Source of the DNA: Octopus vulgaris
Taxonomy: Eukaryota
Direction: 5' to 3'
Assembly (NCBI GenBank): GCA_951406725.2
Contig: OX597836.1
Location: 45,136,001 to 45,200,000 of the forward strand
Length of the DNA stretch: 64,000 nt
The translations under genes and the position numbers were made by a program. The notes beneath the pieces are model-generated. The model was given only the letters and a program-made list of their open reading frames with translations, had not been told where the DNA came from and ran no database searches. The stretch's first letter is position 1, and every line of letters starts with the position of its first letter. Of the stretch, positions 1 to 64,000 are shown in pieces.

Positions 1-1116
1 TAGTAACAGTATGCCCATTGTTGCTTAACTCCAGGATAGCCTTGATCCAACAGACCTGAGATCAAAAGGAATACCAACTATGATTTGGCATCCGTGCTAG
101 TGGAGTGCTAAGAGCACCATCCGAGCGTGATCGTTGCCAGAGCAGCTGACTGGCTTCCATGCCAGTGGCACATAAAAAGCACCATTTGAGCGGGATTGTT
201 ACCAGCATCGCCTCACTGGCACTTGTGCCAGTGCCGCTGGACTGGGTCCTGTGCAGGTGGCACGTAAAAGTACCCACTAAATTCTCGGAGTGGTTGGCGT
301 TAGGAAGATCATCCAGCTGTAGAAAATCTGCCAGATCAAGACTGGAGCCTGGTGCAGCCATCTGGTTCACCAGTCCTCTGTCAAATTGTCCAACCCATGA
401 TAGCATGGAAAGTGGACGTTGATCATGATGAAGATCATCATTTAGTGTGTGTTTTCCTTGCTGGCATGGGTAAGACAGTTTGACTGGAACTGATAAGCCA
501 GAGAGCCTTACCAGGCTCCAGTCCGCTTTGGCTTGGTTTCTACAGCTTGATGCCCTTCCTAATGCTTACTCCACAGAGTGTACTGGGTGTCTTTTAAGTG
601 TCCCAGCACAAGTTCCTTTTATGTGACACCAGCACAGGTGCCTGGACTAAAAGGGACCCCCATTAGTCATGAATGACCGTGGAATTGCATCTAGAAAGTT
701 ACCCTCTGAGGCCCAAGTTCAGGCAAGGTTGTATCATCTGATCTATGTTTATGGAAAGCCAGCAGTCGGCCATGCATACCAGCCTCCCCGCTCTGCACCA
801 CCAATATTATCCAAGGGAAAAGGCAAAGGCTGATGATGCACGACACCAGTAATGTCACAAATTATTTCTACAGCTGAGTGAACAGGAGCAATGTGATAAA
901 GTGTCTTGCTCAAGAACACAACACACAGCCCAGTCCAGGAATCAAACTCACTACCTCATGTGAACCCGACACTCTAACCGCTGAGCCATGCACCTTCATG
1001 GGTGCCTGGACTACATTAACTAATATACCCGTATATGTTTTGCCAGTAGGAACCAAATGACCATGAAGGGGTTTGGTCCCTAATAAGTGTGTTTAAAACC
1101 CTACAAATAATGTTAA

Positions 1117-1832
1117 CCCTTTCGTTACTGTATTTATTTTGAGATGCTCTGTGTTTCTTTCACTTACTTTAAATATAACAAAGAATTTAGTAAAATAACT
1201 TAGTTATCATTAAGCTAGTGTTAGGAACATAAATTGTGACTAAGGTTTGGTGGAAGATATTAATTCAAAACTTATGAAAACAAGACATTTGTTTTACAGA
1301 GCCAGAGCTGGTTTCAACTGGGTTGGTATCAGAAGGGTTAATTATAACAAAGAATTTAGTAAAATAACTTTGTTATCATTCAGCTAGTTTTAGGAACATA
1401 AATTGTGACTAAGGTTTGGTGGAAGATATTAATTCAAAACTTATGAAAACAAGACATTTGTACTACAGAGCCAGAGCTGGTTTCAGCCGGCTTGGTATGA
1501 AAAGGGTTAAATATAACAAAGAATTTAGTAAAATAACTTAGTTATCATTAAGCTAGTGTTAGGAACATAAATTGTAACTAAGGTTTGGTGGAAGATTTTA
1601 ATTCAGAATTTTTGAAAACAAGACATTTGTTTTACAGAGCCAGAGCTGGTTTCAACTGGGTTGGTATCAGAAGGGTTAATTATAACAAAGAATTTAGTAA
1701 AATAACTTAGTTATCACTAAGCTAGTGTTAGGAACATAAATTGAGACTAAGATTTTAATTCAAAACTTATGAAAACAAGACATTTGTACTACAGAGCCAG
1801 AGCCGGTTTTGGCCGGGTTGTTAACGAAAGGG
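1117..1832. mobile_element. piggyBac-type MITE with four tandem copies of its ~170-bp right part
   Basis: TTAA|CCCTTTCGTTAC ... TTAACGAAAGGG|TTAA; each internal unit ends AGGGTTAA. Confidence 0.8.
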
Positions 1833-2465
1833 TTAAGAGAGGGTCACATGGGTTGACATGCTTTGTAACCATGAATTGTATTCCTATGTTTCACCCTAGG
1901 TCCAACACTTTGGTTCTGTAGACCTGTAAATCAGGTGATACAACTTTACAAACTTTGAACATACCATGCTACAATGGTAGGGTAGAATGTGGCATATTTT
2001 TTTATTGTTTAATCAGGAGAGAAGGGCTTTGTGAGAAAGAGACCAGAAATCTGGCCTAAATGCTTGCAACAAAATGAATTCAGCTAAAGGTATCAAGGGC
2101 TGGCTAGAAGGGTATCAAGGATGGGTGATGGGTAGACTTAATCCATCATTAAACTGGTCAATGGATTAAGACAAGGAAGCCAGGATTGGATTTCCAAGAG
2201 ACAGACCCCATAAAATACAAGGTATACAGTCCAACAACGACCAGTGTCGCCGGTTAGCACTTTATCAACTCCCGAAGGACGAAAGGTAAAGTTGACCCTT
2301 GGTCAGATTTTAACTCTAAATGAAAGGATTTGGAATAAATACCACAAAGCCATTTTGTCCCATATTTAATGATTCTGCTAAAGTCACTGTCAAGTGATTT
2401 AGAGTTGGGGGTAAAGCAACAAAAACAATAAAAAAGAATAAATGCAAACACAAAAAAAAACTATA

Positions 2466-3004
2466 CAGTAACCCCTCATCATATCGCGGTTCACCTATCG
2501 CAGTTTATTTTTTAAGCTTACGTCAAATTCGTCCGTGGTGTTGTTTTGCATTTGTGATCACCGTGATCGACCAGACAATCAGATGTTGCTACACATCGCT
2601 GGTCACAATGCGCTTCGCATTGTTTTAGCCTTCAAATAACACCACCCCGCTGACTAAGCGAGCAGGCCAACAGAAGAAAGAGAGAGAGAAAGTTGTGGCG
2701 AAAGAGTACAGCAGGGATCGCTACCACCCCATGCCGGAGCCTCGTGGAGTTTTCGATGTTTTCGCTCAATAAACATTCACAACGCCCGGTCTGGGAATCG
2801 AAACCGCGATCCTACGACTGCGAGTCCGATGCCCTAACTACTGGACCATTGCGCCTCCACTGCATTTATAATAAAATAAGTATATACAAATTATAAAAAT
2901 AATATAAAAAATATGCAGTATACAGTACTGTATCTGCTTTGCTGATTTTCACCTATCGCAGGGGGTTTCGGAATATAACACCTGCGATAGTCAAGGGATT
3001 ACTG
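2466..3004. mobile_element. Tc1/mariner-pogo-type MITE interrupted by a SINE
   Basis: TA|CAGTAACCCCT ... AGGGATTACTG imperfect TIRs. Confidence 0.6.
2554..2860 (-). mobile_element. tRNA-derived SINE (family D, tail type A)
   Basis: Head GTGGAGGCGCAATGG...GGTTTCGATTCCC (A/B boxes); 7-bp TSD TGCATTT. Confidence 0.85.
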
Positions 3005-3032
3005 AATGTCAAAGAAACAAAAATGGTCTCAC

Positions 3033-3081
3033 CACTTCTGTGATGTCTCCAGTCTGGAATTTGCTCTGAAGATCTTTTACA
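3033..3081 (-). CDS. Unidentified gene, second coding exon (gene continues beyond window start)
   Basis: Acceptor gtttcttgtttttctctag; the first base completes Ile, then VKDLQSKFQTGDITEV; donor gtgaga. Phase matches the 8080-8150 exon. Confidence 0.6.
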
Positions 3082-3160
3082 CTAGAGAAAAACAAGAAAC
3101 AAAAGTTGGTTAGTCCACATAATTCTGTAAGAAGCATGGGGCAAGTTTCCCAGCTTCTCT

Positions 3161-3218
<58 letters not shown>

Positions 3219-3232
3219 CACACATATATACA

Positions 3233-3365
3233 CTTTATTTAAAGCAGCAGAAAATTCAACAAAACCTGTTACTCTGAGTTTCCCGTTGTAAAAACTGTCC
3301 GATGAACGGCAACGGGAACCTCAGAGTAACAGGTTTTGTTGAATTTTCTGCTGCTTTAAATAAAG
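3233..3365. repeat. 56-bp inverted repeat element with hammerhead-like motif
   Basis: Arms 3233-3288 and 3310-3365 differ at one base; next to (TA)n. Confidence 0.85.
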
Positions 3366-3434
3366 CATATTACTCTACCACTGGTATTTGAGTACTCTTT
3401 TTTCCACCTTGTTTCACATTTATGTGTTTACTCC

Positions 3435-3480
<46 letters not shown>

Positions 3481-3594
3481 TAATCCAAACAAGAAAACAC
3501 AGAAAAAAAGAGAAAAAAAAAGAGAAAAAACACAGCAACGCAGGACGTGGAACAATTAAAGTATTATTGACGCTCAGGAAAGAAGGGAAGGAGG

Positions 3595-3629
3595 GTTTAA
3601 CGTTTCGAGCGGAGCTCTTCGTCGGAAAC
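3595..3629 (-). ncRNA. Minimal type I hammerhead-ribozyme-like motif (variant core)
   Basis: Minus strand reads GTTT-CCGACGA-A-GAGC-TCC-GCTC-GAAA-CG-TT-AAAC. Confidence 0.55.
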
Positions 3630-3702
3630 AAGAAGGAAAGATCCCAAGGAGGGAAGACAGAGGAGAAAATATTTGAGCTGGTGGTGCTTAAGAGATCACA
3701 TG

Positions 3703-3737
<35 letters not shown>

Positions 3738-4146
3738 ATGTATATATATCACATGTTATATATATATATATAATTTAATAAATAGATCACATGTTATATA
3801 TATATATAATTTAATAAATAAAATATATGCATACATACATATATATATGTACGTACCTACATCTACATGTATATATACATGCATATATAAATATATATAT
3901 GTGAGTACAGGACACCACAAATAGACGTAGAACTCAATGAGAAACGAAAACGTAAAAACAAACATGGAAACGGACCTTTTTTTTTAACAACGAAAAAACA
4001 GAGTACAAGACAAACAACACAAGGAAAATTCCCTTCATCAGCTGTCCCTAGTTCGACTCCATGTGTGTTTCGAAGGTAAGGACAGAACACGACTCGTCGA
4101 ACTAGCCCTTCCTGCGAAAGAATTAAATAAAATTCCTCCAAGTAAG

Positions 4147-4183
<37 letters not shown>

Positions 4184-4218
4184 CTAAAATAATACGTGAC
4201 AATTATTCGGTAGCCAAG

Positions 4219-4277
4219 ATAAAACTCTGAGTTTCGGATGCCGAGGTGAAAATCCACACCACCATCTCTTCAGTTAT
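4219..4277 (-). ncRNA. Type I hammerhead-ribozyme-like motif
   Basis: Minus strand reads ATAA-CTGAAGA-GATG..GGTG..CACC..CATC-C-GAAA-CTCAGAG-TT-TTAT. Confidence 0.55.
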
Positions 4278-4649
4278 ATATATATTCCACCCAGGACAGG
4301 ATGCTTGTCCATTGCAGGATTACTCACTTTTACCAGCTGAGTGGATTGGAGGAGTGTGAAATGAAGGGTTTTGCTCAAGAATACAACACCTCACCAGGTC
4401 CAGGAATCGGAACAACAACCTTACACTCAGGATTCCAAAACCCTAACCACTAAGCCATGTGCCTCCACATGCACAGGAATGGTCTGTGTAAACCAGAGCA
4501 AAGTACAAGCTGGCCCCTACTGCCTGGTGAGATTCATGAAATGATAGAATGAACTGATATAAATGTGTTTATGTGTGGGAGAAGAGAGAGGTTAAGATAA
4601 GGGGTGAGACTCCCCAGTGAATACATTCATCACCAAGAAAAACAAGTCG

Positions 4650-4850
4650 GCTGTGCCCAATGCGTCCATGCTGCCAACAAAGCACGCGGAGTTCTGTTTT
4701 TGATTCGACAGTCATTCGGAATGATCACAGCAGCCATATTCCTACTGCTCTATGTCACGCTGGTGAGACCCATATTGGAGTACGGGAGTCAAGCCTCTTC
4801 TCCTTATCTCCTCAAAGACATACAGCATCTCAAAAGAGTCCAGAAGTTGT
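4650..4850 (+). mobile_element. CR1-clade LINE ORF2 fragment
   Basis: AANKARGVLFLIRQSF...LLYVTLVRPILEYGSQASSPYLLKDIQHLKRVQK. Confidence 0.8.
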
Positions 4851-4926
4851 GGCTTTATTTACTCCATGTACCCAGATTTTGTGGACACCCTGGAGACTAA
4901 AACCAGCATTGGTTAATTGAAGACAC

Positions 4927-5190
4927 ATGCAGTCTAACCATGCCCCAGCATACACTGCTAATGCGACCAGGTGCAAACTTGAGAAGCTGCAAGTGCTGCC
5001 TTACCCTGCATACGGTCCTCACCTTGCACCATTAGATGACCTTTTCTGGGCCAACAATGAGGATGAGGTTGAAAATGGGTTTAGGGAATTTTTGGCCTCT
5101 AAACCAGCCAAGTGGTATAAGGGTGGAATTGAGCTTTTGGCACAACAATAGTAACAGACAATAGAATATGATGGGGTATATGTCGCTGAA
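4927..5190 (+). mobile_element. Degraded mariner transposase C-terminal fragment
   Basis: NHAPAYTA...VLPYPAYGPHLAP resembles DNAPAH...LPHPPYSPDLAP; followed by EFLASKPAKWYKGGIELL. Confidence 0.75.
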
Positions 5191-8079
5191 TAAAGAATAA
5201 ACACTTTTCATATGTAATTTGTCTCAACTGTTAATTAAAGGTTTTAAATATGTAAAAAAAACTTTTGTGTTTACTCTTACTCTTTTACTTGTTTCAGTCA
5301 TTTGACTGTGGCCATGCTGGAGCACCGCCTTTAATCGAGCAACTCGACCCCGGGACTTATTCTTTTGTAAGCCCAGTACTTATTCTATCGGTCTCTTTTT
5401 GCCGAACTGCTAAGTAACGGTTTATTTATTTATTGCTGAAGACTTAACCCGTCTGGCACAGTTGCACACGGTACCCAAACTCTCTTATAAAGTTGTTGGT
5501 GATGGGAAAGGGTACCCAGCTGTACAATCTCAATAAGAAATGCTTTGAATTGTGAAGACCTGTCTAACCCACAGCAGCATGGAAGGTGGATATAAAAATG
5601 ATGATGGCGTTAGGAAGGGCATCCAGCTGTAGAAACTCTACCAGATCAGACTGGAGCCTGGTGCAGCCTCCTGGCTTCCCAGATCCCCGGTCGAACCGTC
5701 CAACCCATGCTAGCATGGAGAATGGACGTTAAACGATGATAATGATGGTGATATATGGAAGGTTGGTATTAATATGATGTGTCTGAAGGACAAGTTAGGG
5801 AACGGAACTGTCAAGTAACTCAAGAAAAAGGCGGAAGTGATGAAGTTTGATTTCAGAGTGATGGACCTTCACAATGGGCATCTTGAACAAAAGTAACAAG
5901 TGAGGAGACATTCAAATATTGGTTTCAAATTTTGGCACAAGGCCAGCAATTTCAGTGAAGAGGATAAGATGACTAGATCGACCCTCAGTGCTCAACTGGG
6001 ACTTATTTTATCAACTCCAAATGGATGAAAGCCAAAGTTGACCTCAGTGGAATTTGAACTCAGAACGTAAAAACAGACGAAATACCTATTTCTTTACTGC
6101 CCACACGGGGCTAAACACAGAGGACAAACAAGGACAGACAGACAGATTAAGTCGATTATATCAACCCCAGTGCGTAACTGGTGCTTAATTTATCGACCCC
6201 GAAAGGATGAAAGGCAAAGTCGACCTCGGCGGAATTTGAACTCAGAACGTAACGGCAGACGAAATACCGCTAAGCATTTTACCTGGTGTGCTAACGATTC
6301 TACCAGAACGGATCAACTAGGACACTCAACGTCATAACCGAAAATAGAAAACTGGATGTAATACTCAAGGCTAATCACCATCATCATCATTTAACGTCCG
6401 CCCTCCATGCTAGCACGGGTTGAACGGTTCGACCGGGGCCTGGGAAGCCAGAAGGCTGCACCAGGCTCCAGTCTGATCTGGCAGTGTTTCTACAGCTGGA
6501 TGCCCTTCCTAATGCCAACCACTCCGTGAGTGTAGTGGGTGCTTTTTACGTGCCACCGACACGGACACCAGTCGAAGAGGCGCTGGCATCGGCCACGTTT
6601 GGCTGGTGTTTTTTACGTGCCACCGACACGGGTATCACAACTACAATTTCCATTTGATTTTTATTTTGATGTACTTGACTCAAATACCATGTAGATATGG
6701 ACACTAAATATATATGTTAAATTGAGATGCCAGTGTTATTTTCATTTTTGCGTAATTTAGACGACAGTTTATTCACCGCACTTTGTCTATATATATAGGT
6801 TCGTTTCCATCATTTGAGTTACCATTTCAGATAATCTCCCTAAGATAAAACCCTATTTATAAAGATGTGGTGTTATGCAGAGCGAGAAAGACTAACAAGT
6901 GTTATGTGTTCTATACGGACGTTAATTAGTTGCTTTAGTCCATATAATGTTACAACTTTCGTACCATTTCCGCTTTTCTGAAAAAAGGAGCCTCTACAAG
7001 GTCAGTGAAACTGCTAGAAATAGCAACTCGATCCCTCTTAAATCACACCCTACTGTCTTAAAAGAGAAATATATATTATATATATATTATAATAGGGACC
7101 CAGACAAACCTGAAAAGAAAAAAATACCAGAAATGTTTTTAATCGTAGGTCAGTTTAAGCAGGGCTGCCTCGGATTTAAACAGATTAAACAGAAAGCTGG
7201 ATCATTTAAAGCTAGATTCTTTTTCTATTCTCATTTTAAATAGTTTAATTTATTAATATTATTATTATTAATGCCATTGAGAAAGGAATTGCGCCATGGT
7301 TTCCCACTTTTTTCTTCTATTTCCTTGAAATCTCAAGTTTAATGATTCTAAGCACCGTTGTTGTTTACTTTTTCCCGCGTTATTCTTACGAATGTTGGTA
7401 GTGTGCATATACAGATATATATATGTTTCTTTATTACCCACAAGGGGCTAAACACAGAGGGGACAAACAAGGACAGACAAAGGGATTAAGTCGATTACAT
7501 CGACCCCAGTGCGTAACTGGTACTTAATTTATCGACCCCGAAAGGATGAAAGGCAAAGTCGACCTCGGCGGAATATATATAGATATATAAACGTGTGGGT
7601 TAGATACTATTGACTCCGAATACAGTCCATTTCCATGCACACAAATATTCTTTGTAAATTGAGCTTAAAAGTTTTGGCGATCTTTCGCCAATTATCATTC
7701 GGTAATTATAAGAGAGCAAAGCAGGACTAGAATTCCGTGAATTAAGTTTTAACGTGTGTATACAGATAAATATATACATCCGTTAGATGCATATACGTAT
7801 ATTTATAAAATATACACACGATATAAAATAAAAGGCAACAGACATATGTGACTGTATCAAAGAATTATATATGGGTACTTGTAGCAAGTACCTTATATAT
7901 GTATAAAATCAGTATATGTGTATGTATGGAATTATATCCATGTGCATTTTAGTCTTTCTGTGAGGTTTTTAAGCGCTAGAATTCGGGGTTTTGTTGGGCA
8001 ATTTTGAATGAAGATCGCACCGAACTTTTAATATTCAATACATATGATTTTTATTAAATAAATCAAAAATCGGACTTAC

Positions 8080-8150
8080 ATTTTATTGGATTCCCTAAGT
8101 TTTGGCGAAGATATTGTAGTCTTTGAGATTGACGAAGTCCTAGAAGGCAT
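8080..8150 (-). CDS. Unidentified gene, first coding exon
   Basis: ATG at 8150 gives MPSRTSSISKTTISSPKLRESNK + AT|gtaagt (phase 2), in unique, relatively CpG-rich sequence. Confidence 0.6.
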
Positions 8151-9478
8151 TCTGGTGTTTTGTTTTAGATCGTGAAAGGTGGTGGTTTTTAAAGAAACAG
8201 CTCGGTGCCCCCCACAAAAGAAAGCTGACTGTTTAAGAGGGAGACGTCGGAGGCAAGGATCAGTGGTCGATGAAGGAGAAAAGAAAAAAAGTTTCCAGAA
8301 ACACACCACCAAGAATAAAAAGACTCGCACACATACGATATATATATATACACAATCAAATAATAACAATAACAAAAACGAGAAGTTTTCTTGAACTTCT
8401 GAAATTAATCAGAAGAAAATAAATAACATTGTCCTCAAAGCTTCCCGCCTTATTTCTGGATTAGTCCATTGTCAGTTGTCAGAAAGGGGTGTACAGCGTG
8501 TTAACCAGCAGCAAAATTATGAACGACAACAGTTGTGAGGGCGAACATTTTTTAAAAATTCTAGTCCGAATATTTCACTGAAATATTAAATCGACCTTAG
8601 TTCTTGACCAGTTTATATTTTATCGATTTCCCCTCGGCGGGGATAAAGGCAAACTTGACCTCCACAGGATTTGAACTCAGCCCGTAAAGGACAGTAACGT
8701 CATACAACAGCAAGGTATTTGACCTGACGTTTTTGTGGACCTTTCGACATTTTTGACCCTCATTCTCAGGGTGTTGTAAAGAAAACCCTTTTGTTCAACA
8801 AAAGACACTTAATTTCACTGCCACCTTAGATATATATATATATACTCTTTACTCTTTTACTTGTTTCAGTCATTTGACTGTGGCCATGCTGGAGCACCAC
8901 CTTTAATCAAGCAACTCGACCCCGGGACTTATTGTTTTGTAAGCCCAGTACTTATTCTATCGGTCTCTTATGCCGAACCGCTATGTGACGGGGACGTAAA
9001 CACACCAGCATCGGTTGTCAAGCGATGTTGGGGGGGGCACATATACATATATATGCTGGGCTTCTTTCAGTTTTCGTCTGCCAAATCCATTCACAAGGCT
9101 TTGGTCGGCCCGAGGCTATAGTAGAAGACACTTGCCCAAGGTGCCACGTAGTGGGACTGAACCTTGAACCATGTGGTCGGTAAGCAAGCTACTTACCCTC
9201 ACAGCCACAGAGAGAAGGAGAGATAAGGTTTGATGATGCAGACACTAAAGTCAAACCTAAACTATTTATTTATCGAAAATTTAGATAATTTAATAATTAC
9301 TTCTATAACACATAGGGATATGATACATATATGATATAATATACAGAACCCAAAACACGAATGTATATTAAAAATCAGCAGTAGAGTGGCTCTGAGACGG
9401 AGAGTTTCGTGACAAGCCCCAACGCACGAAACTCTCGACCTTTGAGTCACTCTGTAACTTCTGCGGATTAAATATATA

Positions 9479-9888
9479 GGAGCTTTTCGGTTTGAACGGC
9501 AGTTTTTTAAAATAATTTCCACGTAACTAAACACTTTTAAAATTCGTATACTGGTAGAATGTGTTAATAAAACATCTTTTTCTCTTGGCTTTATTGAGAA
9601 AATTCTATAGTTTGTAAGATATTTGTTGTTGTTTTTCTTCAGTTTCTGCAATTTCAACCAATCAATGACGTCTATGAGGTAAAAAAACATTCTGTGCCGT
9701 ATGAGTATGTCCCTCGTTTAAGAAACAGATTGGGTTTATTTACATTTCTGAAGAAAAAAAGATACCCTTCCCCCACCCCTAACCCTAAAACAGATTGAAA
9801 TGCAATAGATCGATACTAGGGTCATAATTATGGATAACAATTTCATATGACACCGCTAGAAAAACTGCCGTTCAAACCGAAAAGATCC
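9479..9888. mobile_element. ~410-bp MITE with GG..CC termini and 8-bp TSD (Merlin-like)
   Basis: TIR GGA(G/T)CTTTTCGGTTTGAACGGCAGTTTTT; TSD AATATATA. Confidence 0.9.
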
Positions 9889-10071
9889 AATATATATATA
9901 TATATCAAAATTGGGGAAGGCCGGTTTATGGGATTAACTTAGGTTTCCCGCCCACAAAGGGTTTATCTATGGCTTATCATCAAATCCCAAAAACCTGTTG
10001 GTCCATCACCTCTTAAAAATGGACAGGAAACCTAAGGTAATTTTATAAACCGGCCTTCCCCAATTTTACTA

Positions 10072-12751
10072 TAAAGGGGAAACCGGGGCAAGATGGTCCA
10101 CTGGGGGTAAAATGGACCAGCCCCATTTTAGACATCTACATGGGACTTAACCGTCGTGACGCTTTCCAATTCATAGTTACTTCCCTTCGATCTCACATCC
10201 CCAAAAGTTTCATTTTGGCGGCAGTTTTCATGACACAGGAAGGAAAATACTAAAATTCAAGTCTTCAATGTAAGTATTGCTTTCAAATATATCATGCTAA
10301 TGAAATAAATAGCAACACCTTAGGTAAGTATGGCCTATCATGTTTTGAAACATTTCAAATGTCAATGTTTAAGCAGCAACAGCCTTGAATTTTCTTTAGG
10401 TTTGAATGCAGAGCAAGCATTTTCTTTTTTGTTGTTGTAACCTGAATGGGGCAAAACGGTCCACTGTCCCGTTTTACCCCATATGTGTGTTTGTGTATGT
10501 ATACACATATGTGTGTGTTGTGCATAGTATGTTTGTATGCAAATGCGAGTATGTATGTGTGCAGGGATATGAGCGCCGGTGTCTGTGTGGGTGCGAGTGC
10601 GCATAAGTTTTATCTCACTTTCTGCATCCCATTTTCTTTATTATTTTCAGATGGTGAGAAATTGTCAAGAAGGCTGAGGGTGTCTTGGCATCACTCACCA
10701 AATCCTTTGTGAGCCGCTCTCCGGCTATCTATCTGCGGCTTTATATAGCTATGGTAAGACCTCACCTGGAATTTGCATCACCGGTCTGGAACCCCGGTCT
10801 TGCCCAGGATATCAATCGTCTGGAAGCTGTTCAGCGACGTGCAACCAAAAGAATACCCTCCATCAGGCATTTGCCATATTCTGAACGCCTTACTTCCCTG
10901 GGCATGGACACATTGAAACTCCAACGTCTGGCAGCTGACTTGGCAGACACCCATAAAATTATCAACCATCTTACATAACAATAACTCTGAGCACCTTTTC
11001 AAACTCCACCCGTCTAACACCCGTGGACGGACATATTTACAAAGTCAGAAAACAGCACAGCTCCCATGACTTTAGGAAACATTTTTTCACGCTGGGAGTT
11101 GCTGAGGCATGGAACGAACTGCCGGCATCAGTTGTTAGTTGTCGGAGCACTGCATCCTTCAAAACTTCCATGCTTCCTGAGATTCGTCAACACTACACCT
11201 GATTTTCTCCCCTCCATACACACACAAGCATGTATCTGACTCATACATTGTTCGCTTTCCAGACATTTGTACATTACTGCATATACTCTATACGCACTTT
11301 CTGACAAGTTGTGGTGCACCTGAGCACTGTATACAATAACTTCATTATTATTTTATTTAAATTACATTTGTAAAACTGGAAGAGGCTCTTGGACTCCAGA
11401 TAAACTACAGGAACCCATGCAATCTTTCCTACAAGGAAGTTCTCTTCACCTGGCAGCAAAGCAGTATGACAAGGAGTTCCAATGCATTCTCTGTGATAAA
11501 CACTATCAAGAACCCCCCCCCCCTCGACAGAAAATTGGTTTGAATGCCAGTTGTGCAGGGAATGGGTACATGGAAAATGTGCTGGGGTTTACGTTACATT
11601 CATTTATGAAGTTTCTGTGCCGGTGGCACGTAAAAAGCACCAGCCGTTCGTGGCCATTGCCAGCCACGCCTGGCCCCCGTGTCGGTGGCACATAAAAAGC
11701 ACCATCTGATCGTGGCCGTTTGCCAGACTCGTCTGGCACCTGTGCCGGTGGCACGTAAAAAGCACTCACTACACTCATGGAGTGGTTGGCGTTAGGAAGG
11801 GCATCCAGCCATAGAAACATTGCCAGATCAGGCTGGGCCTGGTGCAGCCTTCTGGCTTCCCAGACCCCAGTTGAACCGTCCAACCTATGCTAGCATGGAA
11901 AGCGGATGCTAAACGATGATGATGATGATGATATATCCCCTAATCAGCTACCTTACTGACCAGTCACATTGAGCACTATTTCTGTGTCTTTAGAAACCCC
12001 CACCAAAAAAACCCTGAACCTTCAGGGGTTGGATGTGTCTGCAAACTGAGATCAGGAAACAGCATTATTTCTCATCATCCTAGTTTACTTCCATTTATGT
12101 CATTTTCAGTTGTTTTATAAATAGGCATCTTGGGCAAGTGTCTTCTGCTATAGCCCCGGGCCGACCAATGCCTTGTGAGTGGATTTGGTAGACGGAAACT
12201 GAAAGAAGCCTGTCGTATATATGTATATATATATTTATGTTTGTGTGTCTGTGTTTGTCCCCCTAGCATTGCTTGACAACTGATGCTGGTGTGTTTACGT
12301 CCCCGTCACTTAGCGGTTCGGCAAAAGACACCGATAGAATAAGTACTGGGCTTACAAAGAATAAGTCCTGGGGTCAATTTGCTTGACTAAAGGCGGTGCT
12401 CCAGCATGGCCGCAGTCAAATGACTGAAACAAGTAAAAAGAGTAATTCCAGTATAATATGCACAAGTATGTATTTGAATATGGCAAAATATAATAAACAT
12501 TCTTGTGGAGCAAAAAGCTCCAACCTGGACCCTTTTTAGCCCCGGTGCTGGGGCAAAATGGACCATGTCTGATAAAAATTTCTTTTGCACATATCTATGT
12601 AAGATTTTTATTTTCCAATTATTCATACTACACAGAAACATGTGAATGGCTATTCTCTATGCACATAACAATTTAAATTACGATGTGTGCATTTTTTATG
12701 GAAATATTGAGCTTTTCCCGTAGGAGATCCGTTTTGCCCCTTCTTCCTCTA
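10072..12751 (+). mobile_element. Degraded pogo/Tigger-like DNA transposon with nested CR1 and SINE insertions
   Basis: Imperfect TIRs (GGGGCAAGATGG / CCGTTTTGCCCC), internal GGGGCAAAA(C/T)GG repeats, and a split N-terminus MVRN... + KTGRGSWTPDKLQ...AAKQY resembling an HTH. Confidence 0.5.
10672..11352 (+). mobile_element. 5'-truncated CR1-clade LINE (ORF2 C-terminus + 3' UTR)
   Basis: LYIAMVRPHLEFASPVWNP...LEAVQRRATK..., ending in (ATT)n. Confidence 0.9.
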
Positions 12752-13994
12752 CTGCTTGCTCTACATCTTAGAGTGTACTTCTTTCGGATTTATGTTTTTT
12801 AGAAACGATATATATATATATATATATATATATATCAAAATAAGCAACAAGGATATCCAAGGTAGTGTAGTACAATTGTTTCATGCTACTTCATTTTATT
12901 AAACACTGTAAGTATTACATCAGTTTTAAAATGTCAAGCAATCTTCAGTCACATATAGAATTTTTTAATTAAACAGACATAGCACATTTTTATACTCATT
13001 TCATTTGCCAATATTAGAAAGAGAGGTTAATTTCATCATTAAGAACATGGTGGTAGTATGTTCTTCTCCATCTGTATATTTTTTTATCACTGAGTTCACT
13101 ATGTTATTTAGATCTATCAGTGGGGAGGGGATTTCTATGTATGTATATATATATATATATATATATATGATTACTTTAAGGGAGAAACTGAAAACAAGAC
13201 ATCTCCTCCATATTGAATTAATGTCCAAGCATTATAAAGCTACTGAAAAAAAAATACATGCATTTGAAAGCGGGCTAGTGAGAAGATATATAAAAAGACT
13301 CAACATTAATTGCGAATTAGCTAATTTCAAGATTAATATCTTAAATAGCTTTTCGGATATTTTCGCTTTGACCGGCAGATTTTTAAAATAATTTCTTTGT
13401 AACTAAACACTTTTAAACTTCGTATACTGGTAGAATGTGTTTATAAAACATCTTTTTCTCTTGGCTTTCTTGACAAAATTCTGTAGTTTGTAAGCTATTT
13501 ATTGCTTAATTTCTTGCATTTTGGCAATTTCAACCAATCAATGACGTCTATTGAGGTGAATACAATATCTCCAGATCTTTGTCAACAACAATTATTTGAG
13601 GTGAAATAAGTCTTGTTTCAACTTTCCCCCTTAAAATAATTATATATATATATATAATTATTTATTTAATATATAAAGTGCATATTCTCCTTTGGATCGA
13701 CCTGCCTCATGGTCACAGAGGAACTCTTTCAGTATGCTGATAAACATAGAGTAGATTTATTATCCTTTCTATCTACCTACATTCCTCTTACTCCATCTTT
13801 TTCTAGTAGTCACTGAGATGAAACTAACTTCTAACTATTATACAGAATGGACTGGAGATCTACAAATAGCTTGTGTACAGAAACAACTATGAAAAGTTAT
13901 TTTCTATTTTATAACAACTTACATAATAATCATCTTAAATGGCCTTCTTTATAATCAGTTAATAATCTTCTTTAATCAAATCACTGACCCCCTT

Positions 13995-14290
13995 TACCTG
14001 CACTTCTAACAACATCATTTACTGCATCTCCTGCTATTTCTGCCCTTCTCTGTACATTGGTCAAATAGGACACCGCTTGGCTGACTGGTTCGCAGAGCAC
14101 CTCTGAGACATTGGGCTCAGCAACGACACCCCAGTCTTGCATCATTTCTGCTTTACCAGTCATTCATTACAACAACCATCTGTGTCTGGATTGTCTTTGC
14201 ACAGGGGCCATCTGGACTGCTGCCTTCGCCGTGAACAGGAATTAATCTTCTCTCTTTGCTCCTTTTGCACCACATGGACTCAACTCCTCT
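13995..14290 (+). mobile_element. Penelope-like element GIY-YIG endonuclease relic
   Basis: FTCTSNNIIYCISC..C..LYIGQIGHRLADWFAEHL*...HF...H...RREQELIFSL; contains a stop. Confidence 0.8.
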
Positions 14291-15670
14291 CCCCTCTTCA
14301 TCTGATTCTCTTCATCCAACACCTATTTCCTCTCTTTACTCCTACCCACCTCTCCTCTCTTGCTCTGACACCTACTTCCTCTCTTCACTCCTACTCACCT
14401 TCTCTCTTCATTGATACCCCCTCCATCCACCCCAACCCACCCTCACATCCCTACACCACACCACTCTGCACACACTAACACTGACCACTTCCCAGCACCC
14501 AGACCACACTATCATCTGCACACCCACACATTACAAATGCATACTTACACTTGCACACATCCACATGTCAAAGTCACTAGCCCCTATCCACACACACACT
14601 CTTACATGCATGTGCACTTTTGTTTTGGGATCATCAGTACTTTATTATCTCCCCTTCTTTGCTCTCCTGTCCGACTACCTTTTCCCAACCAGTCACCATA
14701 ATTGATCGCTAAATCAGCAAATTTTTTTCATTCTCTCTGTTTATTTCCTTGTGTTACTTTCTGTTGAAGAGCATAAATAAGTGCTGGCCATTTGCTGGTG
14801 CAGCTCTCTTTCTCTTTCCACTTGTCACAACTTGGAAGTTCTAATGGCTGAGAGAGTGTCAGCCCCCTGCTCACAGCTCCATTAACACCTATAACAATGA
14901 GCAACAATAGGGTCCAATGACCAACCTGTCAGTGTATCTAGGACCATGCCATATGTCCTTTTTGTTTTTGAAAGCTGATGTAGTGGAATTTGAGAAACTT
15001 AGTTGTTATTTCTAGCAGGTTGATAGAGACCATATAAAGGCAGAAACCTTAATTACTGCTGTAATGGCAATGGATTGACAGTGTTGGACAAAATACGTCT
15101 GCCAATACGTTCTGAGTTCAAATTCCGCCGAGGTCAACTTTGCCTTTCATCCTTTCGGGGTCGATAAATTAAGTACCAGTTACGCACTGGGGTCAATGTA
15201 ATCGACTTAATCCGTTTGTCCCCTCTATGCCTAGTCCCTTGTGGGTAATAAAGAAATAAGTGTTGGACAAAATACATCGTGATATATGTCTTTTGACTTT
15301 CATTGTGGGTTCAAATCTCATTGTGTTCAATTTTGCTTTTCATTCCTCCAAGGTCAATAGAATGATGTGTCATGTACTGGGGTTGATATTGACACACTCC
15401 CTACCCCTAAAATACTGGCATTATGCCAAAATTTGAAACAGTTATTATTATTATTATTATTACTAAGGTGGGGAGCTGGTAGAATCTTTACAGCAGCCAG
15501 GCAAAATGCTTAATGGCATTTCGTGTACCTTTACTTTTTGAGTTCAAATTCCACTGAGGTCGACTTTGCCTTTCATCCTTTAGGGGGTCAATAAAATAAG
15601 TACCAGTTGAGCACTGGGGTCAATGCAATCGACTTACCTCCTTCCCAAAATTTGAAACTATTATTATAAT

Positions 15671-16042
15671 TCTCTCTCTATCCGCTCAGTCAAAGTCGAC
15701 TCTCGGTCACTCGTTGAATCAGTGCCCTCCAGTCAGTTCTATCCTGGGCCGCTTCTTTCAGATTGGCTATGTCCATTCCGGTATCACTCTTGATGGTGTC
15801 AAGCCAGCGGGTTCTTGGTCGGCCTCTTCCTCTCTTGCCACTGACCATTCCGAGCATGATTCCCCAGGGATTTTCTCCGCATAATATGACCGCAATATGC
15901 CAATCTACGCTTGGTGATCCCAGCTTCTAGCGACAGTTTCGGCCTGATCTGCTTAAGAACTTCTCCATTGGTGAGCCTCACTGTCCATGGAATCCGCAAA
16001 AGTCTTCTCCAACACCAAAGCTTGGATGCATTAATTCTCTTC
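15671..16042 (-). mobile_element. RTE (BovB-like) LINE 3' end
   Basis: LWCWRRLLRIPWT...GHIMRR...GKRGRGRPRTRWLD...RVTESRL*. Confidence 0.9.
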
Positions 16043-16162
16043 TTATTACTATTAAATTATTATTATTATTCAACCTCGGCAAGATTTGAGCTCAGAATGT
16101 AAAAACAGACAAAATGCTGCTAAGTCATTTGTCTTGCACAATAATGATTCTATCAGCTCACA

Positions 16163-17445
16163 TTATTACCTCTGCCAAGGAAGGAGGTTATGTTTTCATC
16201 GGCGTTGCTGTGTCCGTCTGTGTGCAAAATAACGCAAAAAAGTTGTGAACGGTATTTGATGAAACTTGCAGGAAAAGTTGGTGATGACACAAAGAACAGA
16301 TGATGAAATTTTGGTAGTGATCCGGGAATTTTTATAGATTTTTCATTTGTTATATTTACTTTACATGAAGTATTAAAATGTTACATTCTTTGATTATCTC
16401 CCTTGAAAACACGTTCTTTGTTCCACTTAACCTATGGTGGTGTTGCTGTTTCCAAAGTTTATTTTCGTTTCTCTATTAGTAATTTTACTCGTGTATTTAT
16501 GGACTCTTGAGGGATGATTGATACTATACTGACCACAGAGGGATGCAAAGTAGGTAGGTAGATCTAGTTTCGTAAGTAGACAGATACCTCTTTTATCTTT
16601 GCCAAGGAATCATCTGACCATCTTCTTGGTGATTTCAACGTGGATCTCCTTGATTCCCCTAACCATGAGATCTTGACAACTATGAACCAGTTTGGGTTCG
16701 CCCAACTAGTCCCAAAACCCACCACCGACTATGGAAGCCAGCAAGATCATGTTTACGTGAACCAGGATTAGCATCCACACAAGCAGTGGAGGCGCAATGG
16801 ACCGATGGTTAGGCCAGCGGATTCATGGTCGGAGGATCGTGGTTTCGATTCCCAGACCGGGCGTTGTGTGTGTTTATTGAGCGAAAACACCTAAAGCTCC
16901 GGGGGGGCCCTTGTTGTACTCTTTTGCACCAGTTTTCTCTCTCTTTCTTCCTGTTTCTTGTCCCCAACTTCCTACGCAACCGCTGAGCCTGGATGTGCAT
17001 TCATCCATCCGTCGATGCTCTCGGAGTCAGGGGTTGACCTGCTTACTCTTCTGCGGGTCTTACGAATAGCAAAGGACCATGTATCGGACTTCTCCCACTA
17101 CAGAGGCACGATCTTGCGAGCTCTGGGATGAAGACCGCTACGCTCAACAGCAACTGCATCAGCATCCACAAGTCACCATAACCGACCGTGATGTTGTGTG
17201 TGTATCACTCAAGTTTTAGGTAATTGTTTCTTTTTAGTTGTATGATGAAACTAGCTTGCTGTTGTCATTGACAACTGCTTCAGATGATTCCCGTTTTTAA
17301 AGATTTTTTTTTTTTTAACCCTGCCAAGGAGGTTATGTTTTTGCTGGTGTTGGTTTGGGAAATTGGGCAATTTTCAGCATGCGTGTATACGGGTGGAAAT
17401 GAGCTGCTTGGCGGAGGTCTGCGCTCTCCGAGTGCGTTTCTACTT
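16163..17445 (+). mobile_element. Non-autonomous Helentron (HINE/DINE-like) with APE endonuclease fragment and nested SINE
   Basis: subTIRs CCTCTGCCAAG / CTTGGCGGAGG, 3' hairpin GCGCTC-TCC-GAGTGC, internal LLGDFNVDLL...LVPKPTTDYGSQQDHVYVN. Confidence 0.65.
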
Positions 17446-18638
17446 ATAGTAATAATAATGATTTCAAACTTTTGTCACATGGGCAACTTGGTGTTGGGGG
17501 GGAGATAAAGTTAATTACATTGACCCCAGTTATGCAATGAAGTCGATGTAATTGACTTATCCCCCTCCCACAAGTTGCCCCACAATTTGTCCTTTGTGGC
17601 AAAAATTTGAAATCATTATTATTACTATAATAACCCCTTTCTACAATAGGCACAAGGTCTGAAATTTGGAGGGAAGGGACTAGTAAATTACATCAACTCC
17701 AGTACTTCACTTGTATTTAATTTATCAACCCCGAAAGGATGAAAGACAAAGTCGACCTTGGTGGAATTTGAACTCAGAATGTTTTCGTCCAGTGCGCTAA
17801 CGATTCTGCCAGTTCACCACCTTTATTACTATAATAATAATAATGTGAGTTGGCAGAATCATTACTGTGCCAGACAAAAGCATTTTGTCACTCTACATTC
17901 TGAGTTCAAATTTTGCCTTTCATTCTTTTGGGGTCAATGAAATAAGTACCAACTGAGCACTGAGGTCGATGTAATTGTCTTGTCTTGTGGTTGTAAGCCC
18001 AGCACTCTAACCACTGAGCCATGCGCCTTCACTAAATTAAAATATATACAGGTACTCTTTCTTTAGGATATTAGGAATAGTCACTTTGATCACCTTGTTA
18101 GTCGTACTTGTACTTATGGCGACATTCACTCTGGGCGGGTTGAGTCGGCTTCTTCTACTCATGGAAGAAGTTTCGTGGGAATATCTGGATTTCACAAGCG
18201 GTCCCCAACAATCCCACATGTGGAGACATCCTGTTTGCTGCAGATTGTCTGCAGTCGTAGGGACAGAACGACCGAGGAGCCGCCGGTTGCTGAAACAGAC
18301 ACTCCGAGGATTTTCACCTCTGATAAGCTTTTTGCCCGGCGTGCTAACATTTCAGCCAGCTTGCTGCCTTATAACGCTGACTTATTTTCTGTGAAGTTTT
18401 GCAGGGTTTTCTGTATTTTCTGAGTTACGTTTTCATTTGATTCGTTTTAAGCCGTTCTGTTGTTTTGTCCAATCCAAACCGTTTCTCGTGTCTTTTCCTT
18501 TTTGTACAGTCATACACATTCACATGCGGTTTGAAGACAGACACTGGTACATCTCTGACCAAGGAAAATTTTACAAAATTCTACAACTTATAGACATATA
18601 TAATACTTTTTCATTGTTCACATCGGGTCGGATACTGC

Positions 18639-19045
18639 GGATCTTTTCGGTTTGAACGGCAGTTTTTCCTAGCGGTGTCATATGAAATTGTCACCCATAA
18701 TTATGACCCTAGTATCGATCTATTGCATTTCAATCTGTTTTAGGGTTAGGGGGAAGGGTATCTTTTTTTCTTCACAAATGTAAATAAACCCAAACTGTTT
18801 CTTAAACGAGGGACATATTCATATGGCACAGAATGTTTTTTACCTCAATAGATGTATTTGATTGGTTGAAATTGCAGAAATTGAAGAAAAAAAAACAACA
18901 AATATCTTACAATCTATAGAATTTTCTCAATAAAGCCAAGAGAAAAAGATGTTTTATAAACACATTCTACCAGTATACGAAGTTTAAATTTTTTTAGTTA
19001 CCTAGAAATTATTTTTAAAAATTGCCGTTCAAACCGAAAAGATCC
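18639..19045. mobile_element. Same MITE family, opposite orientation
   Basis: TSD GATACTGC on both sides. Confidence 0.92.
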
Positions 19046-20329
19046 GATACTGCTATGTATAATATAGCAGATAATCTGTTGTATTACCAACTGTGGCTGA
19101 CAGTCTGCAAAGATGAACCATCATTGCTGTAACAAAGACAAATCACTCAGTGGTTTGTTAAAGGTAAAGGGAGATAAATCGGTTATTGTAAACAGCAGCA
19201 GCGGGCTAGATATCACCTTGTAACAGGTTTCAGAACTTTTGTCCTTGGAGTCTTGTGAGGCCTGAAACCATAAAGTAGCTTTTATGTAGGATTTGCTGTT
19301 AGAAAAGAGATTGTAAAAATATTTGAATCTTTTCGATTTGAACGACAGTTTTTAACATAATTTCAGGCAGTACTGGCAATTACCTCGCTCGAATCTTTTT
19401 ACACGTGCCACCGACACAGGTGCCAGTGAAGCGATGTTGGTAACGATCATGCTCGAATGGTGCCCTTTTACGTGCCACGGGTACGGAAGCCAGTTGGCTG
19501 CTCTGGCAATGATCACACTCGGATGGTGCTCTTGGCACCCTACTAGCATGGGCACAAGTGCCAGTAAGGCGACGCTAATCGGAAATGTGTTCATCTATAT
19601 AACTATAGCTCTCTATATGCATATATATAGAGAACTACATGGTTTCGGGTTCAGTCCCACTGCGTGGCACTTTGGGTAGGTGTCTTCCACTATAGCCCCG
19701 AGTCGACCGAAGCTTTGTGATTGAATTCAGTAGGTGGAAGTTACTGCCGTGTGTGTATGTGTGCGTATAGCTGCTCAGTGCCTCTCCGAAAGAGACAGAG
19801 GGATAGATAGAGTATGAAGAAACATTACAATGCTTGATATCAAATAATCAGTGTTGAACCAGTGACACCAAAATGGCTGGTGCCAAAACATCTCAAAGCC
19901 AGCTGACTTGATGTTTAACAACAAACACAAATTTCCCAAAAATACAAGAGCAACCCTTTCTCATTCACCGACCCATCATTATTATTGTGATAGCTGCAAA
20001 ATCAATGAAAATGAAAAGAAAAACTTCAGAGAATGAACAAAAGATTTTTACAGTAAAATATATATAGTCCTTTTAATTGTTTTTTTTTTTGGAAAAACCA
20101 GTGCAGTATGACCATTCTGGGGCAACACTTTCAAAGGGTTTAGTGGATTAAACTGACCCCTGGAACTTTGCTTTGATACCTTGTTCTTTCAACCTGGTAA
20201 GGAAGAAAGAAAATACTTGATCCAAACAGGATTAGCAGTCAGATGGTAAAGGGACGTAATCAAATATCACAAAGTATTTTGGCTGATGCTCTATCGATTT
20301 TACAACACACATACATACATATAACTGTA

Positions 20330-20895
<566 letters not shown>

Positions 20896-21614
20896 ATAAA
20901 AGGGCAGTGAAGAGAAGATTGATGAAAGTAAAGTGAAGAGCTACAGGAAATTCTTAAACAAATGCTGATGTTTCTATGAAACAAAGCTAAGCAGTGCAAA
21001 TATTGCTTACAAATATTACAGGTGTCTAATGTTAATGAGCACAGCCCCCCCCCCCACCCCGGTAGTAAATGGAGTAAGAAATTTCTGATAGAAGAAGAAG
21101 TGAGGTATGTTCGCTGAACTAACATATATGGCAGTGCCAGAGACACAATGTGATGGATAGAAGAGCACAGCCATTGTAGTCAATAGAATGTTGCATTTGC
21201 CAGGTGAGTAAAGTAAAAACAGCCCTACATAACCAGGTGCCGATACTGGGTCAGATGGTAGCAACATGAGTATTAAGAGATTCAAAACGAACTTATGTAT
21301 CGATATGTACAGTCAACAGATACTGATGAAGAGAGATTGCTTTATAAATAGAGAAAAGAGATGGTGTTATTGCAAATCATAGTTCTGTTTGATGTCAATC
21401 ACTTTGTTATAGAAACATGCTTTTCTGGACATAAATTGCGGTTGCAAAATGCTAAAATGGTCACTGCACATAGTGATAATTAAAGTACTTCCTGCAGTTT
21501 TTGTTAAGAAAGGTTTATCTTCTTTATCGCCTGAGTTGGAACTGATTTAAAAAAAAGAGAAGAGAAAGAGAGAGAAAATAGAAAGAAAAGAAAAAAAAAA
21601 GCACAACGTAAATA

Positions 21615-22011
21615 TCAAAGATCAAAACTCATGTCAACATCTTCGTCTAAATAAATGACGGCGTCAGGTCGTTTCTCAGTTTTCTTTGACGGCTTTGACA
21701 GTTGATCTTGCATTGTGGAATCCTTGTCAGTTTTCTCCCCAGAACAATCAGTCATGCTTTGTTGTTCACTCTGATATTCTTTGTGACGTTTCAAGAGGTC
21801 AGACATGTCCAGATTAACCGGATCATTTGAAAGTTCGGAGCTGTTACTTTGTGAATAACTGTCTTTGGAATTACTGCTTGTGTCGTCACTGATGACGGCA
21901 GCCAGTCGGTCTTCCTTCTGTTCCCCACCAACAGTTTCCATAGTAACATTCCCAGTGGAATCCGTTTCGGCTTCCATTCTCTTCTTCAGTTTGTTCTTGA
22001 AGCGTTTTGCC
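21615..22011 (-). CDS. PHAX: PHAX coding exon 5 (terminal, acidic tail)
   Basis: Acceptor aatttacag; phase 2 completes Arg and joins ORF 21615..21977 to TGA. Total CDS 75+706+92+137+397=1407 nt (468 aa). Confidence 0.88.
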
Positions 22012-23621
22012 CTGTAAATTCAGAAAAATTTATTTATTAAACGTAAACTGTTATATTTTGTACTCTCTTTTACTCTATTACTTGTTTCAGTCGTTTGACT
22101 GCGGCCATGCTGGAGCACTGCCTTTAGTCAAGCAACTCGACCCCGGGACTTATTCTTTGTAAGCCCAGTACTTATTCTATCGGTCTCTTTTGCCGAACCG
22201 CTAAGTGACGGGGACATAAACACACCAGCATCGGTTGTCAAGCAATGCTAGGGGGACAAACACAGACACACAAACATACACGCACACACACACACACATA
22301 TATATATACATATATACTAACGGGCTTCTTTCAGTTTTCGTCTACCAAATCCACTCACAAGGCTTTGGTCGGCCTGAGGCTATAGTAGAAGACACTTGCC
22401 CAAGGTGCCACGCAGTGGGACTGAACCCGGAACAATGTGGTTGGTAAGCCAGCTACTTACAACACAGCCACTCCTGCGCCTATTCTCTGACAACGTTTTG
22501 GTAATGCTCCAACCTTCACAACACACCGATCCACAGAACAAGCTAACAAGAGTATATATGGGGTTGTTTGATCTGTTAAACATAATAGCTAAATTCCTTA
22601 AAACATACCATACTGTCATTATCATCATTATCATTCAACATTCAGTTTTCCATTCTGGCACACTGTGCTGGTGGCACGTAAAAAGCACCAACCGATTGTG
22701 ACTGCTGCCAGCCTCCCCTGGCACCTGTGCTGGTGTCACGTAAAAAGCACCCACTACACTCATGGAGTGGTTGGCATTAGGAAGGGCATCCAGCTGTAGA
22801 AACACTGCCAGATCAGACTGGAATCTGGTGCAGCCTTCTGGCTTCCCAGACCCCGGTCAAACCATGGAAAATGGACATTAAACGATGATAATGATGAATG
22901 GGTTGGGCGGTTCAACAGGAGATGGCGAGTCAGTGAGTTACACCAAGCTCCATTTGTCCGTTTCAGAATAGTTTTTGTGGTTGGATGCCCTTCCTAATGC
23001 AACTCATTTTACAGAGTGTGGACTGGGTGTTTTTTACATGGCACGAGCAGGTTTGCCAAGTAGCTTGCAAAACAATGGCCACTCGGATGAGAGAGAGAGA
23101 GAGAGTGGAACTGAGGGAAGCGACTGTGTGCCAGGTGAGAGGTTAGTATATGATAGAGGGACAGAGATAGTTGTCGTATGATAGAGGAGATACTTGGCTA
23201 CCTTAGGACGAAGAAGGAGAGGAAGGTGGAAGAGAGAGTTAGAGAGAAAGATAAAAAGACAGATTGAGAGAGGAGAAAGAAATAGATGGTGTTGGAGATG
23301 TGTTGAGGGGGGGGTATCTACAGTAAATAGAGGCAGGGGTAGTATAAGTAGTAGAGAGGGGATAGAGGGGGATGTTGCACAAGAGTGTGAGGAGATACGT
23401 TATGTTTAGAGATGGGGAAGATATGACTTAGCGAGTGATGGTGAGAGAAAATGGATTGGCTGGAGGGGGGGGATAGGAGGGAGGGTATGGTAGAGTGGAA
23501 GGGCCTGCAGTGGGTGGTAATGATGCGTAGTGGAATGGGGGGATTTTAGGAAGATGGGTGTTTTGGTAGGACAGATAATGTGTGCATGTATGTGTGAGGG
23601 CCATGGTTGTATTGGAAAACA

Positions 23622-23845
23622 GGGCGGTGAGCTGGCAGAAACGTTAGCACGCCGGGCGAAATGAGTAGCCGTATTTTGTCTGTCGCTACGTTCTGAGTTC
23701 AAATTCTGCCGAGGTCGACTTTGCCTTTCATCCTTTCAGGGTCGATTAAGTAAGTACCAGTTACGCACTGGTGTCGATATAATCGACTTAATCCCTTTGT
23801 CCGTCCTTGTTTGTGTTTAGCCCCTTGTGGGTAGTAAAGAAATAG
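23622..23845 (+). mobile_element. tRNA-derived SINE family C, monomer
   Basis: GGCGGTGAGCTGGCAGAA head, GAGTTCAAATTC B-box-like motif, GCCTTTCATCCTTTC.GGGTCGAT core; many fragments across the window. Confidence 0.8.
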
Positions 23846-24878
23846 GTTGTATTGGACAAACAGATAAGGGAGCAGTTGAGCCTGTCAAAGGATTTCTCCA
23901 TGTCAACAAAAGCCAAGCACAGGGGTTCATTTTTGGCGAAATGCTTCTCCTGCAGTTGCCTCATCAGAAAAATACCACTGATAGTGCTTCACCCAAGCGC
24001 AAAACCAAACTGCATCTCATCTAGTCTAACTTCGTAGTAGAATACAGTCTGAAAATCCAATGACTCTCTTAGCACACAGATCCTCCAGTCCTCTCACAAC
24101 AAATGGCAAATAGCCATCTCCAGACATCCCCATTGCTTGATTTCCACCTGGCTCCAATGAAATGCAGTTTGGTTTTGTGTTAAAACCAATCAGTTGTTTA
24201 GATCCAGGTGAGCTGTGAAAGAGTAAAATTATGATCAAAGACACTCCAGCCATTGAAGACATCTTATACACATTCATCACACACAAACAGACAAATATGA
24301 GTATACTCTTTACTCTTTTACTGGTTTCAGTCATTTGACTGCGGCCATGCTGGAGCACCGCCTTTTTAATCGAGCAACTCGACCCCGGGACTTATTCTTT
24401 TGTAAGCCCAGTACTTATTCTATCGGTCTCTTTTGTCGAACCACTAAGTAACGGAGACATAAACACACCAGCATCGGTTGTCAAGCAATGCTAGGGGGAC
24501 AAACACACACACATATATACGATGGGCTTCTTTCAGTTTCCGTCTACCAAATCCACTCACAAGGCTTTGGTCAGCCCGAGGCTATAGTAGAAGACACTTG
24601 CCCAAGGTGCCACGCAGTGGTACTGAACCTGGAACCATGTGGTTGGTAAGCAAGCTACTTACCACACAGCCACTCCTGCGCCTATGTGTGTGGTTTGCCT
24701 ACATGATGTGGTTTGGGGTTCAGTCCCACTGCATGGTACCTTCAACAAGTCTTTTCTTCCACAGACTTAGGTCAACCAAATCTTGCAAGTGGATTTGGTA
24801 GTGAGAAGCTGAAAAAAGACTGCCCCTGTGTGTGTATGTGTATGGGCACGTCCCTGTGTACTTGTTTACATCTATTTT

Positions 24879-25330
24879 CATCATCATCATCATCATTTAG
24901 CGTCCGCTTTCCATGCTAGCATGGGTTGGACGGTTCAACTGGGGTCTGGGAAGCCAGGAGGCTGCACCAGGCCCAGTCTGATCTGGCAATGTTTCTACGG
25001 CTGGATGCCCTTCCTAACGCCAACCACTCCATGAGTGTAGTGGGTGCTTTTTACGTGCCGCCGGCACAGGTGCCAGACGGGGCTGGCAAACAGCGACGGT
25101 CGGATGGTGCTTTTTACGTGCCACCGGCACAGGGGCCAGGCGAGGCTGGCAAAGGCCACGACCGGATAGTGCTTTTTATGTGCCACCAGCATGGAGGCCA
25201 GGCGAGGCTGGCAAAGGCCACGACCGGATAGTGCTTTTTATGTGCCACCAGCATGGGGGCCAGGCGAGGCTGGCAACGGCCACGACCGGATAGTGCTTTT
25301 TATGTGCCACCGGCATGGAGGCCCGTCGGG
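24879..25330 (-). mobile_element. SINE-like family A with (GAT)n tail and internal ~55-65-bp tandem units (others about 80-432, 6378-6685, 11615-11933, 22660-22897, 30196-30770, 31018-31415, 35851-36198, 40835-41013, 47295-47660, 55938-56350)
   Basis: Shared GGCGTTAGGAAGGGCATCCAGC core and GGTGGCACGTAAAAAGCAC repeats. Confidence 0.85.
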
Positions 25331-25530
25331 GCAGCGCTATGAATGGTTATGCAGAAGTCCAGCAGGTGGTGTTGTTGTCAGTTTCTCCCAGTAAGTGACC
25401 CCTTGCTTGAAAAACAGATGTAGTTTAATATTAGAAAGGGCATCCATGCCACAATAGCATATTCATCTAATCTACGAGGCATTGGGAAATGGGACATAAA
25501 ATGGAAAAAAAACAAAAAAAAACATATTAC

Positions 25531-25667
25531 CGTAGAATCTTCTTAGTTTTGGCTTTTTCCTTCTTTTCATCATTAAATATGTCTTTCATATTCTGCTTTG
25601 TTACTTCAGAATCTGTCTTCAGAAGTTGGAAGAATACACCACCAGGAGTCCGTCGGCGCCCTCCATC
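25531..25667 (-). CDS. PHAX: PHAX coding exon 4 (RNA-binding domain core)
   Basis: Acceptor ctcttttcag. Encodes DGGRRRTPGGVFFQLLK..., the signature RRTPGGVF motif of the PHAX RNA-binding domain; donor CG|gtaatg. Confidence 0.96.
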
Positions 25668-26016
25668 CTGAAAAGAGACCACATTGATAAGTTCTGAAAA
25701 CTTATTACACCTTCAACCCTTTCGCATTTAAACTGGCCACATCCAACCAAAATATTCCGCCTGGTTTATGTTCAAAGTGACCAGATCTAGCCTTTCACAC
25801 CTGTTCAACAATGTCATTAAAAAAAATAAATGATCACAACATCAAAATCACCAAACTATGTGCTAATGCATGAGTAATTCAAAACAATGTGAAAGAACAA
25901 GCATTACAATTGATAAAGGAATTCGAATGCTAAAGGGTTAAAAAAACCATTTTAAAAAATTTGTTTTGAAATCTTAATGCTGATGCCACAGGCCTATGTC
26001 TTTTGAAACGGTACAC

Positions 26017-26885
26017 CTATTTCTTTACTCTCACAAGGGGTTAAACACAGAGGAGACAAACAAGGACAGACAGACGGATTAAGACAATTATATCGACCCC
26101 AGTGCATAACTGGTACTTAATTTATCGACCCCCGAAAGGATGAAAGGCAAAGTTGACCTCGACGGAATTTGAACTCAGAACGTAGCAGCAAAGAAATACC
26201 TATTTCTTTACTACCCACAAGGGGCTAAACACAGAGGAGACAAACAAGGACAGACAGACGGATTAAGTCGATTATATCAACCCCAGTGCGTAACTGGTAC
26301 TTAATTTATCGACCCCAAAAGGATGAAAGGCCAAGTCGACCTCGACGGAATTTGAACTCAGAACGTAGCAGCAAAGAAATACCTATTTCTTTACTACCCA
26401 CAAGGGGCTAAACACAGAGGAGACAAACAAGGACAGACAGACGGATTAAGTCGATTATATCGACCCCAGTGCGTAACTGGTACTTAATTTATCGACCCCC
26501 GAAAGGATGAAAGGCAAAGTTGACCTCGACGGAATTTGAACTCGGAACGTAGCGGCAGAGGAAACACCTATTTCTTTACTACCCACAAGGGGCTAAACAC
26601 AGAGGAGACAAACAAGGACAGACAGACAGATTAAGACGATTATATCGACCCCAGTGTGTAACTGGTACTTAATTTATCGATCCCCAAAAGGATGAAAGGC
26701 AAAGTCGACCTCGACGGAATTTGAACTCAGAACGTAGTTCAAATTCCGCTGAGGTCAACTCTGCCTTTCATCCTTTCGGAGTCGATAAATTAAGTACCAG
26801 TTACGCACTGGGGTCAATATAATTGACTTAATCCGTTTGTCTGTCCTCTCTGTATTTAGCCCTTTGTGGGTAGTAAAGAAATAGG
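26017..26885. repeat. SINE family C tetramer (minus) fused to an inverted unit
   Basis: Four tandem units then GAATTTGAACT-cagaacgt-AGTTCAAATTC fold-back junction at 26717-26746. Confidence 0.88.
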
Positions 26886-28251
26886 CTTGACAGGAATTGG
26901 CGAGGGCAAGAACCTGCACCAGACTTCTGTGTCTGTTTTGGCACGGTTTTTACAGCTGGATGCCCTTCCTAACACCAACCACCCAGTCCTAGTTATCTTG
27001 GAGGAGAATGGGGTGGTCATGGCTGGAACACCTTTGAACCATTTAACATGTACACTATACTAGAAAGTGGAAAAAACTCAACAAATGGTTGTCGCAGGAG
27101 GTGAATGAAAAACAAATAAAAAAGCCATTGTAAAATCTGTTCAGCCTTTCTTTTGTGCAACAAAAATATCAACCGGTTTTTTTTTTATTGTATTGTGATG
27201 TGTAGCCAAAAACATGCCATTTCATGCAGTGGCTGCACTGAGGCAAAGCCCCCAAAACACCTTCCACAAACCAAAGCTGCATTAAAAGTTTACGGTCACT
27301 ATAAAATCCTCCATCAGAATTTCTCAAACGCAGGTAAAACGACCACAGTACAGAATTATTGTTTGCAAGAATCTTGTGCTGGAGCCACATAAATGGCACC
27401 CATGCTGGCTCCACATGAAAAGCACATGGCACACTCTGTAAAGTGGTTGGCATTAGGAAGGGCATCCACTGTAGAAACCAAGATTGGAACCTGATGCATC
27501 TCTCCTGATTGCCAGCTCTGGTCAAACTGTCCAACCCATGCCAGCATGACAAACAGACATTAAATTATGAAGATGCAACATTTACGTCTAGCATTGTTTA
27601 TGACAACATCTGTCCATATTATGTCCAACATCTGCAAATGATTCTGCGAAAACTAAAGGAACTGCATTAAAAAAGTTGTCACCCGAAAAACAAGTTTTTC
27701 TTCATCAAGACTCTACAAGTTTTAACTCAAGGTTGTACACTGAACTCACCCTAGTCTATCCCTAATAAAACCCAACACATATCAAGGAAACATTCAACTA
27801 TAGCTTGAACAGTACAACAAAGCTAAAAGTCTCAAAGTCACTACAAATATTAACCCTTTCGTTATTGTATTTCTTTTGAGATGTTCTGCGTTTCTTTCAA
27901 TTACTATAAATATAACAAAGAATTTAGAAAAAATAACTCAGTCATCACTAAGCTAGTGTCAGGAACATAAATTGTGGATAAGGTTTGGTGGAAGATTTTA
28001 ATTCAAAATTTATGAAAACAAGACATTTGTACTCAGAGCCAGGGGTGGTTTCAGCTGGGCTTCTACTTTTGTCAAATGGCACCCCTCATTACACAATCAG
28101 TGAACAGAGCATCAGAGAGGGTAACATGAGATGATAATGAACAGGGTAATTGGTAGAGATGAATGGGGGGACATAACAAAAGTATAGAGCAAGGCATGGA
28201 CACCACAACTTCCTATGGCCATGTAAAAACCTGTTAATATTTGTTACTCAC

Positions 28252-28343
28252 ATTGGTCATCATTCCACCATGGTCTTCAATATCTCTGGTAAGACGGGTC
28301 ACATCTAGAGCTTTCTTCTTGCCCAAAACTTGGACAACTTTCT
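28252..28343 (-). CDS. PHAX: PHAX coding exon 3
   Basis: poly-T + tag acceptor; phase 1 matches exon 2. Encodes (E)KVVQVLGKKKALDVTRLTRDIEDHGGMMTN; donor gtgagt. Confidence 0.93.
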
Positions 28344-28786
28344 CTATAAAAAAAAAAAAAAAAAAAAGATCACATTGAGAAATATTCAGATATTTCCAAC
28401 ATTGACAACGTATCTTGAAAACCTCAAATGGTTAAGGGGATTTAGTTCTTAGCTCTGCTTTAAGATATCAAATGGATAATCCTCTTCTTTGGAAACATTG
28501 CTTATCTAGTAACATTCTCTAATCTTGTCCTTGACAATTAAGTGAATATAGAATAATGCTGTGTTTCTGAGGTACCATTGGTTTTTTTTTTACTTTGTTT
28601 AGTCATTAGACTGTGGCTATGCTGGAGCACTGCCGTGAAGACGTTTTCAGCTGAATGAACTGACCTTAGTACTTATTTATTTTGCTAAGCCTGGTGCTTA
28701 TTCTATTGGTCTCTTTTTGCCAAAATGCTAAGTTATGGGAACATAAATAAACCAACACAGTTGGTAAGTGGCAGTGGGTGACAAAG

Positions 28787-28817
<31 letters not shown>

Positions 28818-29052
28818 CACACATTCACATACATACCTATACACATCTTCAAGTATTTAGTTTTGTCCTTCGTATGTTCTGAGTTCAAATCCTCCCAGAA
28901 TTGATATCAATCATTAAATTAGATGATCTAATTAACATGACCCCACCACAACCTGTACCACCCCCTCTTCACTAGAAATTTGTGTAACATTATGTTGATT
29001 ATTAGATATAATATTTCAATCCATGATAGAATACAAAGCCACAAATTTTTAA

Positions 29053-29458
29053 GGATCTTTTCCGTTTGAACGGCAGTTTTTAACATAATTTCCACGTAAC
29101 TAAACACTTTTAAACTTCGTATACTGGTAGAATGTGTTTATAAAACATCTTTTCCTCTTGGCTTTATTGAGAAAATTCTATGGTTTGTAAGATATTTGTT
29201 GTTTTTTTCTTCAATTTCTGCAATTTCAACCAATCAATGACGTCTATTGAGGTAAAGAACATTCTGTCCCTCGTTTAAGAAACAGATTGGGTTTATTTAC
29301 ATTTGTGAAGAGAAAAAAAGATATCCTTCCCCCCCCCTAACCATAACCATAACCTAAAACAGATTGAAATGCAATAGATCGATACTAGGGTCATAATTAT
29401 GGGTGACAATCTCATATGACACCGCTAGAAAAAACTGCCGTTTGAACCGAAAAGATCC
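29053..29458. mobile_element. Same MITE family
   Basis: TSD ATTTTTAA. Confidence 0.92.
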
Positions 29459-29807
29459 ATTTTTAAATACCAAATACACCATCAAGGTATAAGTGTGTAT
29501 GTGGATAAGATGTTCATTTTGTAACCATGCTGTTCTGGGTTTGATTCTACTGCATAGCACTCTGGTTAAGGGTTTTCTATCAGAGCCTAGCCACAGGTTA
29601 ACCACTGTGAGTTGGAACTGGTAAGTAAAAACTAGACAAGTCACAGGGTGAGCGTGTATAGATGAATGCTGTGTCCCAGCATTCATAAAAAGTGCACATT
29701 TTTTATTTGTAGTTGCATACCAATGGGGAAAAGCCAAAATATGATGCTTCTGAAATAAGTTTCCTTTGATATTCGTTCTGTGTTGAGTAACAGAGACACT
29801 CCTTTGT

Positions 29808-30102
29808 GGAGGCACATGGCCTAGTGGTTAGAGCAGCGGACTCGCGGTCGAGGGATCGCGGGTTTGAATCTCAGACCGGGCGATGTGGGCGTTTATGATC
29901 GAAGCACCTATGCTCCAGGCAGTTCCGGCAGAAGGTAATGGCGAAACTTCTGCTGACTCATTCATCACAACTTTCTCTCACTCTTTCCTCCTGCATCTAG
30001 CAGCTCACATGCGACGGACCGGCGTCCTGTCCAGGTGGGGAACCTCTATGCCAAGAAACCAGCCCTTATAAGCCAGGCATGGCTCGTGAAGGAACAAACA
30101 AC
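29808..30102 (+). mobile_element. tRNA-derived SINE (family D-related head, distinct body, AAC-type tail)
   Basis: TGGCCTAGTGG A box, GGTTTGAATCT B box; 14-bp TSD AGACACTCCTTTGT. Confidence 0.8.
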
Positions 30103-31483
30103 AGACACTCCTTTGTCATTCCCATTGTCAGACAAGCATGTACCAGTCAGTCATTTGGTTCACTGAAAACTTGTCATCAATGACATTATTGTTTACATCA
30201 TCATAGTTTAACGTCCGTTCTCCATGCTAGCATGGGTTGGACGGTTCGACCGGGGATCTGGGAAGCCAGATCTGGCAGTGTTTCTACAGCTTGATGCCCT
30301 TCCTAACGCCAACCACTCCGTGAGTGTAGTGGGTGCTTTTTACGTGCCACCTGCACAGGTGCCAGGCGAGGCAGGGAATGGCCACAATGGATTGGTGCAT
30401 TTTACGTGCCACCGGTACGGAAGCCAGTCAAGGCGACGCTGGCATCGGCCACGATTCGGATAGCGCTTTTTACGTACCACCGGCACGGAAGCCAGTCTAG
30501 GCAGCGCTGGCATCGGCCACCTTCAGATGGTGCTGTTTACGTGCCACCTGCTCAGGGATCACAACTGCAGTTTCCATTGATTTTGATGTCAGTGTACTTG
30601 ACTCAATGGATCTCCTCAAGCACAGGGTCGAAATGGTGTTTCTTCACTTGCCACCTGCACAGGAGTCAGTCCAGCGGTCCTGGCAACTGCCGGGTGCCAG
30701 TCAGAGAATTGGTTCAATTTCGATTCAATGGAAACTGCAGTTGTGATCCCTGAGCCGGTGGCACATAAACACCAACAGGGAAATAATTAAATAACTATAA
30801 AACACAATATAAAATATAATAAATGATATTTATGTGAAGTCTAACCGATGCAGCCTTTAACACTTTAGCATTCAGATTATGTGATGTTTATTTATGCACG
30901 TTATTTTCAATTACTCAGGCATTATCTTTTTGTGCTGACATTTTGATGATGTGCTTGTGTATTTTTAGTGTGGCAATGTAGGATAGGTGTGAGAGGCTGA
31001 ATATGGCCAGTTGGTACATCATCATCATTTAACGTCCGCTTTCCATGCTAGCATGGGTTGGACGGTTCGACCGGGGTCTGGTAAGCCATGGAGGCCGCAC
31101 CAGGTTCCAGTCTGATCTGGCAATGTTTCTACAGCTGGATGCCCTTCGTAACGCCAACCACTCCGTGAGTGTAGTGGGTGGTTTTTTATGTGCCACTGGC
31201 ACAAGGGCCAGAACAGGCTGGCAAATGGCCATGAATGGTTGGTGCTTTTACGTGTCACCAACATGGACGCCAGTCAGGTGGCGCTGGCATCTGCCACATT
31301 CGGACGGTGCTTTCTACGTGTCACCGGCATGGGTGTCTTAACTACAATTTCCATTTGAATTTTTATTTTGATGTACTTGACTCAATAGGTCTCCTCAAGA
31401 ACAGCGGGTCACTCAACAAATATAATATTTGGGCCAGACATGGCTGATTTAAATGCTAAAGGGTTAACAAATCAATATCTTAC

Positions 31484-32189
31484 CTATGAGGTACACTTTT
31501 GACTCTTCAAGAAAATCAGCAATGGCTTCTGTAACTTTTTCCTCATCATCATCAACTGTGACATCAAAAGCCTTCCTCTGTGGCGCTCTGTCAGTTGGTT
31601 TTGGACCGAGACGTTTTTTGGCACTGCGCCTCCTTTTCTCAGCTTTTTTATACACTCCATTGAAGTTCTCTTCAAGTTTTTCTAAATCAGGGACACTATC
31701 AAACAGGTCATCATTTTTCTTGCTGGGCATCACAGAATCAACGCCCGCTTCTGCCGGCCAAGGCCGGGTGTCCTTCAGTGCCTTTTTGTAGCTGTAAGAT
31801 TCTACCTGCCGATCACTGTAACCCTCTTCTTTGTGCTCCATGTCAAATCCGTGGAAACCTTGAGACAACATCTGTGATTGTAATACAGAACCCCAAATAT
31901 TCTTTTTCTTTGGTTTGCTAGCAGTGTTAGAATCTGTGACACCCTGGCCAAAGGAAAACTGTGCATTGGGTACTTGGAAAGTGGAGTTCGGGTTAATAGA
32001 ATTGCTGAAACTAAACTCCATAGAACTCTGCTGATCTTTCGAAGCAATACCATACCGTTTCTTTTTCCAGGTAAACTTTTCATCATCGCTGTCATCTGAA
32101 CTTGATGATGCAATCTTTGCATCTGATTTGCTGCGATAGGATGTGGGGTTCACTGGCTTTCTGTAATTCTGGGAAATGGTCGATGATGT
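31484..32189 (-). CDS. PHAX: PHAX coding exon 2
   Basis: Acceptor ttctgttccag, donor G|gtaaga, 706 nt, in frame with ORF 31464..32153. Contains the acidic Ser cluster SSSSDDSDDE, WKKKR, NIWGSVLQ, RQVESYSY and AKKRLG, all PHAX-like. Confidence 0.93.
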
Positions 32190-32933
32190 CTGGAACAGAA
32201 AATGAGCAAATCATTTTTAATAAATAACATTGTGCAACAAGATTTTTGTCTTTGGGTAGCAACCGTTATTTCCTATTTGCTTTTGCTCCTAGAAAGTATG
32301 AAAAATGGTTAATATTTCTTTCAAAATTTACTTTTGTTACATTTATTCAAGCTCCAAAGAATCCCTCCCAACACATGGCTATGATGCTCCTCCACTTACT
32401 CCTGCTCATGATCAGAAATGCACATATTATCAGGCACCAAAGGAAATGCTTAACTTGTTAAGACCAAGCAACTGACAAGCAAATCTCTGGTATTCAACAG
32501 AATATTTCCTATAATATTTTCACTTCAGCAATTACACACTGAATCAGTCTGAAATGTAATGGAAAAGGTCAGTTTTGAAACATTGATGTCCAGGTCACAA
32601 AAGCAAAGTTTGAAAGAAATAGTAGTAATTTCTTTCGATTTTTAGATAGAAGCAAGTAGAAAATAACACTGAACAAAGACGAAAAAATAAATAAATAAAC
32701 TGGGTATACACCCAGTTTGTCAGTCTACCCTATACAATTATCAACAGTAGGTTGGAATATGTATTATACTTCTAACCTACGTACAGGCACGTTGGAATAA
32801 TAATAGATCCGTGGATCACACCTAGGCATGGGTCCACTTTATCAGCTGATTTGGTGGTGGTTGGATACACAATAGAACACTATAACTCACACTACAGTTT
32901 GAAAATTACATAAAGGAAAATTACCTGCAGGGT

Positions 32934-32973
<40 letters not shown>

Positions 32974-33204
32974 GTGTGTATTACTTGGTATCGTTGATCA
33001 ACTTGTTGAAACCAATAAAAAAATTACTGATGGTAGAACAAAAGGTTATTGATTGAAATTAATTTTATTGGGACTTCCAAGATTCGCCTATAACGGTTTA
33101 TCCAAGTAGTCGTATTTGAATAAGCCGTTAAGGAGGAAACTCGTAGTCCTGGCCAAACCATCGTGTGTGTGTGTGTGTGTGTGTATACATACATATGCAG
33201 CCAC

Positions 33205-33240
<36 letters not shown>

Positions 33241-33248
33241 GCAGCCAC

Positions 33249-33291
<43 letters not shown>

Positions 33292-33417
33292 CGGCATTAG
33301 AATTTTTCTTTTGCCCTTACTTTGTAAATTATTTATGAATTTAACCTTTAAAGGTATTTTTTGATATGCTGGCCATTGATAAAAATTATTTCCCGAAAAA
33401 AATTTTATCCTACATTA

Positions 33418-33455
<38 letters not shown>

Positions 33456-33629
33456 TACTTTATAATTAGGGTTCAGCAAAGATTTGCTTTAGCACATACC
33501 GAAGTTTAGAAATAGCAGTCAAAAAACCTTAGCTATTTCTTCTACTTTAAAAAAGGGACTCCCAGAAAAACCAAAATTTTGAAATATACATATGCATATA
33601 TATATATACAAACACACACAATGTATATT

Positions 33630-33669
<40 letters not shown>

Positions 33670-33676
33670 GAAGTTT

Positions 33677-33732
<56 letters not shown>

Positions 33733-34655
33733 CTTCTGCAAATGTATATTTCAAAATTTATACCTTCATTAGATCGAACCAAGTTTCACAGGAGTGTGAG
33801 ACGTTCATGCCTTTTTTTTTTCTTCTAAATAAATGAAGGATTATACAAACGCAAACACACATGCAAGGTATAACAGTAGTGTAACTGTGGGAATGCAAAA
33901 ATTATGATAGACACGACCAAAAATACCAATTAACAGGAATAAAACCATTTATTACTCAGATGTAATTAAGCCTTATAACTTTTGACCAAAGATTAACAAC
34001 CTGCTAAAAGTTTTTAAAAAATTATTTTTATAATAATAATCATTTTGTTTAAATCAGAAATTGGCAAGACTGGGAAGTTTACAATTGTTTTTTTATTTCT
34101 TAAACGTGTGTCTACCTGACGAATATTGAATAATGAAACTACTTTTGTTTTCGTCTGCAGTGAAGTGTGGACATTAATTGTGCAAGTGTTCGTACATTTT
34201 CAACCTTAATTAACTGAAAGATCATTTTAAAATATTCTGGAAACGAAACAGTTTAATATTAATTATACATCGAAGACTGATGAAAATGGAATTGATATAA
34301 CAAAAAAAATAAAATAATGAAGTTCGAGGTTGTTTGTTAACAATATATGTCGATATAGTTGTAAAATGAAAAGAATTACTGTCTTATATGAATTTTACAG
34401 ACATTAATGAATAATAGGAAGACTGTAAATTGGATAATTTCTCATTTAAAATAATTTTATAGCTTCATAAACATAGTTTTGGTGGGGAATTAATTTCCCC
34501 AGTTAAAGTACCATTATGCCCTAACATAATCACGCACCACTTCAATGGGAGGAATCGTTCGCGTTAAAAATTTATAGAAAATATGCAATAATAATGACAA
34601 CCGTAATAATTTGTAAAGACACTGATATAAGAAGAGTGTTATAAACCCTGATTAC

Positions 34656-34730
34656 CTGGATATTCGAAGAAGCTTCATGATCAGAATCGGAGTCTAACAA
34701 TTCGCCGTCTTCCAGTTCCAATGCCGCCAT
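34656..34730 (-). CDS. PHAX: PHAX (phosphorylated adaptor for RNA export), coding exon 1 of 5
   Basis: ATG at 34730 gives MAALELEDGELLDSDSDHEASSNIQ, resembling the PHAX N-terminus (EDGxLxDSDSD). Ends CAG|gtaatc, phase 0. Confidence 0.9.
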
Positions 34731-34820
34731 CACAAATTCAGTTTCGCGGCAGAAACCACTTCCGCTGCCGAGACCACGATTTGAAACCGTTTCGTCTGAA
34801 TCACTCCACCAATTGGATTC
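34722..34820 (-). promoter_or_regulatory. PHAX proximal promoter/5' UTR motifs
   Basis: ATGGCGGC (YY1-like, overlapping the start codon), GCGGAAGTGG (ETS-like, about 34757-34766) and palindromic CCAATTGG (about 34809-34816). Confidence 0.4.
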
Positions 34821-36275
34821 TCTTCTTAGTTTTATGTCATCCACATTTTTTGTTAACTTAGCCCGCTATGCTAAACCACATTCCTAATTAATTAGGCCTA
34901 CGAATCCCATTAAAACGTTCGCAAGAAGCCAGAAACCACGGGGGAAAAAAGACCTTTGGTGAAATCACCCCCCTCCAAGGCCTTCACTGATTCTTTTATT
35001 TTATCAACGGAAAGTTGAATGAGCAACGTTGACTTCGGTGGGGTTTGAATTCAAAGCCTAAAGCCCACGAGGCATTTCCTTCGACTACCTAACGATTCGG
35101 TTAATTTACCGACTTAGATTTAAACATTAATTAATAACGGAGGTAGGGAGAAGACCACACAATTTGGATGAAGAAGGGTGTTGCTAATTAAATCGCTGCT
35201 TGTACTAATCTTGTGGACCCCGGAAGTATGCAAGGGAGAAAATCGACAGGAATTAAACGGGAATATGGATGGGTCGTAGTTAAATCCTTCAGGTTCCGAC
35301 GATCGAATAATTCTTTGCCAAACCATTGCCCTTCCTCGGTCCTTCTTAATTGTTGATTCTGATTTAGGGAAGTAGGGTTAGTCGATTACATCGGCCCTAA
35401 TACTTGACTGGTACTTTATTTTACGGGACCTGGAGGGATGAAAGGCAAAGTTGATCTCGGAAGAAATACTGTAAAGCATTTCTTCCCAACCTTTCGCCCT
35501 CGTCGGGGCTAAAAATAAGAATTTCTTACATTGGTACCAGGTCACACATTAGCATATCCGTGAGTATACTGGGCTCATAGAATAACTAAATGATGCTTAT
35601 TTTATTGACTTCTAGGTATGATACTGGAAATAAGCGAAGTCTAATTAAACTGTAGAGCGATAGAATGAAAATACTACAAAACATATTTCAGCTTTTGCCC
35701 ATTTTCTGTGAATATTTGTTTTAATCCCTCGCATTAGAGCTAATTATTTGTAACAGAATTTTCCAATAGGTCAATCAGTCTGATTGACTTACGAAAGCGA
35801 ATGGAGAGTTACTCAAATGACACTAAGTATGTTAGGAACATATCTGCAGACATCATCATCATCGTTTAGCGTCCGCTTTCCATGCTAGCATGGGTTGGAC
35901 GGTTCAACTGGGGTCTGGGAAGCCAGAAGGCTGCACCAGGCCCAGTCTGATCTGGCAATGTTTCTACGACTGGATGCCCTTCCTAACGCCAACCACTCCA
36001 TGAGTGTAGTGCGTGCTTTTTACGTGCCACCGACACGGAGGCCAGGCGAGGCTGGCAACGGCCACGATTGGATGGTGCTTTTTACAGGCCGGTCGGGGCG
36101 GTGCTGGCAAAGGCCACGTTCGGATGATTCTCTTATGTACCACCGGCACTGGTATCACTGCTACAATTTCCATTGATGTTGATCGATTTTGATTTTGATA
36201 TATATAAATACATATAAAATCGTTAGCCCAAACCAGTTAGCTGATCCCCTTTTTCATAGCACTTGAGAAAGCTTA

Positions 36276-36673
36276 TCTTTATATATAAAAGAGAAGTTGT
36301 GTGTCTGTCTCCTACGATTTAGATTCCTAACTACTCCCACATTTTGCGATGCAGTTTAACCAAAACCGGGTATCTTATAGTCGTGATTCTTATCGAGCCC
36401 TTCTGGGTATTAGCGCGCGTCTACGATGAGTCTACGATTAAAAAAAAAATTACCATAATTTTTTTTCCATTTTAATGCATTTTTTCGCTATTGTATAAGG
36501 GAAGTAACTCTCTAAAAATGTCTACGATGAGTCAACGATTTAAAAAAAAATTTACTATTATTTTTTTCCCATTTTTAGTGCATTATTTTGCTAGTTTTTG
36601 GCTATAACTCTCTAAAAATGCTTATATAGTTATTTCCCTTACAAACCCGAGCAACGCCGGGCGATACTGCTAG
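36276..36673 (+). mobile_element. Non-autonomous Helitron
   Basis: A|TC start, subterminal hairpin CCCGAGCAACGCCGGG, CTAG|T end, no TSD. Confidence 0.85.
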
Positions 36674-37792
36674 TTCATATTAAACCAGTTCTGTTCTTCT
36701 TACATCTGTTTTAATATTCATTAATAGCTGTCGTGTCACTGAAGGCTGGGTCTTTAATGATTACATCCACTGGCATTTCTTTTCTTTTCTTTCTTTTCAT
36801 TTGACTGCGGCCATGCTGGAGCACCGCCTTTAGTCGAGGAGCAAATCGACCCCGGGACATATTCTTTGTAAGCCCAGTACTTATTCTATCGGTCTCTTTT
36901 GCCGAACCGCTAAGTGACGGGGACGTAAACACACCAGCATCGGTTGTCAAGCAATGCTAGGGGGACAAACACAGACACACAAACATATACACACACACTT
37001 ATATATATACATATATACGACAGGCTTCTTTCAGTTTCCGTCTACCAAATCCACTCACAAGGCATTGGTCGGCCCGGGGCTATAGCAGAAGACACTTGCC
37101 CAAGATGCCACGCAGTGGAACTGAACCCGGAACCATGTGGTTGGTTAATGATCACATCCACTGGCATGGATAGCTTCCTGGTAATATCAGTAAAAATATT
37201 ACACTTATCATCACATCAAGTAACCCACAACTCCCTGAATGTGAAGGAAGACTGTTTTCAATAACAAATTTCATATTCTCTGTAATTTGCTGTTGGTTTT
37301 TCTTAAATAATGACAGAGCCCCACACTGTCAGGTAATCACTACAGTTGAAAGCCTCTCCTTAATACTGGCCCCCATCTATGAATTCTCTCCAGGCCTTTC
37401 AAATAGTGCCACTAGATATTGGTTTCAAATTTTGGCACAAAGCCAGCAATTTCAGAGGAGCGGGTAAGTCACATCAACCCAGTGCTTAACTGGTACTTAT
37501 TTTATCGACTCTGAAAAGATGAAAGACAGAGTCGACCTCAGTGGAATTTGAACTCAGGATGAAATGCCACTAAGTATTTTGTCTGATGTGCTAACCATTC
37601 GACCAGCTCATCACCTTAGTGCAACTAGATATTCAAACACCAGATTTCACAAAATAATAATGGAAGAGAGCTTACTGTTTCTAAAAAGAGCTCCACTTAT
37701 TGAACAGTTGGCTTGCTCAGTAGAAGGAACCATGTCTGTTTTAAGCTACCTCGAATAAATGTAGTTATGTGAGCTAGATGTTCACATCTATA

Positions 37793-38193
37793 GGCGCAGG
37801 AGTAGCTGTGTGGTAAGTAGCTTGTTTACCAACCACATGGTTCCGGGTTCAGTCCCACTGCGTGGCACCTTGGGCAAGTGTCTTCTACTATAGCCTCGGG
37901 CCGACCAAAGCCTTATGAGTGGATTTGGTTAGACGGAAACTGAAAAAAGCCCATCGTATATATGTATATATATATATATATATATGCGTGTGTGTGTGTT
38001 TGTGTGTCTGTATTTGTCCCCCTAACATTGCTTGTTTATGTCCCTGTTACTTAGCAGTTCGGCAAAAGAGACAGATAGAATAAGTACTGGGCTTACAAAA
38101 GAATAAGTCCCGGGGTCGAGTTGCTCAATTAATGGTGGTGCTCCAGCATGGCCGCAGTCAAATGACTGAAACAAGTAAAAGAGTAAAAGAGTA
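37793..38193 (+). mobile_element. tRNA-derived SINE family B, representative full copy (others: 48561-48980+, 52038-52435+, 12125-12443+, 8843-9209-, 22061-22480-, 24305-24682-, 36777-37144-, 38820-39226-, 43100-43478-)
   Basis: A box T(A/G)GCTGTGTGG, B box GGTTCAGTCCC, internal TA/TG microsatellite, (AAAAGAGT)n tail. Confidence 0.9.
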
Positions 38194-39279
38194 ACCACAT
38201 AGTAATGGGTATGATCTCACTGTGTGGTACCATTTACCATAGTCTTGGGTTAATGACTAATTTCTGAGTAGATAGAGACTATTAAAAAAACCCCATCATA
38301 CCGCCCTCCTCCCGTCCTCTCTAATCTACAACAGCTCTCTGTTCTGAAGATAGACCCCCCACAACTGGCCCTTAATGACACTGAAAATGCCCTGTTAAGA
38401 TAGACAGAGCAGGTGTTTATTTTCTATCTTTCACTATTTACTTGTTTCAGTCATTAGACTGTGGCCATGCTGGGGCTCTGCCTTGAAGAATTTTTGGTTG
38501 AATGAATCGACCCTGGTACTTATATTTTTTTAAACTGGATACTTTTTCTATCAGCCCTTTTGTTGAACTGCTAAGTTATGGGGACATAAATTCACAAATA
38601 CTGGCTGTCAAGTGGTGGTGGGGCACAAACACAGACAAAAAAACATACACACACACATATACGACGGGCTTCTTTCAGTTTCTGTCTACCAAATCTACTC
38701 ACAAGGCTTTGATTGGGTTGGGGCTGTTGTAGAAGACACTTGCCCAAGGTGCCATGTGGTAGGACTGAACCCGGCACCATGTGCTTGGGAAGCATGCTTC
38801 TTATCGCACAACCATGTCTCTCTTTACTCTTTTACTTGTTTCAGTCATTTGACTGCGGCCATGCTGGAGCACCGCCTTTAATCGAGCAAATCGACCCCGG
38901 GACTTATTCTTTTGTAAGCCCAGTACTTATTCTATCGGTCTCTTTTGCTGAACCGCTAAGTAACGGAGACATAAACACACCAGCATCGGTTGTCAAGCAA
39001 TGCTAGGGGGACAAATACAGACACACAAACACACACACGCATATATATATATATACATATATATGACGGGCTTCTTTCAGTTTCCGTCTACCAAATCCAC
39101 TCACAAGGCTTTGGTCAGCCCGAGGCTATAGTAGAAGACACTTGCCCAAGGTGCCACACAGTGGGACTGAATCCGGAACCATGTGGTTGGTAAACAAGCT
39201 ACTTACCACACAGCCACTCCTGCGCCTAAAATGTCTGATCATTTTACATATCTTTTTTACAATCCATCCCCAATACTTG

Positions 39280-40330
39280 GGGACCCAACAGAAGACTTAC
39301 TGCAGTACCATGTGACTGTAAAAATGAAGAAAAAGCCCAACATAGAAGACATCCAAATTACCATTAAACAGATAAATTCAGGGAACCCCTATCCCTGGAA
39401 CTGATGGTATACCAGCTGAGTTTAGTAAACAGCGTGTGTGTAGGAGATCAACAATAGGACCACATTAGTTGTCAATTAAGGTGGCGAGCTGGCAGAAACG
39501 TTAGCACATTGGGCAAAATACTTAGTGGTATTTCGTCTGCCGCTACGTTCTGAGTTCAAATTCTGCCAAGGTCGATAAATTAAGGACCAGTTACGCACTG
39601 GTGTCAATATAATCGACTTAATCCGTTTGTCTGTCCCTGTTTGCCCCCTCTGTGTGTAGCCCCTTGTGGGTAATAAAGAAATAGGTATTTCGTCTGTCGC
39701 TACGTTTGAGTTCAAATTCCGCCAAGGTCGATAAATTAAGGACCAGTTACGCACTGGGGTCGATATAATCGACTTAATCCGTTTGTCTGTCCATGTTTGT
39801 CCCCTCTGTGTTTAGCCCCTTGTGGGTAGTAAAGGAATAGGTATTTCGTCTGTCGTTACGTTCTGAGTTCAAATTCCGCCAAGGTCGACTTAGCCTTTCA
39901 TCCTTTCGGGGTCGATAAATTAAGTACCAGTTACGCACTGGGGTCGATGTAATCGACTTAATCCGTTTGTCCTCTCTGTGTTTAGCCCCTTGTGGGTAGT
40001 AAGGAATTAGTTGTCAATATGTGGAATGGTTCATCAGTTCCATTGGATTGGAAAGATACTAGCCTAAGGTACAAAGGAAAAAGTGCCTAATTATACTGGG
40101 GTAACTTTCATACTATTTTCTTATAACTGTGGGTCGGATGTACATCAGACTTTTATTGAAACCACAGCAGACACACACCTGCTCCTTAGTTGTCCTAATG
40201 ACTTAATATGGATTTAGATTTTGAAGCAGTACCACAAATATGATCTTTAGTGCCAGTCTGTTGCAAGAGAAGGGTATAGAGCCGAGACTTTCTCTTTTAC
40301 CGACTTTTCTTTTATTTAATGAAAGTGTAG
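39280..40330 (+). mobile_element. Highly degraded RTE reverse-transcriptase fragment split by a SINE trimer
   Basis: PNIEDIQITIKQINSG before the SINE and IWNGSSVPLDWKD..YKGK after it. Confidence 0.55.
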
Positions 40331-41465
40331 TGGTGATTTAAAACCCAGCTGCTAAATAACCAGTCTGACACCATGAACAAACCACCACAGTTTCATGGGA
40401 TCAGTCTATCAACTGACCACTCAATGTGAGATTGTGATAGGGTATGGTTAGCTTAAATGTTCTTGTTCCCCATAAGGAACTGCTTTTGCCGCTTGATAAA
40501 CTGCAGTGTGTTGAAGGCAGCTGAGCGATGTGCCTCCACTTTTGCTCTGTTCATTTGTTAAAAGCACCCAGTACACTCTGTAAAGAAGTTGTTTTCATGA
40601 TGTATGGAGCATGAAAAAGTCTCAGTTTTTAGGAGTGAAACTTTAATAGTTATTAAAAACTAATTTTATTTGTATAACGAGTATGATGGTTTCCCAAACA
40701 CTTTTTAGGATTAGCAGGTATACCATGACAATTTTCAGTCTACCCAGATTCCTACATTAAATGAAATATACCATATGTACTATATATCTGTAGAATTACT
40801 TCTCTCTAGCATCAAATATATTCTTTATATTTAAAGCACCCACAACACTCTCGGAGTGGTTGGTATTAGGAAGTGCATCTAGCTGTAGAAACTCTGCCAG
40901 ATCAGATTGGAGCCTAGTGCAGCCTTCTGGCTTGCCAGTCCTCAGTCAAATCATCTAACCCATGCTAGCATGGAAAGCGGACGTTAAACGACGACGACGA
41001 CGATGATGATGATGTATGGGAAAGATTAATTTCTCAATGGACCATTATTTGACCAAACTACTTAAACACATTCCTTGAATGAGACAGAAACCATGCTAAA
41101 TGACAAAACGGAGCCCAGGCAGTTCTGCAGTTGACCAGCTCCTATAAAACCGTCCAACCCATGCCAGCGTGGAGAATGGATGTTAAATGATGATGAACTC
41201 CAGGTTCTTGGACAGACCCTTTCGGAACATTCACACAATGTCCTGTAAGTAACTTCTATGGATGCAGTGCAGCTTCTCTCTCTCTCTTCCAGTTAGCAAT
41301 TATTAATGTTGTTCATTGTAAATAGCCAACACCAAATATCTTGATGTCCAGCAAGAAATATTCAATTAAATATTCGTGAGTTGCTTCAGTTTATTATTCA
41401 AGCAGTCAACAAATATCTTCATTCACTGCTACTTGAACAACCAATTCACCTTATGATAAAAGCTT

Positions 41466-42136
41466 GGATCTTTTTCTTTTGAACAGCAGTTTTCAACACA
41501 ATTTCTAGTTAACTAAACACTTTTAAACTTCGTATACTGGTAGAATGTGTCAAAATAAAACATTTTTTTCTCTTGGCTTTCTTGAGAAAATTGTAATTTG
41601 TAAGTTTAACGTAGTTTAATTTTTCGAATTTTAACCAATCCTATGCCCTCTATTGAGCTAAAATCATTTGCTGCGTCTAAAACAGACAACATCCTGTCAC
41701 TAACCCTAACCCTAAATCTTAGCCTTTCGTTTTTTTTTTCTTGATTGTTAAATTAATTTAAGGAAAACAATTAAAAAAAAAAACGAAAGCAATAGAAAAT
41801 AATTTTAATTTAACAATTAAGAAAAAAAAACGAAAGGCTGAAACGAAAGCAAAAACAAAACGAATAATTTTAGACACACACGTAACAATTAAGAAAAAAA
41901 ACAGACAGCATGTTGTCTCAGTTTTAGACGCAGCAAATGATTTTAGCTCAATAGAGGCATAGGATTGGTTAAAATTCGAAAAATTAAACTACGTTAAACT
42001 TACAAATTACAATTTTCTCAAGAAAGCCAAGAGAAAAAAATGTTTTATTTTGACACATTCTACCAGTATACGAAGTTTAAAGTGTTTAGTTAACTAGAAA
42101 TTGTGTTGAAAACTGCCGTTCAAAAGGAAAAGATCC
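41466..42136. mobile_element. Related foldback MITE with ~230-bp inverted arms
   Basis: GGATCTTTT...AAAAGATCC ends; flanks AAAAGCTT/AAAAGCTC (7/8 match); long near-perfect arms. Confidence 0.85.
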
Positions 42137-42418
42137 AAAAGCTCTTCGACATGGTCGATAGAAATGCAGTGAAGAGAATCTTGGGAAAGATGGGTGCCCA
42201 TCTGAGAGCGAAGATATGTTTGTCCAATAACACACGGGTGCAAAAGCTTGTTTCAACTCAAATTGTGCCGTCACAGCCAATTCGAATTTGATAACTTTGT
42301 TGAACAAGGGGACATAACTGCGTCAATTTTTGTTCTTCATAGATTTTGCAATTATAAAAGCTCATTAATTTAAGGACTGCAATCAAAGTGTCTCTGTCCA
42401 CTTTTGTAAACTTTCTAA

Positions 42419-42825
42419 GGATCTTTTCGGTTTGAACGGCAGTTTTTAAAAATAATTTCCACGTAACTAAACACTTTTAAACTTCGTATACTGGTAGAAT
42501 GTGTTTATAAAACATCTTTTTCTCTTGGCTTTATTGAGAAAATTCTATAGTTTGTAAGATATTTTTAAAAAAAAATTTCTGCAATTTCAACCAATCAATG
42601 ACCGTCTATTGAGGTAAAAAACATCCTGTGCCGTATGAATATGTCCCTCGTTTAAGAAACAGATTGGGTTTATTTACATTTGTGAAGAAATGAAGATACC
42701 CTTTCCCCCCACCCCTAACCCTAAAACAGATTGAAATGCAATAGATCGATACTAGGGTCATAATTATGGGTGACAATTTCATATGACACCGCTACAAAAA
42801 ACTGCCGTTCAAACCGAAACGATCC
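42419..42825. mobile_element. Same MITE family
   Basis: TSD CTTTCTAA. Confidence 0.92.
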
Positions 42826-43603
42826 CTTTCTAATCGGAATTGATTCAAATCTAAATGAAAGACCTTTATAACTTTTGTTCCTGATACGTTTTATGCTGAT
42901 GATTGTGATATTGGGGTTCATTAAGAATATTAGTTTCAAATTTTGACACAAGGCCAGCAATTTCGGGTATGTCGATTACATTGACCTCAGTGCTCAACTG
43001 GTGTTTACTTTTAGGCAAAGTTGACCTCAGCAGAATTTGAACTCAGAACAGATGGATGAAATGTTACCCGGCATGCTAACAACTCTGCCAGCTTGTTCAT
43101 TCTCTTTTACTTGTTTCAGTCATTTGACTGTGGCCATGCTTGAGCGCTGCCTTTAGTCGAGCAAATCGACCCCAGAAATTATTCTTTGGAAGCCTAGTAC
43201 TTATTCCATCAGTCTCTTTTGCCGAACTGCTAGGTTACGGGGATGTAAACACACAGCATCGGTTGTCAAGCGATGTTGGGGGGACTAACACAGACACACA
43301 AATATATATATACACATATGACGGGCTTCTTTCAGTTTCCGTCTACCAAATCCACTCACATGGCTTTGGTTGGCCCTAGGATATAGAAGACACTTGCTCA
43401 AGGTGCCACGCAGTGGGAATGAACTCAGAACTATGTGGTTGGTAAGCAAGCTACTTACCACACAGCCACTCCTGTGCCTATTAAGAATATTAAAAACAAA
43501 TAATGAGCTTCTGCTGTGCCAATCTTACTTTTGATCATAAAATAATAAGTCTGAAGAAGACTAAGGTGATGTTTAAGGAAACATGAATGTGTAATTAAAT
43601 ACA

Positions 43604-43967
43604 TGGGAAGCACTCCGTCGGTTACGACGATGAGGGTTCCGGTTGATCCGAATCAACGGAACAGCTTGCTCATGAAATTAACGTGTAAGTGGCTGAGCAC
43701 TCCACAGACACGTGTACCCTTAACGTAGTTCTTGGGGATATTCAGCGTGACACAGAGAGTGACAAGACCGGCCCTTTGAAATACAGGTACAACAGAAACA
43801 GGAAGAAAGAGTGAGAGAAAGTTGTGGTGAAAGAGGACAGCAGGGGTCACCACCATCCCCTGCCGGAGCCTTGTGGAGCTTTTGGGTGTTTTCGCTCAAT
43901 AAACACTCACAACGCCCGGTCTGGGAATCGAAACCGCGAGTCCGCCGCCCTAACCATTGCGCCTCCA
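43604..43967 (-). mobile_element. tRNA-derived SINE (family D head, tail type B)
   Basis: Same head and body, different 3' module; 12-bp TSD TAATTAAATACA. Confidence 0.85.
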
Positions 43968-44539
43968 TAATTAAATACAGTTATCCTAGAGACCAGACAG
44001 AGGATCTTGTAGATCTTTTAATCTATGTTCCTCTACTTGCTTACCAATTCCACTGGTGTGCACTTGGCAGAACCTTTCAACTGTGATGCCAGCACAGGGA
44101 TTGCCCTGCACACTAAGTATTAAGAGTACGCATTATCCTAAGACCTGGTATGGTTGATATCCAGCTTCGTCAATCTCATGTGGCAGATGTCCAGCCAAGT
44201 TATAGTTTGGTGTGGTTTCGAAGGCGGCAAGCTGGCAGAAACGTTAGCACACCAGGCAAAATGCTTAGCAGTATTTTGTCTGTCGCTACGTTCTGAGTTC
44301 GACTTTGCCTTTCATCCCAGTTACGCACTGGGGTCGATGTAATCGACTTAATCCGTTTGTCCCCTCTGTGTGTAGCCCCTTGCGGGCAGTAAAGAAATAG
44401 ATTAATGTCCAACCACCTGGGGGTGGTGGTGGGGTAGAGTTGGTCCCTGTATTTGTAACAGAGTGAAATCCAAATATTATGCTTGAATAAATTAAGATGG
44501 GATGGTCACAGCAGGATCACAGTTTGGCTTGACAACAAC

Positions 44540-44977
44540 AACTCCGACGTCTGGCAGCTGACTTGGCAGACACCCATAAAATTATTAACCATCTTACAAA
44601 CAATAACTCTGAGCACCTTTTCAAACTCCACTTGTCTAACACCCGTGGACATGTTTACAAAGTCAGAAAACAGCGCAGCTCCCATGACTTTCGGAAACAT
44701 TTTTTCACGCTGAGAGTTGCTGAAGCATGGAACAAACTGCCGGCATCAGTTGTTAGTTGTCGGAGCATTGCATCCTTCAAAACTTCCATGCTTCCTGAGA
44801 TTCGCGAACACTACACCTGATTTTCTCCCCTCCATACACACGCAAGCATGTATCTGACTCGTACACTGTTCGCTTTCCAGACATTTGTACATTACTGCAT
44901 ATACTTTATACGCACTTTCTGACAAGTTGTGGTGCACCTAAGCACTGTATACAATAATTTCATTATTATTATTATTA
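44540..44977 (+). mobile_element. Second, shorter copy of the same CR1 3' end
   Basis: Near-identical to about 10918-11352; (ATT)n tail. Confidence 0.9.
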
Positions 44978-45879
44978 TAACTTATAACAAGTTATAAAAT
45001 GCAACAAATAATCTTTTCTACCACAGGTTTAAGGGCTGAATTTTAGGGGACAGGGTTAAGTTGATTACATCAGTCTGAGTATTCAAGTGATACTTCTTTT
45101 ATCAATGCTGAAAGGATGAAGGGCAAAGTGGAATTAGAACTCAGAACGTGAAGATGAATGAAATGCTGCCAAGCCTATTGCTTAGTATGCTAGCGATTCT
45201 GCCTTAATGATAATAACAATAATCCTTTCTTATTTCTTTATTGCTCACAAGGGGCTAAACAAGGACAGACAAAGGGATTAAGTCGATTACATCGACCCCA
45301 GTGTGTAACTGGTACTTAATTTATCAACCCCGAAAGAATGAAAGGCAACGTCAACCTCGGCGGAATTTGAACTCAGAATGTACGGCAGACAAAATACCCA
45401 TTTCTTTACTACCCACAAGGGGCTAAACATAGAGAGGACAAACAAGGACAGACAGACGGATTAAGTCACTTATATCGACCCCAGTGTGTAACTCGTACTT
45501 AATTTATTGACCCCGAAAGGATGAAAGGCAAAGTTGACCTTGTTGGAATTTGAACTCAGAACACGAAATACCTGCTTCTTTACTACCCACAAGGGGCTAA
45601 ACACAAAGAGGGACAAACAAGGACAGACAAGAGGATTAAGTCGATTATATCGACCCCAGTGCGTAACTGGTACTTATTTATTGACCCTGAAAAGATAAAA
45701 AGGCAAAGTCAACCTTGGTGAGATTTGAACTCAGAATGTACAGATGGACGAAATGCAGCCAAGCATTTTGCCTGGTGTGCTAACAATTCTGGCAGCTTGT
45801 CACTTTGGCAACAAATAAAAGCAAACTCAACACCAGGATAAATACAAAAAGGAAATAAAAAAAAAGGACTTTATTGCAA

Positions 45880-46098
45880 CTATTTATAAACACAAGAGTA
45901 ATATTCGTCTTCAAGTTCGTAAAGTTCAGTGGCCATGTCGTCTCGTAAGGTTAGTAGCTTTGTGTCCAGTTCACTCTGTTTCTGTTTGTATAGTTTTGTG
46001 TTCTGACCGATGACGTCGTTCACCGATGGGAAGTCGTTTAAGATGAGGAACTGCTTGAGATCGGATACGAGCTTCATGAGGGATTCTCCAGCACGAAC
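45880..46098 (-). CDS. MED22: MED22 coding exon 3 (terminal)
   Basis: cag|[27 protein letters not shown]...[17 protein letters not shown]; total 142 aa. Confidence 0.96.
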
Positions 46099-47970
46099 CT
46101 GTCCATGTGGGGAAGAGAAAGGAAGACAAAACAAAACTAGGTGAGCTTACAGTCAAATAATCAAAAGTGTGGGCAATCTGACGGTTCTAGTATATTTTAC
46201 ATCAACTGACCACGTGTATTTGTTTATGGCCCTGGGACTGGAGGTACGTAAAAAGCACTATCCGAATTGTGGCCGATGCCAGCGCCGCCTCGACTGGCTT
46301 CCGTGTCAGTGGCACGTAAAAAGCACCATCTGAATCATAGCTGAAGCCAGTGTTTGTTTCGGTCGTTAGACAGTGGCCATGCTGGGGCACCACTATGAAG
46401 AGTTTTTAGCCAAACAAAACAAAACTCAATGCCATTTAAAAAAAAAAAAGCCTGGTACTTATTCTATCAGTCTCTTTTGCCAAACTGCTATGTTATGCGG
46501 ATGTAAACAAACCAGCACTGGTTGTCAAGCAGTAGTAGGAGACAAACACTGATACATAGACACCATCACACACACACACTTATATATATACGTATATATA
46601 CATATATACATATATATACATATACATACATATATACATATATATACATATACATACATATATATACATATATACACATATATATATACATATACACACA
46701 CACACATATATATATACATATACACACACACACATATATATACATATACACACACACACATATATACATATACACACACACATATATATATACACACACA
46801 CACACGAGAGGTTTCTTTCAGTTTATGTCTACAGATCCACTCAGAAGGCTTTGGTTTGCCTGAGGCTAATGAGAAGCAAACTTCTGACCAAACAGCCACA
46901 AATGTGTTTATATTTGTATGTGTGTATATGGAAATATATTTATCACTCAAGAGTGTGTATATGCATGCTTGTCTACCTAGGAATACATCATCAGATATAA
47001 GTATAGGTATGTATGCAACATTAGCTGAATGGTTAAGAACTTCTCTTCACAATCACAAAGTCCTTGGTTCAATTGCAGTGTATGGCACCTCGGGCAAGGG
47101 TCATTTATTTTGTTGACAGGCTGACCCAAGCCTTGTCCATGAAACTGGATAGATACAAACTGTGTAGAATCTCACTGGTTGGATTATACCTGTAATACAG
47201 TCGCATCACCTTAATGAAATTCTCAATCGGAATTCTGATTCAGGTTGTGGATTTCATTAAGGGTACATGTGTCACTTATATGCTAATTCAATGACTGGCT
47301 TCTGTGCTGGTGGCACATAAAAAGCACCAACCAATCGTGTCCGTTGCCAGCTTCCCCTGGCACCTGTGCTGGTGGCACGTAAAAAGCACCAACCAATTGT
47401 GTCCGTTGCCAGCTTCCCCTGGCACCTGTGCCGGTGGCACATAAAAAGCACCAACCAATCGTGGCCGGTGCCAGCCTCGCCTGGCACGTAAAAAGCACCC
47501 ACTACACCCATGGAGTGGTTGGCATTAGGAAGGGCATCCAGCTGTAGAAACACTGCCAGACCAGACTGGAGCCTGGTGCAGCCTCCTGGCTTCCCAGACC
47601 CCGGTCGAATCATCCAACCCGTGCCAGCATGGAAAACGGACATTAAACGATGATGATGATAGTGCAGTTGATTAAACAATTAATATGTATTGTCTAAATT
47701 GACAGTGATCTTATTGTCTTTACATTATGAAACATTGGAGTTCTTTAGCCCAAAGGACAGCTTCGACCAAGATTATCTCTCTTTCATTTAGACCAGTAGT
47801 CCTCAACTGGAGTCATATGGACTTTGGGGGTTTCACAAAAGATTTTGTTGTTAAAATTTCTGTGCACTGAAATCCGTTATACTTCTACCATACACAAAAT
47901 TTTTAAACAATTTTTAAAAATACAATTCTTAATAATATTTAATTATAAAGATATAATAGGGTTATTTTAA

Positions 47971-48183
47971 CCCTTTAGCATTTAAACCGGCCATATCCGG
48001 CCAAAAGTATTCTGCCTGTTCAAACTGGCCATATCTGATCTCTCACACCAACCCTACAATATCATTTTAAAACTTAACTACCTCATAAAAATCTCATAGC
48101 TACAAGATAATGCATGATTAGCTCAAAACAATATGGATAAAAAAAAGCATTAATTTTGGCAGAATAATGCGAACACTAAAGGG
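47971..48183. mobile_element. Second piggyBac-type MITE family (others at about 25717-25937, 30860-31463, 49070-49265, 53690-53905, 59572-59740)
   Basis: TTAA|CCCTTTAG ... CTAAAGGG|TTAA termini and shared internal sequence. Confidence 0.75.
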
Positions 48184-48321
48184 TTAAACATTAAATGGCA
48201 ATGAGGGTCCACCTGAGTAAAATAGGAACCAAAGGGGTCCATAGGAAAAATGGTGTAACTAAGATTGACTTGAGAGAGAGAGAGAGAAAGAGAGAAGCAA
48301 AGCCTCTCCACTACGACTTAC

Positions 48322-48402
48322 AATATTTGAGGCACGGACTTGCATCTCATATTGATCTTGTTCTGCTTGAGTCATCCTCGAGATTTGTGTATCGTCTTCC
48401 AC
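48322..48402 (-). CDS. MED22: MED22 coding exon 2
   Basis: tgtctcag|[27 protein letters not shown]|gtaagt, 81 nt, phase 0/0. Confidence 0.95.
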
Positions 48403-48721
48403 CTGAGACACACAAATAAAAAACAAAAAACATTCGTTACAAGACATAAAGGTATTTTTTCCAAAAGTATTTTTCATTTTCCTATCACAGTCATTAAAAG
48501 ACAATTAACCAAATTCATCTGTTCTTTATCTGTAAATGCAAACTTATGATCAACAACATAGGCGCAGGAGTGGCTGTGTGGTAAGTAGCTTGTTTACCAA
48601 CCACATGGTTCCAGGTTCATTCCCACTGTGTGGCACCTTCGGCAAGTGTCTTCTGCTATAGCCTCGGGCCGACCAAAGCTTTGTGAGTGGATTTGGTAGA
48701 CGGAAACTGAAAGAAGCCCGT

Positions 48722-48765
<44 letters not shown>

Positions 48766-49422
48766 TGTGTGTGTGTTTGTGTTTCTGTGTTTGTCTCCCT
48801 AGCATTGCTTGACAACCGATGCTGGTGTGTTTATGTCCCCGTTACTTAGCGGTTCGGCAAAAGAGACCGATAGAATAAGTACTGGTCTTACAAAAGAATA
48901 AGTCCCCGGTCGAGTTGCTCGATTAAAGGCGGTGCTCTTGCATGGCTGCAGTCAAATGACTGAAACAAGTAAAAGAGTAACACTCCAGCCATGAACATCC
49001 TGTCTTTTGGTTGTCATGTTGTTAATCAGGTCTTATGTAGAACCATGCTATCCAGCCTGTCCTGTGGCATTTAAACCAGCCATATCAGGCCAAAATATTC
49101 TACCTGTTTTATGTTAAAAATTGCTAGATCCAGCCTCTCACACCTCCTCTACAATGTTATCAAAAATCTCCAAAATCTCAAAACTATGAAATAATGCAGG
49201 ATTAATTCAAAACAATATGAATAAATAATAAGCATTATATTTGACAGAATCTGAATGCTAAAGGGTTAAAGGTTGTGTATAGAGTGTGTTGAAGCAGATT
49301 TGGCAGCTATTTCTAGCATGTCAAGCAACTTTAGCTACTCTGCGACTTTGATACCCTATGGGTTGGGGTAACCAAAAGGCTGTGACCTTCATCTCTTTCT
49401 GTGCAGCATGAATACAAAATTG

Positions 49423-49834
49423 GGATCTTTTCGGTTTGAACGGCAGTTTTTAACATAATTTCTAGATAACTAAACACTTTTAAACTTCGTATACTGGTAG
49501 AATGTGTTTATAAAACATCTTTTCCTCTTGGTTTTATTGAGAAAATTCTATAGTTTGTAAGATATTTGTTGTTTTTCTTCTTCAATTTCAACCAATCAAT
49601 GATGTCTATTGAGGTAAAAAAATATATTCTGTGCCGTATGAATATGTCCCTCGTTTAAGAAACAGATTGTGTTTATTTACATTTGTGAAGAAAAAAAGAT
49701 ACCCTTTCCCCCCACCCCTAACCCTAGCCCTAAAACAGATTGAAATGCAATAGATCGATACTAGGGTCATAATTATGGGTGACAATTTCAAATGACACCA
49801 CTAGAAAAAACTGCCGTTTAAACCAAAAAGATCC
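49423..49834. mobile_element. Same MITE family
   Basis: TSD CAAAATTG. Confidence 0.92.
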
Positions 49835-50851
49835 CAAAATTGAAAGTTGGTCAGTCAAAATTTAGGCCAAGTGCTCACACTCTGTCACAGAAAAGGTATT
49901 GTAGAAGAATGGTATGCATCTGTTGTTTCTGACAATGTGATAAAAAAAAAAGGGGGGGGAGAAGAGTGTATTTTATTAGAACTGATTTAAGCCGTTATGT
50001 GTGGTCCTTGCACTTATGAAGGGGTTTCTCTCATCCAGGTTCCCCTGCATCAGAGAAAAAGCAAAGCCACCATGTGTCAGGGGTTAGCAATGTTAAGACA
50101 TGCTCCTGGCTTCATTGCTCATGAAACAGGCGATTCTTTATTTTCAGAGTTGATGAAAAATTCTGATGCTGTCATCACCGTTGGCAACACTAACTTGTAT
50201 CCAGGTTGTTAATTTGTAGTGAGTAATTTGTGCCTCTTCATCTTGATGGGTGTGGAGGGTGCTGGTGTCTGAGGTGGCTGTTCGGGCCAAGGGCAGTATA
50301 GAAGAGCCAGGGGAATCTATCACAGGGTAGGGTTGACAGGGGACAAAGAAATGTGAGTCCCTCTTTGTGTCTTTGACGTCTGTTATTTTCCATTTGGACC
50401 ATTCCCTTAACTTTGGCATGCTGCCAATTTGGGGGATGTTATAGGGAACAGATTAATTACAAGTTTTTATTTAATTAAAAACAGAAAAAAATTATTTCAT
50501 TTAATCATTTAACATTTTTCCATTCATTGAAAATAAAAACTGATTCTACATTCTTTTTGCTTTTCACTTATTGGGCTATGGCCATGCTGGGGTGTTACTG
50601 ATCTCTATTTGTTGAAGTGCTAAGTTACGATAAGTAAAGGGGAACATGACACAAACACACAAAAGTTTGGTGGTTATAATGAGAGAAATAGAACTCAATA
50701 TGCAAAATAGAGCACATATAGAAATACACACACACCTCATTGGTGCTGGTATGACATAAAAAGCACCCAGTCCACTCTGTAAAGTGGTTGGCATTAGGAA
50801 GGGCATCTACCCATAAAAACCATGTGGCACCTGATGCAGCCCCCTGGCTTG

Positions 50852-51182
50852 CTATCTATCTATCCACTCAGTCAAAGTCGACTCTCAGTTACTCGTTGGA
50901 TCAGTGTCCTCCAGTCAGTTCTATTCTGGGCCGCTTCTTTCAGATTGGCTATGTCCATTCCGGTATCACTCTCGATGGTGTCAAGCCAGCGGGTTCTTGG
51001 TCGGCCTCTTCCTCTCTTGCCACTGACCATTCCGAGCATGATGTCCTTCTCCAGGGATTTTCTCCACATAATATGACCAAAATATGCCACTCTATGCTTG
51101 GTGATCCTAGCTTCTAGCGACATTTTCGGCCTGATCTGCTTAAGAACTTCTCCATTGGTGAGCCTCGCTGTCCATGGAATCC
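50852..51182 (-). mobile_element. Second copy of the same RTE 3' end
   Basis: IPWTARLTN...YFGHIMWR...GRPRTRWLD; (GATA)n tail. Confidence 0.9.
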
Positions 51183-51579
51183 ATGGCTTGCTAGCTCCTG
51201 TCAAACTGTCTAATCCACACCAGCATGGAAGACAGATGTTAAATATTGATGATGATGATGATGGCATGTTTTCCACACAACTTCTGTCCATCAAATTCAA
51301 CTCACAACAAGTCACTGGTCAGCCCAATAATTCAATAGTCTATATGCACAGACAGACAGACATCCACACATGTTCAAAACATTTCAGGTGTAAAATGTAG
51401 TCATTAATTTCAGCAAATTAAGTCACCAATAAAAATTAACATGCTTCGTTAGTCACCAATTAGTAGGGACCAGAACCAATGATGACAGTGGACAGTAGAG
51501 TTAGTTAGGTAATGGACAGAGGAGTCAGTTTTATCTGACCAGTAGACTTTGTGGCTTGTGTTAGACCATTAAACTGTAA

Positions 51580-51990
51580 CACTATTTCTGTCCTTGGGTA
51601 GCAACTGTTATTCCCTATTTGCTGACCCCTAGAAACTATGAAAAACGGCTAATGTTTCCTTCAGATTTTGCTTTTGTTACTTTTATTCAAATCCCAAAGA
51701 ATCCCCTTCAACAAATGGCTATGATACTCCCCCACTACTCCTGCTCATGATCAGAAATGCATGTTCCACTAAGGGACATACTCAAGTGGTTAAGGTCAAG
51801 CAATTGACATGCAAATCTGTGGTATTGAACAGAATATTTGCTGTAATGATATCTCTGCTTTGGCAATTCAGTGCTGAATCTGTTGGAAATGTGATGGAAA
51901 TCAGGTGAATTTCAAAACATTGATGTCCAGGTGACAAAAGCAAAGTCTGAAGGGAATAGTTGTCGTTTCCTTTGATTTACAGAATAGAAG
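51580..51990. repeat. Unclassified ~400-bp interspersed repeat (second copy about 32245-32650)
   Basis: Two colinear diverged copies starting TGTC(C/T)TTGGGTAGCAAC. Confidence 0.7.
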
Positions 51991-52570
51991 CAGAGGAAAG
52001 AACATTTCCTGACAAAAAAAAAAAAAAAAATGTTACAGGCGCAGGAGTGGCTGTGTGGTAAGTAGCTTGCTTACCAACCACATGGTTCCGGGTTCAGTCC
52101 CACTGCGTGGCACCTTGGGCAAGTGTCATCTACTATAGCCTCATACTGACCAAAGCCTTGTGGGTGGATTTGGTAGATGGAAACTGAAAGAAGCCCGTCG
52201 TATATATGTATATGTATATATATGTATGTGTATGTGTTTGTCCCATCCAACATCGCTTGTCAACCGATGCTGGTGTGCTTACGTCCCCGTAACTTAGCGG
52301 TTCGGCAAAAGAGACCGATAGAATAAGTACTAGGCTTACAAAGAATAAGCCCCGGGGTCGATTTGCTCGACTAAAAGGTGGTGCTCCAGCATGGCCACAG
52401 TCAACTGACTGAAACAAGTAAAAGAGTAAAAAGAGTGTGAGCGAAGCAGTAATCAATGAAGTGAGAGTTAATTATGTCCGTCCAGTGTCAACTGGTCAAT
52501 AAAGCCACCGACTCAGTGACTTGTGTGAACCTTGAACACTGACAGTATTGGTCCCATCTTATTTTTACCA

Positions 52571-53524
52571 GGCAGCAAGCTGGCAGAATCGTTAGCACGC
52601 CAGGCGAAATGCTTAGTGGTATTTTGTCTGCTGCTACGTTCTGAGTTCAAATTCTGCCGAGGTCGACTTTGCCTTTCATCCTTTCGGGGTCGATTAAATA
52701 AGTACCAGTTATGCACTGGGGTCGATGTAATCGACTTAGTGTCTTTCTCTGTCCTTGTTCGTCCCCTCTGTGTTTAGCCCCTTGTAGGTAGTAAAGAATT
52801 AGGTATTTTGTCTGCTGCTACATTCTGAGTTCAAATTCCGCCGAGGTCGATTTTGCCTTTCATCCTTTCGGGGTCGATTAAATAAGTACCAGTTACGCAC
52901 TGGGGTCGATGTAATCGACTTAGTCTCTTTCTCTGTCCTTGTTTGTCCCCTCTGTGTTTAGCCCCTTGTAGGTAGTAAAGAATTAGGTATTTTGTCTGCT
53001 GCTACATTCTGAGTTCAAATTCCGCCGAGGTCGATTTTGCCTTTCATCCTTTCGAGGTCGATTAAATAAGTACCAGTTACGCACTGGGGTCGATGTAATC
53101 GACTTAGTCTCTTTCTCTGTCCTTGTTTGTCCCCTCTGTGTTTAGCCCCTTGTAGGTAGTAAAGAATTAGGTATTTTGTCTGCTGCTACATTCTGAGTTC
53201 AAATTTTGCCGAGGTCGACTTTGCCTTTCATCCTTTCGGGGTCGATCAAATAAGTACCAGTTACGCACTGGGGGTCGTAGTAATCGACTTAGTCCCTTTC
53301 TCTGTCCTTGTTTGTTCCCTCTATGCTTAGCCCCTTGTGGGTAGTAAAGAAATAGGTATTTTGTCTGCTGCTACATTCTGAGTTCAACTTTGCCTTTCAT
53401 CCTTTCGGGGTCGATTAAATAAGTACCAGTTACGCACTGGGGTCAATATAATCAACTTAGTCCCTTTCTCTGTCCTTGTTTGTTCCCCCTATGTTTAGCC
53501 CCTTGTGGGCAATAAAGAAATAAG
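52571..53524 (+). repeat. SINE family C pentamer (one head + five ~180-bp units)
   Basis: Units joined at AGGTATTTTGTCTG; similar arrays at 39478-40005, 45230-45800, 26017-26735 and 6050-6305. Confidence 0.88.
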
Positions 53525-54440
53525 TATTAGTTCCATCAATCTTAGACAAGACACTGGGCCAAGACAGTATCAAAAATACTACACCCCACACTAACCCACC
53601 CAATCCCTTGTTTAAAACTACCAGCACCTCCCTAACAACCCACCCTGCACCCATGAAAAAGGTAAACCAAGTGATAAGAGAGCCTTAATCTTTTAGCCTT
53701 TAAACTGGCCACATCCAGCCCAAATATTCTGTTTTATGTTCAAACCAGCCAGGGATCAGGCCTCTCACACCTACCCTATAATGTTATTCTAAAATTATAC
53801 AATTACGTTATTGAAATGTCAAAGCTACAAATTAATGCATGATTAATTCAAAACAGTGTGAATAAATAAGCATGACATGTAACACAATAACCTGAATGCA
53901 AAGGGTTAAGCATGCGACCTACAACCCAGGCACCCACCTATCTCTGTCCCTCATCATCATTGGCCGTTCGACAACACTAACAGATGGACTAAATAAACAA
54001 AAAAAAAATAACCTCCCCCACAACAAAAACGAAAGTGAAACTACAACAACAACAAAAGCTATGTAGATATTTAATGATGGCTTGTAAAATAATTTCACAA
54101 ACGAGAATAAAAATAAATAAATAACATCCTACATTGTACTGGGTGGAGGGGTTAATCTTTTTAATTGTAGTTAGGGATATGTCAGTTTAAAGGAAGCACA
54201 TGGCTTAGTGGTTAAGGTGTTGGACTTATGATTGTAAAATTGTGGTTTCAATACCTGGACTGGGTGATACATTGTGTTCTTGAGCAAAACACTTCATTAC
54301 TCTAGTAACCCTGCAATGGACTGGTGTCCCGTCAAGGAAGGAATATATATGTCACAGAAACTGGGGCCCTATGCTCCTTGTGGACTAAACAGCCAACTCC
54401 CTCCCCACTGGTCTAAAGGAGTTGATACCCTGCAGAGTTA

Positions 54441-54801
54441 TCTCTATATATATAAACGGTAAAATGTCTGTGTGTGTGTCCTTTATATAAATCCACAATT
54501 TTTCAGTTAGAGGGCTCGCACTTTCTATGGTCATTCAAAACCGTCCAAGGGTGGTCGTGCACATCTTTACATTTCCCCACCCCGCAAAGCCATTAAAAAA
54601 TCAATAGAAGTGACTTTTATATGAATTTTCTATCCAACACCCAATCAAAATGCAGCGAAACTTGATACACCAATTGAATGCCAGCTAGCTGTATGTGATT
54701 GGTCGGAGATTTGGACAGTACTCGTGTGTATGTGCGCATGCACGCAGCTGTATATGCATGCACTAGCACTATGACCTGGCGTTGCCGGGTCATAGTGCTA
54801 G
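54441..54801 (+). mobile_element. Non-autonomous Helitron, second family
   Basis: A|TC start; 18-bp hairpin ending in CTAG|T. Confidence 0.8.
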
Positions 54802-55044
54802 TATCCAACTGCAGTACTTGTTGGTTATAAAACATTGCCACAACACCTTCTTGGTAGTGAGTTGCACCATCATAAACCACAAGGTACCTACTTAGAGGAA
54901 GGTGGACTGTACCACCCCATGGTTCTCAATCATACACATTAGGTGAGGTAACAAGAGAATCTCTTTGTTGTCACTTGCTCTGCTGAAAATAGCAACCAAA
55001 TTTCCTACCAAGAGGACACATTATATAATTCGCCATTGAGAATT

Positions 55045-55475
55045 CGTGGAAGAATTCGACAATGACTGCCTCCGGCGCATTCTTCGCTGCCGTCGGGTGG
55101 ATCGAGTTCCCACCACCAATCTCCGACTTTGCCCGTCTCTGGGGCCCCTTCCATCTGTCCTTCTGCAACGGCGCTTGCGGTGGTTTGGCCATGCATGTAG
55201 GCGTCCGGTGGGTGAACTGAGCCGTGATGTCCTCCCAACTGGCAGAAATGCACGGGCGAGCAGCTGAAGACCTGGGCTATGATGATCAAGGAGGAACTCT
55301 CCGTGCCCATGGGACCGCAGGTGGTCGGCCTGCGCCGATGGAACCGTGACTGGCTCGCTATCTCCAGCGAACTGGCGCAGGACCGAGGTGCGTGGGCTGC
55401 CATGGTTCTTGAGGGTGGTAGAAGAAGCTGACTCAACCCGCCCAGGGTGAATGACACCACAAATACAAGTAAGTA
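55045..55475 (+). mobile_element. RTE-clade LINE 3' end, different family
   Basis: FDNDCLRRILR...RRLRWFGHACRRP; its tail also appears reversed at about 18100-18160. Confidence 0.85.
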
Positions 55476-57093
55476 CACATTATTTAATGTACTCTTAAAC
55501 TCCTCCTGCCACCAAAATAGATGGGATGGTTGCGACAGGAATGTCTTTGACTGAAGGTCTGCTTGTCCACGACTGACTTGGGGTAAAAAACACACCAACC
55601 CATAACCACCGAGATGTACCACACTTTACCATGGTACCTATGTACAGCAATGTGTGTTACAGTTCCTCATGATACCTGGGTAGGCTGCAACTCATCATGG
55701 TATCTAGTCATAGTTACATTGGTTTCAAATTTTGGCACAAAGTCAATCAATTTTGGGGGAAGGGCCAAGTCAATTATGTTGACCCAGCACCCAACAGGCA
55801 TTTATTTTATTGATCCCACCAAAAGGAAGAAAGGCAAAGTTGACCTCGGTGGAATTTGAACTCAGAAAGTAAAGACAAATGAAATACCACTAAATATTTT
55901 TACCAGAGTGCTTGCAATTCTGCTAGCTTGCTACTTTCATCATCATCATCGTTTAGTGTCCGCTTTCCCTGCTAGCATGGGTTGGACGGTTCAACTTGGG
56001 TCTGGGAAGCCAGAAGGCTGCACCAGGCCCAGTCTGATCTGGCAATGTTTGTACGGCTGGATGCCCTTCCTAACGACAACCACTCCGTGAGTGTAGTGGG
56101 TGCTTTTTACGTGCCAGACGAGGCTGGCAAACAGCCACGATCGGAGGATTCTTTTTATGTGCCACCGGCACGGAGGCTAGGCGAGGCTGGCAATGGCCAT
56201 GATCGGATGGTGCTATTTACGTGCCACCAGCATGGAGGCCAGTCGGGGCGGCGCTGGCAATGGCCACGTTCGGATGGTTTTCTTATGTGCCACCGGCACT
56301 GGTATCACAGCTACAATTTCCATTGATGTTGATCGATTTTAATTTCATTTTCACTAGGTGGACTGCACTTTATCATGGTACCTCTTTTCAGACAAACTAA
56401 AATCAATCAATGCTATATATCTAAAGGTAGGTGGACCTTACAGTGATTAAAGTTAGAAGGGTAGTATATCTCATGGTACTTATTTATAGTCAGAAAAACA
56501 ATTTCTTCTTACAACATCTATTTTACACTAAGATGAATTTCTTCTGTTTTGGGCCCTTAACTCCTCATGAGGTCATAGAGGTGTTATTGTGAAATATGGT
56601 GTGCCATGGGCAATTTAAAACCTGATGGAGACCTATCCGTCTCCAGGTCTGAATACAGCGAATTTCTTCTAGAAAGAGAGAAGAATCAACATCTGTACTT
56701 GGACTGGTACTCTGTTGACCCCAAAAGGATGAAAGGTAAGGCTAACCTTAGTGGGATTTGAACTCAGAGTACAGAGAGCCGGAATGTGGATGAAGAAAAA
56801 CAATAATTAAGTGTATTTGGTCATGAGTAGTGCACTCGTAATGGGAGTGAGAGGGTCTCAAATGATGGCACCTCTCAACGGTTAGATGGTCTTGGCTACA
56901 AAGAATGAAATGTCCTTTGGTCACAAAGTGGTGGTGGTGGTGGTGGTGGTGGGGGCAAGGAAGTTGGAAATCTTAATGGAAATAAAATGCAGAAACAGAA
57001 GAGAAGAGAACACAATAACATTTCACAGACAACACCAGACAAATATCAAACACGAAGAGAATGGAAGAATTTTAAACACACAATTCTACAAAC

Positions 57094-57222
57094 CCGAGCT
57101 AGTTTGATAATCTCTCGAAAGTTATCAACCATTGATTTCACGTCATCTTTCAGGCGTTTGTTGTAGGATCTGAGCAGAGCTTCTTTGCTTTGGGGTAGAA
57201 CTCTTTGAGGGTGTCCCGACAT
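57094..57222 (-). CDS. MED22: Mediator subunit 22, coding exon 1
   Basis: [43 protein letters not shown] closely resembles the MED22/SURF5 N-terminus. Exon acceptor ttctctcag ends at 57254; donor CGG|gtttgt. Confidence 0.95.
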
Positions 57223-57344
57223 AATTATACGTTCATGTGGTAATTAAGATAATCTGAGAGAAGAGGAAAATAATAAAAAAAGAAACAATAAATGAAATAT
57301 CTGAGACGAGTTGTAAAAAAATATTATAATTTATCAAGAGCATT

Positions 57345-57830
57345 CTTCTTTCTTTCTTCTTACAGCATTCACCCGGGGTGGGTTGAGCTGGCTTCATTCA
57401 TCCTCAATGCTGCATCTCTCACAAATGCCGATCAGGCCTGGCGATTTGAGGCTAACGACCGCGTGATCTCCAACCACTCCCTATTCCAGTGGCGAACGCT
57501 GTAGATATGGGGGCCTAGGCTGGGTTCCAGATCAGCCTTGACTGTCATCAGCCAGGTTTTTCATTGTCCACCACATCGCTTTCGCCAACCCTGAAGGGGA
57601 GCTGGGGCAATTGCTTCGTAAATGAATTCTCCTGGTTGACGACGGAGGGCATGACCCAGCCAACGCAGACGTCTCGTTAGGATGACTTGTCGGAGGGAGG
57701 TGATTCTGCACTGGTGTCGCACTGAATTGTTGGAGACAAAGTGATGCCATCGGACACGAAGGATGCGGCGTAGACAAAGGTGATCGAAGGATTCTAGTCG
57801 CTTAATATCTTCCACCCTCATTGGCTTTTG
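57345..57830 (-). mobile_element. RTE-clade LINE 3' end, third family
   Basis: LESFDHLCLRRILRVRW...RRLRWLGHALRR...; AAG-rich tail. Confidence 0.85.
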
Positions 57831-58403
57831 GAACGTCGGATCCCTGATGCATGAAGAAACACAGGCACTGACGATGCACACTCTCTCCAAATATCAAGAG
57901 CATTGTAGATTAATGAAAGAAATGAGAAATAAGGAAAGCTTTTAACAAAGCAGAAATTAAAAAAACCTTTATGGGTGAAAAGGCTTATGATCCAAAGGGT
58001 AGCTGCTGCTACTAACACCAGCACTGGACAACCCGAAATGGCAGCATCTATATAAATACATATTTCTTTGACTGTAGTCTTCTGAAGATAGGTCTTTGTA
58101 CCTGAAATATTAAGTTTTTTTAAAAAACTTTCTGCATTGTTAGAAGCTTCCCTTACTGTCAAGGTATTGGTTGCTCTCCAGCAGGTTTATGATTGAGTCT
58201 GTGGTGGTGGAGATCTCTGGCTTTCTTGGCCCCTGGCCTATATCCCTGCTCACTGCTATCAGGGCAGAGATGGCTGTCTGCAAGTGCAAGCCCAGTGAGT
58301 CAGAGTGCCTGTTCCACTGCATCTCTCTTGCCGTCCTGTGGGGCAACACCTTTTCCAGATCGTCTGCTGGGGCCATGAAAAGGGCTTCTTAATAAAGATA
58401 TAT

Positions 58404-58705
58404 CACCGTGACCGACCAGGCTATCAGATGCTGCTACTCATTGCTGGTCACAATGCGATTCGCATTGTTTTAGCCTTCAAATGACGCCACCCCATTGGCT
58501 AAGCGAGCAGGCCAACAGAAGAAAGAGTGAGAGAAAGTTGTGGCGAAAGAGTACAACAAGGATCACCACCACCCCCTGCCGGAGCCTCGTGGAGCTTTAG
58601 GTGTTTTCACTCAATAAACACTCACAATGCCTGGTCTGGGAATCGAAACCGTGATCCTACGACCGCGAGTCCGCTGCCCTAACTACTGGGCCATTGCGTC
58701 TCCAC
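58404..58705 (-). mobile_element. tRNA-derived SINE (family D, tail type A)
   Basis: Near-identical to 2554-2860; 12-bp TSD ATAAAGATATAT. Confidence 0.85.
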
Positions 58706-58845
58706 ATAAAGATATATAAACAAGAAAAAAATTTTTTAAAAAATGATTAAGAATTTCTCATTTCATTCATTATTCTGCTTCTCTTATAATTTAGTTTTTG
58801 ATTATTAATCTCATCTTACGACATAAATCAACATCATCATTTGCT

Positions 58846-59172
58846 GAAGGTGCATGGCTCAGTGGTTAGAGCGTACGATCGTGAAGTTGTGAGTTCGATT
58901 CCCGGACCGGGCTGTGTGTTGTGTTCTTGAGCAAGACACTTCATTTCATGTTGCTCCAGTTCACTCAGCTGTAGAAATGAATTGCAGCATCACTGGTGCA
59001 AAGCTGTATCGGCCCCTTTGCCTTACCCTTTGGTAACATTGGCGGTGTGGAGAGGAGAAGCTGGTATGCATGGGCGACTACTGGCCTTCCACAAACAATC
59101 TTGCTCGGACTTGTGCCTGGGAGGGTAACTTTCTAGGCCCAATCAATGGTCATTCATGACCGAAGGGGGTCT
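58846..59172 (+). mobile_element. tRNA-derived SINE family E (other copies about 650-1000 minus, 4290-4470 minus, 54195-54330 plus)
   Basis: TGGCTCAGTGG A box, GAGTTCGATTCC B box, TGTGTTCTTGAGCAAGACACTT body. Confidence 0.8.
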
Positions 59173-59741
59173 CCATGTCCTGCTTAGGAAATTCACAGTA
59201 CTCAGGTTGTCAAAACAATGAACATATGGAGTGAACAAATCACTTCAGTAATAACTTACTTAAACTGATATTTTTACTTCTTATTTTAATTTTTATTAAA
59301 GTTCAAAAACAGGAAACTATAACCGAGGGGGGTGTAGTCCTATTTCACACTTAGGGGGTTTAGTCCTAGGAGGGTTTTGTCTGGATTCCAGTTTAGCCCA
59401 GTATGATTATATTCACTGGAGGTAATAATTTATGTAATTATGATATGTAATTTTTCGTTTCCAGGGACTCAACAAAATAAAAGTGTTTACCTTGTCAAAA
59501 GTGGAGCTGAAAGTGTTTTCTTTTACAAAAATGTAAAAACTGTTTTCCTAGCAAAGGAAATTATATTAATTCTTTAGCATTCTTGGTTTGTTGAATTAAT
59601 CTTGCATTACCTCATAACTTTGAGATTTCAATGATGCGATTCTTTATTTTTAGAATGAGATTGTCAGACAGGTGTGAGAGGCTGAATCTAGTCACTTTGA
59701 CCATAAAACATAGAAAATTGGGGCCTGTTTAAATGCTAAAA

Positions 59742-60197
59742 CAGTGATTCCCAACGTGGGACATATACCCCACCGGTGAGGCCTGATGCCATAGTCGCCA
59801 GGCACAGAGTTCTCATTAAAGGGATTCACTTCTTTTAGGCGTAACTTCGGTATAGGTACCGGATACATTTCCACAAAGTGTTTTTTAGGGTTAGGGTTTG
59901 TGTCAGAGTTAGGGGTGGGAGAAAAGGGTTTCTGTTATCTTCAGAAATGTAAACAAAGCGACTTCAGGTACTTACGGTACCTATACCGAAGGATAGCCTT
60001 TTTTTTTTATATTAATCACTAGAGTACATTTTTTTGGACTCAGTACTTAGAAGAATTATCAGTAGATTCTCTAGAATTTAAATAACTGTGATAAAGTATT
60101 TAAAATAAAGTTGTTTTTTTTCAACTACTGGTACGGCATACGTTTTTCTGGACCGTTGTAGTGGGGTCTGGGGCGGTGGAATAGGTTGGGAAACACT
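59742..60197. mobile_element. hAT-like MITE relic containing a ~160-bp GG..CC foldback element (about 59838-59998)
   Basis: CAGTGATTCCCAAC / GTTGGGAAACACTG; inner CTTCGGTATAGGTACCG inverted repeat with TTAGGG units. TSD not convincing. Confidence 0.5.
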
Positions 60198-60869
60198 GTG
60201 CGAAGGAGTGTCTGTCAACTTAAGCCGAGATTATTAAAAACATCTTTTTCCTCAAAATTATGGCCTACATCTTCGCGTACAATTAGTCTCATATTCAATG
60301 GAGTTTGAGGCATTATGCATTTCCTTAAGATGGAACTGAAGAATTATGGACAGATATTAGATCCTTTTATCACTTGGACTTAAATAAATAATAATGTGCA
60401 TTTTTCAACCAAGGAAAACAAGTTCATTTTTGATAATGGGACCTTGGAAACGGACCATGTCCAACGATCTAGTATACTTGTGATTAAAAGCGTTCCGACC
60501 GCGATCATCCCGGCTTTCTTAAATTTAGGTATAGTATATTTAGGAGTATAATATCCAAACATGTTCTCTTTTTTAAACGGTCAGCGGTGGTGCCCCAGCA
60601 TGGCCGCAGCCTTCGGGCTAAAACATTATTAAGGATTTAAGGATTGTTGAATGTGATTTGGCTGCTATTTCTGCAGTCTCCTTGATGGATCGCTAATCTG
60701 ATTGGTTAAATGCTTCATCAGAACCAATTTTGACAACCCAGGCATTATACAATCGACAGAGTGGTCACGGATTTTGGTTTCTAAGCTGAAGAACACGCAT
60801 GGAATTTATAGAGAGAGGGGGAATGAATTACTGATAGATATATGCATATTATAAACACAGAATACTTAC

Positions 60870-60960
60870 AAATAGTGACCACCCTCGAGGAAAGTTCAGG
60901 TCTTGCAAGGAAAACCCGGTTTGGAAAGGTTTTAATGGGGTTCAAAATATTTTTGTTGTT
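60870..60960 (-). other. MED22: Probable non-coding 5' UTR exon of MED22
   Basis: The MED22 ATG exon starts at an acceptor, so an upstream exon is needed. A TTT|gtaagt donor at 60869 lies in unique sequence just downstream (minus sense) of paired ETS motifs. 5' boundary is a guess. Confidence 0.5.
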
Positions 60961-60963
60961 GAC

Positions 60964-60978
60964 ACTTCCGGCGGAAAT
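60964..60978. promoter_or_regulatory. Back-to-back ETS-type motifs in a putative bidirectional promoter
   Basis: acttccgg (CCGGAAGT on minus) overlaps gcggaaat on plus; another cggaaatg lies at about 61318. Confidence 0.5.
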
Positions 60979-61154
60979 GAGGATGTAGTTAGTTTCGATG
61001 TAATTAGTGATAAAATAATATTTTTGATAGGAAATTAAGATTATATTTTGTGATTAAATTTCTAATATCTAAAATAAATTCCATTAATATTATATGCAAT
61101 AATATTAATAATATAATAGGGCTGTTTGTAAAAATTACATACACGATATTCCTG

Positions 61155-61202
<48 letters not shown>

Positions 61203-61379
61203 TTTAAAATTTAGATTTATTTACACTAAATAATATCATGCAATAATAAAAAAAGTTATTATTTATTTTGTTTCTTTCTTTTAACATAATTTCTGTCTTG
61301 TAGTAAATTTGTGAATACGGAAATGTGGCTTCAGAATAATCTAGAAACCTAGCTCTGTTTAATTCGGCCACCTATCGGC

Positions 61380-61403
61380 CTTTTTATCTTAGGACTCATC
61401 ATG
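61380..61403 (+). other. TCT/5'TOP-like first exon ending ATG|gtaagt (ribosomal-protein-type gene or snoRNA host)
   Basis: c-ctttttatctt-aggactcatc-ATG then perfect donor gtaagt; oligopyrimidine start about 20 nt before an ATG-only coding exon end. Confidence 0.6.
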
Positions 61404-62241
61404 GTAAGTCCTCGTCTCATTCGATTGTGTTTTGTAATCGCTAAACATCGATATTTATTTCAACTTTAAATCGAGCATAAGATATGTATTTTGTATCTTG
61501 TAAGAGTCTAGTACATATATGAAGAGAAATTTTGTAAAAATATTGTTTAGTTTTGTGAATTTAATTGCAAAAGAAATGTGGTAAGCTGTGCTTTTTCCTT
61601 CATCTATTTTACAATTTCTCACTTTTTTTAAATTTTAAGGTGGAATTTAGTAATTATTGGATTAATTTCAATTATTGCAAAAGAATTACCATCTCAGAAA
61701 AAAAAAATGTTATTTGTGTGTCTTTATATAATGTGTATATATGTATGTATAATATATATATATGAATTATGTGTGCACACGTGTATATACACTCATGTCC
61801 CAGGGTGTATATGTGTAGTGAATGTAAGATATATTTATATAATTCTATACTTTATAGCAATATTTTTTGAAGTCTTCAAAGACTTGACCAAGCGGTCCAT
61901 ATATTTATCCCTAAAAATGGATAGATTTATCTTGGCAAGATTTGAATTCAAAGCAAATAGGGACGTAACTTAAATACGGAAAGTGTTTAAGTAAAAAAAT
62001 CGTAAAATGTAAACTGGCAAAATATATTTATCCTAAATGCGATACAAAATAAGTTTGAGTAATAAATCAATGGTTAGGGTTGCAGGCTCTCATGAGAACT
62101 TCCCTTCGGCATTCTAAAATACCTATATCGAAAGAATGGCCTTCCTTGATGTCCGTCTGTTAAATATGTGAAGCTTTTTCGAGTGACAATGAAAACAATT
62201 TGCCTGTCCCTTTTTTATAACCTTTCTGATAAAGTCCTTAA

Positions 62242-62445
62242 CCCTTCGTTACCAACCCGGCTAAAACCGACTCTGGCTCTGAGGTCTTGTTATAAGTATT
62301 GAATTAAAATCTTCTGCCAAACCTTAGTCACAATCTATGTTCCCAACACTAGCTTAATGATGACGAAGTTCTTTTACTAAATTCTTTGTTATATTTAGAA
62401 TTATTTGAAAGAAACGGAGCATCTCAAAATAGAGTAACGAAAGGG
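62242..62445. mobile_element. piggyBac-type MITE, monomer of the same family (partial copy also at about 27855-28060)
   Basis: TTAA|CCCTTCGTTAC ... GTAACGAAAGGG|TTAA, reverse orientation relative to 1117-1832. Confidence 0.8.
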
Positions 62446-63320
62446 TTAAACGATCGCAACATAATTTTCCTGTGCGCACATCCACCCACACACAAACATG
62501 TGTGTATATAAAATTATAGTTCCAGTCATTGGGTTGCTGCATGGTAGCACACCACTCTGAAGATTATTAAATTGGACGGAATTCACGGGCCTATTATAGT
62601 AGTCGCACGTTGTGACTGTACTAAAAAAACCACATGGTTTCGAAGAGGAGTTTTTAATCACAGCCATACCTGCGCCTTGGGGTCGATGTAATCGACTTAA
62701 TCCGTTTGTCTGCCCTTGTTTGTCCCCTCTGTTTAGCCCCTTGTGGGCAATAGAGAAATATATATATGTATGTGTTTGACGATATAGAGTATATGAACTA
62801 GGGGCTTTCTTACTCAGTAAAACGTCTGAGCCATTGTATGATTACATGAAATCACAATGGGAGACCGTAGTCCTTGAGAACTTTGCCACTACTGGAACGG
62901 CATGGAATTTGTTCGATCAGGGCTGATGTATATCTAACAATTTGTCTATCCTCTGAAGATTTGCAGTACTTAATTATTTGATAAAAGCCAATGTTTTGTA
63001 TAGAAGAGTGATTGGCAGTAAAAATATCCCCAAAATTATTTTAGTTATAAATTATATTATCGTTGTAATAAAATTTGCTTAATATTAATTTACATGAGCA
63101 AGTGATAGTCTTTCCAAAAAATAGTAAATGTTCCCAGAAATGGTTGGAAGTTATAAAAAATGAAATGTCTTGGGTGGAAATGAAGTTATCCTGAAGTGCT
63201 CCATGTAGCAATGTAGGGGAGAGGGTTAATGTGGTACTGGTAGGGGACAAGGAAGAAGCGATCAAAATGTTTTCCAGCAATGTACAATACTTGAGATCCT
63301 GGATCTGTTCTAAAACAATT

Positions 63321-63382
63321 GACTATGATGACACGTGTTGGATGTGATTGTCTGTGAATTCAATCCCTTGGCTGTCTGAGTC
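63321..63382 (+). ncRNA. Box C/D snoRNA, SNORD53/U53-like guide for 28S rRNA 2'-O-methylation
   Basis: Box C ATGATGA at 63325-63331, box D CTGA at 63376-63379, terminal GAC/GTC stem. The 12-nt TCCCTTGGCTGT just before box D is complementary to conserved 28S ACAGCCAAGGGA. Confidence 0.8.
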
Positions 63383-63683
63383 CACTTTATCTCACATTGT
63401 CCCTGTGTTGATAGTGAGGATAAGGGTCCCGTTGACTGTTTTAATCATAATTTGATAATTGCTTTTTTTTTTTTTACTTAGTTCCTGGAAGAATTCAAAC
63501 ATTTTTATTTTTCAATAATGTCCAAGTGTGTGTGTATGGGTTACTTAAGGGCCAGTACTTACATTGTACCTCAGTTGCGGACTTGAGACAATCGTGAGAT
63601 GGATAAACTACTTTTTTAGGCATGGCCTTTTTGAGTTTCAAATCTACCGATGGCTTTATCCCTCGGGGTCGATAATATAGGTA

Positions 63684-63861
63684 CTACTTAAGAAGGGTGG
63701 TCCCGGTGCGCGCATCCGAGCTAGCTAGTCGATCCTACAACGACCACCTAGCAAAATAAATAAAATACAAAATGATTTTTACACAAAGTAAGGATCGACT
63801 AGTCACGACTAGCTTGTGCGACTACGCGAGTGTGCGCCCCGGGACCACTCTTCTTAAGTAG
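63684..63861. mobile_element. GC-rich palindromic MITE with TA TSD
   Basis: TA|CTACTTAAGAAGGGTGGTCCCGG ... CCGGGACCACTCTTCTTAAGTAG|TA. Confidence 0.85.
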
Positions 63862-64000
63862 TACCAATTTGTGCAAGTAGGAAAGGAAACCTCTGAAGTT
63901 CCAAATTGACGGCTTAATTTGCGTTTAACACGCATCCGCATATTTTCTCCCTTTTGCGTCTGGACATCTTCATTTGGCAGGATGACCGAAATGTTCTTCG

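Follow-up and report, generated by a model that had tools for sequence, protein, structure and literature searches.

Whether a short stretch of octopus DNA with box C/D features is a working guide gene for rRNA methylation, and which gene houses it, was addressed in a window of 64,000 nt from Octopus vulgaris (contig OX597836.1, positions 45,136,001 to 45,200,000; all plain position numbers below count from the first base of this window). A sequence-only reading had proposed an intronic box C/D snoRNA with a SNORD53-type guide at 63321-63382, about 100 nt upstream of a splice acceptor, and had given WDR43 as the host of its vertebrate counterpart. Two further copies were found in the genome, and the element in the window is therefore called copy 1.

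Anatomy of copy 1 and its match to 28S rRNA

The canonical C and D boxes and the short terminal stem were all found where the earlier reading had placed them (Table 1), and copy 1 is as compact as it had claimed, at 62 nt by count. The terminal stem (3-4 bp; GAC/GTC) is in kink-turn register with a one-base offset. The fold of copy 1 was no better than that of shuffled sequences (z 0.36), and its external stem was not significant (98 of 300 shuffles were as good). The internal motif TCTGTGAA is common to copy 1 and the diverged copy 3. A D′ or accessory guide sought in copies 1-3 against rRNA gave only G-U-rich pairings at chance level, and copy 1 is, as judged from its sequence, a single-guide form.

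Table 1. Features of the window around copy 1.
Feature	Position	Strand	Basis
RPL7A exon 1, from TOP-like pyrimidine tract (61379-61390) to ATG (61401-61403)	61379-61403	+	gene model
RPL7A intron 1, 3,395 nt, running 798 nt beyond the window edge	61404-64000	+	gene model
434-nt segment with a 93%-identical duplicate in intron 2, which bears copy 2	63032-63465	+	alignment
Candidate SNORD53/snoR37-type box C/D snoRNA, copy 1 of 3	63321-63382	+	Rfam RF00325 and guide test
Copy 1 stem, 5′ strand, GAC	63321-63323	+	sequence
C box, ATGATGA	63325-63331	+	sequence; exact RUGAUGA match
Candidate degenerate D′ (GTGA, 63344-63347) and C′ (CTGTGA, 63352-63357)	63344-63357	+	inferred box assignment
Guide, 12-nt antisense to 28S 3457-3468	63364-63375	+	match to own 28S
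D box, CTGA	63376-63379	+	sequence; exact CUGA match
Copy 1 stem, 3′ strand, GTC	63380-63382	+	sequence
Poly-T/TAG acceptor-like site, T13 run ending in TAG at 63481	63464-63481	+	sequence; right edge of duplicated segment

For the guide test, rDNA was taken from the same genome (contig C20), with 28S numbered from the first base of the Rfam LSU match. The guide (TCCCTTGGCTGT), which abuts the D box as proposed, pairs perfectly over its 12 nt with the octopus 28S in all four rDNA copies examined. Under the D+5 rule for box C/D guides given in PMC5519232, base G63371 pairs with 28S C3461, which confirms the placement of D+5 on the first C of GCC against the species' own rDNA. Among the 509 CTGA motifs on both strands of the window, only that of copy 1 is preceded by at least 11 nt of adjacent perfect 28S antisense (next best, 10), and among the 31 C-box/D-box pairs in the window copy 1 has 12 nt of antisense and the next best 9. 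The simple chance expectation for such a guide is about 3e-4 per D box. In the rDNA itself, the Rfam matches span 4,890 nt (28S) and 2,643 nt (18S), the model lengths being 3,401 and 1,831 (L011 and L015, contig C20).

The identity of the target site was set by the spacing between guide sites. In the octopus 28S, the U36C site A3316 and C3461 are 145 nt apart, and the same distance separates sites 3213 and 3358 of chicken 28S (PMC2653536), human A3703 (PMC2653536) and C3848 (bioRxiv 10.1101/2021.07.15.452550), and Arabidopsis 2221 and 2366 (PMC8053127), as reported in these sources. From C3461 to the U52 site U3517 there are 56 nt, as between the Arabidopsis snoR37 sites 2366 and 2422, reported there as mapped by RiboMeth-seq (PMC8053127). 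By these two spacings C3461 equals human Cm3848 (SNORD53) and Arabidopsis Cm2366 (snoR37), and the label of a SNORD53-type guide can stand. The equivalent site is reported as methylated in plants and humans (PMC8053127; bioRxiv 10.1101/2021.07.15.452550); in the main text of the octopus ribosome preprint (PMC13321053), a term search returned no mention of methylation or snoRNA.

The whole window gave nothing against Rfam at the gathering threshold. A permissive scan of its last 6 kb gave a full-length match (model positions 1-78) to RF00325, SNORD53_SNORD92 (clan CL00063), at 63320-63383, with 31.3 bits and E 0.0023. The expected SNORD53/SNORD92 kinship was thus recovered, but below the family gathering cut-off of 46 bits, and for this reason copy 1 is classed as functionally homologous to the guide family and not as an Rfam-threshold member. 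Copies 2 and 3 scored 33.1 and 35.0 bits; a genome-wide RF00325 search, in which 59 of about 345,000 candidates were scored, returned five matches with copies 3 and 2 ranked first and copy 1 absent. Rfam matches to miRNA families were rejected as TA/TG repeats. As a gene type, the element at 63321-63382 is almost certainly a real SNORD53/snoR37-type guide gene.

RPL7A as the host gene

A gene model over the window and downstream DNA (contig C23) gave RPL7A, with seven exons, GT-AG borders and a 265-aa open frame. Two of the six coding pieces tested matched Pfam Ribosomal_L7Ae, and exon 4 is identical over 73 aa to RPL7A (chain G) of PDB 9EHO, described as an octopus ribosome (PMC13321053). The host of copy 1 is RPL7A, not WDR43. 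The RPL7A model also bears out the proposed intronic position downstream of a TOP-like first exon, in which a pyrimidine tract precedes an ATG followed directly by the GT of the intron. Among the long open frames of the window, the 16 of 23 scanned against Pfam gave none over cut-off.

The claim that copy 1 lies about 100 nt upstream of an acceptor at 63481 was not supported. The T13 run and TAG are present, but the gene model sets the intron-1 acceptor 798 nt outside the window, 1,420 nt downstream of the copy 1 D box, and splicing at 63481 was not seen. Among the eight joints listed from the assembled contigs of four runs, presumed to be RNA, none lies at 63481 and none leads to exon 2. Modest evidence for the modelled junction comes from an X1 contig that begins at exon 2, where its unaligned letters agree with the last bases of exon 1 over 6 nt, a shared G included. 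The contigs were compared over a stretch that does not take in exon 1 itself. Because the runs are only presumed to be RNA, their depth was not used for ranking the parts. The preferred position of human C/D snoRNAs is reported to be some 50 nt upstream of the branch point (PMC5519232). With 1,420 nt between it and the 3′ splice site, copy 1 is far from such a position.

A short element with inverted ends in intron 1 (63680-63865) was covered at very high depth by each of the four runs, the putative DNA run among them, and looks like an inserted MITE. Intron 3 contains a tandem array of about 3 kb with a unit of about 180 nt (L004:5060-8090).

Copies, neighbours and competing explanations

A box-plus-guide pattern gave three matches in the 2.8-Gb genome, all on the sense strand of RPL7A introns 1-2, and none in the reversed control. 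Copies 1 and 2 differ at 3 of 62 positions within the snoRNA and at 26 of 372 outside, which is not clearly fewer inside, and the three differences spare the C box, the D box and the guide. As copy 2 lies within a 434-nt, 93%-identical duplication, it says little on selection. The flanks of copy 3 could not be aligned, while its C box, internal motif, guide and D box are kept and its changed stem (AAC/GTT versus GAC/GTC in copy 1) still pairs. The guide of copies 1 and 2, at 12 nt, is one pair longer than that of copy 3. Copy 3 is the nearest of the three to its 3′ splice site (520 nt), and it alone has a significant external stem (matched by 3 of 300 shuffles). The runs of organisms B and C came from near-identical relatives (e.g. 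13 substitutions and 7 gaps over 450 nt). Two other candidates were rejected: an H/ACA RNA immediately 5′ of copy 1, whose fold was not better than shuffles (z 0.91), and a SNORD92-type sister guide, which gave three pattern matches (control 0) with a guide of 9-11 nt and unclear stems.

Scanning by one fixed set of rules (C box with no more than one mismatch, CTGA, stem of at least 3, antisense of at least 10 nt) detected 10 C/D elements with a guide in the 24 kb of RPL7A introns on the sense strand, none in antisense and one in 220 kb of flanks. These 10 comprise three U53-type elements, two with the U24 5′ guide (C1938), four with the U24 3′ guide (C1924) and one U36C-type element, which matched SNORD36 at 37.4 bits, above the cut-off of 30. 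The U24 target sites C1924 and C1938 are 14 nt apart in the octopus 28S, and the two U24 guides sit on separate snoRNAs (L003:4381-L005:2159, contig C23); the second snoRNA of intron 1, past the window edge, is of U24 type. All 10 scanned C/D elements lie at least 356 nt from a 3′ splice site.

Rfam added one SNORA50-like element and two SNORD103/U54-like elements (L003:8279-8350 and L004:1253-1324), whose C box is degenerate, with two mismatches, and whose external stems are long. Their 5′ guide is of SNORD103 type, with 9 nt to the octopus 18S (G802), and their 3′ guide is U54-like but degenerate; a third U103-like copy at L003:9335 is truncated (model positions 15-77 only). Two H/ACA-shaped copies (L003:9001-9138 and L004:134-271) have two hairpins and H and ACA boxes (z -3.6 and -4.8). 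The one copy scanned gave no Rfam match, and a pocket search found no target for this element, the same search having missed the target of the SNORA50-like element too. RPL7A introns 1-4 thus hold 15 intact snoRNA-like elements (2, 8, 2 and 3) and one truncated, and none was found in introns 5-6. Nearly every one is present in 2-4 local copies, with duplicated segments of 100-440 nt at 89-97% identity, and the clusters appear, from this pattern, to have been built by short local duplications. Another cluster was seen on contig C21 (L154:3394-4752), where SNORD15 (53.8 bits), SNORD52 (39.2) and a snR60/Z15-like element (27.7) lie within 1.4 kb on one strand.

In the best explanation, which draws on established box C/D biology, copy 1 would be co-transcribed with the RPL7A pre-mRNA, its C/D kink-turn would bind the core proteins, and trimming of the intron would leave a product of about 60 nt that directs fibrillarin to 2′-O-methylate 28S C3461, the base opposite the fifth guide nucleotide before box D. 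Given the second snoRNA in intron 1 and the far splice site, release would likely proceed by splicing-independent assembly and an internal cut, or via a snoRNA-ended intermediate. With two snoRNAs in intron 1, exonucleolytic trimming alone would leave a snoRNA-ended RNA unless it is internally cut, as described in PMC11028025. We put the probability that copy 1 works as such a guide in RPL7A intron 1 at about 0.72. More tentative, and on balance doubtful, is the extension that RPL7A forms a polycistronic cluster of 15 C/D and H/ACA elements in four introns, mostly active and released independently of splicing through endonucleolytic cutting or as snoRNA-ended long RNAs. If this were true, intron 1 would yield a snoRNA-ended RNA of about 1.1 kb from copy 1 to its U24-type neighbour, and the U24/U36 content common with vertebrate RPL7A would reflect a host-snoRNA link kept since the bilaterian ancestor.

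Three other explanations compete with a working copy 1. It could be a silent or minor duplicate, the working guide being made from copy 3 in intron 2, with copies 1 and 2 as spare products of local duplication. The abundance of local copies among the RPL7A snoRNAs points this way, as do the truncation of at least one neighbouring duplicate (U103-like), the lack of excess conservation between copies 1 and 2, and the shorter distance of copy 3 to its 3′ splice site. It is mainly because copy 3 alone has a significant external stem that copy 1 is doubted as the principal source of the RNA. However, the lineage of copies 1 and 2 retains the boxes, the stem and a 12-nt guide in sequence that has otherwise diverged from copy 3, and the few differences between copies 1 and 2 avoid the C box, the D box and the guide. 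We regard a silent copy 1 as rather unlikely. That these motifs came together by chance in the AT-rich sequence of the intron could be read from the sub-threshold Rfam score and the unremarkable folding, but the guide is unique among the CTGA motifs of the window, the genome pattern found three matches against none in the reversed control, and the equivalent cytidine is methylated in plants and humans according to the sources cited above. With a diverged third copy and a strand-specific cluster, chance is very unlikely, to the point of being negligible.

In the last alternative, TAG 63481 would be a true acceptor, used alternatively or recursively (it could serve a short frameshifting poison exon, for instance), and would split intron 1, so that copy 1 would lie about 100 nt above it as the one snoRNA of its intron. 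At 14 of 15 pyrimidines (modelled acceptor, fewer than 12) it is the most pyrimidine-rich acceptor-like site of intron 1, the spacing would fit the vertebrate preference, and hosts of intronic snoRNAs are reported to be prone to alternative splicing leading to NMD (PMC7038934). Against it, none of the eight listed joints touches 63481, one X1 contig spans the site unspliced and another connects exon 2 with the last bases of exon 1, the increase in depth at the T run also occurs in the putative DNA run X14, and the site is missing from copy 2. We regard this alternative as improbable; minor use of 63481 may occur, since contigs drop rare variants and the site is so rich in pyrimidines.

With copy 1 read as a working guide, it represents an annotation missed at the Rfam default cut-off and predicts a conserved rRNA methylation in octopus. 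It adds to a known guide family, and the crowded introns are the more interesting part. Animal hosts are reported to carry mostly one snoRNA per intron (PMC11028025), and the four multi-occupied introns of RPL7A provide a clear test case for the processing of such introns. A literature search on this locus, outside subscription journals and supplements, found no title; some of the snoRNAs may be marked in genome annotations already.

Comparison with known guides and host genes

Like vertebrate SNORD53/U53, copy 1 is intronic, has a D-box-adjacent guide to the same 28S cytidine, the boxes and a short stem, and is one of several copies in its host gene; the human SNORD53 family is described with three expressed members in one host (PMC8178906). 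The stated link of U53 with this site and with WDR43 was upheld by reports of chicken U53, which targets 28S-C3358 from WDR43 (PMC2653536), and of mouse Snord53 in Wdr43 (PMC10332580). In contrast, all three genome pattern matches place the octopus guide in RPL7A. Copy 1 is also about 14 nt shorter than the 78-position model, scores under its cut-off, and lacks the accessory element of RF00325 that pairs just upstream of the target (consensus GGUUUCGC); the best alternative accessory pairing in copy 1, 9 bp and mostly G-U, was equalled by 180 of 500 shuffles.

Plant snoR37 shares the 3′ guide and its target (Arabidopsis 25S C2366, as given in PMC8053127) but, unlike copy 1, has a second guide, to the U52 site (U2422). 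A metagenome set of at least 119 stretches, with 79 loci examined, was selected by the guide, had no reversed control and includes chance bacterial-looking matches; among the matches listed from it, 32 of the 62 distinct ones have the second U52-site guide and 5 of 62 the accessory element of the vertebrate consensus. In octopus, a separate SNORD52-like RNA was found on contig C21 (39.2 bits, E 2.2e-5), so that the U52 and U53 guides are split between RNAs as in vertebrates, and the second guide was likely lost from an ancestral double-guide RNA. A stricter U52 pattern gave no match in the genome; a looser one gave 25 matches versus 12 in controls, and three of them were taken further. On contig C11, two copies, 10.5 kb apart (L155:2955-2995 and L156:5445-5485), of a C-box element with a U52-like antisense motif are followed by TG repeats; the element has a weak SCARNA7 match and is possibly a C/D scaRNA. 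In one of the 79 metagenome loci, an RPL7A-like gene is preceded, at a distance of about 250 nt, by a U52+U53 double-guide snoRNA (L053:2163-2221). The gene contains in-frame TAA codons, from which a ciliate-like code was inferred; this neighbourhood may be a coincidence.

Chicken RPL7A is listed as the host of U24 and U36 (PMC2653536). Octopus RPL7A likewise holds the U24 guides, with sites 14 nt apart like 2112/2126 reported for chicken, and a U36C guide, although here the U24 guides sit on separate RNAs and U53-, U103/U54- and SNORA50-type elements are extra. The match in U24/U36 bears on the stability of host-snoRNA links; snoRNA mobility is reported as ongoing (PMC3511168), and sponge U24 is reported to sit in RPL5 (PMC3412847). 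The occupied octopus RPL7A introns have 2 to 8 elements each, versus one per intron in the chicken table (PMC2653536). In this they resemble the intronic H/ACA clusters reported in Drosophila (PMC3089462) and the multi-snoRNA introns said to give snoRNA-ended long RNAs (PMC11028025), with at least two snoRNAs per intron; unlike the Drosophila clusters, those of octopus RPL7A are mostly C/D, with H/ACA elements mixed in.
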